Shown here: piece after piece, positions 1 to 64,000 of the stretch
How the letters are laid out: each line of letters starts with the position of its first letter
How positions within the stretch are numbered: the first letter of the stretch is position 1
NCBI GenBank assembly: GCA_030295235.1
Contig: AP026147.1
Span: forward strand, 62,001-126,000
DNA length: 64,000 nt
Origin: Fistulifera solaris
Lineage: Eukaryota
Direction of reading: 5' to 3'
Notes under the pieces: model-generated
Told to the model about the DNA's origin: nothing
Databases searched by the model: none
The model's input: only the letters and a program-made list of their open reading frames with translations
Translations under genes and position numbers: made by a program

Positions 1-729
1 AAAGTATGATAAATTGAATGGTTGGAACGAATGGATTTTAACTTACGGGTAGGAACCACACGAACAGTTTTAATCTCTCTGACCTCGAAAATGTGAGCGA
101 GTAAGGAGAAGCTAGACTATAGACTATAGATGATAGTCAGTTTTGTCTATTCAGTCCTGCGGGCACGTCAACTCGGACTTAGAAGCAAGGAGGGCGCATT
201 TGCGGCATAAATGACGTGTGTGAGATTCGGGGATGAAAGAAAGCAGCCTTTGTTATGGAGTTCCGTGGAGTTCCAGCTTCGGGAGGTTGGTGTATAGCCC
301 AATTCGTAGGGCAGAAAGCTAGGAAAGGATGAGAGGTTCGCATTTTTGGTTGTCAAGTTCCTCACTCTGCAACGAATAGTTCTTTCATTATTGCTTTCGA
401 GTCAAATCCAGATTTCAGCAATGAAATTCCGCGATCGTCTTTTGAGCAACACGGAAGGTTTCCTAGTTGAATCTTTGCACATAGCAATGACTTGTGCTGG
501 TGCGACAGGAAATTTCGACGTTGTCGATGATAGGCGTACGTTTCAAAGTGCCCATCAAAGAGACGATCCTGATTGGTCGAGAAGATCTGACAATTGTTGA
601 CTCTTGTCCTGACACGTGACACCATCCTTCCCTTCATTTTCATTGTGGATCGTGTAGAAAGTACTACTCCGCCGACAAACATCCATCAATCTGTCAAAGA
701 ACAAGTACATTAAACGCGATACAAAAATT

Positions 730-754
730 GCGCGAAAAAATTCGAACCTTCAAA
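730..754. promoter_or_regulatory. E2F-like site followed by CHR-like elements
   Basis: GCGCGAAA at 730-737 is the reverse complement of TTTCGCGC and fits the E2F consensus TTTSSCGC. TTCGAA follows at 741-746 and TTCAAA (reverse of CHR TTTGAA) at 749-754, about 110-130 bp upstream of the 861 ORF. Confidence 0.35.
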
Positions 755-860
755 CTCAAAATCTTGGCACCGTTTTCTCTTTCTCACACACCCATCAAAC
801 TCACTTCCTCCATTTCCATCAATCTCATGAGAATGCGTGTCGTGTCAAACGAATAGAATA

Positions 861-1268
861 ATGATGGAAACACGTCAAAAACGACCAGATGCGGCACACC
901 GAAGTCGCTGTGATCTGCTGGAAGTCCCCGCCTCAAATCGTACCTCGAAGAAGATAAGAATAGTCGAGCAACAAGAGCCCGTACATTTGCCCAGTCACCA
1001 GGAGAGTCCACCTTCTTCTTGTTTCTTTCGTGCTATTGACGATGATGATCTTCATGGGGACACATTGACTATAGATTCCCCGAATCCTTCGCTGGTAGCG
1101 ACGAAAATGGAAGTACCACTCGATCAAAGAACGCAATGTGGAGCGATTCTATTCGTGGATGCAACTACCGCGCCCCATTTAATTGCCCAGTGCCCACGAT
1201 TTCCTTCCTTGTCCGACCTAGATCAAGTTCTTAGTCCCCGTGCTTTACCCTGCAACCTCGATCGATGA
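861..1268 (+). CDS. Small disordered hypothetical protein with a C-terminal CPRFPSL...LSPR motif pair
   Basis: Intronless ORF from ATG at 861 (ORF track 837..1268). Shares short motifs with the ORFs at 2750, 3819, 20393 and 31770. No known domain recognised. Confidence 0.55.
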   Translation: MMETRQKRPDAAHRSRCDLLEVPASNRTSKKIRIVEQQEPVHLPSHQESPPSSCFFRAIDDDDLHGDTLTIDSPNPSLVATKMEVPLDQRTQCGAILFVDATTAPHLIAQCPRFPSLSDLDQVLSPRALPCNLDR

Positions 1269-2287
1269 GACGACCTAACAGTTTGCCGGGGGACCAAGAA
1301 ACGAGATACACTGGCAATCTCTTGGGATTGTGAACTCATCGCATTTTCCTTTTCTTGGACCATCTTTTGCTCCTGCTATCTTAATGCTATCTTTCGCTCC
1401 ATTGCTTCCGTCATCAAGCTATTGTTAATACATTAAAATACCCGCTATTTGTGCTGTTTAAGTTATGAACATAGTAATGTTAGCTGCTGGCAACAGGATG
1501 AATGCAATTCAGCTCTGAATACGGTAATTTGGAGCGTGCTTTAGCAGCGAAATTGGATTTCGATTCACATCAAATTGACCCTTGTCGTGAAGATAAAGGA
1601 CGTTCAAATAATTAGTTATTGCATAAATTCCAGTCTTTATGCGGAAGGGCGACTTATTAGTCGGTGTCAACATCGACAGCATCTCCAAAAGGCAGGTGGC
1701 AGGTGCCAAACCTTTTCGGGGAGGTTCCGCGCGAAAATTCATCGGGAATACTCGTCCGGCCATGTACTTTGAAATAGACTCTCCCGACCATTTGCCTAAA
1801 CAAATACGGATACTTAGGATAGGCCAATTACTCCAAAGCCTATTGCTCTTGTATTTATAGCAAACAGGTTGTACTTGAAGAAAAAGTCCTCAAAAATTAC
1901 CGCTATACGAAACAGTAGCTTGTAGACAAGTACGAGGAAAGACGTACGACGCCCGTTTCTGAACATAAGTCATGAGTCATCCATGTTAATCGTGAGTCGT
2001 CGTCGTCAGCATTATGAACGATCTCTTATGACTTGCATTGCGCACGATTTTGGCTCTGCTTCTGCGATCTGCGACAAGCGAATCAGAAGGTTGTTCCAGC
2101 AAACTTTCGTCATGCATTGCTATCATTTATTACCTTGCCCTTTTGTCGCAAAATGCAACTCAGTCGTGAAGGTTACGGGATAACCATTTACAAATATTCT
2201 AGAGCCGTGCTACGAACTTTCACAGTACCCTTAGCAAAAGCTCTAATTAAAACCTTTCCGAGAATCGCGTGAAGAGAATGCAATCAT

Positions 2288-2374
2288 CCATAGCCCATAG
2301 CCCATAGCACGATGATCATCATTCGTGACTCATGACTCATGACTCATGATTCATCATTCATCATTCATCATTCA
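2288..2374. repeat. Heptamer tandem-repeat mosaic
   Basis: (CCATAGC)x3 at 2288-2308, then in one phase TGACTCA x3, TGATTCA, TCATTCA x3 at 2326-2374. Confidence 0.9.
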
Positions 2375-2749
2375 TTCATCATTATTTTGTGAATGTCGGA
2401 GAGGTTAAGGCTACTTACATGAGATTCGATTGTTTGGGTAAGTTACTTAGCGTTATAGTGACTAAGTATTCGATGGATTTAACGGTTCAACTGTTATATT
2501 TAGGTTGACATGTTCGATATTTAGATATAAATACTTATCCTATACTGTAGCAGGCAGTAAATTTGGGCCTTTTCGAACGTCATAAGAACCATAAGATTTG
2601 TTTATAGATTCGCGCAAAAGTTCGAATCATCGAAAGAAGAAAAGAAGCTTTGCACAAAGCTTTCGAAGAATTCTGCACCAACACCCATCACAAGCAAACG
2701 TCGCCTGTGTTTAGGAGTCCATTTCATTTGAATATTTCATTTGAATGCA

Positions 2750-3244
2750 ATGAAAGGAGCGGCTTCTGTATCAGAATTATCGATGTCCGTGTTAGGGGAA
2801 GCGGCCCGAAATTCCGCGCTTCCATTGATGCCATTCCTTGACACAGCGGAAAAGCATGATTCTTATCAATCGAATCAACTTCCCACGTCAACTCTGAAGC
2901 CGAGAACGACGCTTCATTTCAAACGGAAACGGAAGTTCGCTTCACTTGATCCTGAAGAGGAAAGGAAGACATGCGTTGTGCATACACCGAAGTTTTCGTT
3001 CGCTTGCTTGTCGGCTGTTGAGGGTTCCAACAAGCGAGATTCTAAAGCAGTCATCGAACAAACGGAAGGGAACGGAAGCAAGAGACCGAAGAACTATTGC
3101 AACTCGGAATTTTTACGTATCGGAAAAGACGGGACGTCGTCAATACTCTTACCGAGAGATTTACGTCGAGAAACTCCTGATCGAGTCATCAACTTGCGTC
3201 CACGAAAGACAAGAGATTCAGTTGCGAGCTTGCTCGATTTTTGA
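2750..3244 (+). CDS. Small basic disordered hypothetical protein (LPLMPFL, LKPR, LRPRK motifs; KRKRK NLS-like)
   Basis: Intronless ORF (track 2741..3244) with ATG at 2750. Motif sharing with neighbouring small ORFs. Confidence 0.6.
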   Translation: MKGAASVSELSMSVLGEAARNSALPLMPFLDTAEKHDSYQSNQLPTSTLKPRTTLHFKRKRKFASLDPEEERKTCVVHTPKFSFACLSAVEGSNKRDSKAVIEQTEGNGSKRPKNYCNSEFLRIGKDGTSSILLPRDLRRETPDRVINLRPRKTRDSVASLLDF

Positions 3245-3818
3245 GAGGTTAAATGTTTACATTTACATCTATAATTTTAAGATAACCATGAACAGTTTTG
3301 TTAAGTAAGACTGAATCAAGTTTAAGCAATCTACTCGAGAGGTAGGGTCACGTTTCTAGACCCGTAACGCCTGAAAGAACACGCAACCGTATTCTCGTCT
3401 TCCCCATTCGTTGCTTCATCTCAGGTTAGCTAGACGTTAAACTTGCTTTCTACTCTACCAAGCAAGCCCAACTGGGGAATGAGTAGGAGAAAGCAGAACC
3501 AGAAACCTGAAAGGAACTTGCCATTCCTTGTATACGGAGTAGGTGTAAGGAGTTAGATACTTCGTATCTTTCTTGCGTATGTCCTTGCGAGTAAATGGCC
3601 CATCGATTTCGGTTATCCTCGAAGAATCTAGTGTATCACGTTTAGGTAATAAGATGGGTCTCGTCTTTCCGTTTCTCGTCCGTTACGACTAACGACGCCA
3701 CATTCCATCCGATGAGATGACTTTCCCGATCTTGTTGCATCTCTCATTATTTTCTCATTCAGCGAAAAGAGCAAAACATTGACCACTTTGTAGCAACAAA
3801 GGAAGCCGTGCGTAAACG

Positions 3819-4223
3819 ATGCCGAAAATAAGAGCAATAGTCGAGCTCGAAGCCTGCAAGACGCCTCCGCCTCCGTCGGACCGATCAGCCCCACCACCAA
3901 GCCGAAAAACGTATCGTACAAATGATGATGGCCGAATGAAGTCTTCTTCAACAACATTCTTGCCCATCCAATCCGAGGAAGAAACGGGTTACTTTCACGA
4001 CGAAGGAATTTCTGCACAGAATCCGCTACGATTCCGAGCCCTTTCCTTGTCAAGATCTACTGAAATATCGAATGCAACTCCCTCCGACAATAAGATTAAC
4101 TACTTCATCACTGCAAGTGATGTGACTCCAACTTGGCCTTTGATACCCAAATTATGCGAGTTCGACGAGTCCTCGAGTGACAATCGTCCTCGTTTGGAGA
4201 TGCGAACTTCGCCACGACGTTGA
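3819..4223 (+). CDS. Small disordered hypothetical protein (CKTPPPP...APPPSRK; WPLIPKL...LEMR)
   Basis: 134-aa ATG-initiated ORF, rich in Pro/Ser/Thr. Motif sharing with 20393..20788. Confidence 0.6.
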   Translation: MPKIRAIVELEACKTPPPPSDRSAPPPSRKTYRTNDDGRMKSSSTTFLPIQSEEETGYFHDEGISAQNPLRFRALSLSRSTEISNATPSDNKINYFITASDVTPTWPLIPKLCEFDESSSDNRPRLEMRTSPRR

Positions 4224-4715
4224 GGAATATTCCTCCGGACATTGCTTCTTCGTTTTTACTTTTTAACTCTACATCTTCGTAACTCGATAGACTACCGTTT
4301 TTGCATGCTATCCTTGTTCATTCACCTGCTTCATTCAATTGCTCGGAGATGCTTTTTCATCATGCACATGATGGAATTTTTGGGTCGACTTTCGCGTTTT
4401 GTAAACGGCTTTCCGTAACATAGCAAAACGTCATCCAACACAAATACACAAGAAGCGTTCTGTTTCTATGTTTCCGAACATCCGAAAAGTTTTACTTTCG
4501 CTGTGACAAGGGGTGTGGGGGTGGGGGACATCGCCGAAAATTAGGACTTCGATGATTTTACTATAGGCTAGAAAGGGCTAAATCAAGAAAAACGACAAAC
4601 AGGGGCTATTACTTTTTGCGCAGTGAAAAGAGGATTTTATACAATCTCGTATCACGGAAGTCTGCTGTTTTGGGGGTTTAATTGCAAAGGCATAATACAT
4701 TTCGTCTTCTGTATA

Positions 4716-6749
4716 AACCGGGTCCGTATCACGGCACCGACGTAATGATGACGTCAACCAAAATGTCACTGCGACATCAATCAAAGCTTCCCATTTGCTC
4801 CACGTGTAACCTTTTCACGACACTTTTTTGAAAAGGATCACGGCCCGGCTTGCTCGCGATTCGGCCGTTTCTTTTTCAATTCTCGAAGAGCCGGCCGGTC
4901 TTTCGTTTTTCAAACGACCGCAAGCATCGATCGTTCAAACTCTCACAATACAACAGTCGTCACATCTTTCTTGCTTTGTTTCGGTGCTTTGTTTCGCGTA
5001 AAGTATTTGTTCCTTCTTATTGTTGTCTCTAAACTTCAAAAGCCCCGCTCACTGTATTTGGCTTTACAGGTCCTGCTCCTGCCAAATATTCGAGGCAATC
5101 GATTGTCTTCGCTTGGTGTCGTCCGTCGTCCTGTTTCTTCCGTCAGTCGCGAATCATCTATATCGCAGCCATCATAGTTCTTCAATGAAGTTGCTATCTG
5201 AATTAGGTGACAGGCTATTTGAATAGACCTTGAAGGCTTGGTTACGCTGTCGTTTTTTTTTTCTCGGTACGTCGTTGTTTTAGTAGTCAGTCCGTTGCCG
5301 AATTGATCGTTCGTTTGTGATTATTTGACCTATGCTTCACATAAATGGATATTTCTCTACTAACTTAAAAAAAGCCGATGCGTTGGTAGATGGTGTCGAT
5401 CGTGATCCGTGTGAAAGGCTTATGCACTTACAGCTTTTGCCAATGTAACGAGCTATTGCTAATCTTTATTAATTTAAATACTCCGTAATATTCAACTCGC
5501 TTTCTGTTAAGGAGTGCTTAACCTTTACAAAACATGCCTTTCAAATCTTGTTATAGCTTTGTGAGAATGTTATTCTTGATGCTTTGCCAGAAAAAGACCT
5601 TTTCTTTTGAAGTCGCCGAGCCGAGTGCGTCGGATGAAACATGGCGCAACATCGTAAACATTATGGAGTAGTTGATAGGCATTCTTTTCGCGATTCAAAC
5701 AATGATTATTAATATTTAAATGGCTATTTGTGTATTTGATTTCGGAACTAGAAGCGCAGCATGAGACTGCTGTGGATCTCGACATCAGCAACAGACCGAG
5801 CAAACCAGCCAATTTCGCAGGCCAGCATTACCGATCAACAAACCTTTCACCAGTTCAGAATCTGGTATTACTACATTGAGCCGGCCAGCCACCGAAACTT
5901 GGATCAAACAGGCGATGAATCCACGGAATTATCGATACACGTGTTAACCGACGAGAAAACGCCAGAAAAACTCTTACGATAAACTTCAATCAAGAACTCA
6001 TCAATTAACAAGCAACCGATGTATTGTAAAGGTGAAAGAATTGATTGATCGTTGGTACTAACATCACGGAGCAAAGCTATCTTTCTGCAAGAAGATTATA
6101 CAACGATGTGAGATGAATGACCATGAATAACGATTCGAGAATAGCGGAAACACAACTTACGCAACCGTGTAGCCAGAGTTTATTCATAACGAATTGATTG
6201 CAGCCGAGCTCCAAATCACTGATCAATATGGTCGACGTAAGGAAAATCTTATACGTCTTGAGGTCGACGCTGCAATCGGTTTCATTGTTACCTGCCGACT
6301 GAAAAGAGGGAGCCAAAAACGATGAGAGAGGCGTGCCAATCGCGACCCAAGACAAACGATGAATGAACGTTAACTTACGCGATTAAACAAATAGAAACAG
6401 GAAAAACAGATCCATTATGAGCATTGTGTAGTGAGGATTGGAGAGGTTGTGAGTTAGTTGTGAGTTGTGACGAATGTGACGACTGTTTGACGAAAACGTT
6501 GTTTTTTCGGACTTTGGATCGAGTTCGGATTTCAGATGGCAGTTTGTATCGTCTCTAAGTGTTCCCTTAAATAACAAATTTCAATTAGAATGCAACGGAA
6601 AACATTTGAAAGTCAAGTCTAAAGCCGGCTTGCTCGAATTGAAAGGAGTAAATCGGTTGACGGAAGGTCGATTTCGGATGGGAGGATTGACCAAACGGTA
6701 CTGCATCTTGACGTCATCATTACGTCGGTGCCGTGATACGGACCCGGTT
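4716..6749. mobile_element. Non-autonomous DNA transposon (2034 bp) with 42-bp perfect terminal inverted repeats and probable TA target-site duplication
   Basis: AACCGGGTCCGTATCACGGCACCGACGTAATGATGACGTCAA at 4716-4757 is the exact reverse complement of 6708-6749. TA flanks both ends (4714-4715 and 6750-6751). The interior has no long ORF. Confidence 0.9.
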
Positions 6750-7660
6750 TAAAATCCATTGGATAGTACGGAGTAAAACTTTTCCGCCATACAGGCGTCA
6801 GCCACCATCCCCTTGTCTTCTTGTCGCACCATGAATCATCTATGCAAAAATAATTTTGTTCAACGGCTCATTTTTGCACCAAACTTCCGAAGATACTCGA
6901 TGGATCCAACGAAGACTGCATTAGTTTCTCAATAAGGCCTTCGTATCATCACTAGCTAGAGAACCTTTTTGCGTCATAAAATTCATTCCATTCATCGTCT
7001 CCTCAATTGGAATGCAGTACACTGGATCCACGATAGCCTGACTGACAAACTAACGTGTTGTCCGGAGGCCATTCACAGTGGTATGGACAGTCGACCAGGC
7101 GCGCCAAACAAGTCGAGACTGTGGAATTTCAGTAAAGTAAGAACGGCCTTGAAAAGCCTTCAAACTTTAGGAAGAGACTGTTCCGAATAGCCTATGTGAT
7201 GGAATTGTCGTCGGAATCAACTGAATAGCCCATACACAATCTTGACATTCCGTCAGTGACTCTCTGGCGTGTCTTCAAGGGCCTCTTATTAAGTACTGTT
7301 ACAGGCCATTGAGGCGTGACCGAAAGCGCCAATCAACGGCCTCTTGGTTATTGTTTTCGTTTCCAGTGGTTTTGCGAAGCAAAAACGTTGGCGTTTTGCC
7401 TTGTGTTTGTTACCTATTCAATCGAGGCATTCGTATGGACTGCATCCTCTCCTTGAGCCAGAGTCAAGCTTTCATTCACAGGTAAGTGATATCTTATGAT
7501 TGCGAAGCAACAAGCGACGCCCACCAGTCTGGAGAGACGGGTGGGCGGACGGTTGTGACTTTCTTTGTCTTCCAAGAAAAAAAGATCGTACCTTCTTCTT
7601 TTTTTGAATCTCATTCTATCAGTTTCATTTGTATCAACAGAGAACAACAACAATAATACT

Positions 7661-8820
7661 ATGAGCTCCTCCGAAACAGACGAGAAACCGTGGGGCGATG
7701 TCGTCTTGGCATCCCTGGCGGTGCAAGTCATTACGTTTTCCGGATTGTTGTTGGTGGCCTTTTCGGCCATTTGTCACAACAAGGGTCAAACAGTGGCGCA
7801 TTTGCAATCCTTTTTGGTGCCAGCCTTTGCGGCCGGAGCCCTGGGAGCGACCACGGTCTTTTGTTGATTCCGGAAGCCTTATTGTTGTTGCAAGCTGGCA
7901 CTGCCGAAGGGCATGCCGAAGAAAGTCATGCGGCGGAAGGCAATACGACCGAAGAAGAGGGCCATGAAGGACACGATCATCTGCTGTTGTTGCGTCGTTT
8001 CTTAGAAGAACATGCCGAGGAAGAAGAACATGCCGAAGAAGAAGAGAATAGTTCGTACATGTGGATGTTTGGTGTTGCCGTCTTGGCCGGATTTCTGTTA
8101 CCGGTCCTCATTTCGACATTCTTTCCTTCCGTCGATCCGGCAGAATGTGAAGTGTGTGCGGCTACCGCACAAGAACAAGACAAATTGGCCGGGATTGATG
8201 AAATAGAAGAAGAAGAAGAAGATAACAACAGTTATCCCAAATCGAATATGGAAACAGTCGATATGAACTGTGAAGAAGGAGTGTGCGGACATTCTCCCAG
8301 TGATCACAATGCACCAAAGACTCCCACACACGGCGTCCGCAACTGGTCACTGGTGGCCAGTATTTCCGTCGGTGATGCCTTGCACAACTTCACTGATGGT
8401 GTCTTTTTGGGAAATGCCTTTTTATTGTGTGGTCGATCCGTGGCGTACACCATGGTGGCCACCACCATTTATCACGAACTGGCGCAAGAAATTTCCGATT
8501 TGGGTTTGTTGACCAATCATTGTGGCTTGCCGTTGTGGTTGGCCTTAGTGATCAACTTTTTCACCGGGTCTTCGACCTTGATTGGAGCGTTGCTCGTCTT
8601 GAGCTTGGATATTTCGGAAAAAGCGACCGGTATCTTCTTGGCCATGAGTGCGGGTGTGTACGTGAATATTTTCGCATGTGAATGCATGCCGCGTGTTCAG
8701 GAGCAATTGAAGTCACCCTCCAGGACGTTGCAGTTCCTCGTGTCGTTCGCCCTGGGGGCGGTTCCGATTGGGCTAGTGCTTCTAAATCATGGACATTGTG
8801 AAGAAGGGCATGATCATTAA
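7661..8820 (+). CDS. ZIP family (LIV-1-like) divalent metal transporter, about 386 aa, one frameshift at the T run 7859-7862
   Basis: TM4/TM5 signatures GDALHNFTDG and HELAQEISD, several hydrophobic helices, His/Glu-rich loop (EEEGHEGHDH) and C-terminal HGHCEEGHDH. The N-terminal helices (PWGDVVLASL..., AFAAGAL...) lie in the 7565 frame and join the 7690 frame if one T is added. Confidence 0.92.
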
Positions 8821-8970
8821 AGTCATAATAACGTTCATACTGTGCACGACGCGCGCTTCTTACTGAAAAGCGAAGGCTATGTATATGTTTAGAACTCATG
8901 TCACATGAAAACACTTATAACATTATCATATCGTTACATTTACACAAACAAATTAACTTTTTTATTCCTT

Positions 8971-11900
8971 TCAATAGTAAGGACGACGATGGACCTTACG
9001 TTCCTCGTTTTGACGAAGACCTTTTAAAATACTCTGCAATTGCTGAAATTTGACTTCATTGGAAGATGCAGCACTGTCGATTTCCAATTCATCTTCGGAC
9101 GATTCATCAAAATCAAACAAGTCATCCTCGTCTTCCTCCATATCGTCGTCATCATCATCGTCGTCATCTGCCAAGGCATACGTTTGTCTTTGTGGTGAGC
9201 GAGGAGAAACTGTTTTGGCACGATCATTCGTTACCCGGTCAATGAATTCCTCATGGGCCGAATCGTACTCCTGATCACGCTGGAAATAGCGTCGGTTTGT
9301 CGAAGCCGCTTGGCGCCGTTCATGGATGCCACTAGCACTTGTCACCGATGAAGGGTGACTGTATCCTGAAGACGACTGCTGATCACGAACCGGGGACAGT
9401 TCGCGACGTTGCAACTGCAGCCGATTTTTGAATGTGTGCAATTCCATACCGAGACGCTCTTGCGAATTGCGAATTGCCGCGGATGCTTTCAGAGCCTGAT
9501 CTAGCTGATAGCGCAAACTGCGAGCTTTTTGCGATGGAGTTGTGGTCTCAGAGCCGAATGATGTCACCGGATTTACATCTTCGTCCGATTCATCGACGAC
9601 ATTCTCTGAACGATATCTGACTCCACGCTCTCCATCACGCGCAAAATGCAAGTGGTCTTTTCCCCATAGAAGAGAGGCGTTTGGGTAGTTCTGACAGAAA
9701 GGAGCCACCGGAAGTAGAGCTTTGTTCGGATCTTTGATCAGTAACATCAATAATTTCGACATCCTTGTTCATACTGGGCTGTGAGAGCTTTTGGTCGTCC
9801 AGGATCACCATGTTCTTAACAATATTATCGAATCGGGAGAAAAGATGATCAATATCCACTGGATCCGTGTCCGAAGAGGTTATTGACGCATCGCCGTTCG
9901 TTGATTTGGAACTATTGGCACGGATACGATCGAGCGTTTTGCGAAGCGAAGCCGATTGTGTTGCTTCTTTTCGTCTTGCGAAGCTTGACTTTCTTCGTGA
10001 TATATCGATGCAACGACATCGCCTTCAGCTTTGCTATTGCCGTATTCCGAACAGGCTCCGTCTTTTCTGATGCAGATTCTTTGACAGCTTCTCCTCGACT
10101 TGGCGACGACGAACTTAAGGCCAACGAAGGAGACTTGGGAGAAGACAGCAACGGTTCCTCTCCTTCGGATCGAGTTAAGGCAAGTAACAGGCTTGAACCA
10201 TCTGCCTCAGTGGAAGAATCATCGTCAGAAACGATTTCCATTAATTGATAATCGTTGTTGTCCCCTTTATCCTTCTGAGTCGACGGAGGATCCGATGGTT
10301 TATGATCTGCGCTCGCCTTTTCGATTGATTCAAAGCTCTCACTAGCACAGTTGCTTGTTGCCGTTGATGTCATTGATAAGGTACCCGAAAACGATGCAGG
10401 CCGTCTCGTAAACGAGCTATTTGACCTTATCTCGTCTCGTCTAAGCTTTCTTTGCTGAAGTTTCTTCATCAAGCTTGACGTGTACATTTGCGGTTTCTGT
10501 TCCAAGATCGGTGAGATTCGAGGCCTTGGAGCGGACGCAGAACGTTGTTGTGTTCCGGCAAAGGTTGGCGAAGCGTCTTTTTTCTGCCTGGTAGTTATTC
10601 CTAGAGTACCGCAAGGATCGATTCCGTCCATATTCTTTGGCATGATGTGTGCAGCATTGTTGTCATGAGCGGGAGACAAGCAAGGAAAGAATCCCAACGG
10701 ATCTATATCGGTAAGCTCGTTATGACTGACAGCTTCTGCCGTGACCAATGCCGTTAACGGCGCGTCGGCAGTCCGTGATTCGCTGATGTCTGGGCCCACA
10801 TCATCACTCTGTGAAGCGGATACCATTGGTTCGACTTGCTCCTTCATCTCAACCTGATTGCCCCCAACCAGCGCCCCATCGTCATCCAATAGACGGTTCT
10901 CCACTGCATTCAAACGCTGGCTTGTAACAACTGGCTTACCACTAACTTCTATTTGTTCGTTCGTTTCAGCTATGGCTGCAGTCGCTGGCAGAGTTTCATC
11001 TGTTGCCTCTACCGTTGGTATTGTGCCAGTAACGACTTCTTCACCTTGTACAATGATGAGGTTTTCCGTAATGCTTGGAACGGCCACACCAAGTACCACA
11101 CTTGAGTTATACTTATCCGAGTACAATCTTTCCAAGCCTCTCTCAAATGTACCCGAAGACAAGATACGCATTAAACTCTCCTCATCGCCTTCGCCTTGTT
11201 CCGTCTGACAATCCTCTTCGATTCTGCTTTCTTCAATAACTGGTAGCTTGAATGGTGTATTTACTTCGGCACCTGCTGCTTCCAGTGAAAAGGAGCTACT
11301 TTGAGATTCAAGACGCGGCGAATGCTCATCAAAGACTTCGGTAATACTTTTTTCACTTGCGTTTGATGGCGTGCTTGTAATGAATGTGAACTTAGTCGGC
11401 AATCCCTTTTCTTCTTTGGGGCTTGGGCCATCCTCCGGTGAAGCGCTTACGTCAATGATCACTTCCGCTGATACGTCGTGGCTGGTAACTGGAACAGCTG
11501 AGGTACTGACAGAAACAGTAGAGTTTGGTCCGATTATCGGATCCACAGTGTCAATTGTCTCCACCTTTGATTCAACTGTATTTGCTGAATAAGATTTCAA
11601 AAGATTTTCATTATGATGCCTCGAATCAGATGACGATGAGCTCTTTGAAGGTGATAATAACGGATATTCTTCGCGCTCCACTGAACACTCTTCAGCACTC
11701 GACGATACCGAGTGACTTTTCTCGTACGAGTTGGTTGGAAGATGACCTTCCGTAATCAGCTGTAAGCTCTCTTCCCAAGAGCTGTCGAGATGTTGCTGCG
11801 ACGAAGATAAACCCACGCGACAGTCTTCTTCAGTAGCGACAATTAACTCTTCTGGCATATCAGGTTGATCCTCGACGTCAAAGGAGCCGCATTTTATCGC

Positions 11901-14900
11901 AGAAAGAACTGAATCACCTGGTTGCAATGATTTGCTATTATCAGTGCTCTCCATATCTTCCACGTCTTCGGGCTTGTTAACAATAGCTTCTTTGTCATCG
12001 CATAAAGACTTTGAGGGAAGCGAATCAAGCCCATCAGTTTGAGCACTTTTATTTTCCTCGGTCGCCGAAACAAATGAGGGGTTGGTTAACTCCTCCGCAG
12101 TCTCGGAGTATACTGAAACTTGTTTGCCGTTTTCTGCATCGGTAAGCATGGGTTTCTCCAGTCGAGCGTTCGAATTCTCTAGCGACTTTTCAGCTCCTGT
12201 TATCCATCCACGTCCTGTCGTGATTAATGCGCAAGTAATGGACGTAACAAAATCGATTTTGTCGGTTTCCTGAGGGCTTTGTTCCGTTTCACTTGCATCG
12301 TGAGTTTCGATATCATGTTCAGTGTCGTCTTTCTCCGACGCATCCTGTACGCTGATCCCGCTTGTCGTACTATCCTTGTTAAAAATGCTCGACGACTTGA
12401 CTTGCTTCTTCCTATGGAAAGTTTCCGGTCGCGGGCCCTTGCATTTTTGGTCAACGGTCTCAGATTCTTTTTTCAATGGTAGGCAAGATTCAGGTCGAGG
12501 GGCTTCCCTGGCCTTCTTTTCCGAGAAAGGCTTGTTTTGTATCGCACCAACGCCGGCTTGTAGCGAGGTTTGCTGTTTATATCGAAGACCGTCAATTAAT
12601 TCCTCTGGTCTAGGGGGCTGAACAACCTTTCCACCTGATTTGCTGTTTGCCGGACCCTTAAACAATATTTGCTGAAGAACTGAGTCAGGAAGGCTATCCT
12701 CATCAAAATCGATCCCCATGCTCTGGCCGTGTGTTAAAACAATTTCCACGTCATCATCTCTTTCGCTCGACGTCGAGCTAGTTCCTTTAGTTTTTCATGC
12801 CAGCCGCTCGGGCGGCATGCTCGGAGGACTCTGATACGGGAATTGTACGAAAGGCATCGTCGTCTGTATTGGGTTGAACATTATCTGAAGCGATGCTTTC
12901 TTTCGATTGCTGCTTGAAAATGGATTGCTCTCCATCGACTTCACTGCTCACTGGGGACGTCTGATCGGCAAGTACCGGTACATGGACTTCCTCAACGCCT
13001 GTAAGATCAATGACCGCACTGCTGCTTCCTTTAGCTACGTCGATCGCTTGGTCTCGCATGTCTAGTACTTTTGGAAGCTTGTTGTCGCCACAAATCAAGG
13101 TCTCGGTTTGCTCAAAAATTGCATCAAGAAGGTCTTTTCCATCATTGGCAGCAACAAGTTGACTTCCCTCTGTAAAAGCAGCCACCTCCTCTTGAGTTTC
13201 TGTCGATTCGGCAACGGGATCTACTTGGGCTTCATTTTTGGTATTTCTGCGGTCAGTTTAGAATTTCCCACTTCAGCCAGACACGCATCGTGATCTTTGG
13301 GTTCCGCTGCTAGAGTGGGCAACGAGTCTTCTGGATTAAAATCGACGCTCTCTTTGGTTGCTGTGGAAGGAATGAGTTCTTGGTTGTCCAACGACTTTGA
13401 TGAATCGCCTTTACTTGCTGCTGCTTTTGAGAGGTCAATCTTATCACCGGGACTTCCCTTGTATTCCGTTGAGAACGTGGACGAAGGGGAATTGATAGTT
13501 GCGAAAATGAGCGATGGTGGTTCGGTTTGATGAGTTAGATACGACTGACCGAAAGTATCTTCTTCGTCTTCGCCTTTTTCGAGCATGAAAGCATTTCCAC
13601 CACAAACCAGTAACTCAGCCTGTTCAAAGAGGGAGAACAGAATACCTGGCTTGGACTTTGCCTTAGTAATATCTTTGGAGCAATCTTCTTTGTTGGATGA
13701 TATCGCGTCTCCCTTCTTGACATCTTTGTCGTCCTGCACGTCGCTTTGCATATGGATATTTTGAACCTCCGAAGTCTGTAAGGACGTGTCAACAACATCG
13801 CGTATTTCTTCCTTTGGTGAAAAACTCTTCCCTGCTACGATTTTGCCTTCAGATAGCACATCGTTCTCGACAAGAGTTCCATCGACAACATCAGCCTCCT
13901 CTTTAATCTGATCGTCTTCCATTGGCTGGTACTTATCTACCATCTCCACGTTGGCAAGATTCTCATTATGTTCGTCGTTTGCGAAGGTCAGGATGGAATG
14001 AACTGCGCCGGCTTGTTTGGGAGACAGGTCAAAAAGCCACACCGCCTCCATGTCTTCCAGATCGTCCGAGTCTTCAATGTTCGTTAAATCAATAATATCA
14101 GGATTCGCTCTGTCGATGGATCTAATCAAGACACCTTTAGCTGATGGTTTCAGTTTATTGATCTTCTCGTGAACTTCCATTTGCTTTTCTGAGCTCATTG
14201 CAATAACTTGTTTACCAAAAGAGAGAAGCCGCTGTTTCAAAGATGGCGTTTCCTCGATATTACAATCAATAGAGACTTGAATTTTCTTGCGAATCTGGTC
14301 TCCCTGGTCGTCCATGTACTTTGCTAGATCAAATGATTCACCGTCATCCTGCAAGCTCGACACCTTAGAGAACAGATTAACCGACGAATCGATTCCCAAC
14401 GATTCGTCGTCAAGTCCCAACCGATGAACTATTTTGGAGCGGAAGCTCGCATCATCTCGCTGAGCTCGCATATCGGATTCTTCAGGACGGAGCGGGGAAG
14501 CTGTCGATGATTGACAATCGGCGCTTTTGTCGTCGTCGCTATCCGAGCTACCGTTTTTAGCCAAGTGCTCATCTTTCCCGGCGACGTCGTTGTCGAAAGA
14601 AAAACTTTTCCGTGCTTGCGAGCCTCCCGAGGAATGTGATGATATCCGGTCCAGCTGTTTTTGGGAAGTGGACGACACGGTACTTATATTGCCACCACCC
14701 ATATTGCTCTTTGCTGATTTTGAAACGGAATATCGATCATGAGTGTTGTCCTCGTCATCAGAGTCGCCGCCACTAGCATCGCTCTTGTCGATGCCAACCT
14801 TGGATGATTTACACGTGTATCGTCCAGAGGCGTCGTCAAGCTTGTCATCGGCTTCTTCCATAGGGTCGCGATTCCTTCCACGCTTTGACGATGCATCAGC

Positions 14901-17402
14901 AGATCTTGTGATACGAGGCGTCGCTGGTCCAGTCGGTACATTGGTGTAACAACGCATGGTATGCATCTGACCCTCCGAATTCGACAACCTCGATTCTTTT
15001 GATGGTGCAGTATCTTGAGTCTGATCCTCCTCCGTTTCACCAAAGAAATGTCGGTTCGACGTCAATGGGGTCTTGTCTTGAGCTCTGTCGTACCCAGACG
15101 ATGCAATCATACCAAATAGTTTGTTGACCAAATTATCCTCTTCCGCAAAACGAACACCTGGCCTATCGCGTCCAATACCATTGTTTGATGTGAAACACTC
15201 TTTGTTCTTAAATGCTTTCGTGTCTCGAATGCATATTTGACCGAACGGAGTCTGATTGCAGCTGTTTAGCACAACTTCCAATGCAACTTCAGCCGTATCC
15301 CCGGATCGAGCAGTATTGTCCACACTCCATTCCGTAATCGAATCGGCCAGTGCGTCTCCGACTTTCTCCGGATGGGTGTAGGATTGGTTGAGGCGCATTG
15401 GAGGAGAAACCGGAGATCGTGGCGAGATAGGGCGACTGAAGGCGCCCGGCGACAAAGGAATGTATCGATCTTCGGTAATGGCATATCGGTCTTCCGTGAG
15501 ATCATCTTCCTCCGAATCACTGTTGTGCTTCGTCCACTCTAAACTGGACAGGCCTTCCATGTCTGGCCGAGCGATGACCTGTCTCATTGGGAAATTGCGA
15601 ACCGACTGATCCAAATCCGATATGAGACTGTCTTCGGAAAACACAATGTTGCGAGGCAGACTGGGCGTAGCCGTCAGATCATGACTGGTAGAAACTTTCG
15701 AGATCAAAGTGGGGCCATCTTTAGCGTCTCTTGTCGGACTGCGCTTCGGCTTGGCACTTCCCGGTGAAGCACTCTTCTTGGTTGTCACAGGAGGATGCTG
15801 TTTGCGGCTTTGTTGAAGTTTTTCTGCTTTTTGGGATGCTTTCTGGACAAATTTCTGCTGTCGACGCCGAGGACTGTCTGCGGATGCGGAGCGATGTGGG
15901 GAGGATCCTTTCTTCTTTCGTTCCGCGCGCTGCGCTTTGGGCGGTAAAACGGATTCCAAAGCTGCCATCATGGCAGCGGTATCAACCGCGGGCTCTGTAG
16001 CGTTAATTTCATTCATTAGCGATGCAACGTTCTCCGCTTCTGGGCCCTGTTCTTTGGACTGAAAATTGCGCTCAAAGAGACGTTTTCGCATAGATACGGG
16101 CGGCCGAGCCACATCCGGTTGTGATTGCATCATCATACCATGGAAGAATGTTTGTGAATCATCCTCTTCTCCGGCCGTATCTTCGACATCCCCATCCGCA
16201 CCTTCATCGGGAGCATCCCGACTCGTCGGTGCATCCACATGATGATGCTCATCCTCCGAATCCGGCGGCTCGAACGAAGTGCGTCGCACCGAAGGACGTT
16301 GTTTGGCTTTATGCACTGGCGTGGGGGCATTGGGAGGACGAGGGCCATCCAGCTCGACCAGTGACACGATCCCATCCATTTCGGGATGTGGTTCCGCCAA
16401 ACTGCGTTGCGGCAATGTTTCCGGAGGTTCTTCCGGTTTATGCACGGAAGGAATAGTGACATCGAAGACCGTCTTTTCACGCGGAAGCAGTAATATGGAA
16501 GGCTTGTTCTCTTCCAAAGCTTGCAACAACGTCGTTTTCTTGGCATCCGCCTTAGAACTGGGTTCGGCCACTTCATCCTCGTTCGTGGCAAGAACATTGG
16601 CACTTTTCTGCAATGCCTTGACTCGATCCATTGGATTCATTCGATGCAAAAGAGCTTTGATCTTATCAAATTTTTGATTGTGATTGTGATGGTTGGTACC
16701 GTCTTCCTCTTCTTTTGGAAGCGCCGGCTGTTCCACGGGTTGGTCCTCGTCTGTCGCAACCTCTTCTTCTTCCCTCCACCTTGTTTTCTTCCATTTCCGC
16801 CGTCGTTGTGGGGCGCACTTCACTTTCTTCGACGTTGTTGTTGGTTTCGACCTCCGGTGCATTCACCACCACCATCGCCGCACGATTGTCCGCCACTGGT
16901 GTCACCTCCTTTTGACTTTGCGGTGTGGTGGCAGAAAAAATAGTCGGCAGCACGGGACGTTCGGCAGTGTGGATCTCCTCCTCCGGTGGGACCGTATTAT
17001 CGTTTGTGGACATGGTAATCATTTGCGGCTGTACTTTTGCAAATCCATGATCTTGTGAGTGGTATCCTTAAAGTCTTGGACTTTTTGCTGTCGCCGCAAA
17101 CGTTTGGCTTTGTATTGTACCGATGCTTGACTCAAACTGCTCAGATCCTGCTCGCCCGTCGCGGTCGTCTCGACACAGGCCGGCAAGAGACGTTCCTGCG
17201 TCAATTCGGAAATGCGACTGTGTTGATCGTGATGATTTTCATCGTACGCAATGGAGGATAGAGGCGGTTTCTTCGTCAAGAGACGTTGATGCGGTGTCGT
17301 TTTAGTTTTTCGTAACAGAGACGGAAAGATGGTCGTTTTCGGTTTCGCAATGTTCGCATTCGCCGTTGTCGTCGCATGCGGCGACGGCTGCAGCGGTTTC
17401 AT
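8971..17402 (-). CDS. Very large acidic, Ser-rich disordered protein (about 2809 aa), split into seven ORFs by six homopolymer indels
   Basis: ORFs 17019..17402, 16666..17022, 13221..16862, 12787..13185, 9912..12749, 9635..9859 and 8971..9762 join into one frame with single-base fixes at 17035-38, 16772-74, 13235-39, 12791-95, 9968-71 and 9658-65. The corrected length of 8430 nt is divisible by 3. There is a short coiled-coil-like segment near the C-terminus. Confidence 0.75.
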
Positions 17403-17958
17403 CTTGATGATTCGACGATCCCGATAGTTTTATTTAAACTGCGATCGTCTCTGACAAGATAATGGTTTGTTTAGATGTGAATGGGCTTCTTTGAATTATT
17501 GTTGATACGACGATCGATCTTTTTTCTTTGGCGATGTTGGTCCTCATTCGTTCAAACGAAACCTCCGTTCCGCGAAAGATCGGCTGACGTGCTGCGTCCT
17601 ATGACCAGTCAGTCCTTGAGTGCCGTATGATTTTTGTCGGTGATAGTATCCTTGGGATCGATATTCAACTTCGTATACGACATTTAAATTACTATACGAC
17701 ACTGCGAATTGCTTAGTACTTATCACCTGTAGTCTAGGGTGCGCCAGTCGAAATTTTGATACAGGACTGTAGGCGGACGAATATCAGTCGTGTGGAGCCG
17801 ACACGTTTCGACCGAGAGCCGTTACCCAACATCACGGCGCACATTTGGCTCAACGGTCGCTTTTCACCACAAACATCATTCTTCGTCAAGCTATTGCATT
17901 GCAACAACCGCAGACAGTGTCTTCTCTTTGTATAGTTTCTACCATTCCTTCTACAACA

Positions 17959-19360
17959 ATGGTAACCATTCGTCGCAATCCTTCCAAACGATTGCTTTCG
18001 TTCTGGCGATGCCATCCTGTTTGGTCGTTCTTGCTGGTGTGTGGTTTGTTTTCCGTCGGTTTTCTCTTTTTAATGTCCTTTCAAGCCAATGAACAAATGC
18101 TGTTGGACCATCATACACGAGGAAATCAACAACCGCACAAAAATTTATCGGAAGATGAGCGCAACGAAGCGGTTAATACATTGAATCACCGAAATAATGA
18201 CAATGCAAAGGTAGAAGAAAAGATGACAACGACGAAACACAAAGCCATCATTCCACGCCCACCACTCGAGCAATTGATCAAAGACGAAGAACGCGGTGTC
18301 AAAGGAGATGTCTCCTTTTTATTGAATTGGGCCATTCTTGGACACGCCAAGGCCGGTACGACCTTTATTAAAAACTGGGTCGGTCGACATCCCGATATTT
18401 CCACGTGGGAAGATGAAGTGTGTGATTTGTACGACAACAAACCCGCCGGCTTGGCCAAACGATTGTATACGGAATTGGCGCCCGATAAATTACGCGGCTT
18501 TAAATGTCCCGGACACTTTTCACGGCGGTCCATGCGTCATTTTCACAAATATTATCCGCACACGAAATTAATTGTGGGAGTGCGGTACGTACGATAAAAT
18601 AAAAAGCATGACGAGTATCTCTTTCCAACATCTGACTTACACTCTTTCAACTGCAACAGACACCCCATTCGATGGTTCGAATCGTTTTACAATTTCCGCA
18701 TGCGCCATGCGGCCGAAAATTACAGTTTGCCGCATCCCAATGAATTGAGTGGAGAATGCACGCCGGAAAAGGATGGAGTCTGCACGGAACGGGCCAATTT
18801 TCAAACCAATTTGGCCGTCTTTGGCAAGACACCCATGAAGAGCAAACACGAACGCAATTTGATTCGTTTTACGAAATACACGTACGAAAGTACGTTCGAA
18901 ATCAGTAATCCGCTCTTCTTGTATGATGTCGATCAATTTGCGGAAGGCACCGATCAATTTGCGTTGGATTTACAAGATTTTTTGGGTTTGGAGACGCCCT
19001 TACCCGAACCGACCAAGAAGGATGCGGGCATGTCCAGTCGACCCAAACCCAAGGCACTCAATATTTGTGAAGATGAATTTGCGCCGTTGCGGAAAGAATT
19101 GATTGATATTGGGAGTCGGGCCAGTGAGTGGATCTTGGAGTACTTTCTCGAATCACCACAAGTGGTTGTCAGTCAAGAGGAACAGTTTCGGAGAATTGTA
19201 GAAGCATGGAAAGTAGATCCTTGCGACAAAAAAGAAAGCTGCGGCCAAGGAAGAAGCGAAACACGAAGAAGAGGAGCACGACAAAGAAGAAGAGGACGAG
19301 GAGGAGGAAGAAGAAGACAAAAAGGAAGAGGAAGAGGAGGAAGACGAGGAGGAAGAGTAG
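17959..19360 (+). CDS. Type II membrane sulfotransferase-like protein; intron 18585-18659; frameshift in the A run 19228-19233 before an acidic tail
   Basis: N-terminal TM helix and 5'-PSB-like motif ILGHAKAGTT. Splicing the GT-AG intron gives the 3'-PB-like motif LIVGVRHPIRWFESFYNFR. Removing one A gives a Glu-rich tail ending at TAG 19358-19360. Confidence 0.8.
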
Positions 19361-20392
19361 CCACAATACCCTTCAAGCTAATTTTTCTTTGAAAAGACAG
19401 CAATTGTGCTTGCTATGTACGCGCAAGCACTTGCACAAAAGCAACCTAGTTAGGAAAACATGAAACACAATAGAATCTTATTGATATGTAAAACATTACT
19501 CTCCTCTTAGCGTTATATTCAGTTTTACATTTCGACTAGAGTGTTGTAATGCTGCTCCGTTGGTGCAAACTGATGGCAAACAGATTGAGTTCTCGCTTAA
19601 CACCTCCCATCTTTGGAGGCGAAACAGGAGATGCAGGGACCTCATTTCATGTGCAACAACCGCAGCAACACTGTGATCCGGGGACACCTTCGCATGGGAT
19701 AGCTATAGGCACGTACGCGCCGAATAAATACAAACTGCAAGTAATGAGAACTATAAGAATTGAGATGCCTAGTGCCTAGAGGTATAATTTTCTCATCCAG
19801 GATATCCAAAGTATAGTTTGTTCCACGTCACACGCGAACATCGGCGTCCTTTGCGTTAGCCGTTCGCACTTCACTCGTTCATTCTGTGACACCGGTTCAT
19901 TTGTGTGAAACAGAATGTACTATGTAGGAATTGGTTTATACGTCAGGAAGTAGGTGACTGGATCATTCAATTGAACTTGGGTAACGGACGCTCAGAAATG
20001 TTCCCACCAAAGCTGATGGTCACTATCGCACATACAATAGCCGCAATTGCGTGTGCACTCCAACTGTAGGCCAGCACATTCGGGGTGTCCCGATTGGACC
20101 AAGCCACGTGTTTCGTGTCCCATGTCGGCAAGGCGCGGGAAACCGTAAAGAACAGTCGACCAAAGTGTCGTGTAACGCATTATGCGGAACGTTGAATTCC
20201 GCAAAAGGCAAATGATCCATTCGTGTGTTTTCTTACTCGATCGACGTCGAATGAATCTTGCATTCGTTTCATAAAATTCTTCGTTCCTTCCAAAATCCTT
20301 CTCGCGAGATTTCACCAAAGAGAGGGAAGAGAAAGACGTGTATTCATTCGGAGTGAACTCTGATTATAAAACGAAACGAATACAGCGTCAAC

Positions 20393-20788
20393 ATGGTTCC
20401 GGCGCGGCAAGCGATGGAGCCTCGAACGCCCCAACACGTATTGAGGAATAATAGTGAGAATGCAGTGTTCCACTGTCCTCATCCTCCACAGCGACACCGC
20501 GTGGAAGAAATACCGGATGAACGGTGTTTCCCTCTCTTTCCCTTACCCTTGGAACACGATGACGAACGAATCATTGTGCACTCCTTGCAACGTGTCTCTC
20601 TGCAACCCCGCAAGGCGGCCCCCACAAATTGGAGAGTCGATGCAAGAAGCCCCGAACGACGATCGACCCGTCAGGATCACTTATCCGTACGAGAGTGTCC
20701 CAAAATCCCCTTGAGCGTGGATCCCGATTCCTGTTTGCAGGCTCCGTCTCGCTATCTTTCCATGAAACCAACTCGAGAATTCATGTGA
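20393..20788 (+). CDS. Small disordered hypothetical protein (PRTP...CPHPPQR; FPLFPL...SLQPRK; CPKIPL...LSMKP)
   Basis: 131-aa ATG-initiated ORF with the same motif pairs as the ORFs at 861-4223. Confidence 0.6.
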   Translation: MVPARQAMEPRTPQHVLRNNSENAVFHCPHPPQRHRVEEIPDERCFPLFPLPLEHDDERIIVHSLQRVSLQPRKAAPTNWRVDARSPERRSTRQDHLSVRECPKIPLSVDPDSCLQAPSRYLSMKPTREFM

Positions 20789-22194
20789 GCTAGCTGGCTC
20801 ATTTGAGCTTGTATCTTTTTGTTTCTGTGCAGCGACAGTTTGTCTTTGATTAGCTTATGATGATGTTGTAGAGTTTTGATCCGAATGTTATTATTAGAAA
20901 TCGAACATTTTATATTTTTCAAAGACTAGTGATACTAGTTATACAACGAAAAGCGAATAGGTTGTAGTGAAGGATACCTTGTACACACTCGATGTGCCGT
21001 ATTCCGTTTTTCTAGGCGTACAACATAGCAACCGTAACAAGTACGGAGTACATGGTACGAGGTCGGAAGCATTTTTCTGCGCTGTAACACCTTGCCGTTC
21101 CAAAACAAACTCATCCAACAACTATCGAGGCGAAACATTGTCACGACGCAACGACACGCGGCCATTTCGACTCAATGAAACCACCTTGCTAAGGACGAAA
21201 GCTCCTACCAGTCTACGTGGAAATAGCCAGCACTCCGAACAAGGATAATTCACACGCCCAAACATGCGACAAAATACACAGAAAAGTACCAGTTTGCCAT
21301 TTCGCCCGAAAGGTACAAAGGCAAGACACATTAAACTCTCTTTGTCGTTTGTGCAACCGAACACCACGAAGACCATCGTTTCTTATTTTTCCCGTGTCGC
21401 TCCGTGCACATCTCAACGATATTTCTCGTAAAACCCTCCAACCATCTCCCACCTTCTTTCTTAATTCCGACTAATTACTTTAAATTATAATAATTTACCG
21501 CAAACGACGCGCTTCACGTTCCCATTCCAACAAGCACAGAATGTCTCCCTCGCGAACGGGTCCCTTGACGTTGCGGACGATGGAACGTCCCGTGGTACCA
21601 CCACCTTCGGCATCCATGAATTCGACACGAACTTGCGTGACATTACCGGTATTACCCGTTCGTCCGAGAACGCGGTTGACTTTGGCTAATTTGACGGGTT
21701 GATCCTGTGGAAAGAAAGCAAATGATAAGTTTTAGTAATGCGGTAAGTGGTGTCAAGAAGGAATGCGGTGAAAGTTGTTTCGGCAATTGCTCGTTTTGAC
21801 GGTCGTCCTGTTCTCTCTTGATAATTATTTTATATAGATAGAATAAACGACAAAGAGAAAGAATAGATTATCATGTCGAAAAGAAACGTACCATGGTTGC
21901 TTGGTTGTTGTTGTTGAAAAGGATTGTGGGCATTTTGTTTGATAACACAAACCAGAGGCGGATGGAGGAAGGCCTTAAACGGATGAGCAGACAGACGAGC
22001 GGACGGCTGAACAAAGAATGGACAGAAGGACAGACGGATGTTGCATGTTGGTTTTCGTATAGTTTTTCGATACCGTAACGAAAACTTCGAATGCCCCTTT
22101 GCTTGTGAATGAAAAAATAAAGCGATCGGAACATTTTTTAGGCTTCGAAGAACCAAAAGACAATTGTGAACTGCCTTCCCAGCTCCCACTTACT

Positions 22195-22995
22195 ATGAAA
22201 TATGGTCTAGTTCTTTGTTCCTTGTGTTGTTGGACGGAAGGATGGATGCATTCCGTTTCAACGAGCCGAAGAAATTGCTACGACAATTCGCTGAGGACTA
22301 CTCTTCGACGCTCCAGCACGTCACACGACGCCATTTCGACAATTCGTGAACCTTCCAAAGGAAAATCAAAGACGAAAACTGAATCATTTACTAACAAACA
22401 ATCAACGACACCTCTGTTTTGGCACAATGCTTCGGATCCTACCGTCTTTCATTATCACAATACTACTACTACTGGTCTGACATTCCGCATCCGCGGCAAT
22501 CCCCTACCGTTGCAGCGACACCGTCAAACCCGACGTGGATTTGTCTACAATCCGTCACAAACAGCCCAAACCGCCTTTCGTCAAGTCCTGGAATCGCAAC
22601 TGGTATCCCAACCAGAAACACCACTGTTCGAGGAGACGATTCCCCTCCACATGTCTTGTCATTTTTATATGAAACGATCCTTATCGGATTTTGTCGCCCA
22701 AACCCGTGGACGACCTTTGAAAATGGCAGCCGCCACTGTGTTGTCCACACGGACCCCCGATGTTGATAATTTGGCCAAATTCGTTTTGGATTCGTTGAAT
22801 GGTTTGTTGTATGCGGACGATCAGCAGATTGTGTCCTTGTCCGTTCAGAAACTCCGAGACAATGAGGGCGAGTGTTGGGGTTATACGGATGTACATGTAT
22901 CAGTAGTGAGTGATAAGGACGGGAGTTCTATGTTGCTGACGGATGATCCAGAATCCATCCGTCATGTGTTACAAGTGAAGAATCATCTTGTGTAA
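22195..22995 (+). CDS. rusA: RusA-family Holliday junction resolvase with bipartite presequence
   Basis: Catalytic motif PDVDNLAKFVLDSLNG...ADDQQIV and N-terminal strand FRIRGNPLPLQR...YNPS. The N-terminus MKYGLVLCSLCCWTEG-W is followed by a Ser/Thr/Arg-rich stretch. Confidence 0.85.
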   Translation: MKYGLVLCSLCCWTEGWMHSVSTSRRNCYDNSLRTTLRRSSTSHDAISTIREPSKGKSKTKTESFTNKQSTTPLFWHNASDPTVFHYHNTTTTGLTFRIRGNPLPLQRHRQTRRGFVYNPSQTAQTAFRQVLESQLVSQPETPLFEETIPLHMSCHFYMKRSLSDFVAQTRGRPLKMAAATVLSTRTPDVDNLAKFVLDSLNGLLYADDQQIVSLSVQKLRDNEGECWGYTDVHVSVVSDKDGSSMLLTDDPESIRHVLQVKNHLV

Positions 22996-23415
22996 AAAGT
23001 AAACAAAATCAAATAGATAGAAATTCATTTTTTGTTTTCGAGTGCTACGGTGTCGATTTCTTTTAGATAGTAGCGTTCGCGCGGCGTCAAGGTCAAGCTA
23101 TAGGTCGAGCGTGAAGCAACTATAGCGTTAGCGGACGCTCTATCAGGTGCGCCAGACGTGAAGCTTCAACGGAAATATAAAAATGTCCGTTAACGATAAA
23201 TAAAACATCACTACTGTTCTACTGTACACTGGACTCTGGTCCGCGCGAGGAGTCAGACAGCAAGACGTTTTCCCTCCTTTTTCGTTTCCTCGTTCCTCGC
23301 AAACACTGCACCCTTCCGTCCATTTGTTGTCATTCTTGATCAACTTCAAACCGCTCTCTTTCTTTTCGACAAACACCAACAAACAGCTCATAAAAACAGA
23401 AAAGCGCACAATAGT

Positions 23416-24069
23416 ATGAATACAGCACAACCATCACTGTTATTACCGGCCGCCGGACAAGACGGATCGTCCTTTCGGGCTTCCTTTTCCGCCGAAGAAA
23501 CGCATGTCGAAGTCATTCCGGATTTCACGGCCTCTCCTTCATTCATGGCGGGCGTTCCGGTCCAAGTGCCTCTGTGGAAAGCAGAATTGTTGCAAACCCG
23601 TTCGTTGGGTCGCATTGTCTTTCCGGATTGGTTATCCATTGATAAATTGCGTCCGATTTTGCAACAAGAAAAGACGCAGCCACTGTTGACAACATCACTG
23701 CCCTTCTATTATTACGAACTGACACGGAAACTCACCAATCGACCGCGACACGATGACACGAATCCCGATGTTTTACGACTATTGGTGGAAGATATCTTTC
23801 AAGTGCGCGTGGAAAAATTGCGACAACAATTTCCCGCCTATCTTGCGTTAATGGAAGATCAAGACATCCCCAAAGTCGATGTTCCCGGTATTGCGAGTGC
23901 GGAATTGGTACTCTTGGGACCCTTTCTGTTGCAAGCACTCGGGGATCGGGCGTTGTTGTTGCAGCAAACGAAAACGAACAAGAATGATGCGGCAGAGGAG
24001 CGTGGGGAAGATACGGTCACTGGTGAACCCATTCGACCCAAAGTTCCTTTGCGACGCTTTCGGCGTTAG
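23416..24069 (+). CDS. PSF2: DNA replication complex GINS subunit Psf2
   Basis: F.AEET.VEVIPDF, PVQVPLWKAELL, IVFPDWLSIDKL, LPFYYYE and LVEDIFQVRVEKLR follow the Psf2 motif order. Confidence 0.9.
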   Translation: MNTAQPSLLLPAAGQDGSSFRASFSAEETHVEVIPDFTASPSFMAGVPVQVPLWKAELLQTRSLGRIVFPDWLSIDKLRPILQQEKTQPLLTTSLPFYYYELTRKLTNRPRHDDTNPDVLRLLVEDIFQVRVEKLRQQFPAYLALMEDQDIPKVDVPGIASAELVLLGPFLLQALGDRALLLQQTKTNKNDAAEERGEDTVTGEPIRPKVPLRRFRR

Positions 24070-24475
24070 TCGTATCAGTTGTGGTCGTGTTCGAATGCCA
24101 TGGAAGGGACTTATTTGGGGACTTGGTTGATAGACGTAATATTAGGTGCGATTGCAGCAAAAAGACGCGATCTCATTATTTGTTTGTAGCCCCCTGTTCG
24201 GGGCCATTCGTTATTCAAACTAAGCGTTCTAAAATGGATCGATTAAAATTAAGATTACACTAAGAAAAAGGCGACCTCTCCTTCACGTTAACTCACGACG
24301 TCACGTCGGCGTCAAAAAGAAAAAGGGCCGTTGTGGAGAACGCACGTGACGTTGAAAGTGAGATTTTCACAGAACTTGTGTGCGTTCATTCGAGCGACCC
24401 GAAATACGCGTGATTTACGAAATAGAAGAAAAACGTACACACTAGTCGTTATAAATTACATAGGGAGGAGAAAGG

Positions 24476-24994
24476 TCACTTTCTTCTTTCGTGACAGGAC
24501 TCGCCCCAAAAGAAGAACAAAACCAAGAGCGAAAAAGAACAAATTGGTTTTCCCTTGAGGTCGATCAACCGTTGCTGTTTAGCTGGCCTTTTGTTGAAAT
24601 CCAAAATCGTTCGAGCTTCGCGAATGCGCTCCACGTCTCCACTGGCCTGTGCTGCTTCCAGTTCTTCTTCGGCGGCCATGTCCAACAGTCTCGTCGTTGC
24701 ATACTGATCCAAAAAGGCGATATTGTTCGGAAGGTCGTACGGCTTTCCCAAACATCCTTGGCATTTGTTGTTCCATTGCAGGCGTAGGTAGAGCAGAGTC
24801 GGAAAGGGCCTTCTTCGTGTGTCAAAACAGTCGTTACTGAGATAGTCTGTCATCGGGTGGCTGTTTTCGTCGGCGCTGCAGTTCTTGCACATGAAGGAAT
24901 GTTCGTCGGCAGAAGAATGATGATACGGATGATGAGGACTTTGTTGCTGATGAGGATGAGATGGATCGCTGTATAAATGTCGTTTCTCAATCAT
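24476..24994 (-). CDS. Hypothetical protein (His-rich N-terminus, two CxxC pairs)
   Basis: 172-aa ATG ORF containing CKNC and CQGC. No family recognised and the C-terminus is uncertain. Confidence 0.5.
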   Translation of the reverse strand: MIEKRHLYSDPSHPHQQQSPHHPYHHSSADEHSFMCKNCSADENSHPMTDYLSNDCFDTRRRPFPTLLYLRLQWNNKCQGCLGKPYDLPNNIAFLDQYATTRLLDMAAEEELEAAQASGDVERIREARTILDFNKRPAKQQRLIDLKGKPICSFSLLVLFFFWGESCHERRK

Positions 24995-25769
24995 GATTTG
25001 AAGAAATAATGAACGTTTGTGTGAAGAGGATCACTTGATTGATTGTGGTGATTTAGAAGAATATTTATAAGACTTTTTGACAGGTCAGTTTTTCGCTTCA
25101 TTGATTTTGTTTGAACGGAACGAAAAAGTGTCGTGTCTGGGATGTTACACAAAAACGCAAGACTGCTCTCTGTCAATGTGTACCATAATTATTTCGTGCA
25201 ACTTGCGAACCCACGTGGTGGAGCATCACGAATCGTGAAATTCGAATTTGAAACGACAGTGAAGTGAAGTGTAGCCGAGGCTTGACAGGCGCGAAGCCAA
25301 TTCCGTCTTAGAAAGCGTATCACGCGTTTCTTGGAAAAAAAAGACGAAAAAGGAAGGATCCCGTGTCTCACTTTGGGATCGCTCCTTTCTTCTCGTTCTT
25401 TTGTTCGGTCCTGTGTCCGCTCGAATCGATAGCATTGTGAATAGAATGTTCGACGACGACTCGTGATCTAAAGAAAGCGACCCGGGATATAACGGTTTTG
25501 CTTCGTTGACCTTCTTCGAACATGCCCCTTTTCTATGATTTATTCCGACGATGCAGATGGCCGAAAAGTTTGCACTGACAAATGCACGTCTCTCAAGGTA
25601 TTCTCCGCTTACGGAGTTGTGTGTCTTATACTCCAAAGATATTTCAGCATGTTTGCTGCATCTGTTACTTAGACTCAACGGAAAACGCCATGACAATCCG
25701 TAGTCTCGTTTGATACCATAAACTTTAACCTTCATATAATTTTTACGCTTATCTATAATCAACACCAAA

Positions 25770-28700
25770 TTAGCTGGATCGAATGTGATCCAGCAAATTC
25801 CATGCTTCATCTCCGACCTGGCTCCAAAGAACGACGGAGTGGTCCAAGAATTCACTACAGCTTGCTAGAGTCGACCACATCTCAAGAAAAAGCAGCTTTC
25901 TTTCGGCGGTGTTCATGTCCGACTCAACCTCATGCTTTGCATAGTACTGTCCATAGAAGCCGAGCGCAGCCTGTTTCGTTTCATCGGATACCTTCAAATT
26001 CGATGACGTCTCTAATAATACACTTCTGACATTCGTGCTAAAAATAGCTGTTGTCGCCAGAGTCTCCGCGTACCAGTTTTGAAGACCAGCGTTGGCGTTG
26101 CCAGCAGCTGAAATCATGTTAGAAACAAGCCGTCTGAGAACAACTTTCTGTTCGGGAACACGACTGAGCATGTGTGCATACGATGTCAGCAAGATGCGCT
26201 GAGCTTTCTCGGAGATCCTCATGACGGCGTTTTTGATCAACGCATCCTTCGAAGCAAGATCCTTTACGTACAGACCATGCGACGCCATGAACGCTCCTCT
26301 GCCTGTACTTGTAATCGACATCTGCATTGCAAGAGGACTCATTGCAAGTACATGCTCTCTTAGATGGTGTACCAAAACAGATGACATTTGTTCGAGTTGC
26401 AACTTGGCGACTTCTTTAGCTGTGTTACAAACAGTGGAAAGTAACGTGAGCAAGTGTAGATGTTCGGGGAAGAGCGTCATCGGTGCGGGGTAGAGTCCGT
26501 GAGATGCAAGCACGGCTTCTCTTGCACTATCGGACCACTGATTTGATGAGTAAACCAACCGCAGCATTGGTCCAACGTTTATTGTTACTGGTGAAACAAC
26601 CAATGGCTTGAAACCAACTCCATGAGAGATCTGAAACGCCTCCTTTGCTACTTTAGACACTTTCAAGGGTGCACGAACTTCGTTGACCATCTGATGTAGT
26701 GTCGCTTGAATTTTAGTATGATCTGGCAGCAATTTCGTGAAATGGGCCCGAATAGGCGATCCAACCAATGGTTTCGACAGCACTCCGTGCGACGTCATAA
26801 AAGCATCCTTTGCGGTCTCGGGAAAATTCAAAGCTTTGGTCGTTGCCGACAGAAGTTGCTTCACTCTAATTTGCAGTGGCATGAAGGTAGTCTCTTGGTA
26901 GAACGCCCGAGGTCCATAGTATAGTCCAAATGGACCAAGGGCGGCCTGCTCAATATCTTTCACAGTTTGCATTCTCATTCTCATATCTGTCAACCAGTTT
27001 TTGATTCTCGTCTTAGAAGCCGTTGACACGAGCCTTCTTGTTTCCAACAGGAGACCATGGAGTTGAAGAAAAACGGGTGTAGATAGCTCAGATATTCTTC
27101 GTTGCATTCGATTCTGTACTGGCAGAGAACCGTCCGCACTCTTCAAGTTGGGCGAAATTGAGCTCGCAAAAATTTCGACAATGGTAGTATGTTCGGCCGT
27201 ACAGGATTCACTCAGCTCTTTAACTACGACTGGCGTAGCTTCGAAGATGACCGGTAAATCTGTGTCAAGAATGCTCGTGTCATCAAAGTCGAAAATGGGC
27301 GCGTCCTTGGCAGCGTCCCTCACGTTGAGACGTTCGACTGGCTCAGATATAAAAAAGACCTTGGAAGATCGAGCTGGCGACACCTGTCTCCGAATCGGTA
27401 CAGAAATTGTCGAACTCAAGGCGCGTTGGCCGCTCGGCAAGATGAGTAACACTTGATAGCTCACTTTCCCCTGGAGCGGAGTCGAGCACGCTTTTCTCTA
27501 TGAGGCTGCTATTATCGCATTCCAACTCGATAGATAAAGAATCAGTACTCTCCAATACAGATGATTTTGTTTGTCCCGCGCGCAACTCAGTGATTTCCCA
27601 AGGCCAGGACCGTTGAAGCAACAGAACTCCACCACACAACAGAATGAATGACGCCTTCCCCATTAAACTTCCGCTTCTTGACGCAGTGTTTTTTGATAAG
27701 ATGGCACGCGGTGGTGAGGCAGAAATTGAGCTATTTGTTAGATCAATGTGGACCTCCTCATCATCAGCGGCACTTGTGTCGTCGAATGTAAGCGTGTCAA
27801 GTTGTAGGATGCCGGGTATATCATCGTCAACTTCTTGAAGCTTTCGTACGTCATGAACGGAACAAGAGGACTCGTCAGATTCAGCATCCTTCACGCTTCC
27901 TTGATCATGCAAATCGGTTTTGACTTCGCCATCATGTTCTTCTTCACCATCCTCGGTGCGGCAACTAGCATCAGAGTCGTCTGATTCTTGATAGACGGGC
28001 TCCTTTTCAAAGGAATGTGCGGCGGAATCGCACTGTAAGATTTCGTCGTCGGATACCACAGCTGGATCTTCTTCAACGATACATTTGAATGGAGACGGAA
28101 GGTGAGAATGATCTTCGACTGCTTCTTCGCGTGTCTCGTTGGCTTCAGGTGTGTATAGCTTGGTTTCCGAGATGGTGCTTGCTTGAATCATTTCTACCGA
28201 CAGCGGCGCTTCCAAGCAGCTGATTTCGTTCACAAGGAAAACTGCTTGACCAATTGTTGCTACGTCATCTTCGTCATCGAGTACGGAAGCATTGCTTTCG
28301 AACTCGTCGAGAGCGTTCCCTCCGATGCGACTTCGTCACAATCCTGGTCAACTAAATATCTGCCAGGTTCATCGTCGGTTTCCGGATTACTTCCCTCAAG
28401 TAAATGCTCTTCGATGGGCTCACTCGTATTTCTGCTATCTCGCTCGCCGACAACTTCGTCTCTACCATCAATGTCATGTTCTTCTCCAGCTGTCTGTCGG
28501 AATGGCATGTCGATCTTCTCATCGATCTCTTGCACCGAATCTTCTCGATTCATTTCAGTAACAAGATTGACTTCCTCGTGCGGCAATACAGCATTTACGC
28601 CAACCTGCTGCGTAACGAACTCCAGTGCAGTCTCACAAGAAGGGACTTCTGCTTCCACCAGATGATCTTCTTCGATGGTTTCCGTTGCTTGACCCGGTGC

Positions 28701-29793
28701 GGTTTCAGCATGAGCACGCTCGACAGTGTTCGGCAGTTCATCACAAGCAACCTGGTTCTCCGTAGTTTCATCGACAACGAAGTTCATTTCTCCGACATCT
28801 ACTTGGTTGAATACTTCGGTTTCCTTGGGTTGGTTGTCTTCGATCTCTGCATCCAAATCTCGGCAAATTGGTTCGTCGCTAGCAAACACTGCTGCAATTG
28901 CATCCCAATCATCGACAGTCATTTCATCGAAGAGCTCGGCTTCATTGGTCTGAAAATCATTCCAATCCTCGACGTTAACTCCGTCGCAAGCTAGGCCTTC
29001 TTCCTCCGACAGCATACCTCGAGCCATCAATTTCTCAACAGATACTTCGTGGCGAACAGGTGACTCCGCAAAGGATATATCTTCCCTCGTCCACAACTTC
29101 CACTGCTTGAGCTTCTTCGACCGGGGGTGCTGTGTCGCCCGGCGATACTAAAACTTCTGTGATTGGATCCTCTTCGACCACAGTGAATGCAGCAGCTTGT
29201 TCGACCAAGCTCGCGTCTTCCCGCGGCTCTTGATTTGAACTTTCGACAACCCGCGCTGTGACCTGAAACGCCAACTCTTGCATACCGTAGGCCGACGGAG
29301 TATCTTGCGCAAAGCCGTCATCGCCCACTGTTGCATTCTCGTGTCCTTGTTCACAGGCTTCATCGCAATCAGAATACTCTTCTTCCGATGCGTCTTCGCA
29401 AACAACTTTGAATGGCGATTTCTTTTCTGTCTTGACAATTCTTTCGTCGCTCCTATTGTCAAACAAGTTGACGCACACGTCTCTTTTGGTTTCGTCATAA
29501 TGACAATTTTCGAAAGGATCCAGTATTTCGCCATCTTTCTTTCGTCGACCCGGCGATTTTGATTTCTTTCGGGGCGACTGCGGCTTCTTCCACCCCCACA
29601 AGGATGCCACGGATTGAAACAGAGTGACTCCGATATTTCTCTGAGTAGTAGTAGTGGTCGGACGATAATAATAGTAGTAATAAAAGGAAGCCACACTGGT
29701 GAAGGTCAAAGTGCTCATGCTCGAGACAATGGTGCGCAACAGAGACGAGGAGGGCGTCACAATCGCCTCTTGTCGTGGATTGGTTTCCGTCAT
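25770..29793 (-). CDS. Large hypothetical protein (about 1340 aa): acidic N-terminal half, a TM segment, and a C-terminal region with SHG repeats; three homopolymer indels
   Basis: ORFs 29035..29793, 28260..29096, 27343..28233 and 25770..27464 join with single-base fixes in G runs near 29085, 28319 and 27470. The corrected 4023 nt is divisible by 3. TM-like segment ASFILLCGGVLLL. Confidence 0.7.
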
Positions 29794-31200
29794 GTTCGGC
29801 GGAGAGGAAGCAGCAAGCGACTATTATTAATTTAACCAAAACACGAGGAGCTCTTTGATATTTGAAACGAATGAATGAATGGACGACTTGCGACAGTGAG
29901 AGAGATCTTGGGTTGCAAATTCGAACACACTGCCGAAAAGGCTTCCGTTATCCAAAAAAGAGCGCCGGCGTGCGTTGCAGCTAAATGTATTCATTTATTT
30001 AGGCCGTCAAGCGTCACACATCTAAGGTAATTACAACTGTCATGTCGTAATTTGAAAATTTCTCGACACTGACATTTAAGTAGGGAACGTGGTATGAATC
30101 TTTGGTCATTTCGCATCCTTGCGTCGATCCGACGAGACAAGTCCCTTATCCCTACAGTATCTGGGATGGATGCCGAGCATTATTGTTTGGAAAAAGATCT
30201 CCTTGGGATCCGCGACATATTTAACGAAACGAAAAACCTATTGTTGTCTTGTGTTATCATTCAAGGAATACTGTTAGTTCAATTCTCCCATTTGAAAAGA
30301 AGGTAAGAAGTGAATTACCTGGTAATACGAAACTCACTTGCAGCGCCAATCAAGTCTTTCGTCACAAAGAGGATGTTGATAAAACAAAATGGGTCGGTAG
30401 GCATGTCATTCAGCGAGTTTGATCGACTTAAGGCTGTAGACGAATGGGAGAGCTTTTATCCTTTGAAATAGTGAGCAGCCAGGTATGCACATCAACTAAT
30501 GTTTGTCGTAAACAGACGGCAACGTCTCATCATTGCATTGGGCGCAAGCGCGTAGTCGTTTTGTCCGTGCTTAATAGTGCAATGGAATACATTAGTGCAT
30601 CTTTTGTCTCTTTAGCTGTGTGAAGCTCGAAACAACGAACGGCTTTTGAGCTTTGAGGGTGGAGCGTTACGCTTTTTCGGCGGCATAAGTCAATTGAATG
30701 GGAAGCAGCGATAAATGCGAACAAGAATGTGATCAACTGGGGAATTATCTCTCAGTTCATTCGAAACTTCGTCCTTGTGTTCGAGAATTTGTTGCTACTT
30801 ATTGCATCCGTTGGGCAAGCCCCATAAATGTGACGGCATGTAGTTTTGTGACATGCGAATACTTTGTACCGAGAACGCCATTTTGCCTGGCGAATAATGC
30901 CAACTTAATAAAAATACCAGTCATTCCAATGTTTTCATGTAAAAGCAGGGGAAAAATGAAAGCTTTGCATCCATTTTCAATGGATGCAAGTTCCAAGATT
31001 TTTCCAATTTTTTTATAAAAAATAAATTTTTTGGGTCCGGCGACGAGCTGATAGTACAGTACCAATCATATCAATCGTGTTTAACAGAAAATATATTAGC
31101 AAGACAGATTAAGCATATATATGCCCGCTCCCGATTGCCCGATTAGCGATACGTCGCAATAAACAATAAATGCTCACCAGGTATAAATGACTTACAGGAT

Positions 31201-31361
31201 TACTAAATACTAAATACAAAATACATGACCTATTATCCTATTTCCTATTATCTAATACTACGTATTTACTCAGCACTCAGCACTCAGCATTACCCAGTAC
31301 CCAAAACCCAGAACCCAGAAGCACAGACAGAACACAGAACTGAGGACTGAGGACTGAGGAC
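31201..31361. repeat. Heptamer tandem-repeat mosaic
   Basis: TACTAAA x2, TACAAAA; TCCTATT x2; ACTCAGC x3; ACCCAGT, ACCCAAA, ACCCAGA x2; ACAGAAC x2; TGAGGAC x3. Confidence 0.9.
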
Positions 31362-31769
31362 TACTGTAGGGACTACGGACTTAAGAAGTAGTACTACCAG
31401 TACGTACAGTAGGAACTAGGTGAATGTGGCATTCGGCATCCGGCGTTGTGCTTTCTGCTTTCTGTCTTCCGCGAAGTGCTAATTGCCAAGTGCCAAGTGC
31501 GACGAAAAGAAACGGAAAACGGAAACCGAATAGAGCTGAACATTATGTATGGGCGACTCCCATCGCGTTTTCCGTTTTTGACTGTAACATGAGAAGTACC
31601 TGTTCCCGTAAGACCTTATGAGCGGGAGTTTTCGGCGGCCCTAGGTCACAGATTGTACATTCTGGGAGACAGTGCATCAGTAGCAACTGCCCATCGAGAA
31701 AATCAAACGCATGTGCTAAACAGCTTCCGCGTTGTGCGAGCATCACACAAAAAAAAGCGCCGATCGACC

Positions 31770-32219
31770 ATGAACGTCAAAGAAGTAACATCGGAAACAA
31801 TGGATACCGCCTCTACAACAACGGAGGACTCCACTGCCATTGTATCGCTATACAATAGCTGGACGACCTCGGATTGTGGAAGTCTTCCCGACGAAGAACC
31901 TCACGACATTCGTCCTCATGTTTCGAATCAAAATATCTTGGAACAACTCAAGAAACGTTGTCGAGAGGAAGACTTACCCGCTGAATTGAAGCTTCGCCCC
32001 CGAAAACGACCGAATTGTGTCTTTCTCAACTATTTGGGTCGATCGCGGGCGACTCCTCGTATTCGACCCTCGAAAATCGCCTCAGCGGATACTTCTCCAA
32101 CTGCAGGAGCGACAACCGATGATCTCGATCCTTGTTCTCTGCTAATCTGCGGCACGCAACTGCTTCCGATGGATAGTTTAGATTTCGAATGTTTGGAAGC
32201 CGTCTTTGACGATCTGTGA
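31770..32219 (+). CDS. Small disordered hypothetical protein (LKLRPRKRP motif, acidic-hydrophobic C-terminus)
   Basis: ATG at 31770 within ORF 31653..32219. Contains the LRPRK motif also seen in 2750..3244. Confidence 0.6.
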   Translation: MNVKEVTSETMDTASTTTEDSTAIVSLYNSWTTSDCGSLPDEEPHDIRPHVSNQNILEQLKKRCREEDLPAELKLRPRKRPNCVFLNYLGRSRATPRIRPSKIASADTSPTAGATTDDLDPCSLLICGTQLLPMDSLDFECLEAVFDDL

Positions 32220-32494
32220 ATAACGTAGAGATTGCTTCTTTTCTTTTTTGACAGCTAACACGCATCACGCAAGCTACAAAAGGCGTAAAAAACATAAATA
32301 TTATTTGTAGCAAGTATTATTATTTGAAAATACATGAGAGTCTACTAGCGACTCTGGCCATTTCGGCTGCAAATGTAAGTTGCCGTGTCATTGCTTCCCG
32401 TTGTTGGCATCGTTGCACGACTTTATATAATAGAATTAGAACAGATCGTAGCAAAGTAGCTCTCTGCTGAATTCGAAAAGAACACATTTTGTCA

Positions 32495-35178
32495 TTACTG
32501 CGCCTCGTCTTCCTCTTTCTTTACCAAAATGCTGTCACTGGTTTCGCCCAACTCGAACTGCGAATTATCGACTGCGTCTGGATCCTCCTTCAAGACACTC
32601 GGCGAATGAGAATCATCGGGTGTCCCATTTTGGGATCCCCATTGATCGACAAAATCATCCAATTGGGCTTTGACATCTGGCGACTCATCGGTCGTGTCAA
32701 AAGTTTCGTGTTTCTCCAAAGTGCTGTCGGTGAGAGCATTGTCCGAAGGAACGGACGACGACGACGAAATGTTCATCGGCTCTTTCACTCCATTCGGCAA
32801 ATTACCGGACGCATCCTCGTACATTTCGACATCATCATGAGTCACCGACCCTTGGCCATTTGCTGGAGGTTTCATGCCAAGGGACTTCTTGTTCGAAGGT
32901 TGCTGATTTGCAACTAATACACATCGCTGTTGCCTCTTCAGTCTATAGTCATTGAGCCCACGAAGCGCTTTCATGTTGTTGTTCAAATGTACAGATGAAC
33001 ATATGGCGCAATTTCTGGGAGATGCGCACGAAACGAGATGGTAGAGCAGATGTTTTGTTTTCCGACACCAGGGAAAGGGGCAAACGTCAAAAGTTGACGT
33101 TGTGCCCGGACAATCTCGAACATGTAGCATCATCCACTTTGCGCTTCGACACACATCGTAGTGATCGGAGGATTTGTGTCTGCAATAAACATGAACGGGT
33201 CATCTATTAGAAAGAACAAAAGTATAAGCGTGCTTGGAGCTCGTAGACGTGACTTACCGGCACGGACACGTCGAAGCATGTAGCATCAGATTTAGAAGAC
33301 GAGCAGATTCCGAGTCAGAAAATTTGGGACCGTCGTATTCAGCACCAAACTTCTCCGACTCGGCTTGCTCTGCAGGAGACATATTCTCCGAGTCGAGAAT
33401 TTCGGACTCATCGGAGTCCAAATCAAGACTCGCATCACTCAGCAGTCCATCGTCATCGGATAGGTCCGAGTCATCGACATCACTGTATTCCATATCATCT
33501 CCAGCAGTGGCAGGGATTGGTAAGTCTTGCGATTCGGGGGCCGCGCTTGGTTCTGCCGCTCCGCCGGCATCATCTGCGTGTGCCAACAAGGCGGGGTGAT
33601 ACTCAATTGCGTTTGCAGGGGCACCAATGTCGAGCCGAGGTATCTAGATGACGGAAGGGCGAGAAAATGAGATAATATCAGCAAAACCAGCGGCCTTTCT
33701 GAACCTTCATCGGTACTTACCTGAATCTTTTGACACTTGGGGCACTCTTCTTGAGTGAGTGCCCACCAAGGATTGTAGTCGCATGTCGAATTATACACTT
33801 CATTACACAACGCACACATGTATTCAACATTTCGCGGTCCACGTTTCTTGCTGCCACTGGACCCCTTTTTCCGTTTCGTAGTTCCCAAAGCGACATGCTG
33901 CTGCGAATCGTGCAAAATATGATTTCTTTTTCGTTTGTGGCGTCGTTTCCTTTGCAAACGTCTCCTCTCTGCTGACAGTAATGAGTCGATCGAGTCCCCG
34001 TCAACGTTAGGTCGATTAACAAGAGCTGAGGATGCATCAGTACGCAATAGATCATCATCATTTAGAGGAGCATCCATACTAGGCTCCGTGTCTTTGTTTG
34101 TTGCAGATGCGCCTCTTTGCTCTACTGAACTATTCGCTTCTTCTCGAGGACGCGTGCGACTCTTATCAGTAACATCTCTACCTTGCAATAGTAAACGATG
34201 CGCAGAACTAGCAGCACTCAACGAGCTTCGCATCTGACTCTTGTCGCTCCCAATAGCCATCCCTGCGTATAAAATTTTGCTTTCTGTTTTGGGTTTGTTG
34301 ACGGTAGTACTTCCGTTGGATCTCCCTTCCAAACCCAATGTCCTCCCGTGGAGTTTCTGCGTCAAACTAGACCCTCCACCGTCCAGTGCTTTTCCAAATT
34401 GCGACGCATCACCATCTTTCCGTTCCGAGACAACCCCTCGCACCGGCATGCCCGCAGGGTTGTGTTTCGCACCCTGTTGCGCCGCTAGTTGCTTGGCGAG
34501 CCTCACTTTGACCGGCAATAAATTTGCCAGAATATGTTCTTCGAGTTTCTGCACGCCTTCTTCTTCTTTCTTTTCCTTGGACGGCTTGGCCAGTCCGGTG
34601 GTCTCCTTGTAACTTTCCACGGTGGATTTGCCGGCCGCCTCGGATTGACACCCCGTATGAATTTGCTGTATCGTGTCCTCCAGATGGAGAATGAAGGAAT
34701 GTAGCTTCTCTCTTCGTTCTCGTGAGCCATCGGACTCACTTGCTTGTAGGTTTCTAGCACCCAGTAGTTGACGCTCGAGTTTTTGAAATTCACAGAGCAT
34801 GTACTCGAGTTCGGCTAGATATTTTTGATGCAAGTGCCGAAAGGTAGTAGCTTTCAATGGAGCAGATTCGGAGAGATTTGACGCCGAGTCTGCTGTCGTA
34901 GAAGTAGCTTCGTCGTGACTCACGACACCATGCGGATCGTTCTTGTTATAATTTGGTTCAGGAGAAATGTTAATGTTTTCTCGTTTAATTGCTAATTGCG
35001 GCTCGGATGTAGAGTCCTCCGCGTTTTCAATTTCCGGAGGAGCCGGTAAGTCCTCCGAGTCTTTGAAGGCAGATGGATCTGCTGTACTCGACAGAGAAGC
35101 TTGACTGAGAGGCTTTAAATGCTTCAAGGAAGCTTCCGAAGCAGACAAATGCAACAGTGATGCGTGTGATGCAGTCAT
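32495..35178 (-). CDS. TAZ-type zinc-finger protein with an additional CxxC...CxxC finger; introns 33644-33720 and 33180-33257
   Basis: Splicing two GT-AG introns joins YMCALC...NPWWAL...CPKCQKIQ to IPRLDIGAPANAIEYHPALLAH, and LMLHASTCPCR to HKSSDHYDVCRSAKWMMLHVRDC...CPFPWCRKTKHLLYHLVSC...CAIC. The His/Cys spacing is that of TAZ domains. Basic NLS-like tracts are present. Confidence 0.85.
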
Positions 35179-36631
35179 GGATGTTTCGGTCCCCTAACAG
35201 AATATAATTATACAGTAGATTGTGTCAGTAAGGTCGATCACTCAATTCCGATCCACTTGGATTGTGCAATCAACAAACGATAGGCGAAAAGATCTTGCAA
35301 AATGATTTTTAAAAGGAAACGGATCTCGAGAGCCAGCAGCAAAAGGGCGAAAGATCGAAAGACACTCCAAAAAAGAGGCCTGTGAACGAGAAAGCCGCAC
35401 TCTTTCCCAGCCACCGACGTCGTGTTTTACAGTTGACAAGTCGAACATCAACGTTTAGTACTGCATTGTACTCCAAAACGCAGAGAACACCATTCTTGCT
35501 TCCTTGGAAGATGAGAATGAACACGTACGCAAACTTCTCCATAGCAAAAGGGCGGCAGAATTCCACTGTACGAAAGTTCTACAGTCCGACGTCAGAAACG
35601 GCGAGGCGGTTGCAGTACTCTCTGTCGTGGACAGACGATGACAGACGATCGTGGTACCGATTGCACAGGGCGGAAATCCAAAGGGTGACGTCACAACAGC
35701 CCCTCGAGACGTCCGGTGACCTAGCTATAAAGATTTTGTGTACGAACACATAACTGAAACAACACTCATTCCATCAAAACGTCAAAAAATCAAAGTTGAA
35801 CTTACAAGCATTCCAGATTCCATGTGACGTGATCGAGCATCCGTCTCGGCCGATGTTCCATCAACAGGTTGTTGAGGGGAAGACCTCGAAGACGAGCAAC
35901 ACTCATTACGAGCTGCTTCCATATTCTTCATTGTTGCATTTGCAATTGAAGTATTATGAAGACGCGCATTGTATTATGATGATTAAAGTGGTTGGAATTC
36001 GCATGTAAGAAGAGATCAAAGATTGGCAGCATCGATGCGAAATCCGAAATCGGCAAAATCAGGAATCAGGGGTGAAGAACAATGACCAATTGGTGACCTT
36101 CATCGTACCGGTAGACTGACGGATTATACAATGAGTTCTTCCTTTTTCTTGAGTCACGAGCTGGGATCTGTTTCCCGTGTCTGTCCTACGTTGGGACAAA
36201 TTAATGTGTGACGTACGTGAAAACGTGAAAACGCCGATCTTTTTCCGTGGTTGTCCGTTGTCCGTTACTCTCTTCGGTCGACATACAAACGGTTGAGAGA
36301 CGTTCCGTTTCTACAGTTTCTGCAGAGACGGAGTACCGCTAAGAGACTAGATTCGCTAAAAAATTGTCAACCACTCATTTGGATTTTGACGAGAGAAATC
36401 CCGAACCCGTTGAAAATCAAGAAGTTCCTACTGTACGTCATACAGCCCGTTTGTTGAGATGTGTCAGCGGCCGCGCCGGGAGTCACTCAGCCCTTCGTTC
36501 TTCGCTGGCCATCAACAGCTCCAACAAGCGAAAGCAACAACAAAATCGTCATCTTCAAAAGCATCCATCAAACACAAGAAGAGAAAGTAATCGAGCTGCA
36601 AACTTTATTACAACTGTACATTTGAAATAAA

Positions 36632-38196
36632 ATGAGATTTGCAGCATCGGGTGTGAGTCGATCTCAAGCTACTGTTTGCTTGACTGGTAAGTTCAAAAAG
36701 ACTTCAGAAAGATTATCATGAATTGCGACGATGATTTGAAGATAAAAATTGTTTTGTTTGCGGTAACAAAAATCAACAAATGTGCTTTATAAAAGAACTC
36801 CCTTTGCTGTGTGAATTCACAGCAGTGAATGAGCCTGTGCGGTTTTTCGTTGCCCTTTCAAACTATTTCCTCACGTTCTTCCTCGTTTGCACTTTCAGTT
36901 TTCTTATTTCTTGCCGTGGATGGCTTTCAAGGACCGCTTCCAGCTCGACCTACAGCGAACAAGGTCGGATTGAGAGACACAGAGACAGCTTGGATGACGG
37001 ACGGAATTTACGATGTCTCTAAAGTTTCTACAATCGAATCAATATCGGCATCTGTTGTTCGAAGCCATTTACCTAATTTACCACTACAACAAAACCGTGC
37101 AAACACAGAAGATTCCGACGAAGAATTCTTCGCGCAGCAGAATATCGAAGCAAAGTTAACAACCGACGTCGAGACGCCCAAAATACGCGCACAAGTTCGT
37201 GAGACGGGTTACGATAGCATGCGCACATACATGAAAACTATGTGCAATCACGAATTGTTGAATCGAAATGAGGAGATTGTACTGGCACGAGAAATTCAAA
37301 TATTGATGAAATGGGAAGCTGTCCGAGAGCAGTTGGAAACCGACTTGTTGCGACCTCCCACGTATCAAGAATGGGCGAATCAGATTGAACCGGGCATGAC
37401 GGTGGCTGACTTGAAGAAGCAGATTCGTAGAAGCCTGCGGGCTAAAGCTGCACTTACAGAGTCAAATATTCGTTTGGTGGTCAGTATCGCCAAGAAATAC
37501 GGTCGACGTGGACTTTCCTTTCAAGATTTGGCTCAAGAAGGAATTCTCGGCCTGACACGAGCTTGTGAAAAATTTGATCCGGAGCGAGGCTTTCGTTTCT
37601 CTACTTATGCATCCTGGTGGATCAAACAAGGCATTATGAGGGCCATTGCCGATCACGGACGTATGATTCGATTGCCCGTTCACATCCATGACCAAATGAA
37701 CGCAGTGCGAAAACTCGAACGCGAAATGACTGTTGAGCTTGGACGTGCTCCAACTCCAAAGGAGGTCGCCGAGAAGTCGAACCTAACGTTGGAGAAAATT
37801 GAATTTTTGAATCGAGTCACTCAGGAATCTATTTCGATAAACGAAGAGGTGCGCAGCTCCAAGACCAAAGGTTCGTCCGCTGGTTTGGGAGGAACTGGAC
37901 TCAGTCTCGAAGATATCATGGGAGACCCCGAAAGCCAGCCAGTCGAACAAGCGACGTATCAAATGTTGAAAGACGACATCAGTCGTTTAATTTGCACACT
38001 GAACAGTCGTGAGCAAGCAGTCATTCGTATGCGATTCGGTCTTGATGATGGTAAATGCAAAACTTTGGACGAAATTGGCCGGAAGTTTTCCGTCACTCGC
38101 GAAAGAATACGGCAGATTGAAGCCCGTGCCTTACATAAGCTGCGACAGCCTTACCGCAATCATGCCGTTCAATGCTACGTCAAGGACTATTCATAG
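36632..38196 (+). CDS. Nuclear-encoded plastid RNA polymerase sigma-70 factor; intron 36687-36898
   Basis: Region 1.2 [19 protein letters not shown], region 2 [13 protein letters not shown]...[33 protein letters not shown], and region 4 [26 protein letters not shown]. The spliced N-terminus [29 protein letters not shown] resembles the diatom ASAFAP cleavage motif. Confidence 0.95.
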
Positions 38197-38394
38197 ACGG
38201 CGCGTGGAGGTGACAGAATCTGTATGCAATAGAAACCAATATCTAAGTAGTAAAGATCATTATTGTCAACTTGTAAAAGTAGATCTTCCTCGTAGTCGTA
38301 AGGTTTGTTCACTTCCCAGTGATACTTTTTAATCTCATGTTCCATGAGGGCTGCTGAGGCGGATGTCGGCGGACATTTTAGTGCTATACTGTGC

Positions 38395-38850
38395 AATTTA
38401 CACACTGAACAGTCGTGAGAAAGCAGTCATTCGTATGCGATGATTCGGTCTTGATGATGGTAAATGCAAAACTTTGGACGAAACTGGCCGAAAGTTTTCC
38501 GTCACTCGCGAAAGAATACGGCAGATTGAAGCCCGTGCCTTACATAAGCTGCGACAGCCTTACCGCAATCATGCCGTTCAATGCTACGTCAAGGACTATT
38601 CATAGACGGCGCGTGGAGGTGACAGAATCTGTATGCAATAGAAACCAATATCTAAGTAGAAGACAAGGATAGAAGAGAAAGAAATACTATAAAAGAACAA
38701 AATTCAAAAAAAGTAGTAATGATCATAATATTCAACTTAGAAGTAGTTTTCTGGTATTTGTAAGGTTTGTTCCACTTCCCAGTGATACTTTCTAATCTCA
38801 TGTTTCATGGAGGTTGCTGGAGCGAGAATAAGCGGACCATGTAATGCTGC
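38395..38850 (+). repeat. Tandem partial duplicate of the sigma-factor 3' end and downstream sequence
   Basis: 38395-38659 is nearly identical to 37989-38250, with a 3-nt insertion that creates TGA (ATGCGA-TGA-TTC). About 38711-38850 is a more diverged copy of about 38245-38390. Confidence 0.9.
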
Positions 38851-41311
38851 TATCAACGGAAGAAAGATACCCGTATAAGTGTTTCAGCTAATACGCAATG
38901 AGCTTAAGTAACAGTTCCATCAAGGTACTAGATCTTTCACTTTTCTCCGAAAACATAAAATTACAAGTTCTCTTGAACATGTTAACGCGTTTACCCAGAC
39001 GGAACTAAAAACTGAAAAGCAAATATTTAGTCAATATACATTTTTAACATTCGTAATTTTTTTCTTTTATAAAAACCCAGATCTTACTGCTAAACGCTTT
39101 TTCATCACGAGTCTTGTTGGGGTCGCCATGCATACGATAAACAAAAAATGCTCAAACCAAGGTGCTTCATTAATTAGGCTCCAAAGAACATAGCCGCAAC
39201 CTCCGGCGATTCTTGCACCAAAGACACATCTAGCTATTTCTACACTCCCTGATTTTCTTCTATTGACCTTGCTGAATCGTTATAACTATTAGACCCACCA
39301 TTGACGCCTTGAGCCTTATTTTTAATGAGTTTCCCGAAAGATTCGTACGATTTGCATCTTTAAGAGAAAGGCCTGTTACCAACTTCAGATTTGATCTTCT
39401 GGCCGCCGAAAAACACTCGCTTTCACAGGTGTTGGGAGAAAGAGCCGGAAAATAATGAAAGTTGTAATTAACGAATTTGTTATAGCAATAAGTGGCGTCT
39501 GTCGGGTCTACACCACCACTCCTGAATCCCGTTTACCAACCAAATCATGCTTCAACTTAACAACGTTGAGAGCTTGTAATTGCTGTAGTAAAAACTACTT
39601 TGCTATTTTCATCCGTCAAGTGAGCAGGCTTCCCAGATTAAATGGCGATAGATTGAACCTTTGGTATAGAAGCGATTTCTACGTAGAATAACGGCAAATG
39701 CAAACATGAGCAGTAACCAAAGAAATTATCCTTAGATTGAAAAGATGGAAGAAACTAAAAAGCTTGTTTTTACTTGAGTGTTTTGTTATTAATGCCATAC
39801 TCCCAAGCTGTGCCTTGAGCCATGCTAGCTTACTATGAGTATTTGTAAAATAAAGCTAATGTAAGGGAAACACCAATATAATCTTCCATGTCAAATCCCA
39901 ACAATACCCCGCTGCTGGCCGGATTGTTTGGCTATGTTGATCTTTGTGCTTCGCGCCTGATCAGGTAACTATTTCGAGTATTCTGTTCTCAGCTTTCCGC
40001 TTTGTTAAATCTTTTTAACGTCAATTCCATTTTTCCAAATTTTGATCGATAATAACTGAAATCCTGATCAAAATTGGCATGACGTGAGCTCAGCTGAATT
40101 TGTTTCAAGGACATTTTGTAAGCTATATTCATAATTGGCAAAGTACCACCCTGTCACAAAAAAAACGTTTTCGCGGTGACCTATTAGCATTACCTGATCA
40201 TAATAAAGATGGATGAAATTGAATTTCTTGGCATTAAGGAATCTCTACGTCGCATGCTCGCATCGTTCTAGTGACTAAGTTTCATACGCAAGAAACTTTT
40301 CGACTATAAAAAGGCAAATTATTAGCACCGATTAACAGCCCGGATGAAATACAACGGCTATGATCAAGTAAGTTAAGAAGAAACCATGCAATTTCCGTTC
40401 GTATAAGAGAGGATAAGGAAGGACTGATATGATTTTCAAGGGCAGTTTGTAATGAATCGTGTGTTCCAACGGTAATAATAATCATACGCATAAATCATAG
40501 CAATTTGACCTGACTATTTTCATAAGGCTCGAAGTAATCCAGTGGTAATAAGGCGATGTAGAGTCTTTCGGTACGATGACGACAACATGTAGACAGGTGA
40601 TATGGTAATCCATGGCACTTATGCCAAAAATATGTTATGGAGGCTTTATGTAAGTTCAGTGCCATTTATGCCCGAGCTCAATTCTCCACTGTTATCTGTG
40701 TTGGCTTCGTTATGTCGACCATTTTATTTTTTTCGACTTTCTGTCGACAAGCATAAATAAGAAACAAGTATGCAGCTGGTTGTGTCAAACATATATATTT
40801 TGTGAATTCAACCATTGCCCCTGTTTTTCCTTTTTGCATTTTATGTGATCATCATGCTACCACATGATTCCGGCAGTCGACCTGCGCGCTTCGATCGAGG
40901 CAGGGCCCAAGCAACGGAATTTTTTCTTCGATGGAACAGATAATTCATGAAATGATTGTCCATGTCATCCGCGGTGATTTGTGAAAAATGTCGCTTGATC
41001 GAGTTTTCATGATAATAAGCTTAGTTCACCCATGTGTATTTAAGACCTCACCATGAGCTTTAAGGCCTTTTTGGGTGATTCCGGTTTAGAAAACTACTGT
41101 AGATTAACATGATAAATGATTGTTCTTAACCTTGGCCGTTTACTGCCGAACGGAGTAACAATCAGCAATCATGGTTGGAGATAGGAGACGTCCTTAATCA
41201 AGGCATAAATGACATTTGCTATAAATCGCTTGTCCCTGCTTTGTGGTAAGACAACCTAACCTTCAAGTCGGGCTCACAAATTCAGACGGCAAACAATGAC
41301 TAGTATCTATA

Positions 41312-43429
41312 TTAATGTCCATTTACGAGCATGTCGGGTTTTGGCCGATCGTTCAAGTCGGGGACTTGTCTGCCCTTGTAAAAATCAACAAGCTCCCGTC
41401 CCTTCTGAGCAATGTTGTCGACAGAGTATCCAAACAATTTCATGACATCATCTCCAGGACCGCTCATGCCGAAAGTGCCAATGCTAATTGAATTATGGCA
41501 AAATCGATGCCAGCCATGAACAGCAGACGCTTCAACGGCGAGCGTGGGGATATTTCCAGGAAGTATCGAACGCTGGTAGGATTCTGGCTGGGCCAAGAAA
41601 ACTTCTTGACACGGCATAGAGACAACGGCAGTCGGTAAGCCATCTGCGGTCAATGCCGATGCAGCTTTGAGCGAAGGGCCCACTTCGGACCCTGTGGCGA
41701 CGATAATGAGGACGGGACTATCAACTTCCTGAGCAACATAGGCACCTTTGAGAGCTTTTTTCGATCGAGCTGCCTGGAATCGCCATCACTGTTGATCGAG
41801 AGAGCGCAATGACAGTCGGCGTCTCTCTGTGCTCCAACGCGCTTTGATAGGCAGCCGATGTTTCATTTCCATCACCAGGGCGATAAACATTCAGATTGGG
41901 AATGGAGCGAAGCATTTCTAGAGTTTCAACAGGTTGATGCGTCGGGCCATCTTCGCCAAGACCGATCGAATCGTGCGTCATGACAAAGATAACGCCAAAC
42001 TTGGACAATGCTGACAAACGGATAGCTCCAACACAATAACCGGTGAAAATCAGAAATGTTGCGCAGTAGGGGCGCAAACAGCCGTGGGCGAAAAGCCCGT
42101 TGCAAACAGCAACCATCCCATGTTCCCGTACACCGAAACGAATGTACCGGCCTTCGGGGCTGTCCTTTTGGAAGTCCACTACGCCCGGGTAGTCGGTCAA
42201 GTTCGAAGGCGTCAAGTCAGCGGAACCTCCTACCAACTCTGGTAAATTCGGGCCAATAGCACCAAGAACACCGTGACTGTATTTGCGAGTAGCAGCGTCT
42301 TTATCTTTTCCAGCCTCATACGTTGGAAGGCTTTCGATGAGCCCTTCCGGTAGCTTTCCCGCCATGCGACGAGAAAGTTCAGCTGCCTTCTCAGGGAACT
42401 TTGCGGCATATTGGGCAAACATTTCTTCCCAAGCCTTTCGCTTGGCCTCTCCTTTAGCTGCCGCTTGGTTGAAGAATGCCTGGACATCATCAGGGATGTA
42501 AAACATCTCGTCAGGAGGAAGTCCATAAAACTCTTTTGCCTTACGAAGTTCTTCTTTTCCAAGTGGCGCTCCGTGTGCCTCCTCTTTGCCCTGCTTTCCA
42601 GGAGACCCATATCCGATCATCGTTTTCACTTTGATAATAGACGGTTTGTCGGTGACGCTCTTTGCGCTTTCGATAGCCTTGAGCAAGCTCCCAACAGATT
42701 CCTCAACGTCCGTGATCGTCTGCGTATGCCATCCATAGGCTTCATATCGTTTAAGTACATCTTCCGTGAAACTAAGAGACGTTTCTCCATCAATAGTAAT
42801 TTCGTTGTCGTCGTACAAGACGATGAGCTTTCCTAGACCGAGATGGCCCGCTAAAGAGCAGGCTTCTCCACTAACACCTTCCTGAAGACATCCGTCACCG
42901 CAAATAACATAGGTGTAATGATCAAACACTGGCATATTTGTCTCGTTGAACTGAGCTGCCAAGTGACGCTCTGCAATTGCCAATCCGACCGCATTTGAAA
43001 TACCTTGTCCCAAAGGACCCGTACAAACTTCAACTCCTACGATCCACCTTAAATGTGAGTCGAAAAGATCACGAGTGAACTCGTAGCTAAACAAAGCGCT
43101 CGACTTACCAGGAGTTTGGAAGCATTCTGGGTGACCAGGAGTCTTGAAACCGATTTTCCGAAAATGTTTGAGGTCGTCGAGAGACACATCGTAGCCCGTC
43201 AGATGCAACATCGTGTACTGCAAAGCACATGCGTGGCCGTTACTCAACACAAAACGGTCCCGATCAATCCAGGCGGGATCTTTCGACGAGTATTTCATGA
43301 CCTCCCCCACAATGCGTACGCCATCGGCGCACATCCCATGGGAGCACCTGGATGCCCAGCGTTTGCTGCTTCCGGCTGATCTGCGGAGATGGCGCGGATC
43401 GTGTTGACACATTTTAATTCGAACGACAT
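41312..43429 (-). CDS. TKL: Transketolase, cytosolic type (about 681 aa); intron 43037-43108; homopolymer indels near 43306 and 41758
   Basis: Starts [17 protein letters not shown]...AGHPGAPMG with no presequence. Contains [18 protein letters not shown], the GDGCLQEG ThDP motif, FGVREHGM and [16 protein letters not shown]. Confidence 0.97.
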
Positions 43430-44000
43430 GGTTGTGGCTTAAGTTTCTTGCAATTTATGTTGAGGAAAAGTGTGACAAATACGCCGAGATTCGACAAAAA
43501 TGAATTGGTGGTCGATGGAAATCTCAGAAACCGATGGATCCGGAAAAGGTGCGGGTGATGGTCTCGAAGAACTTCGCCTCAAATTTTGGGATGGAAAATG
43601 GATCGATGCGTAGGCCAGACTGTGCTCTGATAGATGAACAGACGGCAGGCTAAAGCGAAAAGCGAACAACTGACAAAAATAGTTTAGTAATTAGTTTATC
43701 TGGTAGTCTAGTCCAAAAGATAAAACAATCGAGCGACAAAATGCGTTACAAAAGAGCTCAAATTGTTTCGAGAAGTCTCCGTTTAAGCCTGGGATTCGTC
43801 TTCAACTAGACTTAGAACAACGGCTTCTTTTCTATAATGAACTGACCTCCTACATTTTCTAGTCTAGCCTAACCGCAGTTTGCTTTGAATCCGTCGAATA
43901 TATGTATGTCTACGCATTTTTAATTTGGCTTGAATCAAGCATCTAATTACTTTAGTTTTCAAAGAGGTAACTGTAAATTACTTTCATATGATGGAAATAT

Positions 44001-44741
44001 CTAAAAGTAAAAAACGATCCATGCCAGAAAAGTGAAGAAAAAGTAAACTGGATAGAGGGCCAGTAACCGTCGCTCTGGCTTGATATACTGACTGATAAAG
44101 AAAGTGCTTGTCCGAGTCGACCATAGGTAACCAACTGCTACCATGATTAAATCGATCCACGCCCACCGAATGATCACCATGACGGCAGCGACTAAGACCA
44201 TAGGAAAGATAGAGTAGCCCAACACACAAAGGGACTGGAAGAATGAAATTGTACTACCCAAGAGCTGTGCATTGATCGTCACGATCGTCCCTCCGACCCA
44301 TACACCGCAAAAAACTGCCGCAAAGACCAAAGATGCTTGCTCACTGGGCGCGCGGAAAGACAAACAGATGCCTAAAGCTAAACACAAAACCAGTGGTCCC
44401 CACAAATCCCAATCCTTGAGTTGCTGCATGATCAATCTGTCATTCTCCGACATTTCCTCGATGTGATCCGGGTTGGCATTGGCATTACTATCCGCCGTAT
44501 CAACAGCAGCGTAAAATATCGGCGCTCGGTCCATCGGTCGCATAACCACTTTCAACTTGGCACCAACGGCTCTTACGTCTCGCATGATTGTCTCCATGAC
44601 CGGCTCATCGAGCGTTGAATAAGGAGCAAATAACTCGTCCTGGTGTTGCTCGACTGTGGTTGCAAGAATGCCGGACGAATTGTATCCGGCATTATTTGCT
44701 GCTGTGGCCCATTCTGGCGCTGCACCACTTGATTGAGCCAT
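44001..44741 (-). CDS. YIP1-family Golgi membrane protein (YIPF6-like)
   Basis: STLDEPVMETIMRD, LKDWDLWGPL, ISFFQSLCVLGYSIFP and RRLLALYP motifs; five hydrophobic helices. Confidence 0.92.
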   Translation of the reverse strand: MAQSSGAAPEWATAANNAGYNSSGILATTVEQHQDELFAPYSTLDEPVMETIMRDVRAVGAKLKVVMRPMDRAPIFYAAVDTADSNANANPDHIEEMSENDRLIMQQLKDWDLWGPLVLCLALGICLSFRAPSEQASLVFAAVFCGVWVGGTIVTINAQLLGSTISFFQSLCVLGYSIFPMVLVAAVMVIIRWAWIDLIMVAVGYLWSTRTSTFFISQYIKPERRLLALYPVYFFFTFLAWIVFYF

Positions 44742-45199
44742 TTGTTGTAATGGAAGTTCTTAATAAACGTTTTTATTGCAACGGTTTTCCCTGGGTGCTG
44801 TATGCTTTTGAGATACAAGTAGTCTTTTTTGCTCCTTGCAGCGTTGCAGGTTGCAGCGCTCATCGCTTCATCTCGCTCTCCACTTTCAGCTTTCAGCCTT
44901 TTCAACGCTATCGTACCGGTACTTTAAAGTGTCTCTTTTGTGTACCTTGCCGTGTCTTATCGTCTTCTTTTGTTAGGACGGGCTTGTGACATGTTATGAC
45001 ATGTCGTATCGTACCGGTACTGACTTGGTTCTACTCCGACCGGGACGAATGATAAACATTTCGCCCGCGACGATGACGATGACAATGACCCGCACACAAA
45101 AAAAAGAACCTAATGAATGAATAATTGTTGAAGTAAACACGAAGACTAACCTTACCTGGTCCAACGATATTTGTTTTGTTCATAAGAGACGACGAAGAC

Positions 45200-45976
45200 A
45201 TGGATGCCTACTTCGGACCCATCTTTCAGCTAGAGCTTCTTGGGCTGCTCTGTCCCTGTATTCAAAAGGAGGAAAATCGAAATGCCGTTCAAGCGGTCAA
45301 GTTTCTGCGGGGTAGAGTCGTTAAATGGAACCGGTCTGCTTCTTCTGGAGGCGGCTTTTCATTAGGGAAACTCTTTCGATCACCCTCGAAATCAGAAAAT
45401 GAAACGAATAGTGGAATAGCAAGAATCAAAATACGTGACAATGAAGATGGGGTTCCAGCTTTGGTTATCGATTCAACAACCGTACTCGATGAGCCAACAG
45501 TCGTTAACGGATCCGAAACATTAGACGAAACGATCCCGACTGCACCCAGTATTCAACTCTCCATCAAGCTCGGTCGTATTGATAAAGTAATCTTAGGGGA
45601 AGATGGTGAACTAGTACTTTTGGCAAAACCAATCCGTTCGAACCCAAAGCCAAAAGAGTTATTGCGTTTTCTATTGTTGGACGACGCTCACCTCCCTGCC
45701 AAAGATGAAGTACGAAATATCTGTCAGCACCATCTCGCTGTACTAGTTGAGTGGGAGCGACAAAGGCGTTTTGAATTGGATGATCTATATGACGAAGAGG
45801 ATGATGAAGAAAATCAACCAAACTTTCTGCAAGCTCGTGCTAATAAGGCGGCTCACTTTGCCAAACGGGAGGTAGAAATGCAACAAACGCGGAGAGAGCG
45901 AGAACAGCGAAAAGCTAAATTTTCTTCTGCTGGGCTGAAGTATACCGCTTTGGCTATGGCGAACCAACAATCATAG
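45200..45976 (+). CDS. Hypothetical protein (beta-rich, possibly PH-like core; C-terminal coiled coil)
   Basis: Intact 258-aa ORF with normal globular composition, ending ...GLKYTALAMA. Confidence 0.7.
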   Translation: MDAYFGPIFQLELLGLLCPCIQKEENRNAVQAVKFLRGRVVKWNRSASSGGGFSLGKLFRSPSKSENETNSGIARIKIRDNEDGVPALVIDSTTVLDEPTVVNGSETLDETIPTAPSIQLSIKLGRIDKVILGEDGELVLLAKPIRSNPKPKELLRFLLLDDAHLPAKDEVRNICQHHLAVLVEWERQRRFELDDLYDEEDDEENQPNFLQARANKAAHFAKREVEMQQTRREREQRKAKFSSAGLKYTALAMANQQS

Positions 45977-46329
45977 ACAAAACCATCATTCCGCTATATC
46001 ATTGATCCTTGCAGCAATGCTGCCACCTTTTCATTGACATCATTAAAATAATAATAACGAATTCAAGTCACTCGGCTTTTAGTCAGAGAGAATATGATTC
46101 CAGACAGTTTTTATAGCGAGTTTTATAGAGACTATAAACTACAATTTAGTATCTAGCTAATGAAATGATAAAAGCTCATCGAGACCCCTTTGCCCTTGAT
46201 GAAGCCTCCACCAAAGTGTCCTCTCCTAGAATTCGACTGTTGTGAAAACTATCTAATTGATTCAATCGTACATGCATCAACGTAGGCGATCTGATATCTA
46301 CCACGCAAAAGGCAAATCCATGCAAAAGA

Positions 46330-46770
46330 CTACCACCAATTCTTGTTCTTCCTTTCCGATGTCATGCGGCGCTGAATCTGGGCGTGATGAAGACGGCCGT
46401 GTTCACGTGCGACACGAGCCGCTGCTGCCTCTCCTGGACTCATTCCTTGAAATGCAATGGCGTGGTTATCGCGATTACTATTCTTGCGCTGGAGCGCGGC
46501 CTTGACGTCCTGATAGTCGAGGCACTCCCGGGGCAAGGGGTTATCATAACAAACCTTTCCAAGCAAATCGAAGCATGATTTCTGAGTGAGCGGGCTGGAA
46601 GGGGGAGTCATCGAGTCATCTGACACCATCTCTTCCTCTGAAAGAAAAGCATTGTGAGCGCAATGAAATGGTCGCCGTTCTTCGCTCCTTCGAAATCCTC
46701 ACTTACGCAAAAGGTCTGGTTCATTCTTCATGCTGTGATGACGGGCGATTGTGTACGAATATTCGTTCAT
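46330..46770 (-). CDS. Small hypothetical protein; intron 46638-46706
   Basis: ATG at 46770. A GTAAGT donor and TTTCAG acceptor splice in frame to ORF 46330..46629. Confidence 0.65.
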
Positions 46771-47276
46771 GATAGCCGTTTGTTGGATTCCAAGCTTTCA
46801 AGATCTGGGAGATGTGAGAGATGTATGTGAGATGTGAGATCCAGAAAAGAATGAGAAAAGAACAAAAGGAAAGAAATAATGCTTCACCATTCTCGCAAAC
46901 GTACAAAACCTACGTGAAGAGACGTAGAAATTTTCCGCGACACGATCTCGTACTGCTTTACTGAGCATCGCGTAGAACAAGGGGCTTATACTGTGCAGGC
47001 GATAGTACATTTCTTAGGTAAACGAATGGGTGTCAAACCGTGTCAGCTACGGTATAGCAAGGTAGTGTGGGTTTGCTATCGTACCAGCACCCAGCCCTCT
47101 AAAACTTCAAGTTTGTGACGTGTAGAATGTCGTCGTATCGTCGTACCACCACTACCGGCTGATGGACAAACGAGCACGTCCGCCTCCTATCTTTTCGACC
47201 ACAATGAGCAGAGAGCAGATCGAGGGCAAACAGCATCTTGCGCACTGACAAAACACATTACATGGACAATTTTATC

Positions 47277-49299
47277 ATGACCGAAGAGTCGAAAGCAGAA
47301 GAGGGACAGCAGAAAAAGCCCGAACGCGTCGTTGCGGTTCCGACGTGTCCCAGCGCCGTCTCAACAGCACTTTTGTTGCTTCGAGCAGCCATCGCCAGTG
47401 TTACAGGGGCGGCGGCTTGCGATCAAAATGTGTCGCTTTTGCAAGCAACTTATGTGAAAGACAAACGATTGACAGGAAAATTTGCAGTTCAGCTAGGCAA
47501 GAAAACTGGAGCTTGTGAGCTGGATCTTTCGGAAGACAAAGCTGAAATTGAGGCTTTATTGAATGCGATTGAAGCAACCGCCAATCGCCTTGCCAGCGAA
47601 GATAATGGAATTTACTGCTTCAAGATTGCCAAGAGCGACCTCATCAATCTCTTCGGAAACGACGGTAACGGTGTTCTGGATGGGTCACATGCCAATGAAA
47701 AGAAAGTACCTCCTGAAACTATCCTCACTTTGGCGTATATGAAAAGCGGAGAAATAGCAGCAGCTGCTGCTCTTCCTTCAGTCCCATTCGCCCGCACGGG
47801 ACTTGTACGACGCATCGAGCTCAATCGAAGCAACTGCGGTGTCGTCGCCAATAAAAAGAAGGCTGAAATCAGCCTGAAGTTCGAAGTTATGGGAAATGAA
47901 GTTACTCAGGAACTGGCGGTTGTGCAAGAAGAACTTTCAGCTATTGATGTCGCATCAATCCAATCGAAAGAGATTAGATGTCCAGAGGGGAAAGTCCTCC
48001 GTGAAACACAGCTGAGGGTTGCGGCTAAAGTGGCGGAGACATCTGTATCTGGGGACGACCCGCCTGTTGCGTCTACGGAAAGCAACGAAATGGTTGTGAA
48101 CGCTTATGAAGTGAAAGGGAAGATAGACTATGAAAAGCTTGTCAATGAGTTTGGTTCTACGATTATATCTTATCAAGTGATGAAAAAGTTATACGACTTG
48201 ACCGTAGGTAAAGGCCGCGTTCCCTGCCTCCACCGCTTCTTGCGACGTGATATTTTCTTTTCCCATCGTGACTTGGAGGTTTTGTTGGATCAAGTGTCGA
48301 ATGGAACACCTCTGTATTTGTACACGGGACGTGGGCCAAGTTCAGAGTCTATGCATCTTGGCCATTTGATTCCTTTCTTGTTTACGCAATGGTTGCAGAA
48401 AGCTCTTGATGTTCCCTTAGTGATTCAAATGACCGACGACGAAAAGTTTCTTTTCAAAGGCGTATACGAAGATGAAACGGGAGACAACCTGGATAACTTT
48501 TCAAGGCTGACAATCGAGAATGCTCGTGATATTATTGCGTGTGGGTTTGATTTCGAGAAAACGTTTCTTTTCTCCGATCTCGACTATGTTGGGCGTATGT
48601 ACCCCAATGTCGTACGAATTTGGAAGGCAGTAACGACCAACAAGGTTTCCAACATTTTTGGTTTTGACGGCAGCAGCAATATCGGCAAGATCGCTTTTCC
48701 GGCTATCCAAGCTGCGCCGTCTTTCGCCAGCTCGTTCCCCACCGTGTTGCAAGCCGATCGATCTTCCGACATGCTATGCCTGATTCCTTGTGCGATCGAC
48801 CAAGATCCGTACTTTCGCATGACGCGTGACATCGCGCACAAGTTGGTGCACAAAAAGCACAAACTTGGAGGCAAACCAGCTTTGATTCACTCCAAATTCT
48901 TTCCTCCTCTCCAGGGTGCCACAGGGAAAATGTCTAGCTCTGACCAAAATTCTGCTATTTTTCTCACCGATACAGCGGAAGAAATTCAATACAAAATCAA
49001 ACACCACGCTCTATCAGGGAGGCCAGGAGAAAGCTGCTGACCAAAGAAAGTTGGGGGCCAATCTTGAGGTGGACGTTGCTTATCAGTGGCTGCGATTCTT
49101 TCTTGAAGATGACGACGAATTGAAGAGGATCGGTGAGGAGTATAGCAGTGGGCAAGGAGAGTACTGGTGCACCTCGAAAGTCAAAGAGCGTTTGGCGTCC
49201 GTATTGCAAGAACTTGTTGCTGAGCACCAGAAACGTCGAGCCGAAGTGACAGACGACGAGGTGCGCAAGTGGATGAGCGAAAGAAAACTGGTCTTCTAA
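47277..49299 (+). CDS. WARS: Cytosolic (eukaryote/archaeal-type) tryptophanyl-tRNA synthetase with an N-terminal AlaX-like extension; frameshift at the G run near 49018
   Basis: [42 protein letters not shown] (HIGH), [11 protein letters not shown] and KMSSS. Removing one G restores ALSGGQ and the C-terminal domain. Confidence 0.97.
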
Positions 49300-49402
49300 A
49301 ATTGAAAGGAAGTTAAAAGAGCAGCGAGCTCTATCAGTAAAAAAATCAACGCGAAAAGCGCTATTTATACTCAAAGGAAAGACTAAGCACCATAGAGTTA
49401 TT

Positions 49403-52062
49403 TTAGAAGCCTACAGGATATACATTTGTGGATAGGTGCAAGTTTTGTGCCAGACACGTTACTGTGATCAAATTCTCGTACTGTCTTTTACTTTGAAGCA
49501 CTCCTCTGCCGGACGGAGGTGGCATTTGCGATGAACTCGTTCCACCTTGTGTTCCGTGGAGTGATGAGGGCAAAGTTATCTGTCCGCGTTCGCCAGTGAC
49601 GACCGCCGCAGAGTTCGATGAGGGGCCCTGAAAAGAAGCAGATCGCAGAAATGGCTGAGCTGCGAAACCATTGTTGCCATTAATGTCCTGCTCTCGTGTG
49701 ACGCCCAACGCTCGCGTCTCTTCTGGAAAAGATGGTGCAGTGGCAACGTTCTGCGCGGCGGTGGTTCCGCCTGTGCTTGAAATCTCTGTAGCAGACTGTG
49801 CCTTGGCGTCCACATACGATGATAATGCCAGGTAGTGTGTTATCCGCGAGTCCGTGCTCAATGGAAATAACAATACAAAATGCCGAAACAATTCGCCGCT
49901 CTTTCTGCTGTTGATGAGATAAGCTGCGGTCGGTCGCTTGTAACGAATTTCGTCCATCATGTCACGCAACTGGTTTGTGCTTGAATCAGAGTTTTGAAGA
50001 ATTGAACAAGACTTCTTGCCGACTACTTCTTCCGCACTGTACCCGGTCATTTCTTCCCACTTCTGGTTCACCTGCATAATGGTGTAAGGGGGCTCAGCCA
50101 AAGTCATCACCATCGGCTTGTCGAAAGCACGTTGACATGTTTGAACTGTATTTGGAATCACTGAAAAACCATCCGAGCCGGCAGCCTGCTTCAACTGGAG
50201 CATGAACGCCATGACATCGAACATAAGCTCGAAGCCAGTAATTTTGTGTGCGTTATTGAATTTGCAGCACAACATTCCTTGCTTGGCGACCTCTGTTCGA
50301 GCCCCATATTGAACGGCATTAGTCGTTGACATCACCCACCTCGCCATCATCTGGTTTCCAGCAACGACGGCTTCTTCTGTCACCAGCGTGTACCGAAACG
50401 AAATTTTCGCTGTTGGAAATCTTCTCCTATCGACAAGAGACGTAAACAAAACGTGGAGCGATGCAGTATCTGCCATGATTGCATCAATTCCTAATATTGT
50501 TCTTTGGCATCGTGAAACCTGCACCTCACTAGCGGGAAAGGAACGATAGGGCGTAACTGGCATGACACAGGCAAAGCAGCTTTCATCAAGAATACTTTCC
50601 CATAACGACCTCCGCTTTTCATTTGTAGATCGCAGGGAGAAGAACGACATCAAAACTTCGGTTCTCGTGTTGTGCATCTCTACGAGAAGATTCGCTGCAC
50701 CAGTTCGTTCCGACATGAGCGTATCTCTTTCGCGACAAAGATCATCGACAGTTGTTTGCAATTTCTCAAGATAGGCTTTCTTTCGTCGCCGTGTGTTTCG
50801 GGCGTGTTCCCTATTTCGATCGCGGTTCGTCTTTGCTTTGTCTCCGACAGAATCGTCTTGTCCATCACTTAGATCTCCAGTGTCGTCAAGAATATTTTCA
50901 AGCTTCAAGGAAACTTTCTTTCTTGAAAGTTCCCCATCGGTGTCACTTGCAGAAACAATTCCAGAGGCAACAATGCCGGTAGGCACGGCGGTCGAAATGC
51001 TCGAATGAGTCGGCGACTGTATACTCTTAACCGTCTTTTGCTTCTTCTGGGGAGGTTGCGACTTCATTTTACCTTGTGGTACTGCTGGTGGTCTTGTTGC
51101 CTTTGGAGCAGGACCTGCAGCAATAGTCACTTGAGGTATCGAGCGCGGCTGTTGATGAACCTGCTTCTCTTGGATGTTGATAAGCTGCTGCAATTGTTGT
51201 TGAACTTGCTGTTGCTGTTGTTGCTGCGACTGAGTACCCTGCTGATGTTGAGATTGCATCTGCAGTTGCGGTTGCTGCTGTGCTGCTTGCATTGACTGCA
51301 TTTGAGCAAACTGTAACTGCTGCAAAAAAAGCACTGGGATCGGTAGTGTACATGAGCGGCATTTGCTGAGCCTGCTGCTGACTAGATTGCATCAACAAGC
51401 TCGACAGCATGTTTGCTTGTTGTTGCTGTTGCTGTTGCTGGCTTGCTTGGGAATCTGTAGATTGCTGCTGCTTCTGTTGTTGTGACTGTGACTGTTGCAT
51501 AGCCAGCGGCTGATTTGAATGCAGGGGCATTTGGTTTGACGATTGCGGAATCAATCCTCCAGCTTGAGCTTGCTGTGCAAGTAACTGAGCAAAATTTGCA
51601 GCTAGTAGATTGTGAGTGCTTTGGTTTCCTATTTGAGACACTTGCTCCTGTCGGCAATTGTTCGCACTACGCTGCGACGTCCCAGCATTAGCGGAAATCG
51701 ACGATGAATTTGTATTGAGCTCTCTCTGCGAAAAATTCGATATCGGAGTTGGGAGTGGTAATTGAAGGGTCAGGTTGGCGTCCTGATTGCTGGACCTAAC
51801 ATTACCGTCGCCGTTGGATGACTGAAAGTTAGAACCAACAAAGAACTGGACCGTGTCTGGCGGAGCCGACCCCGACGTTGAACTTCCGAAATCTCGGTCG
51901 CGAAGGGCTGCGGACATAGCAGCGACATTTCCATTTACCGCATCATTGCCCTGTTCATCATCGTCCCACGACAGAATGCTACCAAGTGCACCGATATCAT
52001 CATCGTTGTCCTGCGCAAAAGTTAATGAAGAGTCAGCAAATTCATAAGATAAATACTCCATG
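49403..52062 (-). CDS. bZIP-PAS transcription factor with Gln-rich N-terminus; frameshift at the run 51324-51330; start uncertain
   Basis: bZIP NRDRNREHARNTRRRKKAYLEKL...L. C-terminal PAS EPPYTIMQVNQKWEEMTGYSAEEVVGKKSCSILQ...LINSRKSGELF. PolyQ tracts span ORFs 51069..52499 and 49403..51334. Confidence 0.88.
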
Positions 52063-53233
52063 ATAACGAAAAAGCGATGATTCCAGATTGATGTAGATTG
52101 TTTTGATAGTAGATGGAAAAGCTGCAAATGTTGCAAACTCATCATGTTGTTGCGAAGAAGGGCAAGGATTCCCGTTCGCGCATAGCAGCTGCTCGGACAA
52201 ACTGTTGACACTTTGGGCCCAATTGTAGTATCAAACAAAGTGTGCCCAACACGAACTCCCAGCTGCAACTCGTCAGAACGCCTGCCAGTTTTGCAAAATA
52301 CACAGTATTCCGCCTTGCAATAACCCGTACCACGTTCTGGTAGTAACGGACGGAACATGACCGTGTCGTCTCGCTGCAATTGTACACACACGGGTACCAA
52401 TCCGATTTCCGGTTTCTGCGGTGAAATCGATGTGAAGCGCCACGGAGTGCACCATGGGACGAAAGACGGCTCTTCTTGCATTCTCAACGTGGAATTCATT
52501 TTGTTTTAAACACTCCTCATTCAACTGTTACATAATGACGACAAACAGGAGATAATTTGCCATTTTTCACGGAAGACGAAATTGAAATTTCCCAAAACAA
52601 GTTGACCGCGCTCGCGCCATCATCATGGGACTTACATCGTCGAGATCGTTGCTATCCGCTAAGCTGTTATAAAGGTGATGTGCCATTGTTTAATCAATGT
52701 TTATTGTTGGTGATAATAGATTGTTTTTGACTCTCGGTTTGTATTCGGGGGTAATTGCATTACTTCGTTGCGTTGTAAGTCGAAGCCGAAAACGCGCTTG
52801 ACAAGAGTGTCTGCTGTCCATCTGTTCACGTGATAGAATTTGCCGGATGGCAGCAGCCCGCTATTAGTCCTCCAACATTTTGGATCACAGTCAAGAGAGG
52901 TTCCAAAACACAAGCATCTGCGCTACTGTCCCTTAGATAGTACAAGGCATAGTGGAAAAGACATGTCACCGTACTTTTCGTAGTACAGTAACCGTGTCGG
53001 TGGAATGTAGAATTCTCATATGTAGAAAGTGTACATAAAATTCAACTACTTGTCGTACAGGTTCCACAAAGTTAATCACGTACTTACGTCGCCCGTGCCT
53101 TGCGTTGCGGACTGCGGACTGACTTTGTTTTGTTGCGTTATTTATCACGCCAACAACAGAATATAATCAATGGAACCATAAAGGCAAAATAGAGTTAACC
53201 TTTTAACGAAAAGTAAAATTCACATGGTTCACG

Positions 53234-56200
53234 ATGGCTTCGTCAGCTGTTAATTCCTCGCTGGATTTTGAGGCGCTCTTATCGAGAGACTACCGCCCCG
53301 CACGGGTGACAGAGCTGAATCCTCGCGATCTGTACCGCCCATCGAGTGTGAAGTCGCATTGCAATAAAGCGTCGACAGCTGCCTTGACCGCTGACATCCA
53401 CGAGGACAGCAAGAAGGCACAAGAAGACGAAGCTTCTCGAATTGTTCTTTCTCTTGTGACGCAAACGCGTGCTTTCACTCGACATCTTGGCATAGAGCCT
53501 GGATCCAATCCTCCGTCGAAAATAATTTCTAATTTCCTTACAAGTCAACGGCATGTTAGGAAAAACTTTTCGAGACTGGATAAAATAGACCCTTTATTTC
53601 ATGAAATTGAGCTTGGAGAATGGGAAAATCAGATTAATTGGGAGGGGCTTTCTGCTGTTCCGAGCGCGGATGGAGATTGTTCGCCGAAAGCCAGCTCATT
53701 TCTGGGACGACGGCGTAATCCCTATCTTGAAAATTTAGAACTGAACGAAACAACCGTGTGTTGGGACGGTGATAGAGAAAAGCTGCTTGCAAAAGCCAAG
53801 GAGGCACCGCTGATCTTGGAGCTTGGGGTAGCAGGACTGTCCGTGGCGAAGCATGTGTATCAACATACCGTGTTATCTGCTCAGCGTCCTGTTCCGGCAC
53901 TCAAATCCGATGAGTATCAGGATCGTCTCGACAGAGAAATGAATGGTCCGATTACTTCAACAGCCGAACTGTCAAAGTCGTTGCATACAGACAAAGAAAA
54001 AATGGAAGCTCTCATCGAAGCGAGACAGAGGAAACGAGCTCAGATGGCCAAAGACAAAACCAGTCGCGTCACAGAAGCCATGGGAACACTTGCGTTGGGT
54101 GGCGGTCGTGGCCGTACAATCACGTCCTCCTTGATGGGCCCCGGTGGAACCGAGCGTACCGGTAGGCCAACGAGAGCGGCGAATTCTTCGGCGGCTCACG
54201 AACGAGAATACGTTGAACAGCTTGATTTGGTAAACAGCCACACGCTTGTGAGAGACCTTTCTACGGTGATGCAGCGACAGTACCATCGACCCAAGTTGCC
54301 TCTCAGCGTCTCAAGACAAGACTTGTCCTGGCAGTTTCAAATTCGCTACTGCGCGAAGACATCGGCGAACAGTGGCAAAGAAGGAGCAGCAAGCTCATCG
54401 GCGTCATACACAATGATGATGGGAAGTACACCAGGGGCGCTTTCAAAAGTCAAGATCCGTACCGAGGCTGATCTGAGTCCCACTGAGGGTAATCTTGTTC
54501 TTGTAGAATATACGGAAGAACGTCCACCAATACAACTAACGAAAGGAATGGCATTCAAAATTGTAAACTACTATCGTGGAGACAAGGCCCATTGTCCTGT
54601 GTCCGCTGGTGGTGGCGATCGACCTGCTAGACGAAAAACACAGACAGAAAGCCGAAGTACCTTCCGTGGAGGTGGATCTACGTTACCTAAGCGATTAGAA
54701 ACAGCTGATAAAGAGACAGATATTCAGGAGTGGGTCGGTAAAATTCCAAAGCGATCGCACAAGGAGCACGTCGAAAAAGAGATATTTGATGTATTGCCCG
54801 AGGGTGTTACTGAAATACTTCATCCAAAGGTGCATGGTCCTTTTATTGGAGAAATCGAAGATGGGACGACCTTGACGGGAATTGTGAGCAACTTGTTCGT
54901 TGCTCCAATGGGTTGGCATGAACCAGAGTCTACCGATTTTCTGCTAATTTTGACTCCAGGCTCAGGTGCTTTGAAGGCTGGTCAACGAGAGAGTTTGGGC
55001 GTTGTTTTGCGCGATTTACCCGCGTCGTGCTTCACTGTGGGTCAAATCCTCCCCCGCGCGAAAGTGTATGCCCCAAATACACAAGGAGAAAAAAGCCTTC
55101 ACTGGACCGTACATTTCATATTTGTGTGCTCGGGTAATCGCACGTTCCCAGGCACGGGAAGGGCGCGGCTTGACTCTTAATGAAATTCAGGAGCGAGTTC
55201 TGCCTTACCTCGATTTGCCTTCTAATGCTCTGCGACAAAGATTAAAACAAGTTGCCGTTTCTGACAATAGTACATGGACACTGAAGCAGATCGGTTTCGA
55301 GGACTTTCCAGGGCTGGATTCTCTAGGGAAGACCATCTCACCAGAGGGTATAGCAGCTTTTGAAACTGCTCTAGCAGCCAGTCAGCGGCTCGCTGATCTG
55401 GGTATTCAACACCTAGTTGAAAGGGGATCGCATACTGTTGTTAGTGTCGGCGTTGCCATGGTTTATCTTGCTGGCCATCTACATGCGACCAAAGATCTAG
55501 CGAGAAAGATGAAGAAGCTTTCTGAAATCAGCAAAACGAATAAGAGCATCCAGGGTATCCAGGCGAAATTTTACGAGAAAGCAGCGAACGAGCTTGACAA
55601 TTATTACAAAACGCTTCGCCAAAAATACGAGGTAGCTCAATTTATTTTCGAGGAGCTGCAGCTGGCTCCGTGGCATCTGACCGTTGAATTTATCGATGTT
55701 CACAAGAAAGGGGAAGGAACTGGTATGATGAAACTAACTGGTTTAGGAGACCCCAGTGGAATGGGTGAGGGCTTTAGTTTTCTCCGTGAAGCGGACTCCA
55801 AACCAAGCAAGTCTGTAGGTAACGCAGCCTTGAACTCACAGATTAAAAAAGATCACCGGAACGGAAAATGATTTACGAAAGCTTACAATGAAACAGATGG
55901 CTGCCCTGTTAAGGTCTTATGGCATGCCACAAAAGAAAATTGATACTTTGAAGCGATGGGATCGCGTGCATGTTATTCGAGATCTGTCAACAAAAGCTGC
56001 AAGCGATGGAGTGGGAGATGGACTTGAACGTTTTGCACGTGGTGAAAAGATGAAACTTTCTGAACAGAAACAAATGTATCAGGATCGCGTTCAGGTCATT
56101 TGGAAACGGCAGCTGGCTATGCTTGCAACTGACTCGGGGGAGAGAGGTGCTGCTATCGACACAGGGGCGGCGCCTAGCGAACACGACATTGATGCGCCTG

Positions 56201-57542
56201 CAGGCTCGTCCGCTCCCTCAGAAAGAGCAACTTCCACTAACGACAACGACGACTCTGATGACGATTCTGAAGATGACGATGATCTCGCCGCTGAGCTTGA
56301 AGATGAAATGATGGATAGGTCCGAAACCAACCAGTTGCTCGCAGCACAGACCCGTGGCAACGACGATTCACGAAACTTAGGACAATTGCGTGCTGCAGTT
56401 CAGGATCAAGGTTTGACAAAAGATGCCCGGGAATTAGCAGCTCTAAAACGTCAGCGTGAAGAGGAACGCGCGGCCGGAGATGGTATGCAAGCTCGGCCTA
56501 GCAATGATGCAACGGGAGGAACCCTTGGGATCGGTCGTAAAGTTATTCGTAAGAAGATTACAAAGACTTACCCGGACGGGAAGCAAACCGTCACCTTCAA
56601 ATTTGTGCTGCACCCCGAGGAGGTCGGAAAGATCATGGCGAGGCTTCAACAAAAGTCGGAAGACGTAAGAAGACATCATAGAGAGTTCAGATATGAGTAT
56701 GGCGTTGACGAGAAACCTCCAGGTCATGCGATGTTCGAAGATGACGACGATTTTGAATATTCGTCCAGAGGACGATTGCCTGGTGGTCTTCGTAGTCGTA
56801 AGGGACGGAGAGGCGCTTCTGGGCGAGGAACACCCAGGTCTCTTCAAACGGGTAAATTGAAAAGACGATTTCTTTGGAAGAAAGAATGCGGAAAAGAAAA
56901 CGCGAAGAAGATGAACTGGACGCTTATGTTGCGACGTCCAAACGAAAAGGGACAAACAATCGGAGAGAGCGTGGATCTATCCGCGATCGAGCCCCTCACG
57001 TCATTTATGCCGAGAAACTCGAAGCCATTCGTGCCGCTGTGGAGGCACGCCCCTACGCAGGTCCCTTTCAAAAGCCCGTCAACCGGCGACTCATTCCTAC
57101 GTACTACGAAGTCATTAGTCATCCCATGGATTTATCTACTATTCGCGATCGTATTGGACGGTAAGTTAATGGATTTGTACGTACTTTGCGGCATGATGTT
57201 GGCACTCATAATTTGTTGGTGTGTTATAGTTACGAGTATAAGTCAATCGATCGATTTGTGCGCGACTTCGAACTGATGAAGAATAATGCCATCAAGTTCA
57301 ATGGGGAGACCAATACGATATCACAGGAAGCCATAGCAATATATGAGTTTGTTAAAGACACAATCGATGCGCAACGAAACGAACTAGAAGACCTAGAAGC
57401 AGCAGTGGAAGACCAGATGACTTCTAAGCCCAAAAAGAAAAGGAAAAAGAACACCGGATTTAGAACGTTCTCGTCTCGTGATATCGATATTGATGATTTT
57501 GACGAAGAAGGACTGGACGACTCTGACTCTGACAACTATTAG
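53234..57542 (+). CDS. TAF1: TFIID subunit TAF1 (about 1412 aa) with one C-terminal bromodomain; intron 57161-57229; homopolymer indels near 55090, 55848 and 56862
   Basis: DUF3591-type motifs LVEYTEERP..GMAFKIVNYYR, GPFIGEI, NLFVAP..H...TDFLLI, ELQLAPWHLT, LTGLGDPSGMGEGFSFLR and ITGTENDLRKL...RWDRVHVIR. Bromodomain PFQKPVN...YYEVISHPMDLSTI...NAIKFNG. Confidence 0.93.
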
Positions 57543-58146
57543 GTCGATGGGCGTCTTAGTTTCATTTCAATATTGAGTTGGACCTTGGCGATGCTTTCCG
57601 GCTAGCTCTAGTTTGTTCAACACGCAAATGAGGATTACGGGTTTGAGGGACATTGCGACCACCATCATGCGAATAGGATTGATGGCGGCGCTAATTAAAT
57701 AATTGAACGGTCAATCTTCAAACCAGTTTTGTATTCCAGGCTATGGTGAGAATGGAGCAATTTAATTTGTCCTTTACCGGTATAGTTAGCTAGTAGTTAG
57801 TTCCTTGCTAGATCAACAGCAACAAGCCTTAATGAGTTGAGTGTGACAAATTGTGGAGATAGGGATAAGTGTCAAGGACCTTGCAGCGTCATTTCGCTTC
57901 GATGTCGTAGTGGTCTATCTAGCATATACTGAGCATACCCGCTCCGACAAGGGTTTTGCGAACCGATCGGCGTCATCAAGGCCGTCAAGCCGTTGCACGC
58001 TTCACGCGGCCACTTTTTTCTCTTTTTGACATCTTCGTTCCGTCATTATCTTCGAGAAGCTTTGATTCCAAAAGGAGAAACACAGAAATTTCTCCATCGC
58101 TTGACTTTTACCGCCTTTTTGATTTGCAGCGGTCAAAACTGAAAGA

Positions 58147-59320
58147 ATGGCTCCAGACGACAAGAAGAAACACCCACTCCAGCATTTGCTCGCCGGGGGT
58201 GCCGCCGGCTTGGTCGAGTCATCGGTTTGTCACCCATTGGACACCATTAAGACGCGGATGCAACTCCGACGACAAAGTGCGACCGTCGAAAAAGTCGTGG
58301 TAAAGATGAGAGATTCCATGATGGAACCGGCGCTTCGTTTGCAGCATTCTCTTCAGGATCCTGTGCTCCGAACGGCCGGTGGTCTCGAACCGGGCATCCG
58401 ATTGAGCGGTCCGACGAAACTGGCACATGTGACCATGCATCCACACACGGTGCAAGCTCCATTAGGTCCTATTGGAACTGCTCGGCGTATTGTGGAACGA
58501 GAAGGTTTCTTTGCGCTTTATAAGGTAAGAAGATAAGCTTGTTGCCGTACTTCATTTCCACTATCTCCGCTCACTTTGTACTATTATAAAGGGATTGACA
58601 GCTGTATGGACCGGTATTATTCCCAAGATGGCCATTCGGTTTGTGTCGTTTGAGCAGTACCGAGAATGGATGGGTCCTCCTGCGAAGCAGTACGGTGTCT
58701 CTTCGGGCATGGTAACCTTTACGGCTGGTCTAGCATCTGGTCTGACGGAGGCGATTCTCGTCGTCACGCCCGCGGAAGTATGTAAGATTCGGATGCAATC
58801 CCAATTTCACTCGATGATGGACCCTTCCCAGCTGCAGAAACGAAAGTACACGAATGTCATGCAGACGGCGTTTCTCATTGTGAAGGAAGAAGGCTTGGGT
58901 GCTCTATACAAAGGTGTTATCCCAACGATGCTACGACAGGGTTGCAATCAGGCTGTTAACTTCACGGCCTACAACTACATAAAGAAGGAAGTCATGGCGC
59001 GACAAGGAACTGATAGTCTCGATTCGTGGCAGTCTCTGCTCATTGGTGGCTTGTCCGGCGGCATGGGCCCCTTGGCGAACAACCCTCTTGATGTGGTGAA
59101 AACACGATTACAGAAGCAAGTGATTACTCCGGGGAAAACGCCCAAATATACAGGACTCGGGCAGGCTTGTTTGAAGATTGGACGCGAGGAAGGAGTTCTT
59201 GCACTCTGGAAGGGCATTACACCGCGTCTTTTGAGAATCATGCCGGGGCAGGCGATCACATTCATGACATACGAGGCTGTGTCTGCCCAAATGACCAAAT
59301 TGGGTTGGTTCAATGTTTAG
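58147..59320 (+). CDS. SFC1: Mitochondrial carrier, succinate/fumarate (SFC1-like); intron 58525-58591
   Basis: Three PxD/ExxKxRxQ signatures (PLDTIKTRMQ, PAEVCKIRMQ, PLDVVKTRLQ). GIIPKMAIRF and RQGCNQAVNFT resemble SFC1 substrate-contact segments. Confidence 0.85.
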
Positions 59321-59714
59321 AGAGACAGGATGCTTGTGTTTACTTGCTTGTCGATTCAGCAAGGAGTTAGACTTTACTTCCTCTCGGTTAGCTTTTGCAA
59401 TATGCGAGATACAGATAGCCGGTAATCTGACTCCGTGACTACGTTTTAGTTTTAGTCCTTGTACGAAAGTTTTGTCAAATCGTGTATAAGCTTTGAATGT
59501 ATTTCGTATTACCTGTAAGACATCTAATTTCGTTTGACACACTATACCGATTACCGATTCCAGTACTGGTACATTCGTCGCCTGTATGTCATCCCTTGAA
59601 CGTAGAACGTTTCATACAGTACAGCGTAATAACAGCGCGACAATGAAAGTCGTTATATTCTCAATCATTTGTTGAGATAGAAAGCTTTTTGTTCGTCGTT
59701 GAAACCATCTTATC

Positions 59715-60162
59715 ATGTCAAGTCGATCCCTTCTTGCGACAGTTATTCGACGCTCCGGCGTAACGCGCCGCTCGTTTCATGTTACGGCGCTTCGGCAAGG
59801 CGGCGGTCACTCGCCTCCTCTGGCGCCTTTTGCGCGTGTTACCCCGCAGTCCGAGTCGGTACGTTTGAAGATCTCTCTACATTAATCTTCCTTTCGATCT
59901 GTTTTTAATTATACTTTTTTCTCCGCAGATGACGGAAAACTTGGATGCTGTTTGGAACGACGGAGTCGCCCCGGAATTGGCACTCGACTTTGACATGCCC
60001 AACACCAGTTCCAAGGAAGCTCTCTTCACATGGATGGGAACGCTCACTGGCTTCTTCGTGCTTTACCAAGGTATTTCCTTGGCGACCGATGGGGCTAAAG
60101 ACAACAATCCGGCCCTTTCGCATGCTACAGATGTAGTTGTTCCGGATTACTCGAAGCTTTAA
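59715..60162 (+). CDS. Mitochondrial complex I accessory subunit, NDUFB8-like; intron 59859-59928
   Basis: Exon 1 is an Arg/Ser-rich mitochondrial presequence (MSSRSLLATVIRRSGVTRRSFH). Exon 2 has WNDGVAPELALD...EALFTW plus one TM helix, recalling the plant NDUFB8 WDNG..PE..ID motif. Confidence 0.65.
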
Positions 60163-60900
60163 TTTTCCAGCTTGTCTTCAACACACGCCTATAATGATAA
60201 GACCTAACTTGTGCACCTTCCATTTTAGCATGCAACCTGTATTCGTCTTCTGTTTATGATTGTGAAAGAAGCTGCGCGAGACATATACCCAGACCGTTGT
60301 CGGTCGACAATAAACAAGGCGCGTAGATGAGAGCCTTAGTTCTATAAGCGATCTAGTCTATTTCATCAACCATAAGCGCGTGTTGATTAATCTCCACGTG
60401 ATTTTCGTTCATAGGTAGTAACTTCAGAGCAGACATGATCGCTAATAATGAAGAACGAGACATGTCGACTCGATTTCTTTTCGTGAATATCAGGTAAAGG
60501 GCTACATGGTACGGCAGAAACAATTTTTGATGAAACTCTTTTACATTCTTTAGAATTTAAGCTATCAATCAAAGATTAAATGAAAGGAATTGGGAACGTA
60601 CGGAGGACGATGCTTGCTGGCGGGATAACGTATGAAGAAGCCAAAGCAACGAATAACAATAACGAAGAAACTTTGAAACATACCTAGTAGATAACGGAGA
60701 AATAAGTAACGAGATAGTGCAAAGAACAACATGATGTTGAAAAAAGCTGAGCAATCACAAGGTAGCCGACCCTAATCAGCAATCAGTCGCGCAAGGGGCA
60801 TAGACGTTCCATCGAATCGGACCTGACACGGTCGGATGGAATGCCAAGATGACCCTCGCATTTCTAAACGCCGTCATCATCAGGAAAAATATCATCCTCT

Positions 60901-61860
60901 TCAACGCCTGTCATTGACTTTTCGCACTGGGAACTGAAAAGTATGTTCAGCCTGAAGGCTGTGAGAAGAATTCGAGCTTCCGAACTTCAGAGCGACCTGT
61001 CCCGCATTGTCATTTCCAATGAGACCAGAGGCATAAGCGTCGACGTCATCAGCGAGCTCCAAGACGCCGCCGTCCTCATCCTTGTCCTCGTCGATACACA
61101 TCACTTCCTTTGCAACTCCAGCATCAAGACAAACATCGCAGAGCTCCGCAATGCGTCCCAGCCCTACGGTACAAACAAGTACCTCAGATGGCGTCATGCC
61201 AGTGCTCTCGACCGGCTCATTAATCGCAGCCAAACTAAGAGCGGAACTGCAATCGTTGTCCTTCATCCAATCTACCAGCTTGTCAACCTGCCATTTCTGC
61301 AACTGTAAATCCATTCTACCATTTGCAGCAACAGGAAGTTCCGGTATCTGATCAGAAGTGCAATCGCGACGATCGAGAGCCGGTAAGGCACGGGGTGGCT
61401 GCGGATTGTTGGCTACGACACGAGCTCCCTTTGAACCTCTCCGGCTATTCTTTGAAGCAGCATAGTCATCATTCACGACCAATTAGGAACGTTTGCGATA
61501 CCAAAGCCGTAGCCGTAGCCGTAGCATCAACAACTGCTGCAAAGTCAAAATGTGTCAACTGAAGCTGCGGCAGCACCGGAACCGCGACTACGATGACGCC
61601 CAGAGGGTCACGTGAAACAGCGACGCCCTGTAGAACACCACTCACGGCAACCCACTCTTCCCGTGAGATCTTCTCACATTCGTCTATGAGCGCGTCGGTG
61701 ATAGCAAAGTCACCACGACGGACGCTGGAACGATCCTAAACCTGCAATGACTTTATTTCTCGCCGAAATCAAGAACAATCTTCTCCGTTTCATCTACAGA
61801 GAGACTGCTCGCAGGAAGCCGCTGCTTCGATTTCCAGGAGAGCCCGTGAATGATACGAAT
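60901..61860 (-). pseudogene. Probable decayed TALE/KN-type homeobox gene
   Basis: LQKWQVDKLVDWMKDN...ESTGMTPSEV resembles homeodomain helices 1-2, but PYP and the helix-3 WFxN are absent. The upstream sequence has stops and no clean start. Confidence 0.4.
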
Positions 61861-62341
61861 TTAATCTTTCATTTTCATCACTTCATTAGCAATGAACCAA
61901 GGCCGGCATAGCTTCGTGACGAAGCATACACTCTGTGCTTTCTGTCATACTTATTGTTGTTGTTGTTGTTTTGCTGCTTGCTGCGGACGTTCACACTGAC
62001 ACGAATTGAGCTTTTGTATACCTGCAATGCACCGAAACAGACACTGAGGTAAGTAAATGCTACATAAGCAACAAAAAGAAGGCCCGCGAGCTTCAAATGG
62101 ACCCCGAATCAATATCTCCATGGTGACTTACCTCTCAACAGCGCTTTCTGCGAGCGATAACAAAAATATACTGTATCCAAACATTCTGTATCGTATATCT
62201 CGTATCATACATAGAGTGTAGGCACGTAAGTGTCAGTACGAAAGCTACATACGCAAGTCTTGGTACTCAAAATCACGTACAAAATTCTACAGCGTCAATA
62301 CATTTTTCACACAATCTTTGCTTTGAAACGCAAATCACACC

Positions 62342-63960
62342 ATGGTGTCTTCTTGCTCTCAAATCAACGCTTTTTCCTCTGATATGCTTTCGCATCATCA
62401 CCAATCGACTCCTGATCGTCCCGGTTATCGTGAAATGGCGCAGACTGCCGCGCCTCTCACTCCTCGTACGATCAAAACTCCAGTTCCTCGCATGCGCTCG
62501 AGTGCTCATCATCGTCGTCGTTTGTTGACGCCTCAAAGTGGCTTTCGTGAAGATCTGGATCGCTTCATTCCGTCTCGTGGTCGCATGAACATCGACTTGT
62601 GTCGTCGAAAGTTGAATTCTGTCTCGAAACCTCGTGAATCGTCAAGTAATTCTTCCTCCGGTCCTCCTTCCGCAGCTCGTTCGACAAAGCTCGCTTACGA
62701 GAAGCATTTGCTGAGTACGTTATGCAATGTTTCTGCGAATGATCTTGATGATGAACTGCAATTGAAGTCTATCTTCCAGTACGGTAATGTTTCGTCTTCC
62801 GAGATGCACAATCGTCGTCCTATCGTTGCTGCGGACCCTTTCGCGATGGACTTCTTGCGGTCCTCCACGTTGTTAACGGCGGAGAAGGTCAGCGCAACTC
62901 CCGCTCGTGTTATCCATTGTCGTCCTGAGGTTGTCCTTGATGCACCGGATATTGTGAATAACTTTTACGCTCATCCGCTCAGCTGGAGCAAGGATAATGT
63001 TCTCGCAATAGCGCTCGGGTCGGTCGTTTACCTCATGAACGTGTCTACCGAAGCAGTGCACGAGCTGGTCGATTTGAAAACGGTGTCTCACAGCCGAAGT
63101 GAGACTTCAAACCACGTTCGGGCAGTGAAGTGGTGCACAGTGAAAGGATTGACACACTACCTAGCTGTGGGAACCGACTCGAGTTCGATTGTACGACACC
63201 ATTTGCAAGAAGGAAGTTCATACTTCTCTCAGAGTTGGAGGAGGTACGGTTCACGCGCTTTCCTGGAATGATGCTATGCAATGGTTGACAGTCGGCGACC
63301 ATACGGGAAAGATTGTGAGCCTTGATTGGCGTAGCCGTTCGATGACAGGAATGACTCGACGCGGACCACCGTCATCGTCAATGTCGTCTTCAGTATGCAA
63401 CCTTGCATGGAATCCTGCAGGCACAAGTCTCAGCGAGTGGACGAGGCGATAACACAGTTCACCTGTGGGATGCTTCTATGATGAGGAGTCTCCAAGTAGG
63501 CGGCGCTCCCCGTCTTGTATTGGAATCGCACACGGCGGCTGTCAAGGGACTGGCTTGGTGTCCCTATCGTAGTGACGTACTTGCCAGTGGGGGCGGAACC
63601 GCAGATCGTTGCATCAAGCTGTGGGATACCTGCTCAGGACGTATGATACACAGTGCCTGTGCTGGAAATCAAGTATCCTCGTTGATCTGGGGCCAGCACC
63701 ACCAGGAGCTTTATTCCGGTCACGGCTTCACGGACAACGAAGTCGTGGTCTGGAGCTACCCTAAGATGCAACGCATTCAGACGTTGTCGTATCACAAAGA
63801 TCGCATCTTGTCAATGGAGTTGAGCCCCGATGGCAACCGGTTGGCATCGATAGGCGCCGATGAGAATTTGTGCCTCTGGAAAATTGATGCCGCTTCACCT
63901 CGTCCTCGTACAGCCGTGTCAGCCTCCCCATCCTTCGGTCCTCAATTCACCATCCGCTGA
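62342..63960 (+). CDS. CDC20: CDC20/Fizzy-family APC/C co-activator (WD40) with two frameshifts near 63180 and 63432
   Basis: C-box DRFIPSR, VLDAPDIVNNFY, HTAAVKGLAWCP, LASGGGTADRCIKLW, GADENLCLW and a terminal IR tail. Confidence 0.9.
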
Positions 63961-64000
63961 AAGAAGTGTCTATCGTTCATTACGATTTGTTGACGTTTGC

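Follow-up and report, generated by a model that had tools for sequence, protein, structure and literature searches.

The window analyzed here, a 64,000-nucleotide stretch of Fistulifera solaris DNA, contains a gene that, by its sequence, encodes an intact RusA-family nuclease with predicted junction-cleaving activity. Similar proteins occur across diatoms, and we think it probable that the diatom-wide RusA is imported into the plastid stroma, where it would resolve junctions in plastid DNA. That RusA serves as the main, MOC1-like plastid resolvase is a further step for which the odds seem somewhat lower. The RusA enzyme family is known; a member conserved in diatoms and probably sent to the plastid is likely new.

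A Single-Exon RusA Gene in Both Homoeologues

The RusA gene lies at positions 22195..22995 on the forward strand and consists of one exon encoding 266 amino acids plus a stop codon, as indicated by an uninterrupted open reading frame, a Pfam match, and unspliced RNA from its homoeologue. It is flanked by the divergently oriented gene for ribosomal protein S28e (RPS28; 21495..21894, reverse strand; Pfam 9e-29) and by a gene for a Psf2-like GINS subunit (23416..24069, forward strand; Pfam Sld5 and PSF2_N). The first exon of RPS28 is the ATG alone, followed by a single 187-nt intron whose splice joint is present in RNA, and a 300-bp divergent promoter region is common to RPS28 and the RusA gene.

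A RusA search of the same genome returned 12 matches from 14 candidates, comprising the RusA gene, an intact second copy, and 10 others. The second copy lies on another contig in the same gene order (RPS28, RusA, GINS Psf2) and matches F. solaris FisN_15Lh327 across the 85 residues compared. F. solaris is an allodiploid, and from their sequences we read the two copies as a homoeologue pair of this species or a close relative. The nuclear location proposed in the initial annotation is borne out by the position of the gene between RPS28 and GINS Psf2 in both homoeologues. This synteny between eukaryotic genes, together with conservation across diatoms, rules out contamination or a recent insertion.

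None of the sequencing runs listed is recorded as RNA; three were taken as RNA by their behavior, namely, a poly-A end and spliced RPS28. A 910-base RNA contig bearing the homoeologue alleles starts ahead of the first ATG and covers the gene to its end with no splicing; the homoeologue is thus transcribed unspliced through the first ATG. The window copy's own alleles appear as a low-depth hint in one RNA-like run only. The earlier observation that the gene has no intron is confirmed by the continuous reading frame in the DNA and by this contig, which passes the end of the domain without a splice. As a pointer to horizontal acquisition, the same observation did not hold up: the acquisition appears ancient and diatom-wide, so a missing intron has no bearing on the question. 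The neighboring Psf2 reading frame likewise carries both of its domains in one frame.

Between the homoeologues, the RusA domain differs by 12 nonsynonymous changes over 331 sites versus 23 synonymous changes over 107 sites (dN/dS 0.15), with values of 0.47 for the linker and 1.09 for the tail. The RusA domain is under purifying selection. A pseudogene is ruled out by this ratio and by the homoeologue transcript.

An Intact Catalytic Set on a RusA Fold

The RusA nuclease domain spans residues 95-242 (22477..22920; all features of this gene are on the forward strand). Pfam RusA (PF05866) matches residues 101-224 with E = 3e-16 and 60.6 bits against a gathering cut-off of 22.8, and PHROG 140 (phrog_140) matches with E = 1e-21. 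An NCBIfam search and a single-sequence PDB search with the window protein gave no match; a profile of 33 family members searched against the PDB returned E. coli RusA as its sole match (E = 0.0085).

The protein carries the motif D189-x-D191-N192-x-x-K195...D199...D208-D209-x-Q211...K219, with its catalytic part D189-V-D191-N192-L-A-K195 at 22759..22779 and D208-D209-Q-Q211 at 22816..22827. In the profile alignment, D189, D191, N192, K195, D199, D208, D209, Q211, and K219 correspond to E. coli D70, D72, N73, K76, D80, D90, D91, Q93, and K101. All but Q211 are unchanged throughout the 114 aligned rows, and Q211 is present in 113. We take D72 and D91 to be catalytic residues of E. coli RusA; the equivalents of catalytic D70, D72, and D91 and of K76 are all kept (D189, D191, D209, and K195). 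The substitutions D70N, K76A, and R69A impair the E. coli enzyme, as described in PMC12120656. R69 has no match in the window protein, where the position is P188. An Arg stands one place before this position in 92 of the 114 family rows and two places before it in the window protein. Because Pro is also found here in many phage relatives, we did not treat the R69 equivalent as defining for RusA membership.

An AlphaFold model of residues 72-266 has a mean pLDDT of 89. Its only Foldseek matches at E ≤ 0.001 are seven chains, all of E. coli RusA (including 2h8e and 1q8r; best E 7e-6); RNase H-fold resolvases are absent among the listed matches. With the Pfam match, the eight invariant residues, and this predicted RusA fold, the claim of an intact RusA catalytic set stands. 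A homodimer model scored 0.61 versus 0.06 for the best of three controls, with contact agreement of at least 90% and pLDDT of at least 85, and its interface includes D189-D191 and D208-K220. This score passes the mark used for homodimers, which 20 of 30 solved homodimers attain against 1 of 23 monomers and, among eukaryotic proteins with no older solved relative, only 1 of 7. The prediction may echo the solved RusA dimer.

A Diatom-Wide Family

A word search retrieved 163 relatives from 456 candidates, with names and features resting on the best 120 of the 163. A profile search of 1.84 billion representatives gave 340 matches at E ≤ 1e-30, mostly diatom-like among the best 150 of the 340. Named members among the matches listed come from Fistulifera, Epithemia, Amphora, Cyclotella, Attheya, Arcocellulus, Fragilariopsis, Phaeodactylum, and Thalassiosira pseudonana; all eukaryotic matches with names are diatoms, most matches being unnamed. 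Judged by these relatives, the RusA family is common to centric and pennate diatoms.

Common to the members are an N-terminal leader, a Lys-rich linker, and a [HYF]W-x4-D element. In the window protein, this conserved extension covers residues 72-94 (22408..22476) and is predicted to form a β-hairpin joined to the RusA sheet (pLDDT of the block 94-97). Its Trp is present in 102 of 114 rows, the other 12 being gaps. The hairpin was not seen in the viral relatives, whose reading frames begin at the RusA core.

The Phaeodactylum orthologue is Phatr3_J54080 (Phatr2a_54080, XP_002177873.1), and the Thalassiosira orthologue is Thaps3a_5334. Phaeodactylum has four RusA-domain genes in the PMC5859163 supplement (EG00539, J47133, J54080, and Jdraft1304), of which J47133 carries a signal peptide and an endomembrane call and Jdraft1304 is methylated and weakly expressed. 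In the literature searched, which was mainly open-access and was judged on titles and the beginnings of abstracts, we found no paper on a diatom or organellar RusA, and the supplements of PMC12136025 make no mention of the RusA gene. It appears in literature supplements as automatic annotation only, some of the tables being incompletely readable.

Predicted Plastid Targeting Signals

To place cleavage sites, we used a weight matrix of the von Heijne type that covers only positions -13 to -1, and ASAFind was re-implemented from Table S2 of PMC4329603, with a transit score of 2 as the cut-off for high confidence. The re-implementation reproduced the published 4.157/1.340 for Phatr2a_54080 exactly. 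In the window protein, the best site follows TEG with a score of 7.6, the next best scoring 1.1. The predicted signal peptide thus comprises residues 1-16 (22195..22242; dN 0.055, with two amino acid differences between the homoeologues). W17 at +1 is among the residues that the ASAFind rule accepts there (F/W/Y/L) and is followed by Met18, a possible second start (22243..22248).

Residues 17-71 (22243..22407) form a fast-evolving Ser/Thr/Arg-rich transit-like region followed by a Lys/Thr-rich linker; the first 30 of these residues (17-46) include 7 Ser, 5 Arg, 4 Thr, and 2 Asp. The transit score of 1.32 is below 2, and the protein is classed as "plastid, low confidence". The homoeologue and the relative P0003 receive the same call, with cleavage after TEG, W at +1, and transit scores of 1.1-1.5 across the three; the close relative P0004 is called "not plastid". 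The first ATG and the signal are kept in both homoeologues and in P0003, and the first ATG lies inside the homoeologue transcript. In public databases, the entries for the Fistulifera proteins start at Met18, which leaves out the signal. The signal peptide ending in TEG-W and the transit-like region of the initial annotation are therefore present as predicted anatomy, and the ASAFind check it had proposed, run here as a re-implementation, returned the plastid class at low rather than high confidence.

The family provides a broader test. The N-terminal set was drawn from 217 stored relatives, of which 167 had a Met start, 185-400 residues before the catalytic motif, and at most 480 amino acids, leaving 153 after removal of shared N-termini. 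Signal-like N-termini were found in 96 of the 153 at a cut-off of 3.5, versus a mean of 23 and a maximum of 34 in 100 shuffles. The 96 divide into 28 plastid calls at high confidence, 33 at low confidence, and 35 "not plastid", and 28 of them have F at +1, compared with 5.6 at random transit positions. The plastid share of 61/96 (64%; 28 high) is not above that of all SignalP-positive Phaeodactylum proteins (1608/2648, 61%; 895 high), so the share alone has no discriminating value. The remaining 57 members show no signal at this cut-off, and many of them may have gene models that are truncated or start in the wrong place.

In a test devised after the ASAFind family results were seen, 88 of the 153 N-termini combined a hydrophobic 8-mer with a subsequent [AGSC]-F (mean 10.4 and maximum 17 in 200 shuffles). 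Residue by residue, enrichment is 13.8 for F and 9.1 for W versus 1.2-5.6 for the other 18. On these sequence features, the case for plastid targeting appears weak for the window protein taken alone and strong for the family, and the targeting first proposed for this one protein gains its support family-wide.

Published predictions are negative: Phatr2a_54080 is classed "Not plastid, SignalP positive", the PMC5859163 supplements give "Other" for Phatr3_J54080, and Thaps3a_5334 is entered as "SignalP negative". We suspect gene-model or predictor misses, because a high-scoring ASAFind site (7.6/5.0) lies at residue 33 of Phatr2a_54080 and the Thaps3a_5334 model has a second Met followed, by eye, by a hydrophobic stretch and A-F.

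Alternative Locations

Met18 directly follows the predicted cleavage site and is where the public records begin. A start at this codon would expose the Arg/Ser/Thr-rich leader as a presequence, and the enzyme could then serve mitochondria, alone or together with the plastid. Diatom aminoacyl-tRNA synthetases show such a signal-then-Met pattern with dual targeting, according to PMC4494062, and a search of the genome for Ydc2/Cce1 was blank, as was its control everywhere. Nevertheless, just 20 of 88 family members have a Met in the 25 residues that follow the site, which we estimate to be about what Met frequency alone would give. P0004 has no Met near its site, and the first ATG is both conserved and transcribed. 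We consider a mitochondrial role unlikely.

Ranked after it, and likewise improbable, is a location outside the stroma, either in the periplastid space or ER or, for a Met18 form, in the nucleus, where the protein would be a backup structure-selective nuclease with the Lys-rich linker as its localization signal. The "not plastid" calls for the Phaeodactylum and Thalassiosira models, the low transit score of the window protein, the four RusA-domain genes of Phaeodactylum, and the signal-less members of the clade would all fit such a location. Against it, we know of no DNA in the diatom PPC, the negative calls are perhaps misses, as argued above, and the [AGSC]-F motif is 8-fold above shuffles in the family, whereas PPC proteins lack F or W at +1 (PMC12136025).

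Several members of the diatom-type clade (P0041, P0336, and P0340, and by eye P0121 and P0356) have no signal and instead carry acidic V/I-I-x-L-L-S-S-D-E leaders. These leaders resemble what we take to be SUMO-interaction motifs, as in nuclear SUMO-binding proteins, and the members bearing them arise at several places in the tree. They may be nuclear forms. No such form was found in the F. solaris genome itself.

Plastid Recombination and Competing Candidate Resolvases

A bacterial-type RecA is encoded in both homoeologues (L147/L148, on contigs C6 and C5 of G000) and is called "plastid, high confidence" by the same pipeline, which returns "not plastid" for signal-bearing unrelated reading frames beside it. 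With a plastid signal on RecA, junctions should form in the plastid. We found no match to RuvC or RuvB in the genome, with controls positive in 8/14 and 10/14 genomes, respectively. Searches of the genome for Pox_A22 and Ydc2 were blank, with controls also blank everywhere. RecG gave no clear match in the genome; two below-cut-off matches fall on an SF2 helicase (L145/L146, on C22 and C21), RecG- or Mfd-like with a weak RecG_dom3_C match, whose N-terminus lies outside the locus.

YqgF/RuvX homoeologues are present (L090/L091, on C1 and C2). In L091, a predicted signal precedes W at +1; the N-terminus of L090, in the frame read, is of another kind and is not a signal. On this basis, the signal-bearing YqgF/RuvX is a competing candidate plastid resolvase. 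RusA might then be located in the plastid as a secondary debranching nuclease, with YqgF/RuvX or an undetected MOC1-like enzyme as the main resolvase. YqgF, however, is mainly known as an rRNA-processing nuclease. Such a division of labor would suit the absence of a clear RecG, since in E. coli the rusA gene is ordinarily silent, can be dispensed with, and depends on RecG when it stands in for RuvABC (PMC5055574). The apparent lack of RuvABC (judged from the RuvC and RuvB searches) and the strong diatom-wide conservation of RusA speak instead for a needed role, and we rank a secondary role last among these improbable alternatives.

Our preferred reading is that of a stromal resolvase. The bipartite signal would direct the protein to the stroma, with the signal peptide cleaved after residue 16 to reveal a transit peptide beginning with W. 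There, a RusA homodimer would cut four-way junctions left by RecA-dependent recombination and repair, presumably by making paired, Mg-dependent cuts in Holliday junctions in the manner of E. coli RusA. Catenated plastid chromosomes would in this way be separated before nucleoid partition, the task that MOC1 performs in green plastids. MOC1 is a dimer with an RNase H fold, and chloroplasts require it to segregate their nucleoids (PMC7078210).

Virus-Type Relatives and Proposed Origin

The best viral matches, at 37-40% identity, lie in tailed-phage replication modules, and the contexts of phrog_140 relatives include DnaD/DnaC loaders, Erf/RecT, and terminase. Cultured phages match at 27-36% identity. 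One RusA of a related branch (L092:6001-6450) lies on a giant-virus contig, near an NCLDV capsid gene. An ESM Atlas search returned viral RusA clusters alone, and a GTDB scan with a narrow pattern gave one distant locus from 39 pattern matches. One relative, P0305, is a fusion of RusA to a PF00908 domain.

We built a tree from 92 rows and 144 columns, one row without the motif having been dropped; the outgroup behind the root is not monophyletic. The 36 diatom-type rows cluster together (98/79), with 39 phage/giant-virus-type rows as their sister group (92/98). Both fall within a starred 78-row group (99/90), to which the telomere-associated copies, on a long branch, also belong. Constraining the diatom rows with giant-virus-like rows gave a tree 19.8 log units worse (p-AU 0.27, not rejected), and constraining them with the telomeric RusA improved on the free tree by 3 log units (p-AU 0.55, not rejected). 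The plain reading of these relationships would be a foreign, virus-type origin of the diatom gene. The phage-type ancestry put forward initially thus survives as a phage/virus type; the nearest relatives found are RusAs of environmental tailed phages and giant viruses, not of the lambdoid E. coli type, and the phylogeny places the diatom proteins beside virus-type kin rather than nested in a named lineage.

A further RusA family in the genome shares about 34% identity with the window protein (L003-L008, on C16, C46, C8, C38, C5, and C33 of G000) and comprises at least 10 matches, further ones lying on C2, C37, C8, and C43. The copies read are frame-broken at differing places and form two groups, with 97-98% and 66-85% DNA identity, and TTAGGG/CCCTAA runs occur at four of the six loci. 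A metagenome scan with the telomeric RusA gave three distant loci, and the two that were read are phage- or bacterial-like. Judged from sequence, the broken, telomere-associated family may share an origin with the plastid-type gene.

The acquisition would be old, from a phage, a prophage-bearing bacterium, or a giant virus, before the split of centric and pennate diatoms. We offer, as a doubtful but conceivable extension, that a virus-derived RusA replaced ancestral Holliday-junction resolution in the plastid, and that a single entry into the diatom ancestor gave rise to both the plastid-imported, nucleoid-segregating resolvase and the RusA repeats at chromosome ends.

Significance and Comparison with Known Systems

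For plastids of the red secondary lineage, junction resolution and genome separation are not described in the literature searched; green plastids use MOC1, which has an unrelated fold. The Phaeodactylum orthologue, Phatr3_J54080 (XP_002177873.1), provides a named candidate in a genetically tractable group. That it was overlooked is likely due, our results suggest, to public gene models that have the wrong start Met or defeat the predictors. If our reading is true, diatoms arrived convergently at a virus-sourced solution to the problem solved by MOC1, and eukaryotes would have, to our knowledge, their first example of a native RusA in a housekeeping role.

Phage-type nuclear genes acting on organelle DNA have precedents in TWINKLE and RPOT, discussed in the review PMC4166229. 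These are T7-like, unlike diatom RusA, and no resolvase is listed in that review, the words "Holliday" and "resolvase" having 0 matches in the text searched.

The closest structural comparison is E. coli RusA (PDB 1q8r, 2h8c, and 2h8e), which we take to be encoded by the DLP12 prophage. The two proteins share the fold (TM 0.73-0.76 over the target), the catalytic motif, and the predicted dimer, RusA being a homodimeric, Mg-dependent junction resolvase according to PMC12120656. The diatom protein differs in its identity of only ~15%, in not keeping R69, and in its nuclear eukaryotic gene, and it adds a bipartite leader, a Lys-rich linker, the W-containing hairpin, and an R-P-x-x-H-F loop insertion. 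The nearest relatives are the phrog_140 resolvases of tailed phages and giant viruses, which have H-R, Y-[ND]-P-S, and R-P-K-x-H motifs in common with the diatom protein but are 130-175 amino acids long and lack its N-terminal extension. The likeness to MOC1 of Chlamydomonas and Arabidopsis lies in the proposed role alone, that of a nucleus-encoded, plastid-imported dimeric resolvase (PMC7078210). MOC1 has an RNase H/RuvC fold and the diatom protein a RusA fold, which would make the latter an analogue, not a homologue, of the green plastid enzyme.
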